A stretch of DNA of 64,000 nucleotides from the NCBI RefSeq assembly GCF_009914755.1, contig NC_060935.1; one strand, 5' to 3'. Origin of the DNA: the human T2T-CHM13v2.0 reference genome, Homo sapiens. Under the pieces are notes generated by a model, which had not been told where the DNA came from, did not search any database, and worked only from the letters and a program-made list of their open reading frames with translations. This document shows positions 1-64,000 of the stretch, piece after piece. The position numbers and the translations under genes are program-made. Positions within the stretch are counted from its first letter, which is position 1, and the number at the start of each line of letters is the position of its first letter.

Positions 1-957
1 ATAAGCTCAGGTGGCATTAATTACCAAGCACTGCCCTAAAAATGTAGTTAGAGGCCAGAAAAAGCTCTCATGCACGTGTTGGTCTTTAATATCTGGGCCA
101 GCCAGGCATTGAAAGGACAAGATCTGAAAGGATATAAATGGAGCACTGACAAGTCTTGTGCAGACAGGTTAAATGTTTTATTTATCTCAGGATTCCCCAT
201 ATCATGCAGATTATTCCCCTGTTCCTAGGTTTGTTGACCATTCACCAAAATAAAATTGTGTATCAGATGGGTAACTTGGCTACTAGATCAGGGAAGCACA
301 TTCAGCTACAAATTGTAGGCATTTCATTCTTATTTGTGTTGGATTACTTTGATTTAAACTGAACATGTTTGGTAGAATGAACCCCTGGATTTAATCAGGC
401 AAAAGTCTTAATGTATTCGTTGGTTACACAAGGTCTCTTGCAGCCTTAAAAGGAGCAATTAGAGTATTCATTTCAGCATCAACTTGGTTCAAATTGCAGA
501 CAAATTGAAGTCTAATTTATTCTATAATTTATCATCATTATCACTCACAATGTAACTAGGAAACTTAGTAGTAGTATTTTTAGGGTAAACATTTGACCCA
601 TCTAGAAATTTCATTACCTATGCATTGTATTTTCTTTAACTGTTTTTAAGAGACAACACTGCCTAAAAGGAAAGACAACTCTAGATTGAAACACCACATC
701 TTTAATGAAAACATAACCTCACTTATTTCTGGTACTTGGGAAATTATGCCAGTGTTAAAGTAAAGCATCTGTTATTCCTGAGATCATGTTGCATTATTTA
801 ATCAACCTCCAATGCTTTGTAAAACTGGTCTCCCAGTTGGCTGCAATGTACCGTGTATTATATACAGATATTAATTCAACCAAAACGTGTATAAAAATCT
901 GAATTATGTCTATCTACACACATTTCCATTGGCCAAGAAACAGAAAGCTAAATAATG

Positions 958-996
958 ACACACACACACACACACATACACACACACACACACACA
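958..996. repeat. (CA)n microsatellite
   Basis: About 19 CA units with one TA interruption. Confidence 0.95.
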
Positions 997-2419
997 GAAA
1001 GAGATAAATAATATTTATCAACATTGAATATAACAGCTCATAAATAATTCTTATAGGTAAGAAAATATTTAGAGAGCTAACAAATGGCACAGGGAAATAA
1101 ATTGGCATCAATTACTTCTGTTTCATTTTTTTCCTACTTTGTCAGGGAAATGGAATTGCATCTAAATAATGGCCTTCCCTTATATTTTAGAAGCAAAGTT
1201 GTTTACAAACCTCAAACATGTAAAAGCTATAACCAGTTCATTTATAAATAATTTGCTGTTAAGATAATTGAGATAGTGGCACTTGCTTGTGAGAGCATTA
1301 TTGGAAAAAATCTGGTAGACTCAGCACATATTCACAAGTACAAATTAAATACTAAAACAAACAAAAAGTCAACTTTTAAAATTATTAACTGCTCCTGAAA
1401 TTTGCCTTACTAAATACTCACAGAAAAAACAATAAATATGTTGGGTCAATACCAGAAATTACGGGCCTACTAATGAAAAGAATGTAAAGCTTATTACTGT
1501 TAGCATAGTAAGAGGCAAAAATGGTGATGATAATTTAATTTATTTTGTAGCCACAAAATTATTTTATAAAAGATTGAATTAAGGCATTTTGGATTGTTCC
1601 TTTGCTTTAGAAACCTCAGATAAGAAATAACTAATTTAAAACAATGATATTTCACTAGGTGGTGAGATTTTATTCTTGTCTCTATTTGGACTAGAGTCCC
1701 AAAATTTAAAAAGTAATTTCCTCTAAATTCTAAAAACCATTGTTTGAGGTCTTTACTCTTCTGGAACAGACATTTTCTCAGGATCTATTAAGAAATGGCC
1801 CAAATGGTCTTATTATCCTACAGTTATCTATGAATATCTTAACATCCTTGTTCCTAGTCTATACAGTTAAATAAGTATTAGCATATTAAGGGGATAAGAT
1901 AAAGGAATGATCAGGGGTACAGGATTTATGGGGAAAGTATATTAAAAATCAAAATTATTAGATTTTTCTCAAATCATCAAAAAATTAGCAATTGATGTAC
2001 ATATAATTTTAAAAAACCTTAATTCTTACCCGATGTTTATGTAAATATTCTGATGACACAATTATACAGAGCCTATTGCTAGGTTCCATAAAAATATAAA
2101 ATGAGATACTCAATTCATTTCTTAGCATTTTGTATATATAATTACAGTCAAATAAATGTTAGAGTGGAGACTGATTTGTATTATATTTTAATATGGTAAT
2201 ATTTGATATAAAATATAAAAATACTTGATATAAAATATTTGATAAAAATAATACTTGATATAAAATATTTATGCTCAGATTATTATTAAATAAAAACATT
2301 CCAATAGATATATCCAAATTAGTTTTAATTTAATTGAAGTGAATTGATGATACGCATGGATTTCCACGGTGGGAGATATAAAAACAAAACAATTGGTAAC
2401 TCCCATGCTAGACTGAAAA

Positions 2420-2770
2420 AAATCAAGTGATTTAAATGCCTATCAGTAGGTATATGATTAAATAAATTACGATAAAATAATTCATTAAAAATAAAGATGG
2501 ATTTGTACTGATTAAAAATAATAATTGCAAAAATATTTGGTTTTAAGACAAATTTCAAAATGTACTTTGCTTATGGATGTGTGTGTGTGTATATACATAT
2601 ATGTATATGTATATACACATAATATTGTTGGAAAGATCATTTAAAAAGTTAACAGTAATTGCCTCTGGAGAGCAATTTTCAGGACATCAGGGTGGCAGGG
2701 TTTATAAGGAGACTTTCCTTTAGTCTAATCTCTCCTATGTTGATTTCTTCTAATCATGTGAACATGGTTT
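2420..2770 (+). mobile_element. Old L1 (L1ME/L1MC-like) 3' end fragment
   Basis: Degenerate L1 3' UTR motifs (aaatgcctatcagtagg...ttaaataaatta; ttaacagtaattgcctctggagag); boundaries approximate. Confidence 0.5.
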
Positions 2771-4131
2771 ACATTAATTTTCTGACCATGGATTCATAGG
2801 TGACTCAAATGATTACATTAGCTGTCTTTCACCACCCCGCACCCCCATAGCAACTATCATGCCTCACCCCCCGTTTCACACAGTCCAGGCACATGGCCAC
2901 ATGTGATAAAGAACACAAATTTCTCAAGACAAAATCTTCCTATTTCTTAGTCACAATTCAGGTCTGCTTTTAATATTTAACTATTAATTCTACGTGCTGG
3001 AGTTCGCAATTTACTTCAACACATTGTCTATCCGGGGTATACCCTTGGGCCTCAGTTATTTGTGGATTAGACAGTAGAAACTTTATATCAAGTCCTTGAC
3101 CAATCTCTTAATTATTTACCATGTCAGAGATTCTTCAGTGTTGTTGCTTTTATTGCACCCTTGTGGACCATTTGCTAAAAAGCAATTTGCTATTTTGGAG
3201 ATAAATTAGCTTTATTACTTCCTGTTCATGCACATTGAAAAGCACCGTGGACTGTTATTTTCCCTAACTCATCCCTCATCCTCAGCATCAATGCATCTAT
3301 TAAATCTAAAGGCGTTTATTTTTCACATCATAAAAAGGTAGAGTTAGGTTATTTGTCCTGATTAAAAACACAAAATACTTTTGCTAATTTATCCTGCAGA
3401 GTTGCTGGGTTTTATTTCCATGAAATTAATCATGACAAACCAACAAGCAAAGAATCACACTGAGTGCTTTTCAGTTTATTGAAAGACAGTGTTAGTTTAT
3501 TCTTTATGTATGTGGAGTATAAGATTTTGAGATTTAATACTGTACTAAATTTCTAGAAACATAGAATTATTAAAACATTTGATTTTTAGTAAGAGATAAT
3601 GGATACAAATATTCCTCTTACCTTAAATAACTTTGATGTGTTTCAGACCCATATAATGAGCCATTTATGTACAGTGTAATATCAGCCTGTATAGTAATAG
3701 CATTAGTAAAATACAGAGTGCACTTTCAGGGTACTTAACAAACTGCTTGAATTAGTAAAGAACGAAATCAATAATAATATAAATTTTTAATTATAAAAAC
3801 ATTATTGAAAATAATTATAATGCTGAAAATTGTAGTTAAACCAAACTGTTTATTATAGACTAAAGTTTATTATATTCTATTTATTTCCTTTTAATTCAGT
3901 TGTATTTACTTTTTTGTGATAAATGTTACATTGCTAAGCAGTACTAAGTTTTTAGTAATATCATGTCAGTCATTTCAAATACTTTTTTTTTTTACTTTGT
4001 TAAAATAAAGCTGACTAATTGGTATTGTCACACTCATTGGGAAAACACACACAAAGACACACACACACATACCAACTGAGGTTCAGAGAAGTTAAATGAT
4101 TTGTATAAGATAACAGCAAGTAACTGGAATC

Positions 4132-4468
4132 TAGTAGTCTCCCCTTATCAGCAGTTTTGCTTTCTGTGGTTGTAGTTACCTGTGGTTACTTGTGGTCTGA
4201 AAATAGGTGAATACAATACAAGTAGGTATTTTGAGAGACAGACCACATTCGTGTAACTTTTATTACAGTATCTTGTTATAATTGTTCTAGTTTTATTGTC
4301 AGTTATTGTTGACTTCTTACTGTACCTAACTTATAAATTAAACTTTATCATAGGAAGAACATATGTATAGGAAGAAACATAGTAATATAGAAGGTTTGGT
4401 GCATCCATGGTTTCAGGTGTCCCCTGGGGGACTTGGAAGGTATACCCTGCGAATAAGTGGGGATACTG
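4132..4468 (+). mobile_element. MER44A (TcMar-Tigger non-autonomous DNA transposon) inserted in a MIR
   Basis: Termini tagtagtctccccttatc... and ...gaataagtggggatactg followed by TA; ~337 bp; MIR core sequence (aactgaggttcagagaagttaaatgatttg) immediately upstream. Confidence 0.8.
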
Positions 4469-5814
4469 TATCTGAAATACAAACTAAGATTTGTCTGATT
4501 ATACAAACCATCTTAAAATCATCTTACAATTTAGTGCTAAAATGTAATAATGTACAAATATGTACATGTAATCTAATGTAGCTAAATATGTTAATTGAAA
4601 TAAAATTATATACTGTAAATGTTCGTAGTAATTATCATTAAATTTGTAATAATGCAAGTATCTTTATAGCTTTTCTCAACTGAACTGCAACTAGAGTTCT
4701 GTGATTATGCTTAGGGTAAACATGTCATTTTTCCCATTTCACAGCTAAAGTACAGGGGTTGGAACAGTCAGCCAAGGTGAGGATGATTTTGAATGACTCC
4801 AAAGGCCCAGGATTACACAGACAGAAATCTATGGGTTGTGTCTTACTAGGGAGTCCTCTACTCTTGAAATCCTTTCCTTTCTTTACTTGTACCCCAAATT
4901 GATTTTTACTCTAATACTGCAGGCTTGTGGCCTGAACTCATGGCTTTCAACTTCACAAAATTGAAAGCAGAGAATATTTAAAAATTAGTTTCCCACATAT
5001 ATTTAACAGTGTTATTAACCACTGAATCAGTAGAGTCTAGATGTAAATGGTATAGATCCAGTAATTTTTAATGTTCCCATTATGTATAGAGAAAAGTCTG
5101 AGATGTTGTTTTGCATTGATTGGCATTAGATTTTCAGATTTGAAAAGTTTTTGGGGTAAATTATTCAGTTTCCATATATTCAGAAGAGTTTTGTTGAAAC
5201 CATCCAAATGTCCTTAATTACTTAAGGTATCTTCTTGGGGGGGTTACAAAAATAGTCATCTTTTAGTTCTGAGACAAAATACTGCAAAATAATGGATTTA
5301 TTCATTATCTGAATGGAAATGTAACTGTTTGCATGCTAAAAAGATACACCCTCTCCCTCAGTTAGTTCACAATTTTTAGGCATGAAGGACTGTAAAAGTA
5401 TGAGTCAGGTCATGGTGAAATGGGGAATCAGCTCCCGTTTGAAACCTCCAGAAATAACTCTCCTCCAAGTAAGTGGCTACAGAATTCTTAAAAAGAGGAA
5501 AGAACTTTCAGTTTCTCAGTGGCCATTTTTTATTGCATAATAAACCTGACAAGAATAGACTTCTATTCCTAGAATTGTCAATTTGTCATATCTGATGAGC
5601 ACAAAGTGTCCTATTTTTAAACTGACGCATACAGGCCTTGCTCCTGCTATGCCTGCATTGTATAGTAATGGCATATTTAGAAATACTGTACAATAGAAAT
5701 ATTTCTGCTAATTTTCAGATCTAAAAAGGAGACATTTCTCACATGTCTAATAAAGAGCAAGGCTCTACTGAATATTAGTCAGAAAAATTTGCCCAGTATC
5801 ATTGGATATTGCGA

Positions 5815-5968
5815 TACATATTTATCAAGCAGCTTCTACAAGCAAGATCATCTACCAGGTACTTCATACTGAAAGGTGACATAAGACAAAATAAATATTT
5901 ATCAAGCAGCTTCTACAAGCAAGATCATCTACCAGGTACTTCATACTGAAAGGTGGCATAAGACAAAA
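5815..5968. repeat. 77-bp head-to-tail tandem duplication (2 copies)
   Basis: 5815-5891 vs 5892-5968 differ at only 2 of 77 positions. Confidence 0.95.
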
Positions 5969-6119
5969 CAACAACAGTAAAACACCCAGAAAAGTAAACC
6001 ATTTAATAGAGATATACCCTCGGTGCTATAAAGCCACAAAAGAAAAGCCCATTGCTTTCTCCTGATCAGGAAAAGTGCAGCAATATTAGGGTTTTTGTTT
6101 GTTTGTTTGTTTAAGGTTT

Positions 6120-6830
6120 CACTTAAGATGTGTAGAGCTTTTGAAATACTGTGAGAAAACATGGGCAAAGTGAGCTAGGCAAGAAGCATCTAAAATGCAC
6201 ATAGGCCTGGAAGGAGCATGACCCACATGGGAGACAAGAATTTCAGGAGAGAGTACAGGACACGTGTGCCAGCGGGCTGCAGATCAGGTCGAAGAGAAAC
6301 GTGAGGTCCAGATACAGCAAAAGTTTAATACTGCTTGAGAGGTTAGCATACACTTTGTCTCATTCCAAAGCAATAAAGAGTGTTAAGTAAGGAAGAGATC
6401 CTCGGGTTTGTGTTTAGAAAAGTTAGGCAGTAATATGCAGGATGTATTGGAAGTGGACTTGGGAGATTAAAAGCAAGAAAATACTGTTAGAAAGTAGTTT
6501 GCATGGTTCAAGAAAAAGTTGTAAGGGCTAAATTCAAAACCTGATTAACGTCTACACTTCACGGGTATTTAAAGATAAATGTGTACAACTTTAAATGGGA
6601 TAAAATAACCAGAGAAGAAGAGGGAACAGTGATGAAAGTCAAGGGATGAGGGAGATTTAAGGAAATACAGTGTTCACCAGTGCACATATTACTAACAAGT
6701 CAAATTAGATGAAAGTGGACAGGCTTTATTGGATTTAGAAATTCTGAAGGTGTTTGATTATTGCTGGCAAAATTTCGGGGGAAAGGTAGAGAGGGAAGAC
6801 TGACTGCAGTGGGCACGAACGGTGTCTGAA
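6120..6830. mobile_element. L2 relic
   Basis: Purine-rich degenerate L2-like sequence (ggatttagaaa...; agactgactgcagtggg); boundaries approximate. Confidence 0.45.
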
Positions 6831-8739
6831 GGTTGTTTCTATGAATAAGATATACTAAAATGTTTACTTGTATTTTAATCTTGGCCCTGATACTTAGTAC
6901 TTGATTCTGTCTATTTAAATGGAAATATGGTTGAATTAGACTATGCTAATGTTCCTGTTAGTCTTTCTTAGTCTAATCTATACACTACTCCTCAGATAAG
7001 CATCTGAAAGCACCCTCCCTCTGTCAAACACCTTACATTTGTGAATGTATTCCTAAGGATTAGGAACTCTGCCCAGTCTCTTCTCTGTCACTCCACTTTG
7101 TACTTTCCACAGTCAGTATTGGGCAAGAACGGAGATGGATTGGAACAGAAGTAGGCAAGATGACAGCTCTCCTGGTGAAAGGTGACCCATGTCATCAATG
7201 TCCCTCCACCCATAGCACCTGCTTGTTCCACCCTATTGTCTAGCAAGAGACAGATATGGAACTCTCACCGGTGTAATTAACATAAGGTTTGCTCATTGCA
7301 ATGAAAATAGGAAATAGATAAATAGAAGACAAAATATATACTAATATCTGTATACATTTGTGGGGAATAAAGAAGGAATGCTTCTCACACCATTAATGTT
7401 TATTCCTGGACAGAAGTGGAAATGGTGTGGGTTTGACTAGAAAGAGAAGTCTTTTACTTTTCACTTGCTATAATTGCTTTTCTCCTTTTTAATTTTCAGT
7501 ATTTTTCAAACAAAATCTTCAACATGTAGGTTACTTATGTTGATATATAAATGTGAAAATTACAGAGTGTTCTGAATCAAAAGCATGAAAATCAGCAATT
7601 GCAAACTTGGGAGATCAGCACACCCTCATGGAAATCTCAGTTTAGCTATTTTTTGCTTATGCGAGTCAGTTAAATTCTTTGAGGCCCAGTTTCTTTAAGA
7701 TGAGGAAAATGTTAACAAAATTTCACAGTTCCTTTAAAATTAGAGATTACATATTTTTAAACAGCCTGGACAGCGTAGAGCAGGAGCTTAGCAAATGGTA
7801 GATGATAAAATTGGAAATCCTAGCAGAAGTAATAAAAAAAAATTGAGCCTACTACATATGACTGCTCTACTCCCTACCTTTCTGCTTGCCAATTCCTGAG
7901 TCGAGGAAGGTTTTTGTGTTCTGAGTAGTAACCTCTGCAGGGAATTTGAATCCCAGGGATGTGGTGGCATTTTTATTTTTACAAATATATTTATCAGCTA
8001 TGTGTATAGGTGTGAAAACAAAGAGGAGAGGGAGAAATGTCCTTTAAACGACAGCATCCCTAGGGAAAATGACAAGCTCATGGTAGGTAAATAAATTATG
8101 TTTATGTATTTGTATGTTCATGTCAGTTTTGTTACTATTTTCAAGCTGGCACTTGGGGGTTCACAGCTTTCAGTTTATTACAGTCACTTTATTTATAAAA
8201 GTATAAAACCCAGGAAAAAATTTCCCAAGTGGTGCACTAAACCAGTACTCTGAAGCAAGAAAAAGCTTTTGTCTGCTTTCTTTGACTATTTGCAATGGAA
8301 AATGAATTTGAAAAAAGAATTAGAAGCCTTTTTACATGGATAAAATTTAATTAAAATTTATTTTTAGTCTCTTGAATATGCTTCATTCTTAAAAAAGGAC
8401 TGAAGTAGAAAACTATATAACTAGGAAAGCATTTTTTTTTAATGTTCTGTAAATTCCTGACCTAGGAAAATAGATACCCTTATGCATATACCAATTGACA
8501 CTTCATAAATCATCTAAGAACAAAAAAGAATGGGAATTCTATTTTTATCTTTAACTATTTTTACATTTTCAGTACTATAGTTATATGGGGGAGATTGGGT
8601 GGCCTAGCCAAATAATTACCCAATGAAAGTGAAAAAGCATCTTCCCTAATATATGCCAAGATATTTAGACGTAGTTTGACATGAGCATAGAGGAAAGTTG
8701 TTAATCAAATGAGTTCTTTTTTTTTTCTTTTTTTTGTTG

Positions 8740-9050
8740 TTGTTGTTTGCAATTTGCTCTTCAGATCCACTTTCCACCCTTTTCTGTTCTGGCCTATCAG
8801 TGTTCTAGGAGGCTGGGTCTTTGTCCTGTACCAATGACCTTTCTTTTCCTTTTCCTCCAGGTTTTATTTGGGTTGATGCTATCAGTGACAGGAGTAGAAG
8901 ATTGAAGGGCAAAAGAAATGTAGGATTAGAATATTAGTTCCCTGGTGTCCTCCAGACCAAGTCACTGTTAGTTGCCTGTGTTCTTCTACTAAAGGCCAAA
9001 ACTTGATCAGGCAACTCTTCATGTAGCTGTATTTTCCAGCATAGTAACCT
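8740..9050. mobile_element. ERVL LTR33-like fragment
   Basis: cagatccactttccaccctt... and aagattgaagggc...aatattagttccctgg resemble LTR33 as recalled. Confidence 0.45.
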
Positions 9051-9074
9051 GTTAGGTTAAAAAGTAAATGACTC

Positions 9075-9425
<351 letters not shown>

Positions 9426-9499
9426 CTATATTCTAGTATCTCTTTGGCAAAGTGTCCTATTATTTAATGATAATAATCATTAAAATGTAATTGTTTTCT

Positions 9500-10040
9500 A
9501 CCTTACCCTGTCCAAATTCTGAGACAGTTTATAGTAGCAAAATTTTAGAAACAATTTAAACCATTAGCTATGAGTAAAGTATGCTAAGCCTCATAAATAA
9601 TATATAGCCATATAGAATACCTTATAGCATATAAATGAATAAAGTAGATGTACACAGATCAACATGGATGAATCACAATGTCATAATATCAAAGGAAAAA
9701 AATTAGCGTTGTATATAGCATAATACTTGTATACATTGAATAAACATAAGCAAACACATCACATGGCAATCATGTACATGTATACATAGAGGGTGAATTG
9801 GGAGAACTCACATCCAGCTCATCTTGGAGAATTTCAGGTGGTTGATGAAGACTGTGCCAATTATTAAAAAATAAAGTTACATATAGGGGTTACTGAAAAA
9901 TAATTTTAAAAATCAGTATTTTTTTAAGTAGTAGGAAATAGGCATTTCTCATATTCTTTTTAGTTTGTTTTTAAACTTCTCACATTTTTTGAGTATATTC
10001 ACATAATGTCAAAAATAGAAAAGGTGCTCAAAAATATATA
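9500..10040 (+). mobile_element. Old L1ME-like 3' end
   Basis: aatgaataaagtagatgtacacagatcaacatggatgaatc motif typical of L1ME 3' UTR; boundaries approximate. Confidence 0.5.
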
Positions 10041-10369
10041 ACTATTTCTTTTACTTTAAAATTAACTATTATATCAGTCTTGCCTTTACATTTCCTATTT
10101 GTCTCTACTTATTACTTATATATAATATTATCTACATATTATTTTATATATATTCAAAAGACTCCATTTTATATTCATAGCTCTGGTTTTAATCCTCCTG
10201 TGTCTCTGAGCCAGCCTTTCAGCATTTCCTCTCTTTAGCCTAGCCTTCATGTTAAGTGTTAAGAGGGCTCTTGTAAGTTGTTTTTATTTTTGGTTTATAG
10301 TCATGCATCTCATAATGATGTTTCAGTCAATGGTGGACCACATATGTAACAGTGGTCCCTTAAGATTAT

Positions 10370-12925
10370 TGTATTTGTTTTTACACTGCTGATAAAGACA
10401 TACCTGAAACTGAGAAACAAAGGTTTAATTGGACTTACAGTTCCACATACCTTGTGAGGCCTCAGAATCTTGGCGGGAGGTGAAAGGTTCTTCGTACATG
10501 GTGGTGGCAAGAGAAAATGAGGAAGCAAAAGCAGAAATCCCTAATAAACCCACTGAATCTCATGAGACTTACTATCATGAGACTAGCACGGGAAAGACCA
10601 GCCCCCATGATTCATTTGACCTCCCACTGGGTCCCTTCCACAACATGTGGGAATTCTGGGAGATAAAATTCAAGTTGAGATTTGAATGGGGACAGAGCCA
10701 AACCATATCATTCTGCCCTGACCCCTCCAAACCTCATGTCCTTGCGTTTCAAAACCAGTCATGCCTTCTCAACAGTCCCCCAAACTCTCGACTCATTTGG
10801 GCATTAACCCAAAAGTCCAAAGTCCAAAGTCTCATCTGAGTCAAGTCTCATCTTAACTCTTCTGCCTATGAGCCTGTAAAATCAAAAGCAAACTAGTTAC
10901 TTCCTAGATACAATGGTGGTACAGGCAATTGGGTAAATATAGCCATTCCCAACGGGAGAAATTGGCTAAAACAAAGGGGTTTTCAGGGTCCATGCAAGTC
11001 CAAAATCCAGCAGGGCAGTCCAATTTTAAAGCTCCAAAATGATCTCCTTTGACTCCATGTCTCATACCCAGGTTACACTGATGTAAGAGATGGGTTCCCA
11101 TGATCTTGGCCCTGTGGCTTTCCAGGGTACAGCCTCCCTCCCAGCTGCTTTCACGGGCTGCGTTTGAGTGTCTGTGGCTTTTCCAGGTGCATCGTGCAAG
11201 CCATCAGTGGATCTACTGTTGTGGGGTCTGGAAGATGGTGGCCCTCTTCTCACAACTCTACTAGGCAGTGCCCCAGTAGGGACTTTGTGAAGGGGCTCCA
11301 ACCCCACATTTCCATCTGTACTGCCCTAGAAGAGATTCTCGTGAGGTCCCTGTCCCTGCAGCAAACTTTTGCCTGTGCATCCAAGAGTTTCCATATATCT
11401 TCTGAAATCTAGGCAAAGGTTCCCAAACCTCAATTCTTGACTTCTGTGTACCTTCAGGCTCAAGACCACGTGGACACTGCCAAGGCTTGGGGCTTCCACC
11501 CTCTGAAGCCACAGCCTGAGCTGTACATTGGCCTTTTCAGCCACACCTGGAGTGGCTGGGACACAGAGCACCAAGTCCCTAGGCTGCACACAACACAGAG
11601 ACCCTGGGCCTGGCCCATGAAACCACTTTTTCCTCCTGGGCCTCTGGGCCTGTGGTGTGAGGAATGGCCGTGAAGCTCTCCGACATGGCCTGGAGATATT
11701 TTCCCCATAGTCTTGAGGATGAACATTAGGCTGCTTGGTACTTATGCAAATTTTTGCAGCCAGCTTAAATTTCTTCCCAGAAAATGGGTTTTTATTTTCT
11801 ATTGCATAGTCAGGCTGCAAATTTTCCAAACTTGTATGCTCTGCTTCCCTTATAAAACAATGTATTTAACAGCACCCAAGTCACCTTTATGTTTTTTTTT
11901 TTTTTTTTTTTTTTTTGAGACGGAGTTTTATCTTGCTGCCCAGGCTGGAGTGCAATGGTGCAATCTCGGCTCACTGAGGCCTCTGCCTCCTGGGTTCAAG
12001 TGATTCCCCTGCCTCAGCCTCCCAAGTAGCTGGGATTACAGGCATGAGCCACTATGCCCAGCTAATTTTTTGTATTTAGTGGAGATGAGGTTTCACTGTG
12101 TTGGTCAGGCTGGTCTGAAACACCAGACCTCAGGTGATCCACCCACCTCAGCCTCCCAAAGTGCTGGGATTACCGGTGTGAGCCACCACGTCAGTCCCAA
12201 GTCAGCTTTTGAATGCTTTGTTGCTTAGAAATTTCTTCTGCCAGATACCCTAAATCATCTCTCTCAAGTTCAAAGTTCCACAAATCTCTAGGGCAGGGAC
12301 AAAATGCCGCCAGTCTCTTTGCTAAAATGTTACCAAGATTCACCTCTGCTTCAGCTCCCAGGAAGTTTCTCATCTCCATCTGAGACCACCTCAGCCTCGA
12401 TTTTATTGTTCATATTACTATCAGCATTTTGGACAAAGCCACTCAACAAGTCTCTAAGAAGTTCCAAACTCTCCCACATTTTCCTGTCTTCTGAGCCCTC
12501 CAAACTGTTCCCAGTTCTGCCTGTCACCCATTTCCAAAATTGCTTCCATGTTTTTGGGTATCTTTTCAGCAAGGCCCCTCTCTACTGGTACCGATACACT
12601 GTATTAGTTTGTTTTCACGCTGCTGATAAATTCATATACAAAACTGGGAAACAAAAATTTAATTGGACTTATAGTTCCATATGCCTGGCAAGGCCTCTGA
12701 ATTATGGTGGGAGGCAAAAGAGAAAATGAGGAAGAAGCAAAAGCGGAAACCCCTGATAAACCCATCAGATCTCATGTGACTTATTCACTACCATGAGAAT
12801 AGCAAGGGAAAGACCAGCCCCCATGATTCAATTACCTCCTGCTGGGTCCCTTCCTCAACACTTGGGAATTCTGGGAGATAAAATTCCAATTGAGATTTGA
12901 ATGGGGACACAGCCAAATCATGTCA
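10370..12925 (-). mobile_element. Complete THE1C (MaLR) provirus: LTRs 10370-10710 and 12600-12925, internal region 10711-12599
   Basis: Two homologous TG...CA LTRs in the same orientation, THE1 internal sequence between them, 5-bp TSD ATTAT (10365-10369 / 12926-12930). Confidence 0.92.
11892..12195 (-). mobile_element. AluSp/Sq inserted into THE1C internal region
   Basis: Poly-T followed by antisense Alu; TSD cccaagtca(c/g)ctt at 11875-11887 and 12196-12208. Confidence 0.93.
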
Positions 12926-14229
12926 ATTATAATACTATATTTTTAGTGTACTTTTCTATGTTTTAATTACCATTGTGTTATAATTGCCTACAGTATTCTA
13001 CACAGTAATGTACATGCTGTCCAGGTCTTTAGCCTAGAAGCAATAGGCTATACCATACCTATAGTCTGAGTATGTAGTAAGCTGTACTACCTAGGTTTGT
13101 GTAAGTATACTCTGATATTTGCACAATAAAATTGCCTGACAGCACATTTCTGAGAATGTATCCCCCTTGTTAAGCAATGCATGAATGTATTTTTAAGATG
13201 GAGCGTCAGCTATTTCTGTAAAAACACAACTCTTGTTCTCAAAGATTTGGTCTCTTTTTCATACCTACCTTGATGTTCCTGTAATTGTTTGCCTAGTCAG
13301 ACTAACATCTCACTGATGACCATCAGTTGATGCTTAAACATACTTTTGTAACTTAATTATTGGAGGAGACATGAAATGTAATGAGTTAAGATTTGAAGTA
13401 AGTGCACTTAAGGAGGTTAAAAATTGGGAGGGGGCAAAGTTGGGAGAAACAGATGGCTGTGAAGAGCTTGATCGGATAATCTTTTTCCAACAAATTGAGA
13501 TTTAAACTATCAGGTGTAGCCATTACACTTGAAATAATCCAGCTATTGGGATTTCTTAAAAGGAGATGCAGACAAAGTCTGCACACTGAGTTATCAGAAG
13601 AAATACTGAGTGGAACAAAAGGGCCAAGAACTACCTGAATAGTGAGGATCAACTTTGATAATAATAATGAAACAATAGGAAAAGCAACCTGGAAAAGTTT
13701 ATAATACCTGAATTCTAGTTACTAAACTGTGAATTGGTTCCAATCCTCCCGGCCTGCTTCTCAAAGGGAAAAGGTAGAAGTTCTCACCTCTGTATGGGAC
13801 TGAAGACAGAGGGATTTAAAGGAGGAGACGTAGGAGGGCATGTCCTGGAAGTTCATGGGTGGAGAAATGGCAAGCCACCCCATCTTAGGAAGTAGAAATG
13901 TGTAGTGAACTGGAAATTCCTACATCATTATCTGGAGTCTGGCCTATGAAAGAGATGTCGGCTAATGGGGATTTCTGGAGTCAGTGCCATTATTGTCAAA
14001 GTCCCAGCCATCACAGGATCCATGGTATTCCATTAATATTTAAGCAGGAGAGGTGGAACCAAACCTCAACTTAAACCTGGGCAGATCTGATCTCATGGTC
14101 AGCTTAGCTTCTCTCCCTTTCCCTATCTCCCAACTTTTCCAACCCTGCTCAATGCTGCTATTAAATACATAATAGCAACAATAGCTAACATTATTTGTTT
14201 GCCATAACTTCCAGTATTTGAGAGCATTA

Positions 14230-14730
14230 CTTCTTCCTCATCCCACCTCTTTGGTTCAGTTGAGGGTTGCCAGGACTGTACCCTAGCTCCCCTAAAAGCA
14301 GGGAAGCATGTGACCTCCTCCCTTTGGATATGATAATTGGGCCAAAGATTGAGATGAAACCCACATTAGATCTTCAAGCAACCTTTTCTGGGATTTTTCT
14401 AAGTGTAGCTGATAGGGAAGATTTCATTCTACTTAAGAGAATGAAAGAGTGCCAGTCTTGAGTAGCCTCTGGTCATGTTCCCTGCTGTGCTGAAAAATTC
14501 CATTTGATGTGTTATGTAATAGGAGAAAATGGCATGAATACAGAAAAACAAGATTCAGAGAGAAATTGAGAGTCCTGAGAATATCCAGGTTTCTTGTTTG
14601 ATTGTCACTGATTCTACAGTGGTATTCTGTCATTTGGTTTTATGAAGTAAAAAACCTCCCTGTTTTTGAAATTTTTAATTCTTAATATCTTTCAAGTTGG
14701 ATCTCTGTCATTTGTAATAGAAATTTTCTT
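14230..14730 (+). mobile_element. Old MLT1 (J/K/L-like) solo LTR
   Basis: Degenerate MLT1 3' end (ttcaagttggatctctgtcatttgtaatagaaa); boundaries approximate. Confidence 0.5.
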
Positions 14731-14789
14731 ATAAACACTCCATATGTGCGAAATGCTGAATTAAGCTTTTTTTATTGATCTTTTTCATT

Positions 14790-15445
14790 GTTTACTTTGT
14801 ATTTTGTTATTAGTTGACACATAGTAATTGTACATATTTACAGGGTACAGTGTGATGTTTTGATACATTTATACATCGTGTAATGAACAATTCAGGTAAT
14901 TAGCATATCTGTCACCTCAAATACTTGGCATTTCTTTTGGTAAGAACTTTCAAAGTCTTCTAGCTATTTTGAAATATGCTTTATTTTTAACTGTAGTCAT
15001 GCTACTGTACAGAACACCAAAACTTATTCCTCCTGTCTAACTATAACTTTGTACACATTGACCAACCTTTCTCCATCCTCTTCTCCCCTCTACCCTCTCA
15101 GCCTCTGGTAACCACTGCTATACTCTGCCTCTGTGGGATCAGCTTTCTAGATTCCACTTATGAATGACAGTATGAGATATTAGCCCTGTGCTTGACTTAT
15201 TTCACTTACCATAATGCCCTCTAGGTTCATCCATGTTGTCGCAAATGACAGGTTTTATTCTTTTTCATGGCTAAATCATATTCCATTGTGTATGTATACC
15301 ATGTTTTTTCACCCATTTACCTGATTGATATATATTTAGGTCTATTCTGTATCAACCTATTGGCTATTGTGAATAGTACAGCAATAACACAGGAATACAG
15401 ATATCTCTGTGGAACACTGATTTTATTTCCTTTGGATATATAACG
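14790..15445 (-). mobile_element. L1MA 3' end
   Basis: Antisense L1MA 3' UTR (taattgtacatatttacagggtacagtgtgatgttttgatac...ttcatccatgttgtcgcaaatgacagg). Confidence 0.85.
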
Positions 15446-15689
15446 TTTTAAAAATGCATTATCTCATGCAAAACTTAGAAATACTCCTATGGGAGTATTT
15501 TATGCAACCAAAACAAGGATGTGCAAAATCTCAATAATGGGGAACTAGAAAAGTCTTGAATATGTATGTGTGTGTAGGTGTTGGTATGTCTCTGTAAAAA
15601 TGTAGGTGTATACGAATATTTGATTCTTTATATAATACACATGCACAGAGGTAATCTGAATATAGATACATAATGAGGCAATACCTTGT

Positions 15690-16080
15690 GATTAAGTGAA
15701 TGGATATGTAGCTGTATGACCTCAGACATTATACATTCTGTTTCGAGCATTTGTAATTCCAGCAATGTATTATTCTGGAAACTCTTCTACTACTTGGTAT
15801 TTCAATTTTTATATCTATAAATAAGGATGATAACTATACTTATCTCATAGGTTTGTTGAGTATTATATGAGTGAATGTACATATATTATTTAGAACAATA
15901 AATTGCAATGCATAAAACAAGGAATAGAGATTGCCAAGACATATTAATGTTGTTAATATTAACAATAATTATAATAATAGCTACCACTGGCTGAGCTCTT
16001 ACTGTTATTCCACATATATTCTAAGCACAGCTGGTATACTTTCTGACTGTGAGCCACACAAACCCTACATAGATGGGAAC
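15690..16080. mobile_element. MIR fragments
   Basis: MIR-like segments (atctataaataaggatgataactatacttatctcataggtttgttgag; aataatagctaccactggctgagctcttactg). Confidence 0.5.
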
Positions 16081-17329
16081 CCTATGGTCCTTCTAATGGA
16101 ATGGAATTGAGTTTCTCCAGTAACATACATTTAGAAAAAAATGAAATAATGTTTCCTATGTTTAAATTCTTATATTTCAAAATAATTTTAATTAAAATAA
16201 AAATGTAAAAGAACCATATTAACTTTTTGAAACAATATATGTGGCTTTAACAAATTTCAGTAATTTAAAAATATAAACAATTTTTTCAGTATGCCAGAAA
16301 TACATGTCCCATGCAAAGCCCATATTCTATATGCACACATGATAATTTTACCCTTAAAATATTTGAATTAAATATGTAAGAATTTCTATATACAAAAACA
16401 TAAAGCTTCACATATAAAGCTACTTACACCTTCATGTGTTAGCCTCTAAACATATGCCCATATGCCCACTGAACTCGTAAATATCATTTCCAAAAAAGAC
16501 TGTCTCTCTAGCGTAGAAAGAGGAAATTTGACCCATGTCTTGGAGAGGAGTCAAATCAGAAACTCCTCCTGAGTATTACGTCTTTTTCCTTTGCTCGTTT
16601 TGCTTTGAGTTCCAGTTGAGCACTTTGAACACATATGTGAAGAAGGAAAACTGCTACCTCACAATTGGCAAGGTCTTAGTTTCTTTTTTAATGTTGCCTT
16701 TGGATTGTACTGTCCTTGAAATGTGGAAGAATTGAGGAAGCAAACAGTAGAACCATATTTAGCTCTATATCACTTCATAACTAATAATTTAGAAATGAAT
16801 CTCAAGTCAAATAATTAATTCTTCCTATCTATAGGATTTCAAATGGGCAAAACGATGTTCTCACCATTAGAATTCTGACGTTTAAAATTTTTTCACAGAT
16901 TCCCATCAATATTGTAAAAAAATCCTTAAAAATATGTTGTAAATATAAGCGCAAGAAATCAGTCAAAATTGGCCATTTAAAACATGTTTTGCTTGTTGGT
17001 CAATTCAACTAAATTTATTTTGGCAAATTATATTAAATATTTACTAATTAAGCAACTGAGCAAAGCACTACAAGTTATTGATATATTTGAACGTTTAGCC
17101 TAGTAGATTTTTGTTCTAATATGTTGTTTTTATTCTGATACTCAAAGAATAAACACTAAAGGAACTATACAACAGGATTCCTTTTAAAAGACATTTTCTT
17201 TTAACAATAAATACAGCTTTAGATTCTTATATGTAATATTGCACTTCGTATTTTAAATACCTTCCAGAAACTGTTTCCAAACTTTAATATTAAGAAACAA
17301 ACAAAAAGATATGAAAAAAAAATTTTTGA

Positions 17330-17647
<318 letters not shown>

Positions 17648-17716
17648 CTATGAATTTCTGAGACTTAAACTACTCTGAGGATGTATATGTTTGTCAATAA
17701 AATAATTGCCTAATGT

Positions 17717-18296
17717 ATATACCCAGTACCCAGTAATGGGATTGCTGGGTCAGATGGTATTCCTGATTCTAGATCCTTGAGGAATCGCCACACTGTCTTC
17801 CACAGTGGTTGAACTAATCATTCTACTATAAAGACACATGCACACGTATGTTTATTGTGGCACTATTCACAATAACAAAGACTTGGAACCAACCCAAATG
17901 TCCATTAATGATAGACTGGATTAAGAAAATGTGGTAATATACACCATGGAATACTATGCAGCCATAAAAAAGGATGAGTTCATGTCCTTTGCAGTGACAT
18001 GGATGAAGCTGGAAACCATCATTCTCAGGAAACTAACACAGGAACAGAAAACCAAACACCACATGATCTCACTCATAAGTGGGAGTTGAACAATGAGAAC
18101 ACATCGCCACAGGGAGGGGAAGATCACACCACTTGGGCCTGTCGGGGTGGGGGGCTAGGGGAGCGAGAGCATTAGGAGAAATACCTAATGTAAATGACGG
18201 GTTGATAGGTGCAGCAAACCACCATGATACGTGTATAGCTATGTAACAAACTTGCAAGTTTTGCCATTGTATCCCAGAACTTAAAGTATAACTTAA
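17717..18296 (+). mobile_element. L1PA (about PA7) 3' end with inverted 5' segment (twin priming)
   Basis: 17717-17818 antisense L1, 17819-18296 sense 3' end; perfect 18-bp TSD aaaataattgcctaatgt at 17699-17716 and 18297-18314. Confidence 0.92.
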
Positions 18297-19194
18297 AAAA
18301 TAATTGCCTAATGTGTAATGTATTCCTTGATTGGATTCCTGACACAATAAGGGTTAAGCAATAGCAGAGCAAAAGTTTACTGAACAAGTCCAAGTCACTA
18401 GTGCAGTTAATTTGTTTTTGTGGAGTCCATTTCTCAGCATTGATTTTTGATCTGGGCATACTTTGCCAGGAGCTGGAGTTATTTGCAGTCGAAAACATTG
18501 GCTCTGTTTTGTTTATTTTGTCGGGCAGCTCATGTCTATGTACAATCACTGCCTGGAAGAAAAAGTGGAAAAGCCTGTTACAAGTGAAGAAGCTGGATAG
18601 CAAACTACATAAGTACCTTCTTTCTATCTGGAAGGATTACATCTACCCTAATATACATATGCATTCAACTTGTTTTCCCTTTTTTGCTATAAGTCAAATA
18701 TGAGAAATTTATTCTATCTGCATTGACACTTTGCTTGTGTCTTCAGCTAGAGAAGCAAATGTTTTTAAGGCCATGCTTTTTTCTACAATCTATCAGAATA
18801 TTCAATGTAAGGGCCAACCAAAAGGTAAGATGGAAAAACTCAAGGCAGTATTTTCCACATCTCTGTCAGAATATACAATCAATCCACTCACACACGTTTG
18901 GCTGACTGGTCAATATGACTATTTAGAACATAAAGTTGGCATGCACTTATGTCCTTAGAAGGTGTGTCTTCCCTAATATTTTGAGAGCTCTTTAAGGAAA
19001 AAGAGTGCATTTTATTTACTAATGTAATTCCTATTAAGTATATTGCCCATTAGTATATCTCACTGAAATTGACAATATGTGTAAATGACAATATGTGATA
19101 AAAGACTGAACAAAAATTTAAAAAGAACTTGAAGCACTTCATCAATGTCAATTCTTAAAAAAAAAAAAAAAAAGGAAAAAAACCCTAGACTTGC

Positions 19195-21545
19195 TATTCA
19201 GATCATTTGCCCATATTACAAGTAGATGATTGGCTTTTTTGCTACTGAGATGTTTGTGTTCCTTACATATTCTGGGTATTAATTCCCTGTCAGATGAATA
19301 GTTTGCCCATATTTTTTCCCATTCTGTAGTTGTCTTTTTACTCTTGTTTCCTTTGCCATGTACAAGCTTATTAGTTTACATTAACCCCATTTGTTTGTTT
19401 CTGCTTTTATTGTCTGTGCTTTTGAGGTCTTAGTCATCACATCTTTTTCACAGATCAGTTTCCTGAAGCATTTCCCCTATGTTTTCTTCTAGTAGTTTTA
19501 TAGTTTCAAGTCTTACATTGAGGTCTTCAATCCATTTTGAGCTTCAATCTATTTTGTGCTTCAATACATTTGGTAAAGGGTGTAGTTTCACTCTTCTTCA
19601 TTTGGATATCCAATTTTCCCCGAACTGTTTTTTAAAGAGACTGTACTTTCCCCCGTGAAAGTTCTTGGCACCTTTGTCAAAAATCAGTTGGCTACAAACG
19701 TGGATTTATTTCTGGCTTCTCTTTTCTGTTCCATTGGTCTATGTGTTTGTTTTTATGCCAGTAGTATGCTGTTTTGTTTACTATAATCTTGTAGTATATT
19801 TTGAAATCTAGTAGTCTCATACTTTCAGTCTTGTTCTTTTTGCTCAGTATTATTTTTCACTATTAATGATCTTTTGTGGTTCCATACAAACGTTAATTTT
19901 TTTCTATTTTTGTATAGAATATCATTTGTATTTTGATAGAAATTGCATTGAATTTGTAGATTGCTTTGCATAGTATGAACATTTTAGCAATATTAATTCT
20001 TCCAGTTCATGAATATGAGATTTCTCTTCATTTTTTTGTGTGTCTTCTTTGATTTCTTTCATCAGTTTGTTATACTATTTTTTTTTTGGAGGGACCTTTT
20101 ACCTCCATCATTAAATTTATTCCAAGGCATTTTATTTTTTTTTGGTATCTATACTAATGGGGTTACTTATTCAGCTACTTTGTTATTTGTGTATAGAAAC
20201 ACTGTTGATTCTTGTATGTTGATTTTGTATTTGCAACTTGATCAAATGTATTTATCAGTTCCCAAAGGTTTTTCTTAGGGTTTTTAGGTTTTTCTATATA
20301 TAAGATCACATGGTCTACACAGATAATTTAACTTCCTCTTTCCCTATTTGGATGTTCCTTCTTGCTTTCTGGTTTCCTCATTCAGTATGATGTTACCTGT
20401 GGGTTTACCACAGATAGCCTTTATTGTGTTGAGGTACTTTCCTTCTTTGCCTAACTTGTCGAGTGATTTTATCATGAAAGAATATTGAATTTTAGTAAAT
20501 GCTGTTTCTGCATCTATTGAAATTATTACGTGGTTTTTGGCTTTTATTCTGTTGATGGTGATGTATCATGTTTATTGATTTGCATATCATGAACTAGCCT
20601 TGCATTCCTGGGATAAATAAATCCCACTTGATCATGGTTTTGGCCAATAAATTTGTAAAAAATGTTCAGCATTACTAATGATCAGGTAAATGCAAATGAA
20701 AACCACAATAAGCTGTCATCTCACCCAAGTTACAATGACTATTATCAAAAAGGCAATACATAACAAATGCTGGGAAAGATGTGGAGAAAAGGGAACTCTT
20801 GTATGCTGTTGGTAGGAATGTAAACCAGTGCAGTCACTATGGAGAACAGTATGGAGGTTCCTTAAAGAACTAAAAATAGCACTACCATATGATTCATTAA
20901 TCCTACTACTGGATATTTATCCAAAAGAAGTAAGTATGTCAAAGAGATATTCTCACCCTACGTTTATTGCAGCACTATTCACAATAGCCAAAATATGGAA
21001 TCAACCCAAATGTCCAAGAGGAAACGAATAAAGAGAATGTGGTATATATTTACAATGGAATACTATGTGGCTATTAAAAAGAATAAAACCCCATCATTTC
21101 TGGTAACATGAATGAGCTAGAGGATATTATGCTAAGTAAAATAAGTCAGGAAGAGGAAATTAAACACTGCATGTCCCACTCATATGCAGAAAAAGTTAAA
21201 TTCACAGAAGTAAAGACTAGAACCGAGAATTCTAGAAGTTGAGAATGGTAGGAAGAAGCAGGGAGGGGGATAGGGAGAAATTTGTTAAAGGATACACAAC
21301 TACAGCTAGATTGGAGGAATAAGTTATAGTATTCTATAACACTATGGCATAACTATAGTCAAGAAAATACCAAATATTTTCAATAAGAGAAGATATTGAA
21401 AGTTCCCAATAAACAAAAAATGATAAATATTTGAGAATCTTGATATGCTAGTTGTGCTAATTACTATACATTTTATGTATCAAAACATCACTGTATGCCC
21501 CATAAATAGAAACAATTATTGTGAATTTAAAAATAAATAATATTG
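19195..21545 (+). mobile_element. L1MA with 5' inversion: ~19195-20640 antisense ORF2, ~20641-21545 sense 3' end
   Basis: Orientation switch near 20640; degenerate TSD tagacttgcta (~19186) / tagtcttgcta (~21551). Confidence 0.85.
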
Positions 21546-24281
21546 AAAAATAGTCTTGCTAATTACAAATTATTTCGCATGTTTATATAGAAGTATCTCC
21601 CAAATTACTTCTATTAATTTAAACTTAGTAAAATACTCTGGATTTATTTATTCAATCATTTAGTTTTATCCTGATCAAAATGAGTCAGAATCCCACTGAA
21701 ATTCTGAAACAAGAGAAACATCAATAAGGTAGAATTGTCATTAGGAGAAAATTCAGAATTTATTGGCTATCATAAAGATGAAAATGTCAATGTTGCAACT
21801 TTATTTTCCCTGGAATAAATCTCAGGTATTTTACTGACACAAATGGGCACAGAAGTCTTTGAATAATGAGCAGATACTGAAAGAAAATATTTTTTGGTGA
21901 CCTGCAGAACTTCCAAAACCACAGTATGTGTTGTAAAGTTACTTTGGGTTGAATATGAAGACCTACAATATAGTAAGATATTTATTGCTTAAAAGATAAA
22001 AAATGAAGAAAGCAAAATTATCTGGAGAGAAATTTCATTTGTTTAAGAAGGGGGCTCACTGAAGAAGGAAATTTTTAGTGAAACATTAAGTTTTTTCCTA
22101 CAGAGCAAATAGTTTTTTGAATAAAACAGTCTGGAGACTTGATTCATTTGGCTCTGTTTACTCAAGGTTATCTGAAGTATTGCCAATACTTTATGTTGGT
22201 TACTTGATTACAAAAATTGTTTGTATTTTCAACCTTTTTATAAATGAGTCTTTACAGCAAACCTATACCACTTCTCATTCCCACAGGAATGATTCTTGGA
22301 ATACCTATATGTATGTCAGGATCCTCTCTCACATCAATAAGAGTTGTAATCTACCTGAAATGTGTTATTTTTCCATGCATTTGGAGCATGCAAAAGACAT
22401 AAAAAGAGTATTTTTTTCTGAACTGTTGAGCTATATGCCAATCTGAAAAATGAAAGCTACTTCTGTAATAAATTTTTTGGTATGGAACATTATTACTCAA
22501 GTTGAATCTTAATATTACAGAGTCACAAGAGAATTGTAAAAACTGTGATCTCAATGAATTAATTTATAGTGAGAAATATAACTATCAAGTAGGCTACTCA
22601 TGTTCGGAGTCAGTGTTTTCTTTCCTCATCAGCAAATCTAATGGGGAGTCAGATATTATTCAGAAAGTTTTTTGGTAGGCATGAACTCTAAGCAAGTGGA
22701 GTTAGTTCATTCACCTGAATAGATGATTATAAAGCTATGATAACATAAATAACGCATCAGTCTCTATTATACTAATCATCTCTGCTACATGAGTAAGACC
22801 CAGGCTTTTGTGGGATAGGCTACTCTCAGCCAGATAGCACCATAAGAACATTACTGATTTTTTTTAAAACATAGATGTTACATAAACTACTTTCATTTTT
22901 GTTCTTTCCTTAGACAAAAAGCAAGGCAACTTCCTGTGATAAAAGTTTTCTTAGTTAAAAGGAACAACATTCAGTTGCTCTTCTCTAATACTCATCTCTC
23001 TTTAGCTGAATTTTGGAAGTACACTGGCAATCTCTTGTGTGATCCTTCTACTACAAATGAAATAATACTCAGTAGTAGTTCAACATTCCAATTATGACTT
23101 TTTCATTGTAATTATTTTTAAACTGATATCTGAAATTGTACACATTTATGGGGTACATGGTGATGCTTTGATACATAAGCTAAATGCCCTAATTATTATA
23201 TATTGTATCTGTAATCTCAAATATTTAGCAATTTGGGCAATTAGGCCCAAAACACAGTTCAATAATGTTCTTATCTATGTCTTTCCACTTAAGGATTTAA
23301 AGAAACCAAGTTTCTACCTTCAGAAAAGATGTTAAATGAGAAGAATAAGAGAAATTGTCTCATCGTTTCTAATTTATTCTCAATATATGCTCCAACTTAG
23401 AAGTTATTTGTTATTTAACATGCACAATCAAGATGGGACTCTGTCCTTTTTAGAAAAGGAAAGTTGCTTAGCATAAAATGCAAGATACAGGTGAATAATT
23501 TGAGGACATATATCACAGCTCATGTAGCCTGAAATTTGAAAAAGGGAAACAGTTATGTTAAAACAGAAATCCCACAATCATCAAAAATTTAGTAAAATTG
23601 ATAACATAGTATCTTAGATCATTCTATTAAATGTTTATTGCATGTGGCAATTGGAGAGTGCAGGAAGGGGAAAGAAGTTAAAATATAAGCAGATGAGAAA
23701 AGGTTAAAAAAAAATTCTAAAGGAACAATATCTTCCCTAAAAGCAATTCATCCTAGAAAATGATAGAAATTCTAATCTGTGGGTAGGCAATTTGATCCAA
23801 AGCACATTTAAATGTAATATCATAGAACAAGCTCTCTTCATGCCCCTAGTAAGAATCGAAGTGACAGATATAAAGTGTTTTAGCTATTAGACTTTCATGA
23901 ATCATACTCCAAATTGTAAAATATTTTGTTTTATTTTTATCAAATCTGTGTTTCATCTAGGAGAACAGACTGGTTTAAAAAACCCATCTAGTTAAAATAA
24001 AATGAAGTGTTATATAAATTAAAATCAAGTCACTTCCCTAATATGCTTTTATCAGCACTTACTTTTTAACCCTATCAACGGCCTCAGGATTATATGTAAA
24101 CTTTCTTTAACATGAAAATCAACTATAAAATTAAAAATCCTCATCTCAAGATATCCTTTTGTTTTTTACTTACCCATATGACTGAGACAATAACTGAATA
24201 AGAATTACAGAAAATGGATAAGATTTCATATAAAGATTTGAAAAAAAAGTTCTGCGTTAGAAAGGAATGAAATTTACTGAC

Positions 24282-24860
24282 TACATTAGTTTTCTACTGC
24301 TGCATAACACGTTGCCACAAACTTGGCAGCACAAACACCACAAATGCATTATCTCAAAGTTTCTGTGGTTCAGAATCTCCAGCGTGGATTAAGGATCTCC
24401 TCTGTTGAGCATCTCACAAGACTAAAATCAAGATGTTGTCTGGGGCTGCAGTCTTATCTCTCATCTGAAGGTCTTCCAAGGTGATTTAGGTTGTTGGAAG
24501 AATTCAGTTTACTGAGGTTAAGACTGAAGTCTTCATTGTCTTGCTACCTGTCAGCCAGAGTGACTTTCACCTCCTAGAAGCTGTCCTCAGGCCTTAGTCA
24601 TATAGCCCCCTCTCACAACATGACTGCTTACTTCTTCAGTGCCAGCAGGGCAATCTATCTTCAGTTGGTTATAATAGCATCTTACATAACATAAAATAAT
24701 GACACCATCATCTATACTATCTATACCATCATCTTTGTCATATAAAGTAACCTAATCAAGAGAGTGACTGTTCTATATGATTCAGAGGTTCTCCCAACAT
24801 TTAAAAGGAACGCTTTATAAGAGCTGTGTCCACCGGAAAGCGGTATTACGAAGTACATCT
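24282..24860 (-). mobile_element. MLT1 (D/E-like) solo LTR
   Basis: Begins attagttttctactgctgcataacac...ccacaaacttggcagc; contains aaaatcaagatgttgtctggggctgc. Confidence 0.75.
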
Positions 24861-24904
24861 CACGATCCTGTCAACCAGAGTGATTTATTTGAATCTTACA
24901 AGGC

Positions 24905-25252
24905 TGTAGTCACTATCCCAATTATAAATTTTGAAAGCTCTGAAAATCAAAACCTTGTCTAACTTATTTGGTGAAAAATTTTGATCAGAACTTACACATA
25001 ATTTATATAACTTAGTCCATTTTGTACAACTATTTAAGTTTGCAGTCGAAATACTAACATGCTTCAGAATGAAGTACATTATGTATACACTATTATATAA
25101 TCATTATTTTGTGTGTTATTAAACAACTCACTGAAGGTGTTCAGTAATATACTGAATATGTGCAGCAAAGTAGTACCTTTCTAAAGTCTAAACAATCTCT
25201 AACCCTGAAACACATCTGCCCCCAAGGGTTTCAGATAAGAAATTTTGGGCCA
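24905..25252. mobile_element. Old Tigger-like DNA transposon relic
   Basis: End gaaacacatctgcccccaagggtttcagataagaaattttgggcc resembles a Tigger-family terminus; subfamily not determined. Confidence 0.4.
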
Positions 25253-27182
25253 AATTTATTAAAGTTCTTTAAAAAGGAGTTCATTGAGAAAGGGTTTATT
25301 TCAAGAATATATAAACCTTGGGGTAAGCTCAACATTTGCTGATTTAAATGACCTTCAAAAGGATAAGGATGAGGAAAGACAAAGAAAAAACAATTGTTTA
25401 TACATCAAATCTGAATTCACTGGTTTCAATTTTATTGGGGACAACTTTGAAAAATAGGGCAATAATGACAGGGAGATCCATATTAAATACAAGGTAAGGG
25501 AAAATATTTATTTTACTAATTTGTTCAAGTTACTAAATGAGTGAACTCATAGACAGATTGGATTTGTACTACTAAACTGTAGTACAAAGAATTGTCTCTT
25601 TCATTTTCCCAAAATGCATGGTACATTTAGGGCAAGACATTTTTTTATAAGCTTGTTTATCTCATCTTTTTCCCCATAAGCACAGTATCTGGCTCTTGGG
25701 GCAAAACCTGTTTCACTTAACAGCCAATTTATCCATCCAGATTTGAGTCAACTAATAAAAATTTTACATGTTCATAGCTCCCCCGTCTCAGATTTCAACC
25801 TTAAATCAGTAAGTAGTTCTATTTATTGAAGAATTACCATATTTAAAGAAAGTGTGTATCTTGGTGACAATAGCTAGGAAAACGGAAGTCCTCAATCCGT
25901 GTCTATCAATACTAAATGTAAAATGTGAGGGGGGAAAATGCTTCTAGGCAAGAAAGAAATGTAAATTGGTCTGTCACCAAAGTCCCTCTCCTTTGAAATG
26001 TCTTATAATTTACATGTAATATATGTGAATTTACAAGCAGCACTATAACTTGCACTTTGAAAGCAATGCTTGAGTTAATTAAATGAGCTCCTAGGAGAGC
26101 ATGGATTTCTCATCAGATCTTTGCTATAGTCAGGTTTGAGAATTTAATTGAGGATATTCGCTTCTTCATAATGAACAGAGTAATTTTATAGAATTTTTTT
26201 TAATGTTTTCTACAATGGATTGTTAGGCAGCTTCTAAACTGTAAGTTAAAATGATATATCCCTCTTTGTCTAAATACTGCCAAAGCAGTCAGTCAAGGCA
26301 GTTCAACTGCTGTTATTTCTATTAAAAAAAAAATCCATCAAGTTGTTTAAGTACAAAACAAAATCAAAAAAGCCGTTAATGAATATTTTTACCCTTCAGT
26401 GATGATAAATATTTTATTAGAATGCAAACAAGCAGTGAAAGCACAAAAGGAAATTTATCAGAACTGAGTCTTTGCTTGAATTTTGAGTGATTACTAGGTA
26501 TGTTTTCAAACAGCACTGCCTGAACATAGCTTTTAAGTTTTTCAAATTAAAATAGCAGATGTCCACAGTAGCTGTGTGTATTAGAATTGTTTAATTTATG
26601 GAGCTAAAATATATGGTAGGCCAAATCTAAACAGTGTTAGAATTTTGAGATTGGTAGCCTCCTCTTCCTATGGAAGGAGCTTGCTAAGGGGTGTATCAGC
26701 TTCTTAAATAGGCCATTGGCATTCTTAGAGGTTTAGCGTGGATGGGATTAGGCAAAGGTGGAGTTCAATTTGGAGGTTCTGATAATGCAAAAGAGGCAAG
26801 AGAGGATGGCTGTGGAACAGGGGGTAGTATGGGACCAATGGATATGAAATGGTCCTTCAGAAATCACATTAAAAATGATGTAGGTTTCAATCAAATCAGA
26901 TTTTCTGATCTACATCTACTGGTGAAGTTACTGAGTTGGGTGAGAAAGAATGAAGACCTGAGTTGTTGTTAAATTAAATTGCTTATTATGTAAGCAATTG
27001 CCTGCCTAAAATGATGTCCCTTAAGTGCTTAAAAGGTCTGAACATTAATTGCATTTTCTATAATGCTCGTTTAGACTAAAACAAATTAAATCAATTAAAC
27101 AAATCTTAGAAGATGTATTGTGTAAAAATCCCAAGTCTTTTTTAGTAGACCTTAAATAAAAGTTTTGTAAACATAATAGATT

Positions 27183-27759
27183 TGTTGCCTGATGTACACA
27201 GCAAGTCAGTGTGTTGAGAAACTAGGTTGCAGCAGAAAAAAGGTTTAATCTTAGTGTCCCTGAATGAGGAGATGGGAGGACACATCAACTCTATCTCAAC
27301 TTATATGGGTTTAGAGTTTATAAGGGTTTTGGAATGGGCTGCAGTGTGAAGATCTCTGATTGGTGGAAGAGTGCTGCGTGAAGTCATGGACCAGGGAGAT
27401 GAAGAAGCTGTATTCTCATGCAGATCCCATTCCTCTGTGGGGGTCCTCAAGCTGGTAGGTAGAATTTGGGGTCTTCAAAAAATCTTAAGTGGTCCTTAAG
27501 TAAAATCCTTGTGATTCTAATGTCAGAGGTCCTGTCTGAAGGGACAATGAGTATCAAATCAATTATTAAACAGTCTTACAAGCCTAATGTCAGAAATCCT
27601 ATCTATAGGAACAATGTGGATGTGAACAGTATCTAGTGCTACAAGACTCTCGGCAAGAAGAAGTGGTCCAAAGTACAGCCTGACTAATACTAAGTTATGA
27701 TTATATTTCTGTCCAGAACTTGGCAAACGATTCTTGTCAACTGCATGAGGACAATTCCA
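27183..27759 (-). mobile_element. ERV1 solo LTR (LOR1-like)
   Basis: tgttgcctgatgtacacagcaagtca...ggttgcagcagaaaaaaggtttaatc; internal direct repeat ctaatgtcaga...acaatg (2 copies); TG...CA ends. Confidence 0.65.
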
Positions 27760-28149
27760 GTTCTATAGCTTAAAAGTTAGATATGCAGACTGGGAGACTT
27801 CTTCAGAAAAATCTCTTGCATGCTTCCTTCAGGCTAGTTGTCTGTCCCCTCAAGGTCCTAGGTCCATAGTCTTTTCATAAAGGTCAGAATCTCTTTGGAA
27901 GCAAACAGTTGCAGTGTCAGTAAATTACTCCCTTGAACTGATCTTGGGGACTGTGGGATTAATTTGGCTTTGAACACGGAATACTGAAAATAGAAGCATC
28001 AGTCTTTATTTATCCAGTTTCTGTATAATAAATTCCATTGCCGCTTTATCCATTTTATATACATACATACACCTATACACACACATAGATGTATATACGC
28101 ACACACATATCACACACATACACACATAGGTAATGAGGTAGTAGTAGAA

Positions 28150-28526
28150 TAAAGAGGTAGGATGTAAAGACAGGAATAAATTTATCCATGACTCCAAATA
28201 AATGTGTGAACTTTTAATATTCCATTTAGCTATTCAGAGGCTCCACAATAATACACGCATAAAATACAAATATATACACACACGTGTATATACACACATA
28301 TATATACACATATATGCATGTGTGTATATATATGTGTTTCTGTATTGTAGCACCTCTGAATACATGTATGTGTGTATGTGTGTATATAGGTATAAGTGTG
28401 TGTACATATGTGTAAGTGTGTGTGTTATTGTGGAGCCTCTGAAGAGCTAAATGGAGTATTAAAAGCCCACAAATTTATTTGCAGTCATAGATAAATTAAT
28501 TCCTGTCTTTACATCCTACCTCTTTA
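28150..28526. repeat. Long inverted repeat: 107-bp arms, 163-bp (CA/TA/TG) spacer
   Basis: 28150-28256 vs reverse complement of 28420-28526: 98/107 identical, ungapped (hand alignment). Confidence 0.95.
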
Positions 28527-30903
28527 ACCTCTTCATTTAAAAATGAATTGTAAGGTATGAAAAAGAGATAGATTAAAACAAGTGTGTCCTAATAAGCTTT
28601 TGGCATATTAATTTGCATTTTATTGCTACTCTTTCTCCCTCCACCTTCTTAATTTCAAAGAGATAGCTAGACCTTTCATATTTTTTTTCCCTCAGGAAAT
28701 TTTCCAGATCACAAAGTAGAAACTGTTGGAAAACAAAGCTTTCTCCTGTCCAAAAACTTAAGTTCATAGAAATGATGATGCAAAGTGCCAGGCGTAAGAG
28801 GAAAGAAAGCTAAATGCCTGCCCTTTAAGGCAACACTTGAGAAGGGCAAAATTTCTGGAAAATGGAAGAAAGAAAGATAGTTTAGTAAGTTTCTAGACTG
28901 TCCTGGACTCATGCACTAGTTAATGGACCTTAAGAGTGGGCTGATAAAATCTTAGAGGTGACAGTTGTGCAAGGTACCCAGGAAGCTGGCACATTTGCCC
29001 AGAGATGCCAGTCTCAGCAAAGATGCCTGCACTCCACTAGAGACATGGAAGACTGGAAGCCAAGAGCAACAAGGCTGCAAAACACCAGGAAAACAGGAGA
29101 TCAGCAAATGACCACAGTGGACTGGATAGCAAAGGCCCTTCCTTTCATTATCAGGCAGCTTATAAGCCTCTCTGACTCTGTTCAGGGCCTCCAAAATACC
29201 CACCAAAACGTATTTCTTTAGAAAATTGTCTGTAGAAAACCCCTGTAGAAGTACAGGAGTTCAGTATCTAATTTAACCCAGACATTTTGAAAAAAAAAAT
29301 GTGTTTCTTGCATAGTTAAGTTTGTGGACCAAAAAGTATGTTGCCTGGAAAAAATGTCAAAGTTCAAAAGAGAAGAGTTCCCTCTGTCCCAGTGCCCAAC
29401 AAAAAATAAGAAAAAAAAAAAGAGAAAAAAAATAAATCTAAGTACAGATAGCTTAATGAAAAAATCGCAAACCTCCAACAAAATCTATACAGAAAGCCTC
29501 ACTGAACTGTTGTAAATTACAAAAAACATTCCTAACCATCTACTTAGCACCTTACTGGAGCTCGGCATGTTAAAGGGAAAGTCTTTCCAGAAGTGTTTGA
29601 AAAACATCAACATCACAAAAAGCACATAATGGATATATAGAATAGTACAACAAATGTATAAAATAAATATACCTGCATCTATTTTGGGAATTTGGGGGTT
29701 TGGGGGTTTCCATATCCAATTCCATATGGTCTAAGGACTGGAAGTACACATTGGGCAGGGCTGCCTAATACTCTTGAAACAGTCTCCATGGTATCCTTGA
29801 TTGCTGTACACGGTGACACAAATTCCTTGTATATCACTGTAACCTGCAAAAGGGATTCACTCAACTGATTATTACTACCCAGTAATGACAATTTATTTAA
29901 AAAAATATTTTAAACATTTTTGTGTGTTTCATAGGAAGGTTTCGCTTTTGTTTGTTTTTTTAAAAACCTGAGTCTTTTAAAAAGAGACCTGAGTAGTTTT
30001 TAGGTACTTGACAAGTTGCATAGTCCTGCTGTCAATTATGACGTATTATAATGAATGGTAACACAAATGAAACATCTGTTTGATCATTCAGTGACTACAT
30101 CTGTTATGTCACATTTGACACATTGAGCAGGAGAACATAAAAAATTCAAGGAAAATTTGTAAATGTGAGTGCTAGATCATTGATTTTGAAGGATGAGATG
30201 TGTTAAGATTACTAGACCCATTCAGAATTTATTATAAAAGCACTAACCCTGTAAATTGGCCTTCTTTCACCACTGAGGCCCACTCTAATGGATACTATGT
30301 TTGTAAATGCAATTATATGCTTTTAAAACAAAGTTTAAATATAAGTTCTTAAAATTTATATTTTATTAATTTAAATATTTATGAATCTTTAAGTTGTATC
30401 AAACACCTTTTTAGGTGCTAGGATGTAGCTGTGAACAAAACACCTCTTGTGGAGTTTACATTCTAAAACAAGAGTGTGCAAACACAAAAGCAAAACAAAA
30501 AAAAATTACTCAGGTTGCAACAAGTAATCTGAAAAGCAGAGCAAGGTAAGTGGATAACAGCTAGTGTGCCAATTTATGCAGGGTGTTTAGAGTATATGAT
30601 TCTGTTCATTATCTACTGCAAAACTTTTAAATAATTGATAATACAAAATGAAATCAAATCCCCTCTAATTCAGAACAAGTGAATAGAGTCAGAGCTAAAA
30701 GTCTGATTTGAAAGGAGAAATGCTTCGTGTAGGCTGTCTGGAGAATATAAAATTAGAACTAAAATTTTATATTCCAGTTTTTTCTTAATATCTCAGGCAA
30801 TGTCTGATAATTTCAGCAAGCTCTCCAATCTACAGAGTATATAGTAAATATTTACTCTTGCATCACATTTAACAATTAGGAATTTAGACAGTTAGCTTAT
30901 TTA

Positions 30904-31303
<400 letters not shown>

Positions 31304-31349
31304 TTAGGATCAATCTCCTACACAACATTTACAGGGCTCCAGCACAAAC

Positions 31350-31790
31350 ATCATTTTATATTGTGCCTCCAACCCCTGCCACAGTTGATTTACTTAGAGA
31401 TGGGCACCTCACCCAAGCTGGTCAAAGACACTTACTCATGGGCTTTGGAGGGTTGGGAATGAAAGATACATGATCATTTACTCTTTAAAATAAAAGTTGT
31501 AAATACCAAGCTGGCAGCAGCCATATCCTGTTAGGTGAGGACCTCTGAGAAGCAGAGAAAGTCAGACTTTCTGAATGAGTAATAAAAGAAAAAGGGAAAA
31601 AAATTATGAAAGGAAGAGAATCATAAGATGTGGAGAGATCCAATGGCATTTGTATTCCAGGCTCTAGTTGTTCCTGAGAGCAGGTTTTCTATCTTTGGAT
31701 ACCATAAGATATATAAGTAAACATAACAAATTTTATGTTTAAGCTAGTTTGTTTTACGTTTTGGTAACTGTAAACCGTGTTTTAATTAAT
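31350..31790 (+). mobile_element. Old MLT1 LTR
   Basis: gatgggcacctcacccaagctggtcaa and aagctagtttg...ttggtaactgtaaac motifs; boundaries approximate. Confidence 0.5.
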
Positions 31791-31810
31791 ATAAATACAC
31801 TGCGTATCAA

Positions 31811-32230
31811 TATACTAGTCTTAGTTCTTCAGAAAAACAGAACAAATTGGGTGTGTATATGTATATAGACAGATTTATTATAAGGAATTGGCTCAGAGGA
31901 TTCTAGGAGCTGGTAAGTCCAAAATCTGTGGAGTAGGCTGGCAGGCTAGAGACCTAGGGAAAAGTTGATGTTGCAGCTCAAGCCCAAAGGCAGTCTGGAA
32001 GTAGAATTCTCCCTTCCTCTGGAAACCTCAGTCTTTTTTATCTTAAGGCCCTCATAGACTGGAGGAGACCCACCCAATCATTATGGAGAATAATCTGCTT
32101 CAGTCAAAGTCTATGGATCCTAATGTTAATCTCTTCTAAAAGATACCTTCAGAGAAATGTAATGACATATTTGACCAAATTTGTGGGTACCATGGATTAG
32201 CCAAGTTGGCGTGTAAAATTATCTTAACCA
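31811..32230 (-). mobile_element. MLT2 (ERVL) solo LTR
   Basis: gatttattataaggaattggctca...aagtccaaaatctg...ggctggcaggctagagaccta; ends agccaagttggcgtgtaaaattatc. Confidence 0.8.
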
Positions 32231-32269
32231 AATCTAGTAATTATTTAACTTTGCTGTTATTGATTGAAA

Positions 32270-32865
32270 CAAGAAAATTATGAGCCACACATGTGGGCAG
32301 CTGACCTTTTAGAAAGGTGCAAAGGCAACTGAGCAGAGGAAAGATAATCTTTTCAACAAATTTTACTGGAACAAATTGGTTACCAGTATGCAGAAATATG
32401 AACATTGATCCATCCTTCATTTTATATAGAAAATTTCACCCATAATATATTATATAGCTATATATAAAACCTGAATCTATAAATTTCTGGATGAAAAAAT
32501 ACAAGAAAATCTAGGTGACCTTGTGTTACTCAAAGAATTCTTGGATCTCAAAATAATCTTCATAAGTGAAAAAAATTATTTAATTCATTCTGTTTGCTTA
32601 TATGTATGTAAACCTTAGAAAGTACAAGCTAATTTATAGTGACAGAAAGCAAAATGTTGGTTGCCTAATGATTTTGTGAAGTGGGGCCAAGGAAGATTAC
32701 AAATTGGCCTGAGGAAAGTTTTAGGGTTGATGAATATGTTCATCCTCTATATTGTGGTGATGGTTTCACAGGTGTATCTATATGTCAAAACTCAGAAAAT
32801 TATGCAACTTAAATATGTGCAGTTTTATTATATGCCATTTACACCTCAATAAACCTGTTATAAAA
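32270..32865 (+). mobile_element. Old L1M fragments (ORF2 and 3' end)
   Basis: aaaggtgcaaaggcaactgag...gataatcttttcaacaaa; gtggtgatggtttcacaggtgtatctatatgtcaaaactca...cctcaataaa. Confidence 0.7.
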
Positions 32866-33805
32866 CTGACAAATTATTTTTATAGCCTAAATAGTAGGTG
32901 ATGACTGCCTGAATTAGGGTAGTAACAGGGGATCATGGAAAGAAAGAAATGGATTAAGGATTTATGTATTTTTGGTAGAGCCAGCATGACTTGTTTGAAA
33001 TAAAGAAAATAATGGGATAAAGATGGTTCTTACGCTAGAGGAGCTGTGTAAATAATTGTTCCAATGTAACATATTTATTCTTTAGAATCCAAATTCTATG
33101 CAGCCGCCTCAGTAGTAGTTACAGTGGTAAGAGAATCTCAGTGAATAGAAACTCTTAGTTAATAGTTGTTTTTTTCTTCTCTACATTTCAATGGGTAGAC
33201 CTTAGTTCCTTGGTAAAGTTTTCTATATTAATATACTATATAAGATTTTATTTAGATAATTAATTTCACTGCCAAACAGGAGGGTTGAAAATCACTTTAC
33301 TAGCATCTGGGAAAATACATTGATTATTCTTGTATTCTTCCTTGGCAAAAAATGAAAATAATTATATGAAAATATTGATATTTTAGTCAGGATAGATTGA
33401 TGTTCATTATATGTCCAGCTCAATTCTAAACCATTTAAGTGTCTTAGATTGTATTCTCATAATCCTATAATATGGGTAGTATTAACCTCAGCTGATAAAG
33501 GATCAAGATCAGAAAGGTCAAGCACACAAATGGTTGGGATGATACTTAAATTAGGTCTGATAACAACATTTATATGTGCTCATCTACAGCACAGAAAATT
33601 CTCCTAGACTGAATAATAGAAAAGTTTAAACTATATTTTCTGATACATATCTTTGCTGCAAAGCAGTAATGAAATTAAAATAAGAACTTAGCGAAGTGTC
33701 TTACAGAGGGACCTTGTTAATTTCAAACTTCCTTGAAGTTATCACTAATTAGTATAAAGTGCCTGTGTACAGAGTTATTACAATTCATATTTGTCAAGAA
33801 TAAGC

Positions 33806-34121
33806 AATCACTTAATAATGGGTTATTTTAATAATCTTAGATCCATTTATTATATATTAGATTTTCTTTTAAAGTTACTATATGTGTATATGCATATATG
33901 TGTGTACGATGTGCATGCATTTGTTTGTATAACAACCACTATCACCAAAACTGTGTCCCCACTATGCCGGGTATCCAGCAGTGTGAGAATGGACTAATGC
34001 ATATGCATTTGTTTGCGTTCACATCATACACACATATATACATATACACATATAGTAACTTTAAAAAATGTAATATAAATGTATCAAAGATTATTAAAAT
34101 AACCCCAGTTATTAAGTGATT
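33806..34121. repeat. Long inverted repeat (~110-bp arms) with a templated insert at the centre
   Basis: 33806-33919 pairs with 34014-34121 (few mismatches, small indels); 13-bp direct repeat atgcatttgtttg at 33915-33927 and 34003-34015. Confidence 0.93.
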
Positions 34122-35064
34122 AGTTGAGATTGGAACACATAGGTTTCAGAGGTATTTAGAAATTGCTTCAAAAACTAGGTACAGGTACTCCACGATACAA
34201 TACTTAAATGTTAGAAGACTTACTTGAAGAGCATACGTATTTTCAATTTATGTAGAAGCAAGAGAAAACTCAGTAATAAAATATCATACATATAGACAGA
34301 CTATCATGAGAGCAATAGAGCAAATTGATTGTGTTTACATGGTTTTTTTCTATATTCAGGATGACAAGTAATACCTACAAGTCTATAGGAATTATCCAAG
34401 TTTTTCAATATCTAGTTCAAATTGTAGGTGAAAAATCTGAATTTACATAAACATTTTTTAATAATTTTCTACTAACGGGGTTTGCCCTTCTGAACTATAT
34501 ACTTAAAAGTGTTTAAACTTTTACTAAGTACTGAGAATATTTCAAAGAAATAGGAAACAAAGTTGTTTTTCACAACATTGTTAATAATGACATAAAATTA
34601 GCAGCAGTGCAAGTGACTAATAAGGGGGGATTGATTAGGAATATTTGGTATATCCCATATGCTACAATAATCGACATCCATTAAGCACTGTGTAGACAAT
34701 CATATTGAGAAATGACTGTATCCAACATAAGATTTAAGAAATGTAAAACAGCATGGATAATGTTATCGAAATTTCATTAAAACAAGCTAGATAAAAGTAG
34801 TATACAGAAATACATTTAAAACGTAACAATGGTTATCAATTTCTGAAGTGATGATAGATTATGCTCATTTTCTTCACATTTTCTCTTTGCGGTGTTATAA
34901 TAAACACGTATTTATCTTCAAAATTTTTAAAGGAATAGATTAAGTATCTGATGTAATAATGACAGTAATAAACTTTTAACATATAAGCTAAAATACTTCA
35001 GTGTGTGTATTTAGCATCATTATATTCTAATTTTAGGAGCTCAAGTACATTTGAACACTGCTGT

Positions 35065-35245
35065 GATCTGGAAATTTACAACTTGCAATGTAGTCCCAGA
35101 GCAGCAACAGCAGCAGCATCACCAGGGCAGTACTTTTTAGAAATAAAGAATCTCAGACGCCATCCAGAGCAACTGATTTAGTAACTGCATTTTTAAAAAG
35201 CTCCTCAGATGCATGTACATTATAATTTGAGAAGCTCTGCTCTAG
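35065..35245. mobile_element. MER5 (hAT-Charlie)
   Basis: cagcagcatcaccagggcag...ttagaaataaagaatctcagacgccatccag...ttgagaagctctgctctag. Confidence 0.7.
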
Positions 35246-35529
35246 AGGACAAAAACTCTCTTAAGTAGAAATGTTGTTTCCTGATTTTTGATTAAATGAA
35301 CACTGAATATACAATAGAACATTTAACAAAATATTTTATAAAACAAAACACCAGCTAAGTTGTATTATGTAAGAAACTCATTAGTTCACATGAGTAGTAC
35401 TTTGAGTCATCTTCTAGCAGTGCAAAAGACAGTAAGTAAGATGGTCTTACAGACAATAGTCTGATAGCTGCAATGTTAACTCTATAGACAAATTTAAATA
35501 TTTTAAGACTTGCATTAAGAAAAGAAATA

Positions 35530-36227
<698 letters not shown>

Positions 36228-37821
36228 TTTAGGCCAACACAATCAAAGTATTGTCCTTTTAATAGCAATCAAAAATTATTAATGGGGAATTTTACATTTA
36301 TTGTACTTATTGTTCAAACTCTGTTGTGTATATCTTAAGGTCAGACTAGCCACGTTTCAAATGCTCAATACATGGCTAGTGTCTACAGTATTGGAACGGC
36401 ACGGGTAGAGACCATGGCTTAATTTGTAAGTTATAAAGTCTATTAAGACTGAGCCTTATGTCTTTCAGTTTGTACTCTATCACTGTGTTCATTATATTCT
36501 TTGGATGTGGGAAGACATGCTTTGTACAAATGGCTCCAGGAGTTTTCAAAATCTTTATGAAGACATGATGACATTCCAGCTACACTTAATAATTGCATTA
36601 TTGTTTACATATGATTGTGCTGCCCGAGTTCCCACTCAGTGGTCCAGTAACAACCACACTCACTAAAACTGCATCCCCACTGTGCTGGGTATCCAGCTTG
36701 AATTTATACAAGTTGTAGGTTGTGGTGATTTTCTTTCCCCACCAGTAGAGTAGAGAGATCTCCAGGATCCAGAAAAGGCCGTGCTTTAGGGGCAAGGGTG
36801 CAAGGAAAACCTGGACCAGAGTTTTCAGTTCTCAGTAACAACATTTTCAGTAATTCTTGTTCTAGAAATACAGGATATCAATGGCATTTTTCGCTATAGC
36901 CATCGTTTTGCTATAACATTTTATTACATTAGAATTATAATTTTCTCTAATATTAGATTAATTTGAAGAATAAGTATGGCTGCTTAAGGAACAAATACTT
37001 TGTTGGATCACTGGAACTATTATGCTGATTACAAGTTGAGGAATTTATATTTAGTCAATGCCCAAATGTATTATAACTTAAAATAACTCAGAGATGCCAC
37101 ATTTTTTCCATTTATATAATTTGAAGAAATATTTATTACTACTGAAATTTATGACCACATGGATCTTCCAGGGTACCTTATTAATTTTTAATTTATTCTT
37201 TAATAGAAAAAATGTGCACATGCTAATTTAGCTAATATGGTATAATGTGGAATGCCAAATGTTGTGTCTAACACAGAATCTTTTTCCTGGTAGCACTAAA
37301 GCCGCTTTATCAGGACAGACTCATATTCTGTCCTCAATTCCAAGATACACAATAATTGAATAAGAATATGTAATTATGTTTAGAAAATAAACCTTGAAGT
37401 GATACTTCATTGAATATATAGTTCGCTATAAGAAGGATTTCATTTTCAGAAGTGTAAAAATGTGAATAATAGGAAGAAAACTTTTATTTTCAAATCAAGA
37501 AACTATGTATTAATTGGGAAGTTAACACAGCAGCAGATGCTAATTTGCATAACTTGCCTTACTGTATTCTAGCAAAAGAAATATGTGAAATTCAAAACTG
37601 AACAATTTTGATGTGACCTGGAGTTAAGAAAGTTAGAGAGCATCTACATATTTAAGGAAAATGTCTGGGCATTTTTGAAGAGTAGTAATCGTGGAGGAGG
37701 AGAAACGTAACCAGAGAGCAAGGCAAGACATGTGAAAAAAATACACATTAATGATACTATAGGAATAATTGAATCTTCAAACACAAATTTTGATTTTATT
37801 ACGGGAGCATTGAAACTACAA

Positions 37822-38128
37822 TTTTTTTTTTTTTTTTTTTTTTTTGAGACAGAGTCTTGCTCTGTTGCTCAGGCTGGAGTGCAATGGCGTGATCTTGGCT
37901 CACTGCAACCTCCACCTCCTGGGTTCAAGCAATTCTCCCTGTCTCAGCCTCCCAAGTGGCTGGGTTTACAGGTGCCCAGCACCTTGCCCGGCTAATTTTT
38001 GTATTTTTAGTAGAGCCGGGGTTGCACAATGTTGGCCAGGCTGATCTCCAATTTGTGACCTCAAGTGATCAGTCTGCCTTGGTCTCCCAGAGTGCTGAGA
38101 TTACAGGTGTGAGCCACCGCGCCTGGCC
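37822..38128 (-). mobile_element. AluS
   Basis: Poly-T followed by antisense Alu dimer. Confidence 0.93.
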
Positions 38129-38292
38129 TAGAGTACGATGTATCTTGTAACAAAACACAATATAAAACAAAATGCTAGTGGATTTTTCTTTTTGTTCTTT
38201 AAAAATGATTGTTTTCTAATCATTCTCCTATATGGTGGTTGGGAGTAAAAACCTCACCTTAGAAGAAGAGCACAATTATCAAATTGTTAACT

Positions 38293-38607
38293 GTTTTTTT
38301 TGTTTTTGTTTTTGTTTTTTTGAGACAGAGTGTCCTGCTTTGTTGCCCAGCCTGGAGGGCAGTGGCGTGATCTTGGCTCACTGCAATCTCCACCTCCCAG
38401 GTTCAAGCAGTTCTCCTGCTGCCTCAGCCTCCCCATTAGCTAGAATTATAGGTATGTGTCACCACGCCCGGCTGATTTTTGTATTTTTAGTGGTGACAGG
38501 GCTTCACCATGTTGGCCAGGCTAGCCTCGAACTCCTGACCTCAGGTGATCCGCCTGCCTGTGCCTCCCGAAGTGCTTGGATTATAGGCATGAGCCACTGC
38601 GGCCAGT
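38293..38607 (-). mobile_element. AluS
   Basis: Antisense dimer; TSD caaatt(g/c)ttaact at 38280-38292 and 38608-38620. Confidence 0.93.
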
Positions 38608-39944
38608 CAAATTCTTAACTTTTAACTTAAAAAGTTATTTTCCCAGTCTACAACAGAAAGTGAATTGGAGATGCAATGGGGAAGAACCAATGGGTTTGGT
38701 CTCTTCTTGACTTTTTAGCTGGAGAGTAGGCTGGAGACTGTTAGAAATGAGCAAAGAGACTTTCTCCGAGGTTGGTTTGGATCCTGAGCTGTACATTGCT
38801 TCCTTTGCTTTCCTATTGCTTCTGCAAAGGGAAGCATACTAGGTCCTTTTTATGTCTGGGAAACCAAGAGTAGATTAAAAGGCATCATGCTTCACAAAAT
38901 TCATGCTACCACAATAGCACAGAGAGAAGGATGTTGACAAGCTCCGAAACAGTCTTACAGAGTCTCCATGCTCTTTGGTGGAGTTCGGAGACAGCCGCAA
39001 TGGCATGGATGTGTCATCAGAAGAATTACAAGCCTTGGACTGCTGCATAAAACTAAAGATACAGTGTGAAGACAAAAGCAGCAGAAACCAGGGCATGACT
39101 GGGAAGTGGACTTTTTTTTCCTATCTTAGCCTCAGCTCCAGTCAGAAGGGAGAGCTGAAAAAACAAATTCTGAATGTGATTAACATTAAGGTTCTCCAGG
39201 GTATTAAGATTAAAATCCGTTACAGGAATCTTTATTTTTTATAATTAGTTCAGTTTTATTTTTTGAAAAATACATGGTTTTTAATTGATATGTTTATATC
39301 TCTTTGAATGAGTGCCAAGTAATTCTAATAATAGAATTATAATGCTTTAATAATAATTAGAATAATTATTAGTATCATAATTAAATTTTGTGATGCTATT
39401 AGGATGTGACACATTTAGAGTAGTAGAAAAAGCCAAATTCTCTAGAAATTATGTTGTATTATTTTATGGATTTAACATATTTTATCCTTGAATCATAGTT
39501 GTTTTTTTAAACCAAAGGTCAGTGGTATGATAATATTTTTAATTGTATGAACTTTATTTTAAATATTTTACCATGTGTACCTCTCTTTTCTCTGCAATTG
39601 CTTACAAGCATTTTGTTTTGTTTTCATTCTAAAGCAATTAATAAATTTCAGTAAATAGCTTTTCAGCTGTTAACTAAAACTCACCTTCCTGAGTTATGTA
39701 TAATAAAAGTAAATGGCATTTATAAGACGTGATTATGTGGAAATTGACTTTTAATACAAATTGCTTCTTTATTTTTACACCTCAATGGCTAATGTTGATA
39801 GTAAAGTTGTATATACAAGTTAAATAAAATTTTGGCTCTGTTTATTGTACCCCTGGTAAAGAAGCATGGTGTTTGACCCATAGTGAGTACTCAATAAATG
39901 TAAATTGAAATCGATAAATTTCAAAGCTATTAAAATACGTGTAA

Positions 39945-40305
39945 TACCATGCACTCATAAAAAGGAATGAGATCATGTCTTTTGCTATGTCATGGATGAA
40001 GCTGGAAGCCATCATCCTCGGCAAACTAACACAGGAACAGAAAACCAAACACCACATGTTCTCACTCATAAGTGGGAGCTGAACAATGAGAACACATGGG
40101 CACAGGGAGGGAACAACACACACCAGGGCTTGTTAGCGGGTGGCGAGTGAGGGGAAGGAACTTAGAGGATGGGTCAATAGGTGTAGCAAACCACCATGGC
40201 ACAGGTATATCTGTGTAACAAACCACCATGGCACCCGTATACCTATGTAACAAACCTGCACATTCTGCACATGTATCCTGAAACTTAAAGCAAAAGAAAA
40301 AAAAA
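39945..40305 (+). mobile_element. L1PA (about PA8) 3' end with internal 32-bp tandem duplication
   Basis: L1 3' UTR plus A-tail; duplication 40187-40218 / 40219-40250. Confidence 0.88.
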
Positions 40306-40662
40306 TCCTGGCTTTGGAAGTTGTAATTATAATTTCTCTGATATTGCTTAATGTAAAAATTATGAATATCCAGTATGATAGCAACAACAGATCCTACTGT
40401 ATAACCAACATCTTTCTCACTGAAACTGAATACTGCCACACGCAGGATTCACATAGTATACTTGTCATTTCTAGTTGAATGTTATTGCCACTTCAGATAA
40501 AGTTGCCAAGCTTGGCATAAAGAAAAGGGGGAGGTAAAGGGACTGCTAGTAGGACACAACTAGGCAGTGTCCACACCCCAGAGTACCAAGGTAGCTGTGC
40601 AAGAAGAATACATTCTATTCTATGATGCCTCACGCTGAACAGAGGGCTAATTGATCACTTAC

Positions 40663-40848
40663 CTCTTGCTGTGTGGTCTGATTCAGACAGCAGCAAAGAG
40701 GGACTCAGTGGATGTCAGTCCTGGAGTGGTGATTCTCGTATCCTTCTTGTCTATCATAAGGGAAGAAGTGCTGACCAGCGCCCATGGGAACGGTAATCTT
40801 TGTGAACAGCTGTGAAAGGACCACAGCTTAAGAAACTCAAGGGTGGTA
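40663..40848 (-). other. Candidate non-coding exon (186 nt)
   Basis: Minus-strand acceptor cttcttccacatttcctggttttag| and consensus donor GAG|GTAAGT; all three frames contain stops; no transcript evidence available. Confidence 0.3.
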
Positions 40849-40987
40849 CTAAAACCAGGAAATGTGGAAGAAGCTTTGTTTCCTGCCATGCTTCAGGTGG
40901 GATTTGAACCAGAAAAAAACATTATACTACTAGTTATCGCTACCACATTTATTATACTCTCAGACGGTTTTCATATAACCATTATCT

Positions 40988-41179
40988 GTCTGGGAGCAGT
41001 GGCTCATGCCTGTAATCCTAGCACTTTGGGAGGCCGAGGTGCGCAGATCGCTTGAGTTGAGAAATTCAAAACTAGCCTGGGCCACATAGTGAAACTTGAA
41101 CTCTACAAAAACTACAAAAATAAAATTAGCCGGGTGTGGGGGCATGTGCCTGTGGTCCTAGCTACTCGGGAAGTTGAGG
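40988..41179 (+). mobile_element. AluJ, 3'-truncated
   Basis: Left monomer, linker and ~50 bp of right monomer; no A-tail. Confidence 0.85.
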
Positions 41180-41781
41180 AATAACTATTTATTATCTTAT
41201 GAGTTGGCATTGTTAAGGACGAAAACACAGACTGAAGTAAGTTTTCTCACCTCATTTTGTGTTTCATGGCTCAATATCAACTTTAAAATGCTCCAACTGG
41301 GGGGAAAAGCTGATTTTCTATCACCACAAGACTACAATTTTGAAATATGTATTTTCTATTTCTTGTGAAAATTGATGCACGCGTGGATATTTGTGCTTTC
41401 TTTTAAACATGATTTATACTCTTACTTTGTCTAGTTTTGCAGAGCATCTTCAGTTCTGCCAACCTCTACATTTATAATTTTATTATAATAGTGTGCCATG
41501 GCTTGAAAATGTCTTATTGGTCAGTGAAGGTAGACATATGGAGGTTTTTACTTATGCTATAATCAACGAAAATAAGACTTGAATGAATCTTAAGATGAGA
41601 AAAGCTATAAAAGATTGAGTCCTGAAATGGAGATCAGAAAATTAATTTTAAACCTTCATTGCCATCTAAATTATTGTAGTCTACTTATGCAACTTCGAGT
41701 AACCTGGCTATTTCTCATTTCAAACTAAATAGGAAAGCCTAGATGAGCAGTTCTTGACTACCTTTTCCAGCTATTAAATAT

Positions 41782-41782
<1 letters not shown>

Positions 41783-41820
<38 letters not shown>

Positions 41821-41837
41821 ACATATATACACATATA
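41783..41837. repeat. (TG)n / (TA)(CA) microsatellite
   Basis: Direct reading. Confidence 0.9.
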
Positions 41838-42689
41838 TTTTTATGCTAGATAATATTCATGAGCATGAGAGACTTCCATGGGGCAAGGAAATGTATGTAG
41901 GAAAGTGAGTAAAAGTGTTAGGATTACACTATTTCCCTGTTTGATATATTTTTCTAGAGCAAACAATTGTGACAGCAATACATTATTGTTAGTAAAGACC
42001 TACAACGAATCCTACCACACTTTTATGATTTAGCTCTACTGGAATATCTGGTCTCTCTTATCTTACCCAGTTCTAGAATTCCGTGATTCTGATCTACTTC
42101 TTTAATGAAGGTTTGTCCCTAAGCCAAGTATTTAAGCTACTCCTAGAAATTAGTGCCATAGGGAATGACATTTTCTCATTCAACACCCTGTCTGTGTATT
42201 TAATGCATCTATCATAAGCAATAATGAAATATTCAGTTGCCAAAATCCAATGAGGGTTTTGGGAGTTTGACAACTAAAGTCTATAAACTGCTTTAAATAT
42301 TTAAGGAGACATTTATTCTCTTAAATTCATCCCTGTGAGGATAGATGCATTGTTTTATGTGCCATGTTGGTGAAAATTAGACTCTTTAAATAGAATTTTA
42401 TTAATGTCTTTGGTTCTTATTATTCTACTTGTCAGTTTAAAAAATCTTCTAAGGGAAATACCATTAAACATGTTCTCCCATCCCACTCCCCACTATTTAT
42501 GTATTAAATTAATAGGAAGTATTCTTAGGTTATGAAGTCACCCTATTGCAAATTCAAGTGTAACCCAACAGCATAAGGTAGATAACATAACTGAGGTTGC
42601 TACAACTGAGTGATGACTGCAGGTTTTTAATTTATATTAGGCTATTTAAAGAAATCCCCATTGAAGAATTATGACCCTTTTGTCTCCTT

Positions 42690-43690
42690 GAAAAACTAGG
42701 AGTCATCCATTTATCTGCATCTCCGGTTTAGGCTGTCAACATTTCTCACCTTGATTATTGCAAAGTCCTCTTAACTGGTGTCTCAACACCAGCCTATCAC
42801 TCACCTAATCTGACATTCACACTGCAGCCAGGGGATTAGACTGAAGACACATATACTTACTCTGCATAAAATGATTGAGTGGCTGCATGGGAAAAACCAC
42901 CTCACTAGTATCTAACATCCTTCCTGATTTAGGCTTTGCCTAACTCTACAGTCCCAGTGATGTTCACCATTTTCTCTACTACAGCCAGACCGAGTAGAGG
43001 AGATCCCACAAATGTATCACATACTTTATTCTGAAGATCTGGGGTGTGGGGGGACCAAATGGCCCTGCAAACTGGTAAAAAGCACGGTCCCTGGACATTC
43101 ACCATAGGTTTGCATCTTATCCATGCTGCCAACTAACTGTGCTGCTTGGACGCATTTTGAACTCTCTGTGTTACTGTTTCCTCGTCTCTGAAGTGGTAAT
43201 TAAGCAGTGCCTACTTGATAGTTTATGCATGTAAAGTGGGTAGAATCCTGCCTGGCATATAGTAGGCACTATGTAATTATCGATACTGTTGTTTCCCTTA
43301 TTCTGGACCACTGTTTGACACTCCCCAGGCTAGTTCTAACTTTTTAAATGGTTTCTTTAGCTCTCATTTTAAATATCATTCACGTGTGCTTGCGCTTGCA
43401 CGTGCTCTCTCTCGCTTTCTTGTGAGTTCTCTCGCTCGCTCGCTCGCTCTTGCTCTCTCTCTCTTGGCTTCCCATGTAGATTGAGTTTCTTTTTTTTTTT
43501 TTATGTGTTACCTCTACTTCTCATACTGTATGGCAAGGCACATTTTTACTTAGCTGCCTTTCCTAACAAATTCTAAACTTGTAAACACAGAGATTGCGTT
43601 TATCTTGGTCGTTATGATATTGCCACTGCCCAGCACAGTGCCTGAAATGTATGAGATCATAATATTTATGACAAAATGAATAATTAGTGA
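42690..43690. mobile_element. L2 and MIR relics with a (CT)/(CTCG) microsatellite at ~43405-43465
   Basis: L2 3' end (cccagcacagtgcctgaaa...aaatgaataa); MIR (ctgtttcctcgtctctgaagtgg...tgcctggcatatagtaggcact). Confidence 0.6.
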
Positions 43691-45788
43691 TTTTATTAAT
43701 AGCAGATGTTTAACTTATTGAAAAACAATGTGAACATACATAAGCACTCTAAGTGTATGAATATACGGTTGGGTAAACTGCTGGTGAATTTGTGTGCATG
43801 TGTGCGTGTGTGTGTATGAGAGTGAAACACATGCAAATAGCAAATGTTTTCAAAATTTCCAAGTTCACCTGATACATGAAGACAGGAGTTAATAAAGATT
43901 TTTAAAGTAACGTCTAAACAAGTAAGAAAAATAACTTTGAAGGGCTGAGGCACATTATCGAATTTTTTGGAAACATAAAAAATGCTGTCAGGAAAGTGTC
44001 TTGCTGAAAATATGTATTACTTAGCTTTTGTTCTATCTCTGAAGTGTCCCACAAAATTCTTCAGAATTAATCTATTACATTTTTTGAATAAAAATAAAAA
44101 TTACTTCTGAGAAATTCAGATGCTTATTGGTAATAGTAATATATTCGAGTAGAAAATAAATTTTAAGTTTAGAGGTATAATACACCCTCTCCAAGTTAAA
44201 GAAATACTATACCTGTGTGCGCACGCATACATAATAATTCACACACTCACATAAACACACACACCTGGTTTGCTGAGGACTTTCAATCGTTGCAGGTGTG
44301 CGTGTGAAAAATGTTACTTTCCTTGTAATCATTCTCCAAATGTGCTGTGTCATCATCTCCTTTCCTGCTAATCAGCGGTATCCAAAATGACATGACCAGA
44401 TTGTGTAATTTCTTGTCACTTTTTTCTTATCTAACAGCCTCTTTCGTATTCTTATGATTCAGTTCAGTTTATTTTAAAATTGTAATTTCACCCTCTTCGA
44501 AAACCCTACTCTGCCCCATCAAAACTGCCCATGACAGCTGTCTGTGGTTTGCACTTCACTCAAACTTTTTTCCTTTTGCTCTCTTAATGAGTGCTACCTC
44601 CTCTGGTATTAGGGAAGAAAGGAAGCAGAAGGAAAGTACCAGTGTTGCCACCACGTCCTATAGTTTTTTTCTTATTAGGCTTGACTTGCTGATCTAGATG
44701 ATTGTCTTGCATGTGGGCTCACTGTAGATAGGTGCTGGCTATAGTGTGATGATGGAGTTCTGGTAGGCTTCTCCTATGAGCTTTAGCAATCCCCTTAGAG
44801 ATTTGGCCCCCAGAGGGTGGCTGCAAGGCTTACTTCTCTGATATGCACCCCAAACAGAAGCTGTCCAAGCAAATTCTTACTTACAATGTCATACTCTGCA
44901 CGAGCAAGAGGATGTGTCCAGAATCACATTTCTATTAGGAACTGAGAATTCCAGAAGAATATTCCTGGACCCTGGCAACTAGATCACCTGCCTCTGTGTC
45001 AACTCTCTCCAATTTTCTCTCTCTCTTTCCAGTAGTATCACTGGGAAGTGTTATCAAGCCCTTTGACTTAATAACCTTCATTTTAAAAATTACATTCTAG
45101 CTGCTGCTTTTAGACTTGTCCAGTAGTTACCATTCTTTCTTTAGACCTGTTTTCTTGGCTATGGGGAGGAGAAACAATTCCAAAAACAGAAAGGGCAGGT
45201 GGAAAGGAAAGAAGATGGAAAAGAAAAAAAGTGGAAGGGAAATTTAAGAGTTCCTCTTGTAGTCTTTCATAGGTACCTCATAGATGGTAGTAGGAGAGGG
45301 CTCAGGGAGTTGGTGTTTCATGGTGGGACACATTCTCTTAGGTTAGGCTACTCAGGGAGCCTTACAGAATGGCCATTGACCCCAGCTGGGAGTGGTTCCC
45401 TGAATATAGAATGTGACACACTTGAAATTCTTGATCCTCAGCTTATAAGTTTAGCTGCAGTTTTAGAATATTAGAAAAGACCCAACTCAATACCATGCTA
45501 TGCTTGTAGCTGTAACTCCAGTTACAGATCTCAGAGAGAGGATGGACATTTGACAAGCTTTCGACAGACAGCTGTGTCAAAATTGAAAAACATTAAAGTC
45601 TAATTTTATGGGCATCATAGCATTTTGATAGGAAGCACAGACTTATAGCCAGATGGCTAGATGCACTACCAATCTTACACTCCTTTGTAAAATAAAGATA
45701 ATAAGAATGATTATACAGAGTCATGGTACGGATTCAATGACTTCTGTAAAGCATCAAGAACTGTGTCTGATATATGGGCATTTCTCCT

Positions 45789-46804
45789 TTTTTAAGTTCA
45801 GGGATACGTGTGCAGGATATGAAGGTTTGTTACATAGGTAAAGTGTGACATGGGGGTTTGTTGCACAGATTCTTTCATCACCCAGGTATTAAGCCTTGTA
45901 TCCACTAGTTATTTTTGCTCATCCTCTCCCTCCTCCCACCATCCACTCTCCTCTAAGCCCCAGTGTGTGTTGTTCCCCTCTATATGTCCATGTGTTCTCA
46001 TCATTTATCTCCCACTTATAAGTGAGAACATGCCATATTTGGTTTTCTCTTCCTGTGGTAGTTTGCTAAGGATAAAGGCTTCCAGCTCCACCTGTGTCCC
46101 TGCAGAAAAAAAAAAAGATCTCATCCTTTTTCATAGCTGCATAGCATTCCATGTTGTATATGCATCACATTTTGAAAAAGTCAGTCTATCGTTGATGAGC
46201 ATTTAGGTTGATTCCCTGTCTTTGCTATTGTGAATAGTGCTGCAATGGACATATGCAATCATGTGTTTTTATATTATAATAGAACAATTTATATTCCTTT
46301 GGGTATATATCCAATAATGGGCTTGCTGGGTCAAATGGTATTTCTGTCTTTAGGTCTTTGAGGAATCCCCACACTGTTTTCCACAATGGTTGAACTAATT
46401 TACACTCACACCAACAGTGTACAAGCATTCCTTTTTCTCCACAACTTTGTCAGCATCTGTTATTTTTTGACTTCTTAAGCATAGCCATTCTAACTGATGT
46501 GAGATGGCATCTCATTGTGGTTTTGATTTGCATTTCTCTAATCATCAGTGATATTGAGCATTTTTTTCCTGTGATTGCTGGCTGCATATATGCCTTCTTT
46601 TGAGAAGCAATTGTTTAAGCCCTTGGCCCACCTTTTGATGGTTTTTTTTTTCTTGTAAACATGTTTAGGTTCCTTATAGATGCTCGATTTTAGACCTTTG
46701 TCAGATGAGAAGTTTGCAAAATTTTTCTCCCGTTATGTAGGTTGCCTGTTCACTCTGTTGATAGTTTCTTTTGCTTTGAAGAAGCTCTTTGCTTTAGTTA
46801 GATC
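45789..46804 (-). mobile_element. 5'-truncated L1PA (about PA13-15)
   Basis: Antisense 3' UTR and ORF2 end; TSD tat(a/g)tgggcatttct(c/t)ct at 45771-45788 and 46805-46822. Confidence 0.9.
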
Positions 46805-46916
46805 TATGTGGGCATTTCTTCTGTTTGTTTTTTATTTTGTTGGTTGCTTGTCACTCCCCATGTTTGCCCTGCTCCCAAGATCTACTAACTCTTCACACAG
46901 AACCTCTGGTTGCCTT

Positions 46917-47403
46917 TGTGAAAGCTGCAAATACCAGGATGCAATCACTCTTGTCAGACCCAAACGAATTGCAGCTGAAAAAGCACAAAGTAGAGGAACT
47001 CATGCTTACATGTCTGAGACAAGGATTGTCTCGAGGCTTTTCTAAAATAACCCCACAAAAAATCCCTTCTTTAGGACTGCAGCAATTCAGATAAGATGCT
47101 TTCTAAAGAACACTTGCCTAATAACACCATCTTCTCCAGTGAATTGACAGCAACCTTAGCTTTGAACCTCTGAAACCAATGAATTCTGTTTCCAAGAAGC
47201 TTATATAAACTTCCCCTTTTTGCCCTTGCTCTGAGCTTCCTCTTACCCTTCCATCTTTGGGTAGATCTGTGGCTTGCCATGGATGTGCATACTGGATTAT
47301 GATCCTTCTTGATTATTCCCAAATAAATTCATTATATTAGGAGGCATTTTTCTGGTTTTGTTTTGTTTTGTTTTGTTTTGTTTTGTTTTGTTTCAGGCTG
47401 ACA
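46917..47403 (+). mobile_element. ERV1 solo LTR (MER34/MER39 family-like) with (GTTTT)n expansion
   Basis: TGTGAAAG...GGCTGACA ends, ccaat and tatataa boxes, aataaa near 47321. Confidence 0.7.
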
Positions 47404-47746
47404 CTAGGGATGCCTCTTCAGTGTCCTTTGCTCAGAGCAAATCACTCTATTGTTCATCCTACTAACTAATTGTTGGAGTAAACATTGCTTCATGTCCTAA
47501 ATTTCTCTGAATAATTATTGACTAACTAGTGCTAAATGAGTACAATCTAGTAGGATACTCACTTTAATAGAGAGTAAACCCATAACTCCAAGTTGAAATC
47601 TCGCCCATCAGTACTGGGTGAGGGAATGGATTTTTGTAGATTTCTGAGAATTTTTAAATCCCAGCACTAAAGAAGTCATCTGTGGGAGGGGCCCAGTGTT
47701 ATCCTAAGGTTATAGATAGATTTTGGTAAAAGAGTAAAAAAATGCA

Positions 47747-48048
47747 GGCTGGGTGCGGTGGCTCACACCTGTAATCCTAGCACTTTGGGAGGCCGAGGAG
47801 GGCAGATTGCCTGAGCTCGGCAGTTCGAGACCAGCCTGGGCAACATGGTGAAACCCTGTTTCTGCTAAAATATAAAAGATATTAGCTGGGCATGGTGGTG
47901 GGCACCTGTAATCCCAGCCACTTGGGAGGCTGAGGTAGGAGAGTTGCTTTAACCTGGGAGGTGGAGGTTGCAGTGAGCTGAGATTGTGCCCCACTGCCCT
48001 CCAGCCTGTCGACAGAGCAAAACTCTGTCTCAAATAAAAAATTAAAAT
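47747..48048 (+). mobile_element. AluS/J-type Alu
   Basis: Full dimer with degenerate tail. Confidence 0.92.
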
Positions 48049-49015
48049 AGAAACAGATAAATCTAAATGGAAATTCTTTAAAATTCAAGTGTTTTATATT
48101 AATGGGAGGAAAACGAGAGAAGGCACATAGCCCCTGCAGTTGTTATATGGGTACTAAATTGTGACTCTGTCAACAAGTAGTTGTGTTACCTTAGTATATC
48201 ATTTCATTTCCTTGCAAAAAGGAAACAATTGTATCTGACTTGTTACTCTCTAGAGCTGTGTAATATTAGATAATATGTGAGAAAATACTTTGAAAAATAC
48301 AAAATTCTCTATAGATGTTATGATTTTCACTACCATCATCTCAGAACTCTGAGAGTGTTTGTAGATGCCACTCTTGTCTCATTTCTGCCTTCCAGCGATG
48401 TTGTAATTTTCGAATGGGATAATATGTAAAACTATGAAGTGTCCAACATGTAATAAATAGTTAATTATTACTTGCTATTCATATTGTGATTTATAATTAT
48501 TGATTTTATTACATAATTTTCATGCTAGACCATGAGTTCTTATTACTCTGTTTTACTCAGCCCTGCACCACTGGTGCTCAGAATATCTTAAAGATTTAAT
48601 ATATGATTGTTGAATTAATTGGCTAGTTATTGTTAATTACATCAATACCATAGACTACAACATAAAAACGAAAACATTAAGTATCACAGTGGAGCAATAG
48701 AGAAGGTAAAAATTCAGAAGCCACCTGGTGATAAAAAGCTAAAACTAACACAGAAATAAATAGACTACATGCTTTTTGTCACATTATGGGATTTTTCCAA
48801 GAAATACATTTCTTTCTCATAGGCCCCTCACCAGGCCTCTGCAGTCACTGCATGGTGTTCTGGCACATGTGAAAAGCCTGCTGCAATAAAATTTCAAGGG
48901 CTTCTGCCTATAAAATTTTATATACTGCAGACTTTGAATCTGCATTACTTTGCAGAAACAATGGATTTTCGTTTCATAATTTGGTAGTCGTTAAGAAAAA
49001 AGAACTTAAGAAAAA

Positions 49016-49080
49016 CATATGTAACAAACCTGCACGTTGTGCCCATATACCCTAGAACTTAAAGTATAATTAAAAAAAAA
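49016..49080 (+). mobile_element. Extreme 3' tip of an L1PA (~65 bp)
   Basis: catatgtaacaaacctgcacgttgtgcccatataccctagaacttaaagtataat plus A-tract. Confidence 0.85.
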
Positions 49081-50809
49081 TTAGTAAGTTCTTTAACTTG
49101 CCACTGTGGAAAAATAAATCTATACAACAAAGTATGAAACACAAATCATTACAAAGGAAAATTTATTACTGAAATAAAAGTGTGATAAATTAAGGAATTC
49201 TGCAGTATATAAAATCTTAAGGCCCTCGGATCTTCTTGTATGCTAATCACACTGCTTAAAGCTTTCCCCTAACATGCAAGGGTGTTGCTAGGTTATTAAA
49301 ATATGTATATGACATGTTTGACTACACTTTTAGAAACTCAAACTCATTATCAAGCTAAAAATGTTGTTATATTTCTATCTCCTACTCAATAACTATTTTT
49401 AAAATAAAAACGTTCTAAATCTCAGCAAAATAAGATTTTTGTGAGATAAAAGTATGTTTTCTGATGTTACACAACAATAATTGATACTAATCCACCAGAA
49501 GTACTAGGCAAAAATTTGCTTATTGAATTCCAAAATGAATTATGTTTTATTGGCCGTCGCTCAGACAGGAGAAAATAATGTATCTTGTTTTCTCTAATTA
49601 TCTTCTCTGTTTAACTTATCTCAGAGACCTAAAAGCTACCAATGGTGAATGCCTTTACATGTTCATGGGAGCTGTTTTTATTATAGCCATCTGAGATAAT
49701 GTTTGTCCTTGTCCTTCTGATCCAAAGGACAAGAATGTAACTAACAATGGAACATTTTCTACCACATGAGCAGTTTGAGGATGTTGATTTCTGAACCAGC
49801 CGGTCAAGTTTACAGCATTTATCTCTTAGTTAATACATGACCTTGATATTTTGGGGCACATATGGCAACATGCAGTCTCATGCTGATCTAGTTACTTTTG
49901 CAATAAGAATAACTTAATTGTGTTTTTGTCTTCTCACTCTGAAGCTATTATTCACTAGTTCCACTAAACAAAAAGATTTCAAAGTCCACATTAAAAATCT
50001 AGATTACATTTCTTAAAAATAGGTTTTCCTCGTTGTTCAAAACTGTTTATTTTATTCTACATCCTTCTTTTTCCAGAAATGGGATGGGTTGGTGATTACA
50101 GTATAAATACGTGTATGTACCTATGTGTAAACATTTTCGTACTGATTTTTATGTGTCTGTTGACTTTTTTCAAAAATCCATTTATCATCAACCTCATGAC
50201 CTCGCAATTACCAAAAGCTTACTGTTTTCTAAACATACCAAACACCTTTTCATTACCGCTTTTGCCCTTTTTATTGGTAAAACATGGATTCTCCTTGGTA
50301 CTCTCGAAAAAATCAGATTTCCAACTATTATGCTTCTACTGAAGCACTTTATTTCTGCTTCATACACTCACAGCCCTTTGTCTTTATGATTTTTGATACT
50401 TATATGTTTTTATTTCTATTATTTGGGTACATTTGACTCTCACAAAATAAGTACAAATTATGTAAATAATTGTTGAATAAGTTATATCACTACACACACA
50501 CATTATAAAAGTATTTTAAAGTGGTTCCCTCAATATTCAGCGAATTTCTGAATATTGCTTTTCTACAAAAGAACTTAACTACCTGGTTAAGTAGCAAGTA
50601 AGTTTTTTATAAAAGAAAAGAGAAGTTAAAACATAAGCTAAAACCACTAGGCAAAAAATGTTACAAAGAAGGATTATATACTCTAATATATATATATGAT
50701 TCAAATATATGGCTACACAAAACAATCATTGCAACATATGTTTAAAAAATACTTATTCCTGGATGATGGACACATGAATCTAAATCTCTCCACTAATTAT
50801 TTTCCCCAG

Positions 50810-50971
50810 ACATCCAGGAAGGAATGCGAACGGGAAACATATGTAATCAAGAAAGTCAGCACTTATACGAGAAAGAAAATGCCATGAATTTCAAATTAAC
50901 TCTAAACAGAAAATTACACACAAAATCACATCAGTGCTTTGACCAGAGCTCCAATGGCCACTGCAAAACCT
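50810..50971 (+). other. Candidate exon (162 nt, one open frame)
   Basis: cactaat...tttccccag| acceptor and CCT|GTGAGT donor; no recognised protein similarity. Confidence 0.2.
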
Positions 50972-51300
50972 GTGAGTGTGGGAGGGAAGGGAAAGAGAAT
51001 CCATGAAAAATGGGAGAGGATAGTGAAAAGTTTAGAGTATAGAGAAAGTTATCTGTAAAAGGATAAAGTCCTTTTAGAAAGAGGTAAATTAATGCACAGA
51101 GTTCTGTGGCATGGTGGCACAGCGCCAACTACAGTAAAGAAATAAATTACTAGGTGTCCACATGAGAAGAATACAAATAAAATGTTAAAGTAATTAAAGG
51201 CATATAAACAACCAAGAGAAATTAAGATATATAACCTTTTTTTGTATTCCATTCCAACCACTGTCTCTTTGACCACATTTTTTATTGTATCTGCTATTCA

Positions 51301-51590
51301 CTCTCTCTCTCTCTATATATATATATAAAATTCCATAAATATACATATTTATTTATATATTTCTTTTAAATATATATATAAAATATATGCATTTTATATA
51401 TACTTATATATGTCTTCTATATATAGGAAATACATATACACACATATATAGGAAATATATATATGTATATACTTATAGGAAATATATATAAGTACATATA
51501 ACCTCTATATAGGGAATATATATAAATATTTTATATATAGGGAATATATATATATATAAAGAGATTATATGTACATAGTAAGAATATATG
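51301..51590. repeat. (CT)n-(TA)n low-complexity tract with repeated atag(g)gaa(a)tatatata units
   Basis: Direct reading. Confidence 0.9.
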
Positions 51591-51618
51591 TTCCTTAAAA
51601 AGGGTGAAATTAAAACTA

Positions 51619-54067
51619 GAGACAAGCCTCATTTTATCGCACTCTGCTTTATTATACTGTGGAGATACCTTGTGCTTTACAAATTGAAGGTTGTGATAAC
51701 CCTGCCACAAACAAGCTTACCAGTACCATTTTCAAACAGCATGTGTTCACTCTACCTTTATATCACATTTTGGTAATTCTCACAATATTCCAAACTTTAT
51801 TATTAATATTATGTCTCTTAAGGAGATCTTTGATCAGGGATCTTTGATGTTACTATTGTAATTTTTTTGAGTTGCCACAGACTGCACCCATATAAGACTG
51901 TAAAAATTGCTGAACACTGCATGTGTTCTGACTGCTCCACTGCAGGCCACTTTTTCCTGTCCCTCTCCCTGTCCTTGGCCTTCCTTATTCCCTAAGAGAC
52001 AACACTATTGAAATTAGGTCAGTTAAGAACCCTACCGTGGCCTCTAAGTGTTCAAATTGAAAGAAACAGTTACACTTCTCTCACATTAAATCAAAAGCTA
52101 GAAATGATTACACTTAGGCGGGCATGGCGAAAGCCAAGATAACCTGAAAGCTAGGCCTCTTGCATCAAACCTTAGCCAGGCTGTGAGTGCAAAGGAAATG
52201 CTTTTGAGGAAAATTAAAAGTGCTACTCCAGTGAACATACAAATAATAAGAAAGTGAAACAGCTGCATTCCTGATGTAGAGACAGTTTGAGTGGTCTGGA
52301 GAGAAGATGAAACCAGCTACGACATTCCCTTAAGCTAAAGCTTAATCCTAATTCTCTTCAATTCTTTGAATCCTGAGAGAGATGAGGAAGATGAAGCTTA
52401 GTACCTAGCAAAAGTTGATTCATAAGGTTTAAAGAAAAAAGCCATCTTCAAAACACAAAAATGAAAGATGAAGCAGAAAGTGCTGATGTAGAAACTGTAG
52501 CAAGTTATCTGGGACATCTATCTAAGATCATGGACAAAACTATCTGAAAAAACAAATTTTCAATATAGATGAAACAGCCTTTTACTAGAAGAAGATGCCA
52601 TCTGGGACTTTAATAGCTAGAGAGGAGAAATCGATGCCTGGCTTCAAAGCTTCAAGGCCCAGGTTGACTTTCAACCTGTATTGTTAAGTTGTAATGCACC
52701 TGATGATTGTAAATTGAAGCCAGTGCTCATATACCATTCCAAAATCCTGGACCTCTTAAAAGTTAGGCTAAATCTATTCTTCCTCTGCTCTGTAAATGAA
52801 ATTACAAAGTGTGGATGACAGCACATCTGTTTATAGCATGGTTTACTGAATATTTTAAGCCCACTGTCGAGATTTAATGCTCAGAAAAAAAGACTCATTT
52901 CAAAACATGACGGCTCATTGACAGCATCCCTGGTTACCCAAAGGCTCTGATGGAGATGCACAAGGTGATGAATTCTATTTTCATGCCTATTACACAACAT
53001 CCATTCCATGAATCTTGAATGTTCTTAATGGCATCTAGAGTGGTGAATCCTTATCAGAAGGTTTTTACCTTACTTTGCCCAGGAATATTAGAAGAATCAC
53101 CGGCTGTAGCTGTATGGCAGCTATAGTCTTATGCAACATATTTCTTAATAAAACTTCAAAATCAAAATTACTCCTTGATCCATAGCCTGTGATTCTGCTG
53201 ATGTTCTTATGCAAAGTAAATTAAAAACCTTTTGATAAGGATTCACCACTCTAGATGCCATTAAGAACATTCAAGATTCATGGAAGGAGGTCAAAATAGC
53301 AACATTAACAAGAGTTTAGAAGTTGATTTCAATCATTATGAGTGACTTCAGTGGAAGAAGTAACTGAAGATGTAAAAATATCAAGAACTAGAATTAGAAG
53401 TGGAGTCTGAGGATGTGACTGAATTGCTACAATCTCATGATAAAACTTGAACGGATGAAGAGTTGCTTATTATTGGTGAGAAAGAATGCAGTTCCTTGAA
53501 ATGGAATCTACTCCTGGTGAAGATGCTGTGAACATGGATGAAACCACTACAAAGTCTTTATAATATTATATAAATTTAGTTAATAAAGCAGTGGTAGTGT
53601 TTGAAAGATTGATTCCAATTCTGAAAGATGCCTTACAGTGAGTAAAATGCTATCAAACAGCATAGCATTCTACACTACTAAGAATTTTTTTGTGAAAGGA
53701 AGAGACAAACATGTCGCAAACTTCACTGTTGTCTTATTCTGAGAAATTGCCGCAGCCACTGCATTGTTCAGCAACCGTGAACCTGATCAGTCAGTAGCTG
53801 TCCACATCGAGGCAAGGCCCACCAGCAGCAAAAGATGACCATTTGTGGAAGGCTTAGATGATAGCATTTTTTAACAATGAAGTATTTTTTAATTAAGGTA
53901 TTTACATTTTTTAGATGAATGCTACTGTATGCTTAGTGGACTAAAGTAAAGTGTAAACATGAATTTTATAAGCACTGGATGCCAAAAAATTTTTGTGGCT
54001 GTATTGCAATATACACTTCATTGCAGTTGTCTAGAACTAAACCCACAATAATTCCCAGGTACACCTA
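51619..54067 (+). mobile_element. Full-length Tigger1 with decayed pogo-like transposase
   Basis: TA-flanked termini gagacaagcctc... / ...ccaggtacaccta; ~2.45 kb; transposase remnant caaattttcaatatagatgaaacagccttttac (QIFNIDETAFY) followed by a stop. Confidence 0.93.
53004..53285. repeat. Inverted duplication with inverted spacer inside Tigger1 (102-bp arms, 78-bp spacer)
   Basis: 53004-53105 vs reverse complement of 53184-53285: 92/102 identical; outer 53 bp perfect. Confidence 0.95.
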
Positions 54068-54079
54068 TAATTATGTTCA

Positions 54080-55335
54080 TTTATAATTTAATAAAGCTTT
54101 CTAGAAATGATCCCTTAGATCTATATATTGAAAAACTACACTTCTGTAGTTTACCTGAAACGATTAACTCCAAAACATATCTTAGTGAAACTATTAAATT
54201 TTAAAGATACTTTAAAAATATCCTTAGAATCCTCTAGGAAAAGAGATTAAATTATAACAGTGAGAAAATTAGACTGGCTGTAGACTTCTCAGGAATAACT
54301 CACAAAGCAAGGAGTTAATGGAGTGGAATTTCAGGAAACACAAAAAAGGGTAAGCCAAGCATTTTAGGTCTAGGCAAAAAATTTTCTTCAAGAATCAAGT
54401 GTACAGAAAAAGAATATGCAAGAACCAAGGAACATTATATACACAAATTGTTTATGAATAATCTATCATATAATGAGTTTCATCTAAATAAAATGTCCTG
54501 GTGAAACTTCAGTAAGGGAATTGATGATTAGCATTAATATATTTATTTCTTGAAATATGACTTAAAAGGGGTGAGGATATGAGTGGGTGAACAATATGTA
54601 AGTTTTATACATTCTGGCAAAATAAAGTATTCAAGTGTAAAATGAAAAGAGAAGAGAGATAAGTGAAAATAGAAAGATATTAATTGTGGGGTACGTCATA
54701 GGTGAGTCAAAGAATACTACTAAAAATGAAAGCCAGTTAGTACAATGCTAAAAATATGAGGCAGGGGTGGGAGGAAGCAGCTTTAGGGAAATGGGGACTA
54801 TATAAACTATAAATACAAAAATAATCCATAGAACAAACTTGTAAACTTTTCTAAATACCAAAGTAATTTTTTAAAAGGAGACAATACATTGAGAAACACA
54901 GTAAACAAAATATAATTCAAACAGAAAGTATACCAAAAAATGAAAGCACCAAACCCAAACACATCCGTTCTGTGTAATAGGTTGAACTCACCTATTACAA
55001 TAAAAAGATTTTAAAATTGGCACATAAAACCAAAATCTATGTTGTATGCCAGACCCATCTAAAATACAGTCATTCCAAAAAGTTAAATGAATGGAAAAAA
55101 CACATCAGTCAAATGGAAACAATAAGACAACAAACCTAATACGAGAGGAAGTAGAATTTAGGCCAAAAGCATTAGATGAGACAAACGGTGTTGTTTCATG
55201 TTGCTCATAGCCACAGTTCATAAGTTACATAAAACATTACTGATATCTGTGCACTGAAAAATACAACCACACACATACAGAACATAAACTTCAGTTGGTG
55301 CAGGGAAATATAAAGACAAAATAACACTAACAATA
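54080..55335 (+). mobile_element. Old L1M: ORF1 C-terminus, inter-ORF region, start of ORF2
   Basis: aaaattagactggctgtagacttctc (ORF1) and ggttgaactcacctatta...aaaagatt (ORF2 endonuclease start); boundaries approximate. Confidence 0.65.
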
Positions 55336-58300
55336 GTGTTGCCTTTTATTCTGTTGAATTGTCTTATTGATCTGGAAGTATTTGTTATTTATTAACATAT
55401 AATTCCATGGTTGATTTCATGTATTGTAAATATTATCTATATGACTACATGACTAGTATTTTTACTTCTACAGTAGTATATTTTGATAATAAAAGTTTCT
55501 AATTTTATTGAATCCAATTTTTTTATTGTTAGTACTTCTCTATCATGTTTCCGAAATCTCCCTTCACCGCAGCTCATAAAGATATTGCCCTGTGTTATTT
55601 TATGGAAACTTTCCTGTTCCACCTTGCACTTTTTCATCTAGTCTCCACCTCATGTCATGTATCATTTGAGGTAGGAATTAAGTTTTATGTTTTCCATATG
55701 GATATGCAACTAATCCAGTACTATTTCTTGAAAAGATTGTCTTTTCCTCACCAAGTTTCATTGCCTTCTTTGTCACATTTTAAGTGCACATATATGCAAA
55801 AATAAATTTATAGATTTTTAATTTTGTTCCATTGGTTTATTTGTATATCGTTGTGCCAATATCATACTGCCTTGGTTATTGTGCCTTTATAATAAATCTT
55901 TTTACTTGGTTGGCCACTTTCCAAAATGTTCTTCTTCAAAATCATTTTGCCTGATCTGGGTAATTTGCATTTTCATAAAAATTGTAAAAGTTTGCCAGTT
56001 TTCACACACAAAAAGAATGAGGTTTGTTTGGGAGTACATTGAGTCTATATATGAATTTGGAAGATAACTGTTTTAAAATAATGAGTCTCCTAGTATATAG
56101 TGTATTTCTCTTTTACATTATTTGTCTTACTGTAGTCAGTAATGCTTTCTTAAAAATCTATTTCTAATTGGAAATTTTAAAAATTATATATTTATGGTGT
56201 ACGTGATGTTTTGATACATGTTTATACACACACTGTGGAATGGCTACACCAACCTAATTAACATATGTAGTATCTCACATACTATTTTTTTGGTGACGGA
56301 AACAATACTTAAATTGTACTCTTCTAGCAAATTTCAAATATACAGTATATTAACTGTAGTCATCATGAGGTATAATACATATCTTGACCTTAACTTCTCA
56401 TAAGTGAAATTTTGTTTCCTCTACTCAACATATTCCCATGCCCCAACCCCCGTCTGGTAACCACACTTTCACTCCCTGTTTCTATGAGTTTGACTTCTTT
56501 AGATTCTGCATGTAAATGAGATCATGTGGTATTTCACCTACTATGCCTGTGAGTCAATAATGCTTTATAGTTTTCTATCGAAAAGTCTAGCACATCTTCT
56601 GTGAAACCTTTTTCTAGGTATTCAGTGATTTTCACTATACCATATATACTTTTTAAAACTCATTTTTGTTTTATTTCTGGAATGTAGATATAAAATAATA
56701 TGGGTTATTGAATACATGTATTATGATAATACTAAGTCCACTTAACAACTGTAATTATGTAATTGTACAAAGTTAAAATCCTTCTCTTCCAATCTTACTT
56801 TGTGTGCATTCATTCATTCATTCATTCATGCCTTATTGCACTGGCTAGAACTGCCATTATAATATTGCATAAAAATGCTGATAGCAGATACGCTTTTCCT
56901 CTTTCTGAATCTTTGTTAATGTTAGTTCTTGGTTTCTTTTCACACACCTTTTATAAGATTGATAAAACTTTTACATTCCCAGATTCCTAAGTTTTGCATC
57001 ATGGATAGGTGCTAAATATCTATTGTTTTTGTTAGCTTAGTGTTTTATTCTAGAAATTTGTCCATTTCAAATAATTTTCGTATGTCTTGTCATAAAACTA
57101 TTAATATCCTTTCCTGTTATTTCATATCTGAGGGATCTATATTGATGATTCTATTTTGGTTCTTGATATGAATTTATATCTTCTCTTTCTCTTTTTTTCC
57201 ATTGGTGATTCTTCAAAAATTTTAGTAATTGTTGGAAAAAACAAATGTTTGCTTTATTGATCTCTTTTCTATGTAATTGATTTCAATAGTATTAATGTCT
57301 GCTCTTATTTTTTATTTTTTAGTTTATTATTTTTGTAATTTAAACATGTTTTTGAGAGTTGATTTTTAATCTTTTTTCTAAGGTATGTATTTAAACATAA
57401 ATTTTCTTTGAAGTATAGTTTAGCTGCATCTAACAAATTTTTCTCACATTTTTGTCATAATTTCAATTTTTTTCCATTTTCATTATAATTTTTTCTTTAA
57501 CATGTGGGTACTTAGAAATACATTGTCAAATTTCAAGTGATTACTTTCTATGTTTTTTCTATTGCTTTAAGGCTTTGATTTACTCTGTTTAGAGAGATAC
57601 ATTGTTTTAATCTATTGTTATCGAGAATATGGAAAATTTTAGTAAATAATGTGTTTACTATTACAATTAGAAAATAATGTGTACCATAGTTGCTGAGTAC
57701 AGTCTTTCATATATGTCACTTAGGTCATATTGTTGAAATATGCTGTTTAAATCTTCCCTTCTGATTTTCTTTCTATTTGCTTCTTCCATTAAGAGAGAAA
57801 GTAAAAAATATTCCACTGTTGTTGTCAATTTATCTATTATTTTTGTCAATTTCAGCTTTATATATTCTGAGATTACATAATTTGATAAACACTAATTTAA
57901 AATTATTTTATCTTCTTGTTTAACAGTTGTCTAATAAAAGGTCTCTCTATTTCTGGTAATCTTGCTTACTTGAAGTCTTGTCTGATAGCATAGATAAGCA
58001 AGCTTTCTTTGGTCAGTGTTCACATGGTGAATAATTTCATCTTTGATTTTCAAGCTGTGTTATATTTTGATGCCTCTCTTGTGTGTTGTTTTCATTTTCA
58101 AGGCTGACGGTCCTTGCATTTTAATATATTTTCTGTTTAATTTCCTACTGAAATACTTGGATTCAAATCATCTACATTTTATGTTTTACTATTTGTATCT
58201 TGTATACTCCTTTTTTCCTTCTTCATGTAAATTATTTTGGATTGAAGTTCTTTTTAAATAATAATTACCTCTATTCCCACTTCATAGTTTATTAGTCATA

Positions 58301-58720
58301 TATGCCTTTACTATTCTTTTACAGATAACCCTGAAGAGCTTAAAATATACATCCTTGACTCTTTGAAAGAACAAAAAGAATTTGTACAGTGACCATATTT
58401 CAAACAAATGTTGGAACACTTTTCCATTCATTCCACCTGTGTATATATATATATGTGCCATTGTTTCCATGTATTTTATTATGTATATATCTTTTAATCT
58501 GCAAATGGCTTTGTTAACATGGTTTTATACAGTCATTACTTGAATAGATTGACCCACCAATTTATCCACTGCTCTCTATTCCTTCCTGCGTCTCTAATGC
58601 TTATTTAGAGTCATTTTTATTCTGTTGACAGAAATTTCTTTAGGATTTTTAATGGAACTGCTGTTGATGAATCTTCTTTTTTTTGTCTAAAATAAGTTTA
58701 TTTTTATTTTGAATTTTTTT
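55336..58720 (-). mobile_element. Old antisense L1M ORF2 fragments, with an L1MA 3' end at ~56150-56550
   Basis: T-rich antisense L1 motifs (ttccatatggatatgcaactaatccagtactatttcttgaaaagattgtc; ttattgcactggctagaac); boundaries approximate. Confidence 0.65.
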
Positions 58721-60554
58721 CTGTGGTTAGGTAGAGAATTTCGGTTTCTTTTTGCTTCCTTTTATTTTCTATATTAGTTCTTTGATACAGTTCTTGAATT
58801 TGCTCTTTTAAGTTAGTAGCAAACAAACATCATTTTTAAAACAACCATATAACTTTTTAATTAGAATATTTAATTATGTTTTCCTAACCCACAAATGCTT
58901 TTGCAATGCTGTTATTTAAAGTTTTTTTTCCGGAACTTTTATCTCTCACATATGCTTTCACTGTAATGCATATAAGCTTAGAGAGATTATTGTGATTTTC
59001 TTGGCTTTTTGGGTTTCGGGTGTATATTTTCGGGGACTTTAGGTGTCAACAGACCTAAAAGCAAAGAGAAAGTGTGGGCTGTCTTCCCACTGTGGCCAGT
59101 AATGGAGAGCTTGTGGACTGCTGGTCTCCTTCTAGAATCATACAGTTTCCCATTTCCAAAAACTAGAGGACACAGCTCATTGGTTCAGAGCCTTCTTGGT
59201 ATCCTGAGATGTGAACCTTTATTTTGCCAGCCAAATTCTTCCCAGGATCCTCACTCCACAGCTCAAATGCTGGCCTGCTTTTTCTCTGCCCAAAGGTGAA
59301 CAACTTTCTCACCAATTATTTCTGCTCAGACTCTCACAGAAACTGAGTTCTCAGAAACCACTTAACTCAGGAGATGTAGATATACTGACACTGTCAGTCT
59401 ACGTGAAGAGCTCTATTCAGGCTCTAGAATCCTCATAGTTATTTATACAAGAAGAACTTGAAGGTTAATGTACTTACGTATCTACCATTCAAATTCTTCA
59501 ATTGTTGTTTTGTACACTGTTATTTAGTTGGGTATTATAACAGAAACGAAAGAAAAGAATGTACTGACCTGCCCAGTTGGCAAATTGCACCCAAGAACCC
59601 CTCAACCCACAGAGACGCTTAATATTATATTAACAAGGTCAATATAATACCTCTCAGTGTACTGGAACTGTAATTTACTAAGTAATTAGATGTCTGACAA
59701 TACAATATTCTGGGTAAACATAAAGTAGTTTAGTAGCCACTGAATTTGCCTCATTGTATGTAAAATCTTCTTAAAAATGTTTTGAAGTAATTTTCTAGAT
59801 AGTTAATTTGCTACTTACCCAACTTTAACTGTCCCAGTTCTTATCTTACAGTGCCTCTCAAAGGTCAAGGCCAGAAGGCACACATTGAATTTTCAAAATG
59901 CTCACTTAGCCATACTTTATGGGCTGTAGCTCATTCTAATTGCTCAAGTTACATAGTAGTTACTTCATGGTATTCTTCCTTAGGCTTTATGAAAATGAAT
60001 ACTACATTTAGGTGGCTCAGTGATAATTGATACCACTAGAGACACAGATTATAGGGAACATAAGATTCTGCTGCCTTTATGTACCTGTACATTTCTCCTA
60101 AAATATATTCAGTTACTTGCAAAAGTCTTGGTAATATGTCTTGATGTAGCATATTGTATTTCAACAAAAGTGAAAGTAGATTCAGGTGCTGGTTCTGTCC
60201 TGTGACATGATAGGAATCAAATTATATTCCCAGTCTTTTTTTGCATCAATTCTCATGCCTATATTTAATATTTAGAAGCATATGCTTGGTCAGCAGCATT
60301 CTGAACTACAGCTTTGAATAATCCTCTGATTAGTTATTTTCCAGATTTCCAGGAGCTGTAAGATGGATTTAAGTAATATGTTGATTGGTTAGTAAACTAC
60401 TTGTTTTATAAATCAGCAGTGGATTCCCTTTGCGATATATTCACCCTGGTTATTTATTTCTTACTTGAAGAATCTACAAATAACGCAGATGAGTTAAAGG
60501 AAACAGAGTAGTCATATAGTAAATCAGCAAAACAAAAAATCTGAAATAAATATA

Positions 60555-60688
60555 TTTAGTTTTAATAAATGCAGACAGCATCTTGCTATGTTGCCCAGGC
60601 CGGTCTTGAACTCTTAGCCTTAAGTGAGTTTCCCATCTCGGTCTCCCAAAGTGCTGGGATTACAGGTGTGAAGCCATCATGCCCAGCC
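60555..60688 (-). mobile_element. FLAM / Alu left monomer
   Basis: tcttgctatgttgcccaggccggtcttgaactc...cccaaagtgctgggattacagg...cccagcc. Confidence 0.85.
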
Positions 60689-60927
60689 AAGAAATTTATT
60701 TAGAAGACAAACAAACAAAAAAACACACTTCAGGGACTACTTGAAGTCAGCCAAAGAACACAAAGTTATTTTGAACATGAATTCTTTACAAAGTCTTACA
60801 ACAGGTGAGGTTGGGATAAGTAAATTGGTGTAATCCTCCTTTCAAGGAGTTTAATGCTAAGTAAGGAGTCAATCGTGTAAACTACTCTATGTGACAGGTA
60901 GAAAGATGGAAATTTTTTTTTCCACAG

Positions 60928-64000
<3,073 letters not shown>

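What the first reader, a model, noticed from the sequence alone, without database searches (positions are those of the whole stretch)
33928..34002. The insert joins two downstream sites in permuted order, like the junction of a ~0.5-kb circle
Seen: 33930-33979 matches 36648-36697 at 43/50, ungapped, same strand; one difference is TG vs CA, consistent with an ancestral CpG decayed on opposite strands. It runs through a shared AGC into agcagtgtgagaatggactaatgca (33977-34001), the 3' terminus of a THE1D-type LTR, whose local copy is at 36201-36227 (16/18 over the first 18 nt). The insert therefore reads END then START of segment 36201-36697. Inference: this is the junction expected from a ~495-bp extrachromosomal circle closed at an AGC microhomology and partly captured at the palindrome tip, or from two successive template switches. 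If the local LTR was the donor, the event postdates its insertion.
Basis: partly seen in the sequence, partly recalled or inferred. Interest (0 to 1): 0.75.

Follow-up and report, generated by a model that had tools for sequence, protein, structure and literature searches.

The report
Patchwork repair insert at palindrome tip
A 75-base patch sitting at the tip of a DNA hairpin-forming palindrome in a CNTN5 intron was copied long ago from two spots about 2.5 kb downstream, which looks like an old scar of error-prone break repair, a kind of event already described in primate genomes.

Summary
33930-33979 matches 36648-36697 at 43/50. Genome-wide this sequence exists only at these two places, plus one partial relative on another chromosome. 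The last 25 nt are the 3' terminus of a THE1-like LTR. New here: the 75-bp insert (33928-34002) is bracketed by a perfect 13-bp direct repeat. That repeat spans the 6-nt loop of a genome-unique near-palindrome of about 228 bp. There is no poly(A), a TA filler sits at the left joint, and AGC lies at the inner joint.

Best reading (about 0.7): one ancient break or stalled fork at the palindrome tip, patched by synthesis copied from two nearby chromosomal sites. This is a chimeric "repair-mediated duplication" of the kind catalogued by Pace et al. 2009 (PMC2671141).

A 0.5-kb circle is not needed, because two break ends invading in crossed order also give the permuted order. The insert holds only about 15% of the supposed circle, so it fails the whole-circle criterion used for eccDNA insertions. 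The circle is not excluded (about 0.13). Primate orthologues, the decisive test, were not available. I class it as a new member of a known kind, of modest interest.

The parts
33806..33919 (.). Left arm of the near-palindrome
   Evidence: Inverted-repeat pairs I5, I2 and I1. blastn-short: 33806-33913 vs 34121-34020, 85.5% over 110 columns, E 8e-18. The arm has no other copy in the genome except its partner arm.
33915..33927 (+). Left copy of the 13-bp direct repeat ATGCATTTGTTTG (target-site duplication). It covers the last 5 nt of the left arm, the 6-nt loop TTTGTT and the first 2 nt of the right arm.
   Evidence: Family D3, 100% identical, spacing 88. Loop position taken from the DNA fold of the window with the insert and one repeat copy sliced out.
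33928..33929 (+). TA not matched in donor A: filler or slipped TA. The preceding G matches the G before donor A.
   Evidence: Junction contexts printed.
33930..33979 (+). Segment A: copy of 36648-36697
   Evidence: 43/50 ungapped. E 2e-7. Unique in the genome apart from the donor.
33977..33979 (+). AGC shared by the end of A and the start of B (3-nt microhomology at the inner joint)
33977..34002 (+). Segment B: the last 25 nt of a THE1-like LTR plus one T. The likely donor is 36201-36228.
   Evidence: 27 of 29 other family copies match at 19-24/25; gapped alignment to the local copy; 21,659 such termini genome-wide.
33996..34009 (.). Perfect 14-nt palindrome created at the right-hand joint (AATGCAT|ATGCATT), equally readable as a tandem ATGCAT. 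Unexplained.
   Evidence: Self reverse-complement hit 33996-34009.
34003..34015 (+). Right copy of the 13-bp direct repeat
   Evidence: family D3.
34014..34121 (.). Right arm of the near-palindrome
   Evidence: 84% to the left arm.
35878..36227 (+). THE1-like solo LTR. Its last 27 nt (36201-36227) are the probable donor of B.
   Evidence: family hits cover query 1 to about 350..
36648..36697 (+). Donor of segment A. Its 3' part (from 36674) continues into an old sequence with a relative on another chromosome, so this copy is the original and the insert is the copy.
   Evidence: L016 homology spans 36674-36714, 83% over 41 nt.

Best explanation
A single ancient germline event. The near-palindrome at 33806-34121 then carried one copy of ATGCATTTGTTTG around a 6-nt loop. 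It broke, or stalled a fork, at its hairpin tip.

The lesion was repaired by short stretches of DNA synthesis templated on nearby chromosomal DNA (the sister chromatid or the same molecule). 50 nt were copied from 36648-36697 and about 25 nt from the end of the LTR at 36201-36228.

There are two routes to this. The two 3' ends may have invaded the same neighbourhood at points 420 bp apart in crossed order, so that their syntheses ran away from each other and had to be joined at the AGC/GCT microhomology. Alternatively one end made serial template switches.

The 13-bp duplication comes from a staggered break across the loop, with both overhangs kept or filled in, or from re-copying 13 nt on return to the original template. 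TA at the left joint is filler.

Shown: the anatomy, the local origin of A, the family identity of B, and the absence of retrotransposition marks. Inferred: the break at the tip, the enzymes, which of the two routes was used, and that B came from the local LTR.
For: 1. A is local and the donor copy is the original. There are exactly two genomic copies. The donor continues into sequence that has a C13 relative, while the insert also carries the 26 nt upstream of that homology.

2. B is most likely local.
- A same-strand family terminus within 500 bp either side of donor A is expected by chance in about 0.35% of cases (10,761 x 1000 / 3.117e9). That count is a lower bound on family size.
- The insert and the local copy both read AATG where none of the 28 sampled copies that show a terminus has G.
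- The extra T at 34002 equals the first flank base of the local LTR.

3. Break-repair signatures are present: a perfect 13-bp direct repeat bracketing the insert, a 2-nt filler, 3-nt inner microhomology, and no poly(A)/poly(T).

4. The duplicated 13-mer straddles the loop of a hairpin of -74.9 kcal/mol (238 nt, DNA parameters). [quoted passage not shown]

5. There is precedent in PMC2671141 (sections read).
- 824 proximal (<5 kb) repair-mediated duplications were found in the human genome.
- 20 acceptors were chimeras of two donors, 5 of them with the second donor 289-3,432 bp from the first.
- The figured example has 3-nt complementarity at the inner joint plus filler.
- Target duplications of 4-21 nt occurred in 6 of 39 proximal cases, fillers were 1-68 nt, and none of the 39 had poly(A).
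Against: - The outer joints have only 0-1 nt of microhomology, so annealing-primed invasion is not evident there.
- B stops at the LTR's last base plus one. That is unexpected for a copy that could stop anywhere (roughly 1% post hoc), and I have no good reason for it.
- The right joint forms a perfect 14-nt palindrome that the model does not predict.
- By sequence, B is closer to many distant family copies (up to 24/25) than to the local one (18/25 ungapped, 23/26 gapped). A local origin therefore needs 4-5 later changes in the local LTR end.
- The model predicts the same sequence as copying from a circle, so the sequence cannot prove it.
- No orthologous empty site was seen.
Confidence: 0.7

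Rival explanations
1. Circle template or capture. Segment ~36201-36697 was excised as a ~0.5-kb extrachromosomal circle closed at AGC. A break at the palindrome tip was then repaired by copying about 75 nt across the circle junction, or by ligating a resected linearised circle.
For: - Cyclically permuted order, same strand and same chromosome, with one 3-nt microhomology at the junction.
- A 2026 preprint classes AB->BA insertions as eccDNA-derived. It finds 82 of 327 source-resolved polymorphic insertions of this type, 79/80 in source orientation and 78/80 within 10 Mb.
- Under circle templating a junction-spanning copy needs only two joints with the target, not three switches.
Against: - Only 75 of ~497 bp (15%) of the supposed circle is present. 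The preprint's criterion is >=95% source coverage, so the defining feature is not met.
- Partial capture needs templated synthesis anyway, so the circle is an extra entity.
- Permuted order has about a 50% prior under chromosomal templating.
- The right edge of the patch coincides with the LTR end, which a circle does not explain either.
Confidence: 0.13
2. A is local but B comes from some other THE1-like element (DNA or cDNA end), caught as filler in the same repair.
For: - 21,659 genomic termini lie within 3 mismatches of the commonest sampled form.
- 27 of 29 sampled copies match B better than the local copy does without gaps.
- B ends at the natural LTR terminus, as a free element end would.
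- In PMC2671141, 15 of the 20 chimeric acceptors had their second donor on another chromosome.
Against: - A family terminus lies 420 bp from donor A on the same strand, with a chance of about 0.35-0.7%.
- AATG is shared with the local copy only.
- The trailing T equals the local flank.
Confidence: 0.06
3. RNA-templated patch. The CNTN5 intron transcript (same strand as both donors) was reverse-transcribed with a template jump, by LINE-1 ORF2p or another reverse transcriptase. A variant of this idea is a back-spliced circular RNA.
For: - A 13-bp target duplication is in the LINE-1 range.
- Both donors and the insert are on the gene's sense strand (hub annotation).
- Templated insertions derived from RNA are described (PMC5110952, abstract only).
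Against: - There is no poly(A) or poly(T) at either end.
- The flanks do not fit the 5'-TTTT/A-3' preference named in PMC5110952 (GTGC/ATGC on one side, TTTG/CG on the other).
- Neither strand offers GT...AG at the would-be back-splice joint in today's sequence (read contexts; inference).
- All 39 proximal duplications inspected by Pace et al. lacked poly(A) and were assigned to DNA repair.
Confidence: 0.04
4. The palindrome and the patch were made together. One replication-based event produced the inverted duplication (fold-back) and the central templated patch, rather than an insertion into an older palindrome.
For: Arm-to-arm identity (85.5%) is about the same as A-to-donor identity (86%), so the ages could be equal.
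Against: - The perfect 13-bp direct repeat and the clean 6-nt loop after removing the insert plus one repeat are what a simple insertion into an existing hairpin tip predicts. A one-step origin needs an extra direct re-copy.
- Arm identity can be kept up by gene conversion, so it is a poor clock.
Confidence: 0.07

Closest known systems
[quoted passage not shown]
   Same: - The insert is at least 50 bp and its only other genomic copy lies <5 kb away on the same chromosome.
- There is no poly(A).
- It has filler, microhomology and a target duplication within their 4-21 nt range.
- It has two donors a few hundred bp apart joined at 3 nt, as in their figured example.
   Different: - The acceptor is the tip of a unique palindrome, not an annotated transposon, which is how their screen found acceptors.
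- The second piece is only 25 nt and would have counted as 'filler' in their scheme.
- The locus was not found in their Table S1 by coordinate prefix. The hg18 position I searched for was converted from recalled offsets.
- Whether any of their five proximal chimeras has donors in crossed order was not read.
eccDNA-mediated AB->BA germline insertions (bioRxiv 10.64898/2026.09.03.749254)
   Same: Cyclically shifted block order, same chromosome, same orientation, nearby source.
   Different: - Source coverage is 15%, not >=95%.
- One block is transposon-derived and not unique.
- The event is ancient and fixed in this assembly rather than polymorphic.
- Their Table S2 could not be seen, because bioRxiv supplements are closed.
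FoSTeS / MMBIR templated insertions at rearrangement joints (mechanism names recalled and seen in search listings; MMB-TI definition read in PMC8421209 passages)
   Same: Short templated stretches from several nearby templates, microhomology at switches, and a small duplication on return.
   Different: - MMB-TIs as defined there are inverted copies of templates within 100 bp. Here the copies are direct and 2.2-2.7 kb away.
- No accompanying copy-number change is present.
Palindrome-centre breakage (PATRR translocations; PMC4940405)
   Same: An AT-rich near-palindrome whose lesion maps to the centre or loop.
   Different: - The outcome is a local patch with duplication, not a translocation with small deletions.
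- The arms are about 110 bp at 85% identity today, which is far less perfect than active PATRRs.

Membership tests
Repair-mediated duplication (Pace et al. 2009) | Inserted sequence of at least 50 bp found at only one other place in the genome | tested here: met
   Segment A: (only itself at <=3 mismatches in 50); the donor 24-mer hits itself, the insert and one C13 site, reversed control 0. BLAST-type searches found only self, but they also missed the known 43/50 pair, so they are weak evidence.
Repair-mediated duplication (Pace et al. 2009) | Donor within 5 kb on the same chromosome | tested here: met
   Donor A is 2,718 bp downstream and donor B 2,224 bp downstream.
Repair-mediated duplication (Pace et al. 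2009) | No poly(A)/poly(T) tail. Breakpoints show microhomology, filler, deletion or target duplication. | tested here: met
   No A/T run at either end. TA filler and AGC microhomology. 13-bp duplication.
Repair-mediated duplication (Pace et al. 2009) | Empty orthologous site in an outgroup | not testable with these tools
   No primate genome other than this assembly is held.
eccDNA-mediated AB->BA insertion (2026 preprint) | [quoted passage not shown] | tested here: met
   The insert reads 36648-36697 and then 36201-36228.
eccDNA-mediated AB->BA insertion (2026 preprint) | At least 95% coverage of the source interval by the insert | tested here: not met
   75 of about 497 bp, or 15%.
eccDNA-mediated AB->BA insertion (2026 preprint) | Single unique source, not overlapping transposable elements | tested here: not met
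   Block B is an LTR terminus with 21,659 near-matches in the genome. Block A is unique.
LINE-1-mediated insertion (class 1 templated sequence insertion; PMC5110952 abstract) | Target-site duplication | tested here: met
   13 bp, perfect.
LINE-1-mediated insertion (class 1 templated sequence insertion; PMC5110952 abstract) | Poly(A) tail and insertion at 5'-TTTT/A-3' | tested here: not met
   No poly(A)/poly(T). The flanks read GTGC/ATGC and TTTG/CG.
MMB-TI (MMBSearch definition, PMC8421209) | Inverted copy of a template within 100 bp of the insertion | tested here: not met
   Both pieces are direct copies from 2.2-2.7 kb away.
THE1-like (MaLR) LTR 3' terminus, for segment B | Matches the last 25 nt of family copies, which are followed by unrelated flanks | tested here: met
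   27 of 29 other copies match at 19-24/25. 21,659 genome matches to the commonest sampled form, reversed control 0. The subfamily (THE1D) was not testable.
circRNA-derived retro-insert | The joint coincides with canonical splice donor and acceptor sites in the source | tested here: not met
   No GT after 36697 or AG/GT pairing in any AGC register on either strand, read from the contexts (present-day sequence only).

The most novel reading that the evidence does not exclude
The patch is a fossil of a ~0.5-kb extrachromosomal circle, closed at AGC, whose junction served as the repair template for a break at a hairpin tip in the primate germline tens of millions of years ago. That would make it an ancient, fixed, partial counterpart of the AB->BA insertions now reported as human polymorphisms. 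It would also link small circles to the repair of palindrome breaks.
Probability: 0.12. Interest if true: 0.5.

Novelty: new member of a known kind. Interest (0 to 1): 0.3.

Why it matters
It is a clean, fully resolved scar of one complex mutational event. The break site (a hairpin loop, marked by a 13-bp duplication), both templates and all three joints can be read.

Such cases help calibrate how often permuted two-piece patches arise without circles. That bears on current claims that AB->BA insertions mark eccDNA reintegration.

No function is suggested. The site lies deep in a CNTN5 intron, with no exon, no RefSeq functional element (hub annotation) and no RNA family above threshold.

Tried and rejected
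- BLAST-type whole-genome searches with the insert, the donor region and the palindrome arm returned self hits. One search also returned the partner arm, and an old repeat at 36266-36411. They missed the known 43/50 pair, so they cannot show rarity. I therefore used mismatch-tolerant pattern searches.
- Is segment A part of the LTR element's interior? Rejected. DNA after the LTR carries a different old repeat. A has no match beyond 11-13-mers in 37 other fetched loci, including flanks of 29 family copies.
- The 12-13-nt identity of 33951-33963 to the 5' start of several family LTRs is judged chance. The donor copy does not share it.
- A P-nucleotide (hairpin-opening) origin of AATGCAT at the right joint was considered because of the 14-nt palindrome. 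It is neither supported nor excluded. The same bases fit the LTR terminus at 6 of 7.
- A switch at the shared CATTT (36226-36230 and 33918-33922) predicts a product lacking bases that are present. It would also shorten the direct repeat to 10 nt. I set it aside in favour of the perfect 13-mer.
- Back-splice and LINE-1 models were rejected on missing splice sites, poly(A) and nick site.
- Rfam gave nothing above gathering score. A sub-threshold mir-297 hit (31.8 vs 90 bits) reflects the TG/TA-rich arm.
- Pace et al. Table S1 has no row with coordinates beginning 9902-9905, 9953 or 9966.

Full report
**What is there**

The window lies in an intron of CNTN5 (hub annotation). At 33806-34121 there is a near-palindrome.
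- Its arms are 33806-33919 and 34014-34121. They are 85.5% identical over 110 aligned columns, and the inner 53 nt are 92% complementary.
- A whole-genome search with the left arm returns only the arm itself and its partner. It is therefore not a detectable member of a repeat family.

**Checking the observation**

- Segment A. 33930-33979 equals 36648-36697 at 43 of 50 positions, without gaps, on the same strand. In the window this is the only significant match of the insert (E 2e-7). The binomial chance over all offsets is about 8e-13.
- The AGC overlap and the TG/CA difference are as described.
- Segment B. 33977-34001 matches 36201-36218 at 16/18. On its own that is not significant (E 3.1).
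- The LTR. 35878-36227 belongs to a high-copy LTR family. There were 6495 first-look candidates and 40 scored, and the 39 non-self hits were 76-80% identical. Their alignments end around query position 350, which is 36227.
- Among the 29 other copies fetched, 27 carry a best match of 19-24/25 to the insert's 25-mer at their 3' end, followed by unrelated flanks. One copy is truncated before the terminus.
- The commonest sampled form of this terminus has 21,659 matches at up to 3 mismatches in the genome. The reversed control has 0.

B is therefore the family's 3' terminus. The subfamily name could not be checked.

**Is the 50-mer a dispersed repeat?**

- At up to 3 mismatches the insert's 50-mer occurs once in the genome.
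- The last 24 nt of the donor copy, at up to 3 mismatches, occur at the donor, at the insert (2 mismatches) and at one place on contig C13 (3 mismatches). The reversed control gives 0.
- The C13 site shares 83% identity with 36674-36714 over 41 nt and nothing upstream of 36674. The donor's 3' part therefore belongs to an old low-copy sequence that runs on past the copied segment.
- The insert also carries the 26 nt upstream that only the local site has.

This fixes both the direction (36648-36697 is the original) and the locality of A. The BLAST-type genome searches found only self hits. They also missed the known 43/50 pair, so I give them little weight.

- The insert is bracketed by a perfect 13-bp direct repeat, ATGCATTTGTTTG, at 33915-33927 and 34003-34015.
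- Slicing out the insert and one repeat copy leaves a 238-nt stretch that folds as one long hairpin. Its energy is -74.9 kcal/mol with DNA parameters, and its loop is the 6 nt TTTGTT. The 13-mer consists of 5 nt of the left stem, the loop and 2 nt of the right stem. The target duplication therefore straddles the hairpin tip.
- At the left joint two bases (TA) have no counterpart in donor A. The base before them (G) matches the base before the donor.
- There is no poly(A) or poly(T) at either end.
- At the right joint the last bases of B and the first bases of the repeat form a perfect 14-nt palindrome at 33996-34009. B stops at the LTR's last base plus one T. That T equals the first flank base of the local LTR.

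**Was the local LTR the donor of B?**

Sequence alone does not say.
- Ungapped, the local copy matches at 18/25, and 27 of the 29 other copies do better.
- With gaps, the local copy gives 23 identities, 2 mismatches and gaps of 1 and 3 nt.

Three things favour the local copy.
- A same-strand terminus within 500 bp either side of donor A is expected by chance in about 0.35% of cases. This uses the 10,761 forward-strand matches. It would be perhaps twice that if more diverged copies are counted.
- Both the insert and the local copy read AATG where none of the 28 sampled termini has G.
- The trailing T matches the local flank.

A local origin needs 4-5 changes in the last 27 nt of the local LTR after the event. 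That is high but compatible with the LTR's overall decay (76-80% identity to other copies), given the small numbers. I put the local donor at roughly 0.9.

**Age**

A and its donor differ at 7 of 50 sites (14%, or 15.5% after Jukes-Cantor correction). Three or four of these are CpG-type transitions, as read. With recalled neutral rates of about 1-2 x 10^-9 per site per year, this means tens of millions of years, with very wide error. The 13-bp repeats being identical is not odd (0.86^13 is about 0.14).

**Mechanism**

The anatomy matches the repair-mediated duplications of Pace et al. 2009 (PMC2671141; abstract, sections 6 and 7 and supplement searches read).
- They found 824 duplications in the human genome with the donor <5 kb away and a median length of 147 bp.
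- None of the 39 inspected had poly(A).
- Breakpoints showed microhomology (2-9 nt), filler (1-68 nt) and, in 6 of 39, target duplications (4-21 nt).
- Twenty acceptors were chimeras of two donors. In five of these the second donor lay 289-3,432 bp from the first.
- The authors explain chimeras by the two 3' ends of a break invading different templates and re-annealing at a short complementarity, which is 3 nt in their figure.

Applied here:
- The left end copied rightwards from 36648.
- The right end copied leftwards from 36228.
- Because the two entry points are crossed, the two syntheses diverge and can only be joined by a chance microhomology, here AGC.
- The 'permuted order' is then simply crossed invasion, with a prior of about one half.
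- A single end making serial template switches (FoSTeS/MMBIR; names recalled and seen in listings) gives the same product.

The position of the duplication across the loop fits breakage at palindrome centres, as documented for human AT-rich palindromes (PMC4940405, passages). Which nuclease or polymerase acted is inference only.

**The circle reading**

A 2026 preprint (10.64898/2026.09.03.749254; abstract and sections 7 and 29 read) treats AB->BA insertions as eccDNA-derived.
- It finds 82 among 327 source-resolved polymorphic insertions. They are nearly always intrachromosomal and in source orientation.
- Our case shares order, strand and proximity with these.
- It fails their requirement of >=95% source coverage, since 75 of ~497 bp is 15%.
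- One block is a non-unique transposon end, which their filters remove.

A partial copy across a circle junction is possible, and it would need one switch fewer. It adds an entity, however, and predicts nothing that chromosomal templating does not. My rough weighing has two parts. The chance that a 75-nt copy of a 497-bp circle spans the junction is about 0.15. The chance that a second short patch comes from the same neighbourhood in crossed order is a few per cent. That favours the circle only a few-fold, against a low and unknown prior. I give it about 0.13.

**Other rivals**

- LINE-1 or other RNA-templated insertion lacks poly(A) and the nick-site preference (PMC5110952, abstract only).
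- Back-splicing finds no canonical sites on either strand in today's sequence.
- B from a distant family copy is disfavoured by location.
- A joint origin of palindrome and patch is possible, since the arm and A-donor identities are similar. It needs an extra step to explain the perfect direct repeat.

**What stays unexplained**

- Why B ends at the LTR boundary.
- Why the right joint is a perfect 14-nt palindrome (or tandem ATGCAT).

A hairpin-opening (P-nucleotide) origin and a switch at the shared CATTT were both considered. Neither fits cleanly.

**Verdict**

I class it as a new member of a known kind, a chimeric proximal repair-mediated duplication. It is notable mainly for sitting exactly on a hairpin loop.

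It is not in Pace et al.'s Table S1 by coordinate-prefix search (coordinates converted from recalled assembly offsets). That is expected, because their screen required the acceptor to lie in an annotated transposon. I found no paper naming this locus, but I ran no search aimed at it.

The decisive test, primate orthologues, could not be run here.

Noticed in passing
window 36266-36411: An old interspersed repeat directly after the LTR, with 7 diverged homologues elsewhere (71-84% identity). From memory it looks like a LINE-2 3' end. It shows that the DNA after the LTR is not the element's internal region.
   Followed up: partly
window 36674-36714; L016 (C13:54445421 region): A single diverged relative (83% over 41 nt) of the sequence that begins inside donor A and runs past it. 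Probably an ancient low-copy repeat of unknown family.
   Followed up: partly
window 35873-35877 and 36228-36232: The solo LTR 35878-36227 has no recognisable 5-bp target duplication (ATGGT before, TTTAG after). This may be decay or a past rearrangement at one edge.
   Followed up: no
window 35531-35812: Sub-threshold SRP-RNA matches (41.8 and 26.1 bits against a cutoff of 70) mark an Alu-like element with an A-rich tail just upstream of the LTR.
   Followed up: no
window 33996-34009: A perfect 14-nt palindrome (equally a tandem ATGCAT) created exactly at the joint between the insert and the right-hand target duplication. No model tried explains it.
   Followed up: partly
window 33951-33963: A 12-13-nt exact match to the 5' start of several family LTR copies (L046, L040 and others). 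The donor copy lacks it, so it is judged a chance match produced by CpG decay in the insert.
   Followed up: yes
L036 and L019 (C13:41665593-41668282): Two family LTR copies on the same strand, 2.3 kb apart, likely the two LTRs of one full-length element. Only noted.
   Followed up: no
window 33878-33935: A sub-threshold mir-297 match (31.8 bits against a cutoff of 90) caused by the TG/TA-rich palindrome arm. Not taken as a gene.
   Followed up: yes

What the first reader, a model, noticed from the sequence alone, without database searches (positions are those of the whole stretch)
33806..34121. Former ~230-bp palindrome whose tip was interrupted by a TSD-flanked, locally templated 75-bp insert
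Seen: arms 33806-33919 and 34014-34121 are reverse complements. The centre holds a 75-bp insert (33928-34002) between exact 13-bp direct repeats (atgcatttgtttg, 33915-33927 / 34003-34015). Removing the insert and one repeat copy gives ...gatgtgcatgca-tttgtt-tgcgttcacatc..., a near-perfect AT-rich palindrome with a 6-nt loop. Known: long AT-rich palindromes extrude cruciforms, break at the tip and are stabilised by central rearrangements. Inference: this is a fossil of palindrome-tip breakage healed by templated-insertion repair (polymerase-theta or MMBIR-like).
Basis: partly seen in the sequence, partly recalled or inferred. Interest (0 to 1): 0.8.

Follow-up and report, generated by a model that had tools for sequence, protein, structure and literature searches.

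The report
Old inverted repeat with patched centre
About 110 bases of a CNTN5 intron were once copied backwards next to themselves, and the middle of that hairpin-prone structure carries a 75-base patch stitched from two other sequences; it is a readable but ordinary scar of DNA repair or replication.

Summary
Arms 33806-33919 and 34014-34121 are reverse complements (99 matches, 7 mismatches, 10 gap columns). An exact 13-bp direct repeat flanks a 75-bp centre. Removing 33928-34015 in a script gives a hairpin with a 6-nt loop.

The arms occur nowhere else in the T2T genome and have no outer target-site duplication, so this is not a MITE.

The insert is chimeric:
- 33930-33979 copies window 36648-36697, 2.7 kb downstream on the same strand, at 43 of 50 bases.
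- 33980-34001 is the exact 3' terminus of a high-copy LTR family (6381 genome matches against 4 controls).
- The two pieces meet at a shared AGC, and this junction is unique in the genome.
- A solo LTR of that family lies 420 nt upstream of the first donor.

This fits serial template switching (MMBIR/FoSTeS-like) better than classical polymerase-theta flank copying. No primate orthologues were available, so I could not test whether an uninterrupted palindrome ever existed or whether arm and patch arose in one event. The finding is a new example of known processes and of modest interest.

The parts
33806..33919 (.). Left arm of the inverted repeat (114 nt, 76% A+T)
   Evidence: Absent elsewhere in the genome.
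33915..33927 (+). Left copy of the 13-bp direct repeat ATGCATTTGTTTG. It covers the last 5 nt of the left arm, the 6-nt inferred loop (33920-33925) and 2 nt that pair as the start of the right arm.
   Evidence: (family D3).
33928..33929 (+). TA dinucleotide with no separate template. It may be a TA slippage, since the insert reads G-TA-TAAC where the donor reads G-TAAC.
   Evidence: Junction printout.
33930..33979 (+). Insert piece A: a 50-nt copy of window 36648-36697, identical at 43 of 50 bases
   Evidence: E = 2e-7 in the window; score 65; the 7 differences, 3 of them at two CpG sites. No other genome copy.
33977..33979 (+). AGC shared by the end of donor A and by the bases just before the LTR terminal block: 3-nt microhomology at the A-to-B switch
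   Evidence: AGC precedes the 23-mer in 6 of 11 fetched LTR copies and in the local LTR.
33980..34002 (+). Insert piece B: the last 22 nt of a high-copy LTR, ending in its terminal CA at 34001, plus one extra T at 34002
   Evidence: 6381 matches at up to 3 mismatches, 4 controls. (11 of 11 copies share upstream LTR sequence and diverge after the CA). (units bounded by TG and CA, with 5-bp duplications).
34003..34015 (+). Right copy of the 13-bp direct repeat
34014..34121 (.). Right arm of the inverted repeat (108 nt, 77% A+T)
36648..36697 (+). Donor of piece A, 2.7 kb downstream on the same strand. The preceding base G (36647) equals the last base of the 13-mer.
35878..36227 (+). Solo LTR of the same family as piece B. 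Its 3' end (36201-36227, followed by T at 36228) is the candidate local donor of piece B, 420 nt upstream of donor A.
   Evidence: (66-76% identity to 11 other copies). Its terminal 27-mer is private to this copy.

Best explanation
This is a two-step scar in neutral intronic DNA.

Step 1 (inferred). A replication or repair template switch, or fold-back priming at the self-complementary CATGCA/ATGCAT tip, copied about 110 nt of unique sequence backwards next to itself. That made a palindrome of about 230 bp and 76% A+T with a 6-nt loop.

Step 2 (anatomy shown, mechanism inferred). The palindrome broke or stalled replication at its tip. A 3' end finishing in ...ATGCATTTGTTTG was then extended in stages:
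- It primed with 1-3 nt of homology on sequence 2.7 kb downstream and copied 50 nt.
- It switched at a shared AGC onto the 3' end of an LTR and copied 22-23 nt up to the LTR terminus.
- It rejoined the locus 13 nt behind its point of departure, which duplicated the 13 nt that bracket the tip.

The result is an inverted repeat with a 94-nt spacer, much less prone to extrude a hairpin, and it then drifted neutrally.

The enzymology fits serial microhomology-primed template switching (MMBIR/FoSTeS-like or aberrant SDSA) better than classical polymerase-theta flank copying. I infer no present function.
For: - Arms and direct repeat are real and not chance.
- The arms are single-locus: the DNA search finds only itself; a 31-mer at up to 3 mismatches finds only itself; a 28-mer finds only the two arms, with 0 controls.
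- A 26-mer pattern gives 13 hits against 5 controls. Twelve of the hits have exactly 3 mismatches; 9 of those were fetched and none extends.
- There is no outer target-site duplication: the flanks read AAGAATAAGC and AGTTGAGATT.
- Piece A matches 36648-36697 at 43 of 50 bases, score 65 against a shuffle maximum of 35.
- A genome scan for A's 23-mer gives 16 hits: the 2 in the window, plus 14 with 3 mismatches. All 14 were fetched; 13 do not extend and one (L024) extends to 41 nt.
- Piece B is an LTR terminus.
- The A|B junction 24-mer occurs only here, plus 1 hit on chr12 at 3 mismatches, although more than 6000 LTR ends exist.
- Microhomologies G and AGC sit at the junctions.
- A same-family, same-orientation LTR end lies 420 nt from donor A.
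- Deleting 33928-34015 restores a hairpin with a 6-nt loop.
- Literature, from passages read: breakage at palindrome centres and an asymmetric insertion allele of PATRR8 (PMC4255720); spacers reduce cruciform and stalling propensity (PMC3300023); multi-template insertions with microhomology in human MMBIR (PMC8421209); short-range template switches in great apes make inverted copies up to 128 nt, median 12 (PMC7954356).
Against: - The order of events is untested because no orthologues were available.
- Piece A is, if anything, more diverged from its donor (7 of 50) than the arms are from each other (7 of 106). That is opposite to the simple expectation for a later insertion, but it is not significant (p = 0.14) and could reflect gene conversion between the arms.
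- The last junction (B to the right repeat copy) shows a tandem ATGCAT-ATGCAT that the model does not explain cleanly.
- Piece B differs from the local LTR end by 2 substitutions and 2 indels. All are private to that LTR, so thousands of other copies match B better.
- A 13-bp duplication is not the usual outcome of end joining, which normally deletes bases.
Confidence: 0.5

Rival explanations
1. One event. A fork stalled just after ...TTTGTTTG (33927). The nascent strand switched to donor A, then to the LTR end, returned 13 nt back, hit the same barrier again, and then folded back to copy the left arm in reverse before resuming. On this reading the right arm and the 75-bp patch have the same age and no uninterrupted palindrome ever existed.
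For: - The anatomy and microhomologies are the same as for the best explanation.
- Both departures occur at the same nucleotide.
- Arm divergence (7 of 106) is not larger than insert-to-donor divergence (7 of 50).
- Multi-template complexity is described for human MMBIR events (PMC8421209, passages).
Against: - It needs five switches in one event.
- Palindrome-tip fragility already explains why a second, independent event would hit exactly the tip (PMC4255720).
- Nothing in the sequence marks a barrier at 33928.
Confidence: 0.3
2. An RNA or cDNA patch. The break at the tip was filled from reverse-transcribed material: CNTN5 intron RNA for piece A and a free linear LTR-element cDNA for piece B. 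Copying ran off the cDNA end, which would explain why B stops at the LTR's terminal CA.
For: - Both pieces are in the sense orientation of CNTN5.
- B ends at the exact LTR terminus plus 1 nt.
- B matches the common form of the family better than it matches the neighbouring LTR.
- Class 2 templated sequence insertions derived from RNA are described in humans (PMC5110952, abstract and passages).
Against: - A same-family LTR end in the same orientation 420 nt from donor A would then be a coincidence. I estimate this at about 1% from the copy number.
- Class 2 insertions are described as lacking target-site duplications, and this one has 13 bp.
- There is no poly(A) on either strand.
Confidence: 0.1
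3. The whole 316 bp is a palindromic DNA transposon or MITE with long terminal inverted repeats and an internal region.
For: The shape alone: long inverted termini around a short core.
Against: - No other copy exists in 3.1 Gb. Arms that are 93% alike imply a young element whose sibling copies would be about 90% identical and easily found.
- There is no TA, TTAA or 8-bp duplication at the outer borders.
- The core is itself a mosaic of a local sequence and an LTR end.
Confidence: 0.03
4. The 75 bp was inserted by LINE-1 target-primed reverse transcription (a class 1 templated insertion). That would account for a 13-bp target-site duplication.
For: A 13-bp duplication lies in the range typical for LINE-1 (range recalled). 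Class 1 insertions are defined by a duplication of at least 5 bp (PMC5110952).
Against: - There is no poly(A) or poly(T) at either end of the insert.
- There is no polyadenylation signal.
- The target ATGCATTTGTTTG|CG is not a TTTT/A site (judged against the criteria).
Confidence: 0.03
5. The centre is original spacer sequence, and 36648-36697 was copied from it rather than the reverse. On this reading the 13-mer repeat is an unrelated small duplication.
For: The direction of copying cannot be read from two copies alone.
Against: - The 50 nt at 36.6 kb has no flanking repeat and sits in continuous sequence. The copy at the centre is fused to an LTR end at a junction unique in the genome and is bracketed by the 13-mer.
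- The chance of such a 13-mer repeat is about 0.3%.
Confidence: 0.04

Closest known systems
Centre-break revision of palindromes, and asymmetric alleles of human palindromic AT-rich repeats (for example the PATRR8 L allele)
   Same: A long A+T-rich inverted repeat whose rearrangement is confined to the symmetry centre and leaves a spaced, more stable repeat. PATRR8 has an allele with an asymmetric insertion of unknown origin, and its breakage occurs at the centre (PMC4255720, passages).
   Different: - The arms here are about 110 nt and 76% A+T, whereas the PATRR8 S allele is about 310 bp and 97% A+T.
- The event here is old and apparently fixed.
- The origin of the insert can be traced here.
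- The paper that defines the centre-break mechanism (Cunningham et al. 2003) is not held. I saw only its title in reference lists.
MMBIR/FoSTeS templated insertions
   Same: Several templates were used in series, with short microhomology (G, AGC) at the switches and a donor within kilobases (PMC8421209, passages).
   Different: - The signature that MMBSearch detects is an inverted template within 100 bp. Here the template is direct and 2.2-2.8 kb away.
- There is no associated copy-number change beyond 13 bp.
[quoted passage not shown]
   Same: A templated insert with at least 1 nt of priming homology, and iterative priming and dissociation (PMC4032859, passages).
   Different: - TMEJ inserts copy sequence flanking the break and usually accompany deletions of 50-200 bp.
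- Here the donors are kilobases away and 13 bp was gained.
Short-range template-switch mutations in great apes (four-point model)
   Same: These create inverted copies, and hence hairpin-forming repeats, from neighbouring sequence in one step (PMC7954356, passages).
   Different: The median inverted fragment is 12 nt and the maximum 128 nt. An arm of 108-114 nt is at the extreme of that range.
Templated sequence insertion polymorphisms (classes 1 and 2)
   Same: A short patch copied from elsewhere and inserted at a break (PMC5110952).
   Different: It fits neither class: it has a duplication but no poly(A) or TTTT/A site (not class 1), and it has a duplication and a local donor (not class 2).

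Membership tests
Palindrome centre-break scar | Two long inverted arms of high identity | tested here: met
   99 of 106 aligned bases match. The fold has z = -18.
Palindrome centre-break scar | The rearrangement is confined to the symmetry centre | tested here: met
   The 13-bp duplication spans the last 5 nt of the arm, the 6-nt loop and 2 nt of the other arm. Removing 33928-34015 restores a 6-nt loop.
Palindrome centre-break scar | An uninterrupted palindrome existed before the rearrangement | not testable with these tools
   This needs orthologous primate loci. No eukaryotic relatives are held ('It has no relatives here').
TMEJ (polymerase theta) templated insertion | Insert copied from sequence immediately flanking the break | tested here: not met
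   Donor A is 2.7 kb away. No part of the insert matches the flanks beyond the ATGCAT hexamer. The criterion comes from PMC4032859.
TMEJ (polymerase theta) templated insertion | At least 1 nt of homology at the junctions | tested here: met
   G at the left junction and AGC at the A|B junction.
MMBIR/FoSTeS multi-template insertion | Two or more templates joined at microhomology | tested here: met
   Piece A (local) and piece B (LTR end) share AGC, and the junction is unique in the genome.
MMBIR/FoSTeS multi-template insertion | Replicative origin: a broken or stalled fork, dependent on Pol delta/Pif1-type machinery | not testable with these tools
   This cannot be read from a fixed sequence.
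LINE-1 mediated (class 1) templated insertion | Target-site duplication of at least 5 bp | tested here: met
   13 bp, exact.
LINE-1 mediated (class 1) templated insertion | A poly(A) tail, and insertion at a TTTT/A site | tested here: not met
   There is no A or T run at either insert end, and the target is ATGCATTTGTTTG|CG. The criteria come from PMC5110952.
MITE / DNA transposon | Multiple copies in the genome | tested here: not met
   Only this locus. The 12 weak hits at 3 mismatches compare with 5 controls, and none of the 9 fetched extends.
MITE / DNA transposon | Target-site duplication at the outer borders | tested here: not met
   The flanks are AAGAATAAGC and AGTTGAGATT.
MITE / DNA transposon | Match to a curated consensus (Dfam/Repbase) | not testable with these tools
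   No eukaryotic repeat library is on hand.
LTR terminus (piece B); the family name ERVL-MaLR, MST/THE1-like, is recalled and not tested | The sequence is the last bases of a unit of about 350-400 nt bounded by TG and CA and flanked by 5-bp duplications, present in many copies | tested here: met
   - 6381 matches against 4 controls.
- 11 of 11 fetched copies align to the local LTR over 343-350 of its 350 nt.
- 10 of 11 begin with TG and 11 of 11 end with CA.
- The 5-bp flanks are identical in 4 of 11, match at 4 of 5 bases in 5 of 11, and at 3 of 5 in 2 of 11.

The most novel reading that the evidence does not exclude
Piece B stops at the exact terminal CA of the LTR because the repair polymerase ran off the end of a free, linear LTR-retroelement cDNA after switching from the local donor. 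On that reading the locus is a germline fossil showing that a break at a palindrome tip in a primate ancestor was healed by template switching between chromosomal DNA and an extrachromosomal retroelement cDNA. It would also date the event to the period when that LTR family was active.
Probability: 0.12. Interest if true: 0.5.

Novelty: new member of a known kind. Interest (0 to 1): 0.3.

Why it matters
Palindrome fragility, centre revision and templated insertions are mostly studied in model systems, in tumours and at a few translocation hotspots. Fixed germline examples in which both donors and all junctions can still be read are useful as worked cases. They also help calibrate genome-wide screens for spaced inverted repeats whose spacer is a traceable patch. 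The palindrome catalogue I checked requires a perfect 8-base centre, so it would miss this class of locus (PMC7680136). By itself the locus is neutral intronic DNA, and I found no sign of function.

Tried and rejected
- Wider similarity to the donor neighbourhood. With the 50-nt match masked, similarity between the palindrome region and 36400-36900 is at chance level: scores 24 and 28, and 12 of 100 shuffles reach 28.
- The upstream 52 nt of the insert as LTR sequence. Pairwise alignments to 11 LTR copies score within the shuffle range. One 12-mer, CTGTGTCCCCAC, matches the 5' region of the LTR in 8 of 11 copies. The copies are not independent, so I treat this as one coincidence.
- The insert as a contiguous fragment of an LTR subfamily. 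The A|B junction 24-mer is found only here, plus one hit at 3 mismatches.
- Donor A as part of an old repeat. One chr13 locus (L024) extends the match to 41 nt (4 of 200 seed-kept shuffles do as well). A 554-column alignment at 52% identity is equalled by 6 of 200 shuffles. This is inconclusive. It does not compete with the local donor, because the insert matches L024 at 21 of 26 bases and only over those 26 nt.
- Rfam. The only hits are sub-threshold mir-297 matches: 31.8 and 21.4 bits against a gathering score of 90. They lie on the TG/CA-rich inner arms and are a low-complexity artefact.
- Sensitivity of the own-genome DNA search. It did not report the 86% 50-nt donor even at E up to 10. 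For that reason the absence claims rest on the exhaustive pattern scans.
- In print. 'CNTN5' plus 'palindrome' gave 1 paper, a CRISPR review by its title. 'CNTN5' plus 'common fragile site' plus 'replication stress' gave 1 unrelated GWAS. I found no description of this locus.

Full report
**Observation**

Window 33806-33919 and 34014-34121 are reverse complements with 99 matches, 7 mismatches and 10 gap columns (the differences are itemised). The repeat finder reports the same arms as pairs I1, I2 and I10. The inverted local-alignment score is 78, against a mean of 14 and a maximum of 24 in 200 shuffles.

As single-stranded DNA the 328-nt stretch folds at -85.1 kcal/mol, z = -18.3, and 0 of 100 shuffles fold as well. 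The 13-mer ATGCATTTGTTTG occurs exactly twice in the window, at 33915-33927 and 34003-34015, with 0.01 copies expected. 17 of 5000 shuffles of the region contain any exact 13-mer direct repeat.

Slicing out 33928-34015 in a script gives a 240-nt hairpin of -74.9 kcal/mol with one 6-nt loop. The arms are 76-77% A+T and the insert is 55%.

**Not a transposon**

- The whole-genome DNA search with 33780-34150 finds only the locus itself.
- A 31-mer from the arm terminus at up to 3 mismatches finds only itself, with 0 controls.
- A 28-mer finds only the two arms, with 0 controls.
- A 26-mer gives 13 hits against 5 controls. Twelve of those hits have exactly 3 mismatches. The 9 that were fetched do not extend beyond about 25-34 nt.

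The arms are 93% alike, so sibling copies from the same burst would be about 90% identical and could not have been missed. The outer flanks, AAGAATAAGC and AGTTGAGATT, show no duplication. No Dfam-type library was available, so a curated-consensus test was not run.

**The insert is a mosaic**

BLAST of the 75-nt insert against the window shows that 33930-33979 matches 36648-36697 on the same strand at 43 of 50 bases, E = 2e-7. The Smith-Waterman score is 65, while shuffled controls peak at 35. Nothing else in that neighbourhood is similar beyond chance: 12 of 100 shuffles reach the residual score.

A degenerate 23-mer from this piece has 16 genome hits. Two are in the window and 14 have 3 mismatches. 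All 14 were fetched; 13 do not extend and one (L024, chr13) extends to 41 nt. The insert matches L024 only over 26 nt (21 of 26), so the local copy is the donor. Three of the 7 differences between piece A and its donor sit at two CpG sites, one read TG against CA and one CG against TG. That is as expected for old copies.

The remaining 23 nt (33980-34002) behave quite differently. They have 6381 genome matches at up to 3 mismatches, against 4 controls. In 11 of 11 fetched copies the match is preceded by shared sequence and followed by unrelated sequence right after ...CA.

Pairwise alignment to the element at window 35878-36227 shows units of about 350-400 nt. Ten of 11 start with TG and 11 of 11 end with CA. 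The 5-bp flanking duplications are identical in 4 of 11 copies and match at 4 of 5 bases in 5 of 11. These are solo LTRs. From memory they look like ERVL-MaLR (MST/THE1-type), but I could not test the name.

Piece B is therefore the last 22 nt of such an LTR plus one T. The A|B junction 24-mer is unique to this locus: 1 exact hit, plus 1 hit on chr12 at 3 mismatches. The insert is therefore not a fragment of an LTR subfamily.

**Junctions**

- Left: the 13-mer ends in G. The donor base before piece A is also G (36647). The insert reads G-TA-TAAC where the donor reads G-TAAC.
- Middle: AGC is shared by the end of donor A (36695-36697) and by the bases before the LTR block. It is present in 6 of 11 copies and in the local LTR.
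- Right: B ends ...AATGCA-T and is followed directly by the second 13-mer, giving a tandem ATGCAT-ATGCAT that I cannot explain cleanly.

**Where piece B came from**

A same-family LTR lies in the same orientation with its end at 36227, 420 nt upstream of donor A, and the next base is T, as in the insert. From the copy number I estimate the chance of such proximity at about 1%.

Against the local LTR as donor, its terminal 27-mer differs from B by 2 substitutions and 2 indels. These are private to that copy: the genome scan finds only itself. They could pre-date or post-date the event.

A free LTR cDNA end would explain why B stops at the exact LTR terminus. I leave the donor of B open.

**Mechanism**

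The anatomy is a 3' end extended on two ectopic templates through 1-3-nt homologies, which then rejoined 13 nt back. This is serial template switching.

It does not fit the TMEJ footprint, which is flank-templated with deletions (PMC4032859, passages). It is also not the inverted template within 100 bp that MMBSearch detects, although multi-template complexity is listed for human MMBIR events (PMC8421209, passages). It meets only 1 of the 3 class 1 LINE-1 criteria and is not class 2 (PMC5110952).

The inverted arm itself is the kind of product that short-range template switching makes, at the upper end of the size range seen in great apes (maximum 128 nt, PMC7954356). Centre breakage, asymmetric centre alleles and the stabilising effect of spacers are established for human palindromes (PMC4255720; PMC3300023).

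**Order and age**

With recalled neutral rates of 0.5-2.2e-9 per site per year, arm divergence (Jukes-Cantor 0.069) gives roughly 16-69 My. The divergence between piece A and its donor (0.155) gives more. The two do not differ significantly (p = 0.14).

Only orthologous primate loci can decide this, and none is reachable here.

**Verdict**

This is a real, well-resolved repair or replication scar. It is a new example of known processes, with the added detail that the patch is a two-donor chimera ending at an LTR terminus. There is no sign of function: Rfam gives only sub-threshold, low-complexity mir-297 hits. I found nothing in print on this locus. Interest is modest.

Noticed in passing
window 35878-36227 (+): A solo LTR of 350 nt bounded by TG and CA, 66-76% identical to 11 other genome copies. 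The family name MaLR MST/THE1-like is recalled only. Its flanks ATGGT and TTTAG no longer show a 5-bp duplication.
   Followed up: partly
window ~35527-35850 (+): An Alu-like element (recognised by eye from GGCTCATGCCTGTAATCCCAGCACTTTGGGAGGC...) with an A-rich tail, lying directly upstream of the solo LTR. It coincides with the NCBI-masked stretch 35486-35851.
   Followed up: no
window 33878-33935 (+) and 33982-34039 (-): Sub-threshold Rfam mir-297 matches: 31.8 and 21.4 bits against a gathering score of 90. They fall on the TG/CA/ATGCAT-rich inner arms and are most likely a low-complexity artefact.
   Followed up: partly
window 36674-36714 against L024 (G000:C13, around 54445400, minus strand): A 41-nt match at 83% extends past the end of donor A. 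A longer alignment at 52% identity is only weakly above shuffles: 6 of 200 reach its score. Donor A may sit in an old low-copy repeat.
   Followed up: partly
window 33951-33962: The 12-mer CTGTGTCCCCAC in piece A equals a motif near the 5' start of the LTR family, in 8 of 11 copies. The donor reads CTGCATCCCCAC there. This is probably coincidence.
   Followed up: partly
tool behaviour: The own-genome DNA search did not report the 86% 50-nt donor 2.7 kb away, even at E up to 10. Negative results from that mode are weak for short, diverged matches.
   Followed up: yes

What the first reader, a model, noticed from the sequence alone, without database searches (positions are those of the whole stretch)
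53004..53285. Template-switch inversion-duplication in Tigger1 with a perfectly homogenised outer stem
Seen: 102-bp arms around a 78-bp spacer. The outer 53 bp are 100% complementary, while all 10 mismatches lie in the inner 49 bp. Against the Tigger1 consensus as I recall it, the order is A, inverted[B+C], C: the spacer is itself flipped, the signature of a replication template switch. Both arms share non-consensus bases (tgataaggattcaccactctag, caagattcatggaa). A derived patch in the right arm (tcttatgcaa, 53205-53214) also equals spacer 53127-53136. Inference: an old fold-back duplication followed by more recent arm-to-arm correction. Because the host consensus is known, the mechanism can be read out exactly here.
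Basis: partly seen in the sequence, partly recalled or inferred. Interest (0 to 1): 0.7.

Follow-up and report, generated by a model that had tools for sequence, protein, structure and literature searches.

The report
Stacked template-switch hairpin in transposon fossil
Inside a dead DNA transposon in an intron of the human CNTN5 gene, a 100-base stretch is present twice, back to back around a flipped spacer; it was likely made by several successive replication slips of a known kind and is probably without function.

Summary
In detail: 102-bp arms (53004-53105, 53184-53285), ten mismatches, all in the inner 49 bp. Against 29 paralogous pogo-type transposon copies the order is A, inverted[B+C], C; none of the 29 has the repeat and both junctions were found only here. 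This is the published template-switch class 'inverted repeat with inverted spacer' (1-3-4-2), with a long copied piece (about 177 nt). New details: the family itself has a 10/11 quasi-palindrome at the outer breakpoints, an older 11-bp mini-hairpin is inherited by both arms, and the ten mismatches are about seven events. The perfect outer stem is unlikely under one age (p about 0.005, or 0.04 allowing for a boundary chosen afterwards), so a second arm-to-arm copy is likely. But the history cannot be read out exactly: a young duplication with a hypermutated inner part fits as well, and the spacer may have flipped later rather than at birth. Primate orthologs, not available here, would decide. 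Two similar hairpins lie in the same window and one in another copy of the transposon. Real, tidy, ordinary in kind.

The parts
51918..54079 (+). Host element: pogo/Tigger-type DNA transposon fossil (recalled name Tigger1); span of paralog matches, true ends not mapped; about 13% from the paralog majority
   Evidence: weak DDE_1 pieces in order, strong DDE_1 and HTH_Tnp_Tc5 in paralogs
51918..53006 (+). Segment A, native orientation; its last 3 bp form the outermost pairs of the stem; 7 nt of the family sequence are missing between A and B
53004..53056 (-). Left arm, outer 53 bp, perfectly complementary to 53233-53285
53057..53105 (-). Left arm, inner 49 bp; carries 4 left-derived bases plus 53101, and is contiguous with the spacer in the family sequence
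53068..53069 (+). Derived dinucleotide that perfects a 5-bp mini-stem at 53059-53072; chance level about 0.12, so not evidence by itself
53102..53128 (.). Older mini-hairpin (11-bp arms 53102-53112 and 53118-53128, 5-nt loop): a net 8-nt templated insertion; its tail is also at the start of the right arm (53182-53188)
   Evidence: absent from 24 of 24 aligned paralogs; only match within 2 mismatches in a Tigger-like locus is this one
53106..53183 (-). Spacer: segment B and the start of C in reverse orientation
53184..53232 (+). Right arm, inner 49 bp, native orientation; 5 right-derived bases
53205..53214 (+). Patch with three derived bases (53207, 53209, 53210) identical to spacer 53127-53136, 78 nt upstream on the same strand; chance about 0.005
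53233..53285 (+). Right arm, outer 53 bp, native orientation, continuing into segment D

Best explanation
This is a single-locus inverted duplication with a flipped spacer inside a pogo-type transposon fossil, likely made by several successive replication template switches, the last of which probably re-copied the outer 50 bp from one arm to the other; it is probably without function. Likely order: (1) a short fold-back made the 11-bp mini-hairpin (inferred; it precedes the duplication because both arms carry its tail); (2) a switch seeded by the family's own 10/11 quasi-palindrome copied about 100-180 nt from the opposite strand and made the long arms (structure shown, mechanism inferred); (3) the arms diverged, with one 3-base patch probably templated from the spacer; (4) a later switch between the arms rewrote the outer stem, probably right to left, which would also explain the 7 nt missing at the end of A (inferred). 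Whether the spacer flipped in step 2 or in step 4 is open: both histories need the same number of events.
For: Order and uniqueness. Quasi-palindrome within 7 nt of both outer breakpoints, reached by 6 of 1500 random breakpoint pairs (the 7-nt tolerance was chosen after seeing the data). Mini-hairpin arm matches the paralog majority 10/11 on the strand opposite to its context; its tail in the right arm 7/7; 53186 is seen in 0 of 37 paralogs with a base there yet shared by both arms. 0 differences in 53 outer pairs against 7 events in 49 inner: p = 0.005 at the outer end, 0.037 for a run that long anywhere. Log-likelihood on event counts at d = 0.13: old duplication plus recent outer copy -5.4, single age -10.4. 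Patch: 0.005 in 20000 simulated clusters. Published precedent for the class (PMC5453318), for arm homogenisation with spacer inversion (PMC8604942) and for a second event on a hairpin made by a first (PMC10710096).
Against: A young duplication with a hypermutated inner part scores -6.2 on events and beats the favoured model on site counts (-5.6 against -7.2): shared derived bases are no denser in the outer stem (5-6 of 53) than in the inner part (5 of 43), where recent copying predicts they should be. With only the five single changes counted, a 53-bp perfect run anywhere has p = 0.14. The window holds three such hairpins, so one with a skewed mismatch pattern is not rare. No ortholog or population data. 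Recombination or break repair between the arms would leave the same sequence.
Confidence: 0.55

Rival explanations
1. One fairly young template switch made the whole 99-bp duplication; the outer stem is perfect because little time has passed, and the inner arms gathered excess, partly templated changes near the hairpin loop.
For: Shared derived bases 5 of 43 inner and 5-6 of 53 outer, both close to the 13% divergence of the flanks; inner arms are 10 of 43 from the majority, above background (p = 0.046); half of the inner mismatches sit in two clusters; likelihood equal to or better than the favoured model.
Against: Five single changes in the inner part have no nearby template longer than 7 nt, so an unexplained local rate increase is needed; does not explain the 7 nt missing at the end of A.
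Confidence: 0.22
2. One event of intermediate age, no later copying and no hypermutation; the mismatch pattern is chance.
For: p = 0.037 (7 events) to 0.14 (5 singles) for a perfect run of 53 anywhere; three hairpins in the window to choose from.
Against: About 5 log units worse than either two-rate model on event counts, 3-4 on singles, though the boundary was chosen afterwards.
Confidence: 0.13
3. The first event made only a short (about 50-bp) inverted duplication and a later switch added the outer stem new, rather than correcting one that had diverged; or the later step was recombination or break repair between the arms, not a replication switch.
For: Sharp boundary at arm position 53/54; a 45-bp unflipped inverted copy of this kind exists in paralog L002; PMC8755829 argues for break repair in some microinversions.
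Against: The quasi-palindrome at the present outer breakpoints points to a first switch there. Recombination across a 78-nt spacer is sterically hard by the argument given in PMC8755829 for loops under about 145 bp.
Confidence: 0.08
4. The stem is kept perfect by selection on an intronic RNA hairpin in the CNTN5 transcript (small-RNA precursor or editing substrate).
For: Sense-strand RNA folds into one long stem, -161.8 kcal/mol; template-switch hairpins in introns are a source of new miRNAs (PMC10710096).
Against: No Rfam match over the hairpin; no annotated RNA or element in the hub's table; only 57 of 6054 suitable hairpins are annotated miRNAs (PMC10710096); selection does not usually remove G-U pairs or every mismatch.
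Confidence: 0.02

Closest known systems
Short-range template switch, type 1-3-4-2 / 3-1-2-4 (Loytynoja and Goldman 2017, PMC5453318; Walker et al. 2021, PMC7954356)
   Same: [quoted passage not shown]
   Different: Copied piece about 177 nt against a median of 12 and a maximum of 128 in the ape gold set; within the 97-180 (unmasked) and 318 (all) maxima of PMC9435742. Lies in a repeat, which those scans filter out. Arms are partly diverged, so it is older or multi-step.
Quasi-palindrome arm homogenisation and spacer inversion (Abraham and Hazkani-Covo 2021, PMC8604942)
   Same: One arm templates the other; an inter-strand switch can homogenise and flip in one step.
   Different: Those arms are about 5-16 bp with 2-5 nt spacers in yeast genes; here 100-bp arms, only the outer half perfect.
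Two-step hairpin histories such as hsa-mir-4713 (Monttinen et al. 2023, PMC10710096)
   Same: A first switch makes a hairpin in a primate gene region, a later one modifies it; 31,007 new stems inferred in gene regions on the human line.
   Different: No miRNA is annotated here; stem is twice the 30-55 nt range used there; the history here is inferred from paralogs, not orthologs.
Human intronic long inverted repeats (Lirex paper, PMC5414712)
   Same: Arms over 30 bp with short spacer in long introns of primate genes.
   Different: The passages seen give no origin by template switch and no arm-polarity analysis.

Membership tests
Template switch type 1-3-4-2 | Descendant order A, inverted[B+C], C relative to the ancestral sequence | tested here: met
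   29 of 29 paralogs for the arm, 27 of 29 into the spacer; alignment of 24 of 29
Template switch type 1-3-4-2 | Repeat absent from the ancestral state | tested here: met
   0 of 29 paralog segments hold an inverted repeat over 27 nt; paralogs stand in for the ancestor
Template switch type 1-3-4-2 | Made in one event, copied piece identical to its template at birth | tested here: inconclusive
   Inner arms differ at 10 of 49; an unflipped duplication plus later flip gives the same order
Template switch type 1-3-4-2 | Short homology at the switch points | tested here: met
   3 bp at the outer junction, 2 bp at the inner one, 10/11 quasi-palindrome within 7 nt
Template switch type 1-3-4-2 | Placement on a primate tree with ancestral and derived alleles | not testable with these tools
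   The genome has no relatives here
Arm-to-arm homogenisation | Mismatch deficit in a contiguous tract | tested here: met
   p = 0.005 at the outer end, 0.037 anywhere, 7 events
Arm-to-arm homogenisation | Excess of shared derived bases in the converted tract | tested here: inconclusive
   5-6 of 53 outer, 5 of 43 inner (3 events); too few to tell
Arm-to-arm homogenisation | Lineage-specific substitutions present in both arms | not testable with these tools
   Needs primate orthologs
Tigger1 (pogo-type DNA transposon) | HTH_Tnp_Tc5 and DDE_1 transposase remnants | tested here: met
   3 of 9 window frames match DDE_1 below the cut-off, in profile order; 5 of 5 paralog frames match DDE_1 or HTH_Tnp_Tc5 above it
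Tigger1 (pogo-type DNA transposon) | Terminal inverted repeats and TA target duplication | tested here: inconclusive
   No inverted match over 9 nt between 51560-51720 and 53980-54120; ends are decayed
Tigger1 (pogo-type DNA transposon) | Best match to the Dfam/Repbase Tigger1 consensus | not testable with these tools
   No repeat library here; the name is recalled
miRNA hairpin | Known family or small-RNA read stack | tested here: inconclusive
   No Rfam match over the hairpin at E up to 1; reads not available

The most novel reading that the evidence does not exclude
This locus records a cascade of four or five template switches, each seeded by the hairpin left by the one before, including a later flip of the spacer alone (the patch is a textbook inverted-template repair only in the unflipped state); and short-spaced inverted duplications in mammalian germlines are re-perfected preferentially at their outer ends. 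Because published scans mask repeats, transposon fossils would be an unread genome-wide archive in which such histories can be read against paralogs without orthologs.
Probability: 0.2. Interest if true: 0.55.

Novelty: new member of a known kind. Interest (0 to 1): 0.25.

Why it matters
As a single locus it matters little: tens of thousands of template-switch stems are already inferred on the human line. Its use is as a worked example that a multi-copy transposon family supplies the ancestral sequence, so that switch points, seeds and the order of events can be polarised inside repeats that current scans exclude. If outer-stem re-perfection proved general, it would bear on how long hairpins, which are fragile DNA and long double-stranded RNA, are kept up without selection.

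Tried and rejected
Repeat is part of the family sequence or a subfamily: rejected (0 of 29; both junctions span only this locus among the 40 candidates scored of 1351 and of 264; exact 20-nt junction once in the genome; the four 2-mismatch loci checked were three unrelated and one ordinary transposon copy). Known RNA: only a weak mir-1261 match at 52279-52347, outside the hairpin. The dinucleotide at 53068-53069 as a templated change: chance level 0.12, not counted as evidence. My first null for the patch (0.013) allowed self-overlapping matches; corrected to 0.005. Outer-perfect polarity as a general rule: 28150-28526 has 28 perfect outer pairs (p = 0.07), 33806-34121 and L002 do not show it; four cases are too few. 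Published event lists: no chr11 row with coordinates starting 9967 or 9968 in 6 supplements of PMC7954356 (the GRCh38 position is my rough recalled conversion, and that study filters masked templates); no CNTN5 in 3 supplements of PMC10710096; PMC9435742 supplements only partly searched, 11 of 22 not read. Search CNTN5 + inverted repeat + hairpin: 0 papers. An absolute age for the element was not obtained: the two papers sought are not held. A wider survey of flanking DNA for more hairpins was not done, so their density rests on this window and 142 kb of fetched loci.

Full report
Observation. Ten mismatches fall at arm positions 54-98 counted from outside; positions 1-53 are perfect, and complementarity stops beyond 53004/53285. 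The DNA fold has z = -18.9 against 100 shuffles. 53205-53214 is identical to 53127-53136.

Host element. A search of the window's own genome scored 40 of 4352 candidates and gave 29 paralogous loci. They match the window from about 51918 to 54079. Three of nine short window frames match Pfam DDE_1 below its cut-off, in profile order, and five of five longer paralog frames match DDE_1 or HTH_Tnp_Tc5 above it: a pogo-type transposon. The name Tigger1 is recalled; no repeat library is available and terminal repeats were not recovered. The flanks differ from the paralog majority at 134 of 1009 and 89 of 709 callable sites, about 13%.

Order of segments. In 29 of 29 paralogs the window matches forward up to about 53006, in reverse over the left arm, and forward again from about 53180-53212; in 27 of 29 the reverse match continues through the spacer to 53158 or beyond. 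None of the 29 segments has an inverted repeat over 27 nt. Neither junction is spanned by another locus among the candidates scored, and the 20-nt outer junction occurs exactly once. So the order is A, inverted[B+C], C, and it is specific to this locus.

Junctions. I aligned 24 of the 29 paralogs, dropping five with large insertions. The outermost three pairs come from the end of A, so 99 bp are duplicated. The majority sequence carries an 11-nt quasi-palindrome (10 of 11) whose halves are the start of B and the end of C, within 7 nt of both outer breakpoints; 6 of 1500 random breakpoint pairs do as well (tolerance chosen afterwards; such 11-mers somewhere in 400 nt are common, 121 of 300 shuffles). 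In the register of that palindrome 7 nt are missing at the end of A. At the inner edge there is a net 8-nt insertion found in none of the 24: 53102-53112 matches the majority 10 of 11 on the strand opposite to its context and pairs with 53118-53128 around a 5-nt loop. Its tail also starts the right arm (53182-53188, 7 of 7), and 53186 is shared by both arms but seen in 0 of 37 paralogs. This small fold-back therefore came before the large duplication.

Polarising the arms (39 paralogous loci). Outer stem: 5 shared derived bases (6 with a variable CpG site), no private ones. Inner part: 7 shared (2 from the mini-hairpin, 3 adjacent), 5 derived on the right, 4 on the left, 1 where both differ from the majority. 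The ten mismatches reduce to seven events. The three right-arm changes at 53207-53210 create the 10-nt identity with the spacer; simulated clusters of that shape reach 10 nt in 0.5% of 20000 trials. In the present layout the template is a direct repeat 78 nt upstream; with the spacer unflipped it would be an inverted template 42 nt away that extends the mini-hairpin, the usual geometry. That hints at a later flip of the spacer but does not show it.

Is the outer stem younger? For ten independent changes p = 0.0004; for seven events 0.005 at the outer end and 0.037 for such a run anywhere; for five singles 0.023 and 0.14. At d = 0.13 the log-likelihoods on events are -5.4 (old duplication, recent outer copy), -6.2 (young duplication, hypermutated inner part) and -10.4 (one age); on sites -7.2, -5.6 and -13.4. 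One age is disfavoured; the other two cannot be separated. Zero of 53 bounds the outer divergence below 5.5%, the last fifth of the element's age; seven of 49 puts the inner split at 0.55 of that age (0.23-1.05).

Mechanism. Shown: the order, uniqueness, junction homologies and polarised changes. Inferred: template switching as cause, the order of steps, and a late arm-to-arm copy. Two histories need the same number of events: flip at birth then fold-back correction, or unflipped duplication then one inter-strand switch that both rewrites the outer arm and flips the interior. Paralog L002 shows the unflipped first step in the same family, a 38-nt insertion that is an inverted copy of the sequence just downstream.

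What is known. PMC5453318 (passages): type 1-3-4-2 gives an inverted repeat with inverted spacer, 23% of 794 events. PMC7954356 (passages and supplement search): 4017 events, median copied length 12, maximum 128, masked templates filtered. PMC9435742 (passages; supplements partly): longest 318 bp, 97-180 unmasked; switches can be chained. PMC8604942 (passages): homogenisation and spacer inversion, reversible. PMC10710096 (passages, section 9, supplement search): 53,666 events in gene regions, 31,007 new stems, two-step cases. PMC8794818, PMC8755829, PMC5414712 (passages). PMC5753468, PMC7325037 and PMC1914374 (passages) gave family background only. I found no mention of this locus; unread supplements and subscription papers may hold one.

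How common. A self-scan of the window and 142 kb of fetched loci found two more hairpins with arms near 100 bp in the window (28150-28526, 33806-34121) and the L002 case, apart from pairs that look like Alu or other repeats and simple repeats; the arms of the two window hairpins matched nothing else among the candidates scored. The structure is thus ordinary in kind.

Verdict. Real, well-defined, a new member of a known class, on the long side and with an unusually legible multi-step history. Late copying of the outer stem is the most likely reading (0.55) but awaits primate orthologs. Function is unlikely. Interest 0.25.

Noticed in passing
window 28150-28526: A second fold-back duplication: arms of about 105 bp, about 91% complementary, outer 28 bp perfect, TA/CA-rich spacer; arms matched nothing else among 40 of 87 candidates scored.
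   Followed up: partly
window 33806-34121: A third fold-back duplication: arms of about 100 bp with several indels, in sequence with no other match in the genome search.
   Followed up: partly
L002:651-746 (G000:C23, about 43803300): Another copy of the same transposon with a 38-nt insertion that is an inverted copy of the sequence just downstream, spacer not flipped; absent from six paralogs compared.
   Followed up: partly
window 51308-51577: TA-rich, partly palindromic simple repeat just upstream of the transposon.
   Followed up: no
window 52279-52347, minus strand: Weak Rfam mir-1261 match (26 bits, gathering score 91) inside the transposon; probably chance or shared repeat origin.
   Followed up: no
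L033:1490-1520 (G000:C2): An ordinary copy of the transposon whose A/B boundary resembles the window's outer junction at 18 of 20 bases without any inversion.
   Followed up: partly
window 51918-54079: The 2.2-kb transposon fossil is not among the masked stretches listed in the hub's table, although it matches many loci at 70-80% identity.
   Followed up: no
L009:3369-3409: A 41-nt AT-rich near-palindrome at the edge of the locus.
   Followed up: no
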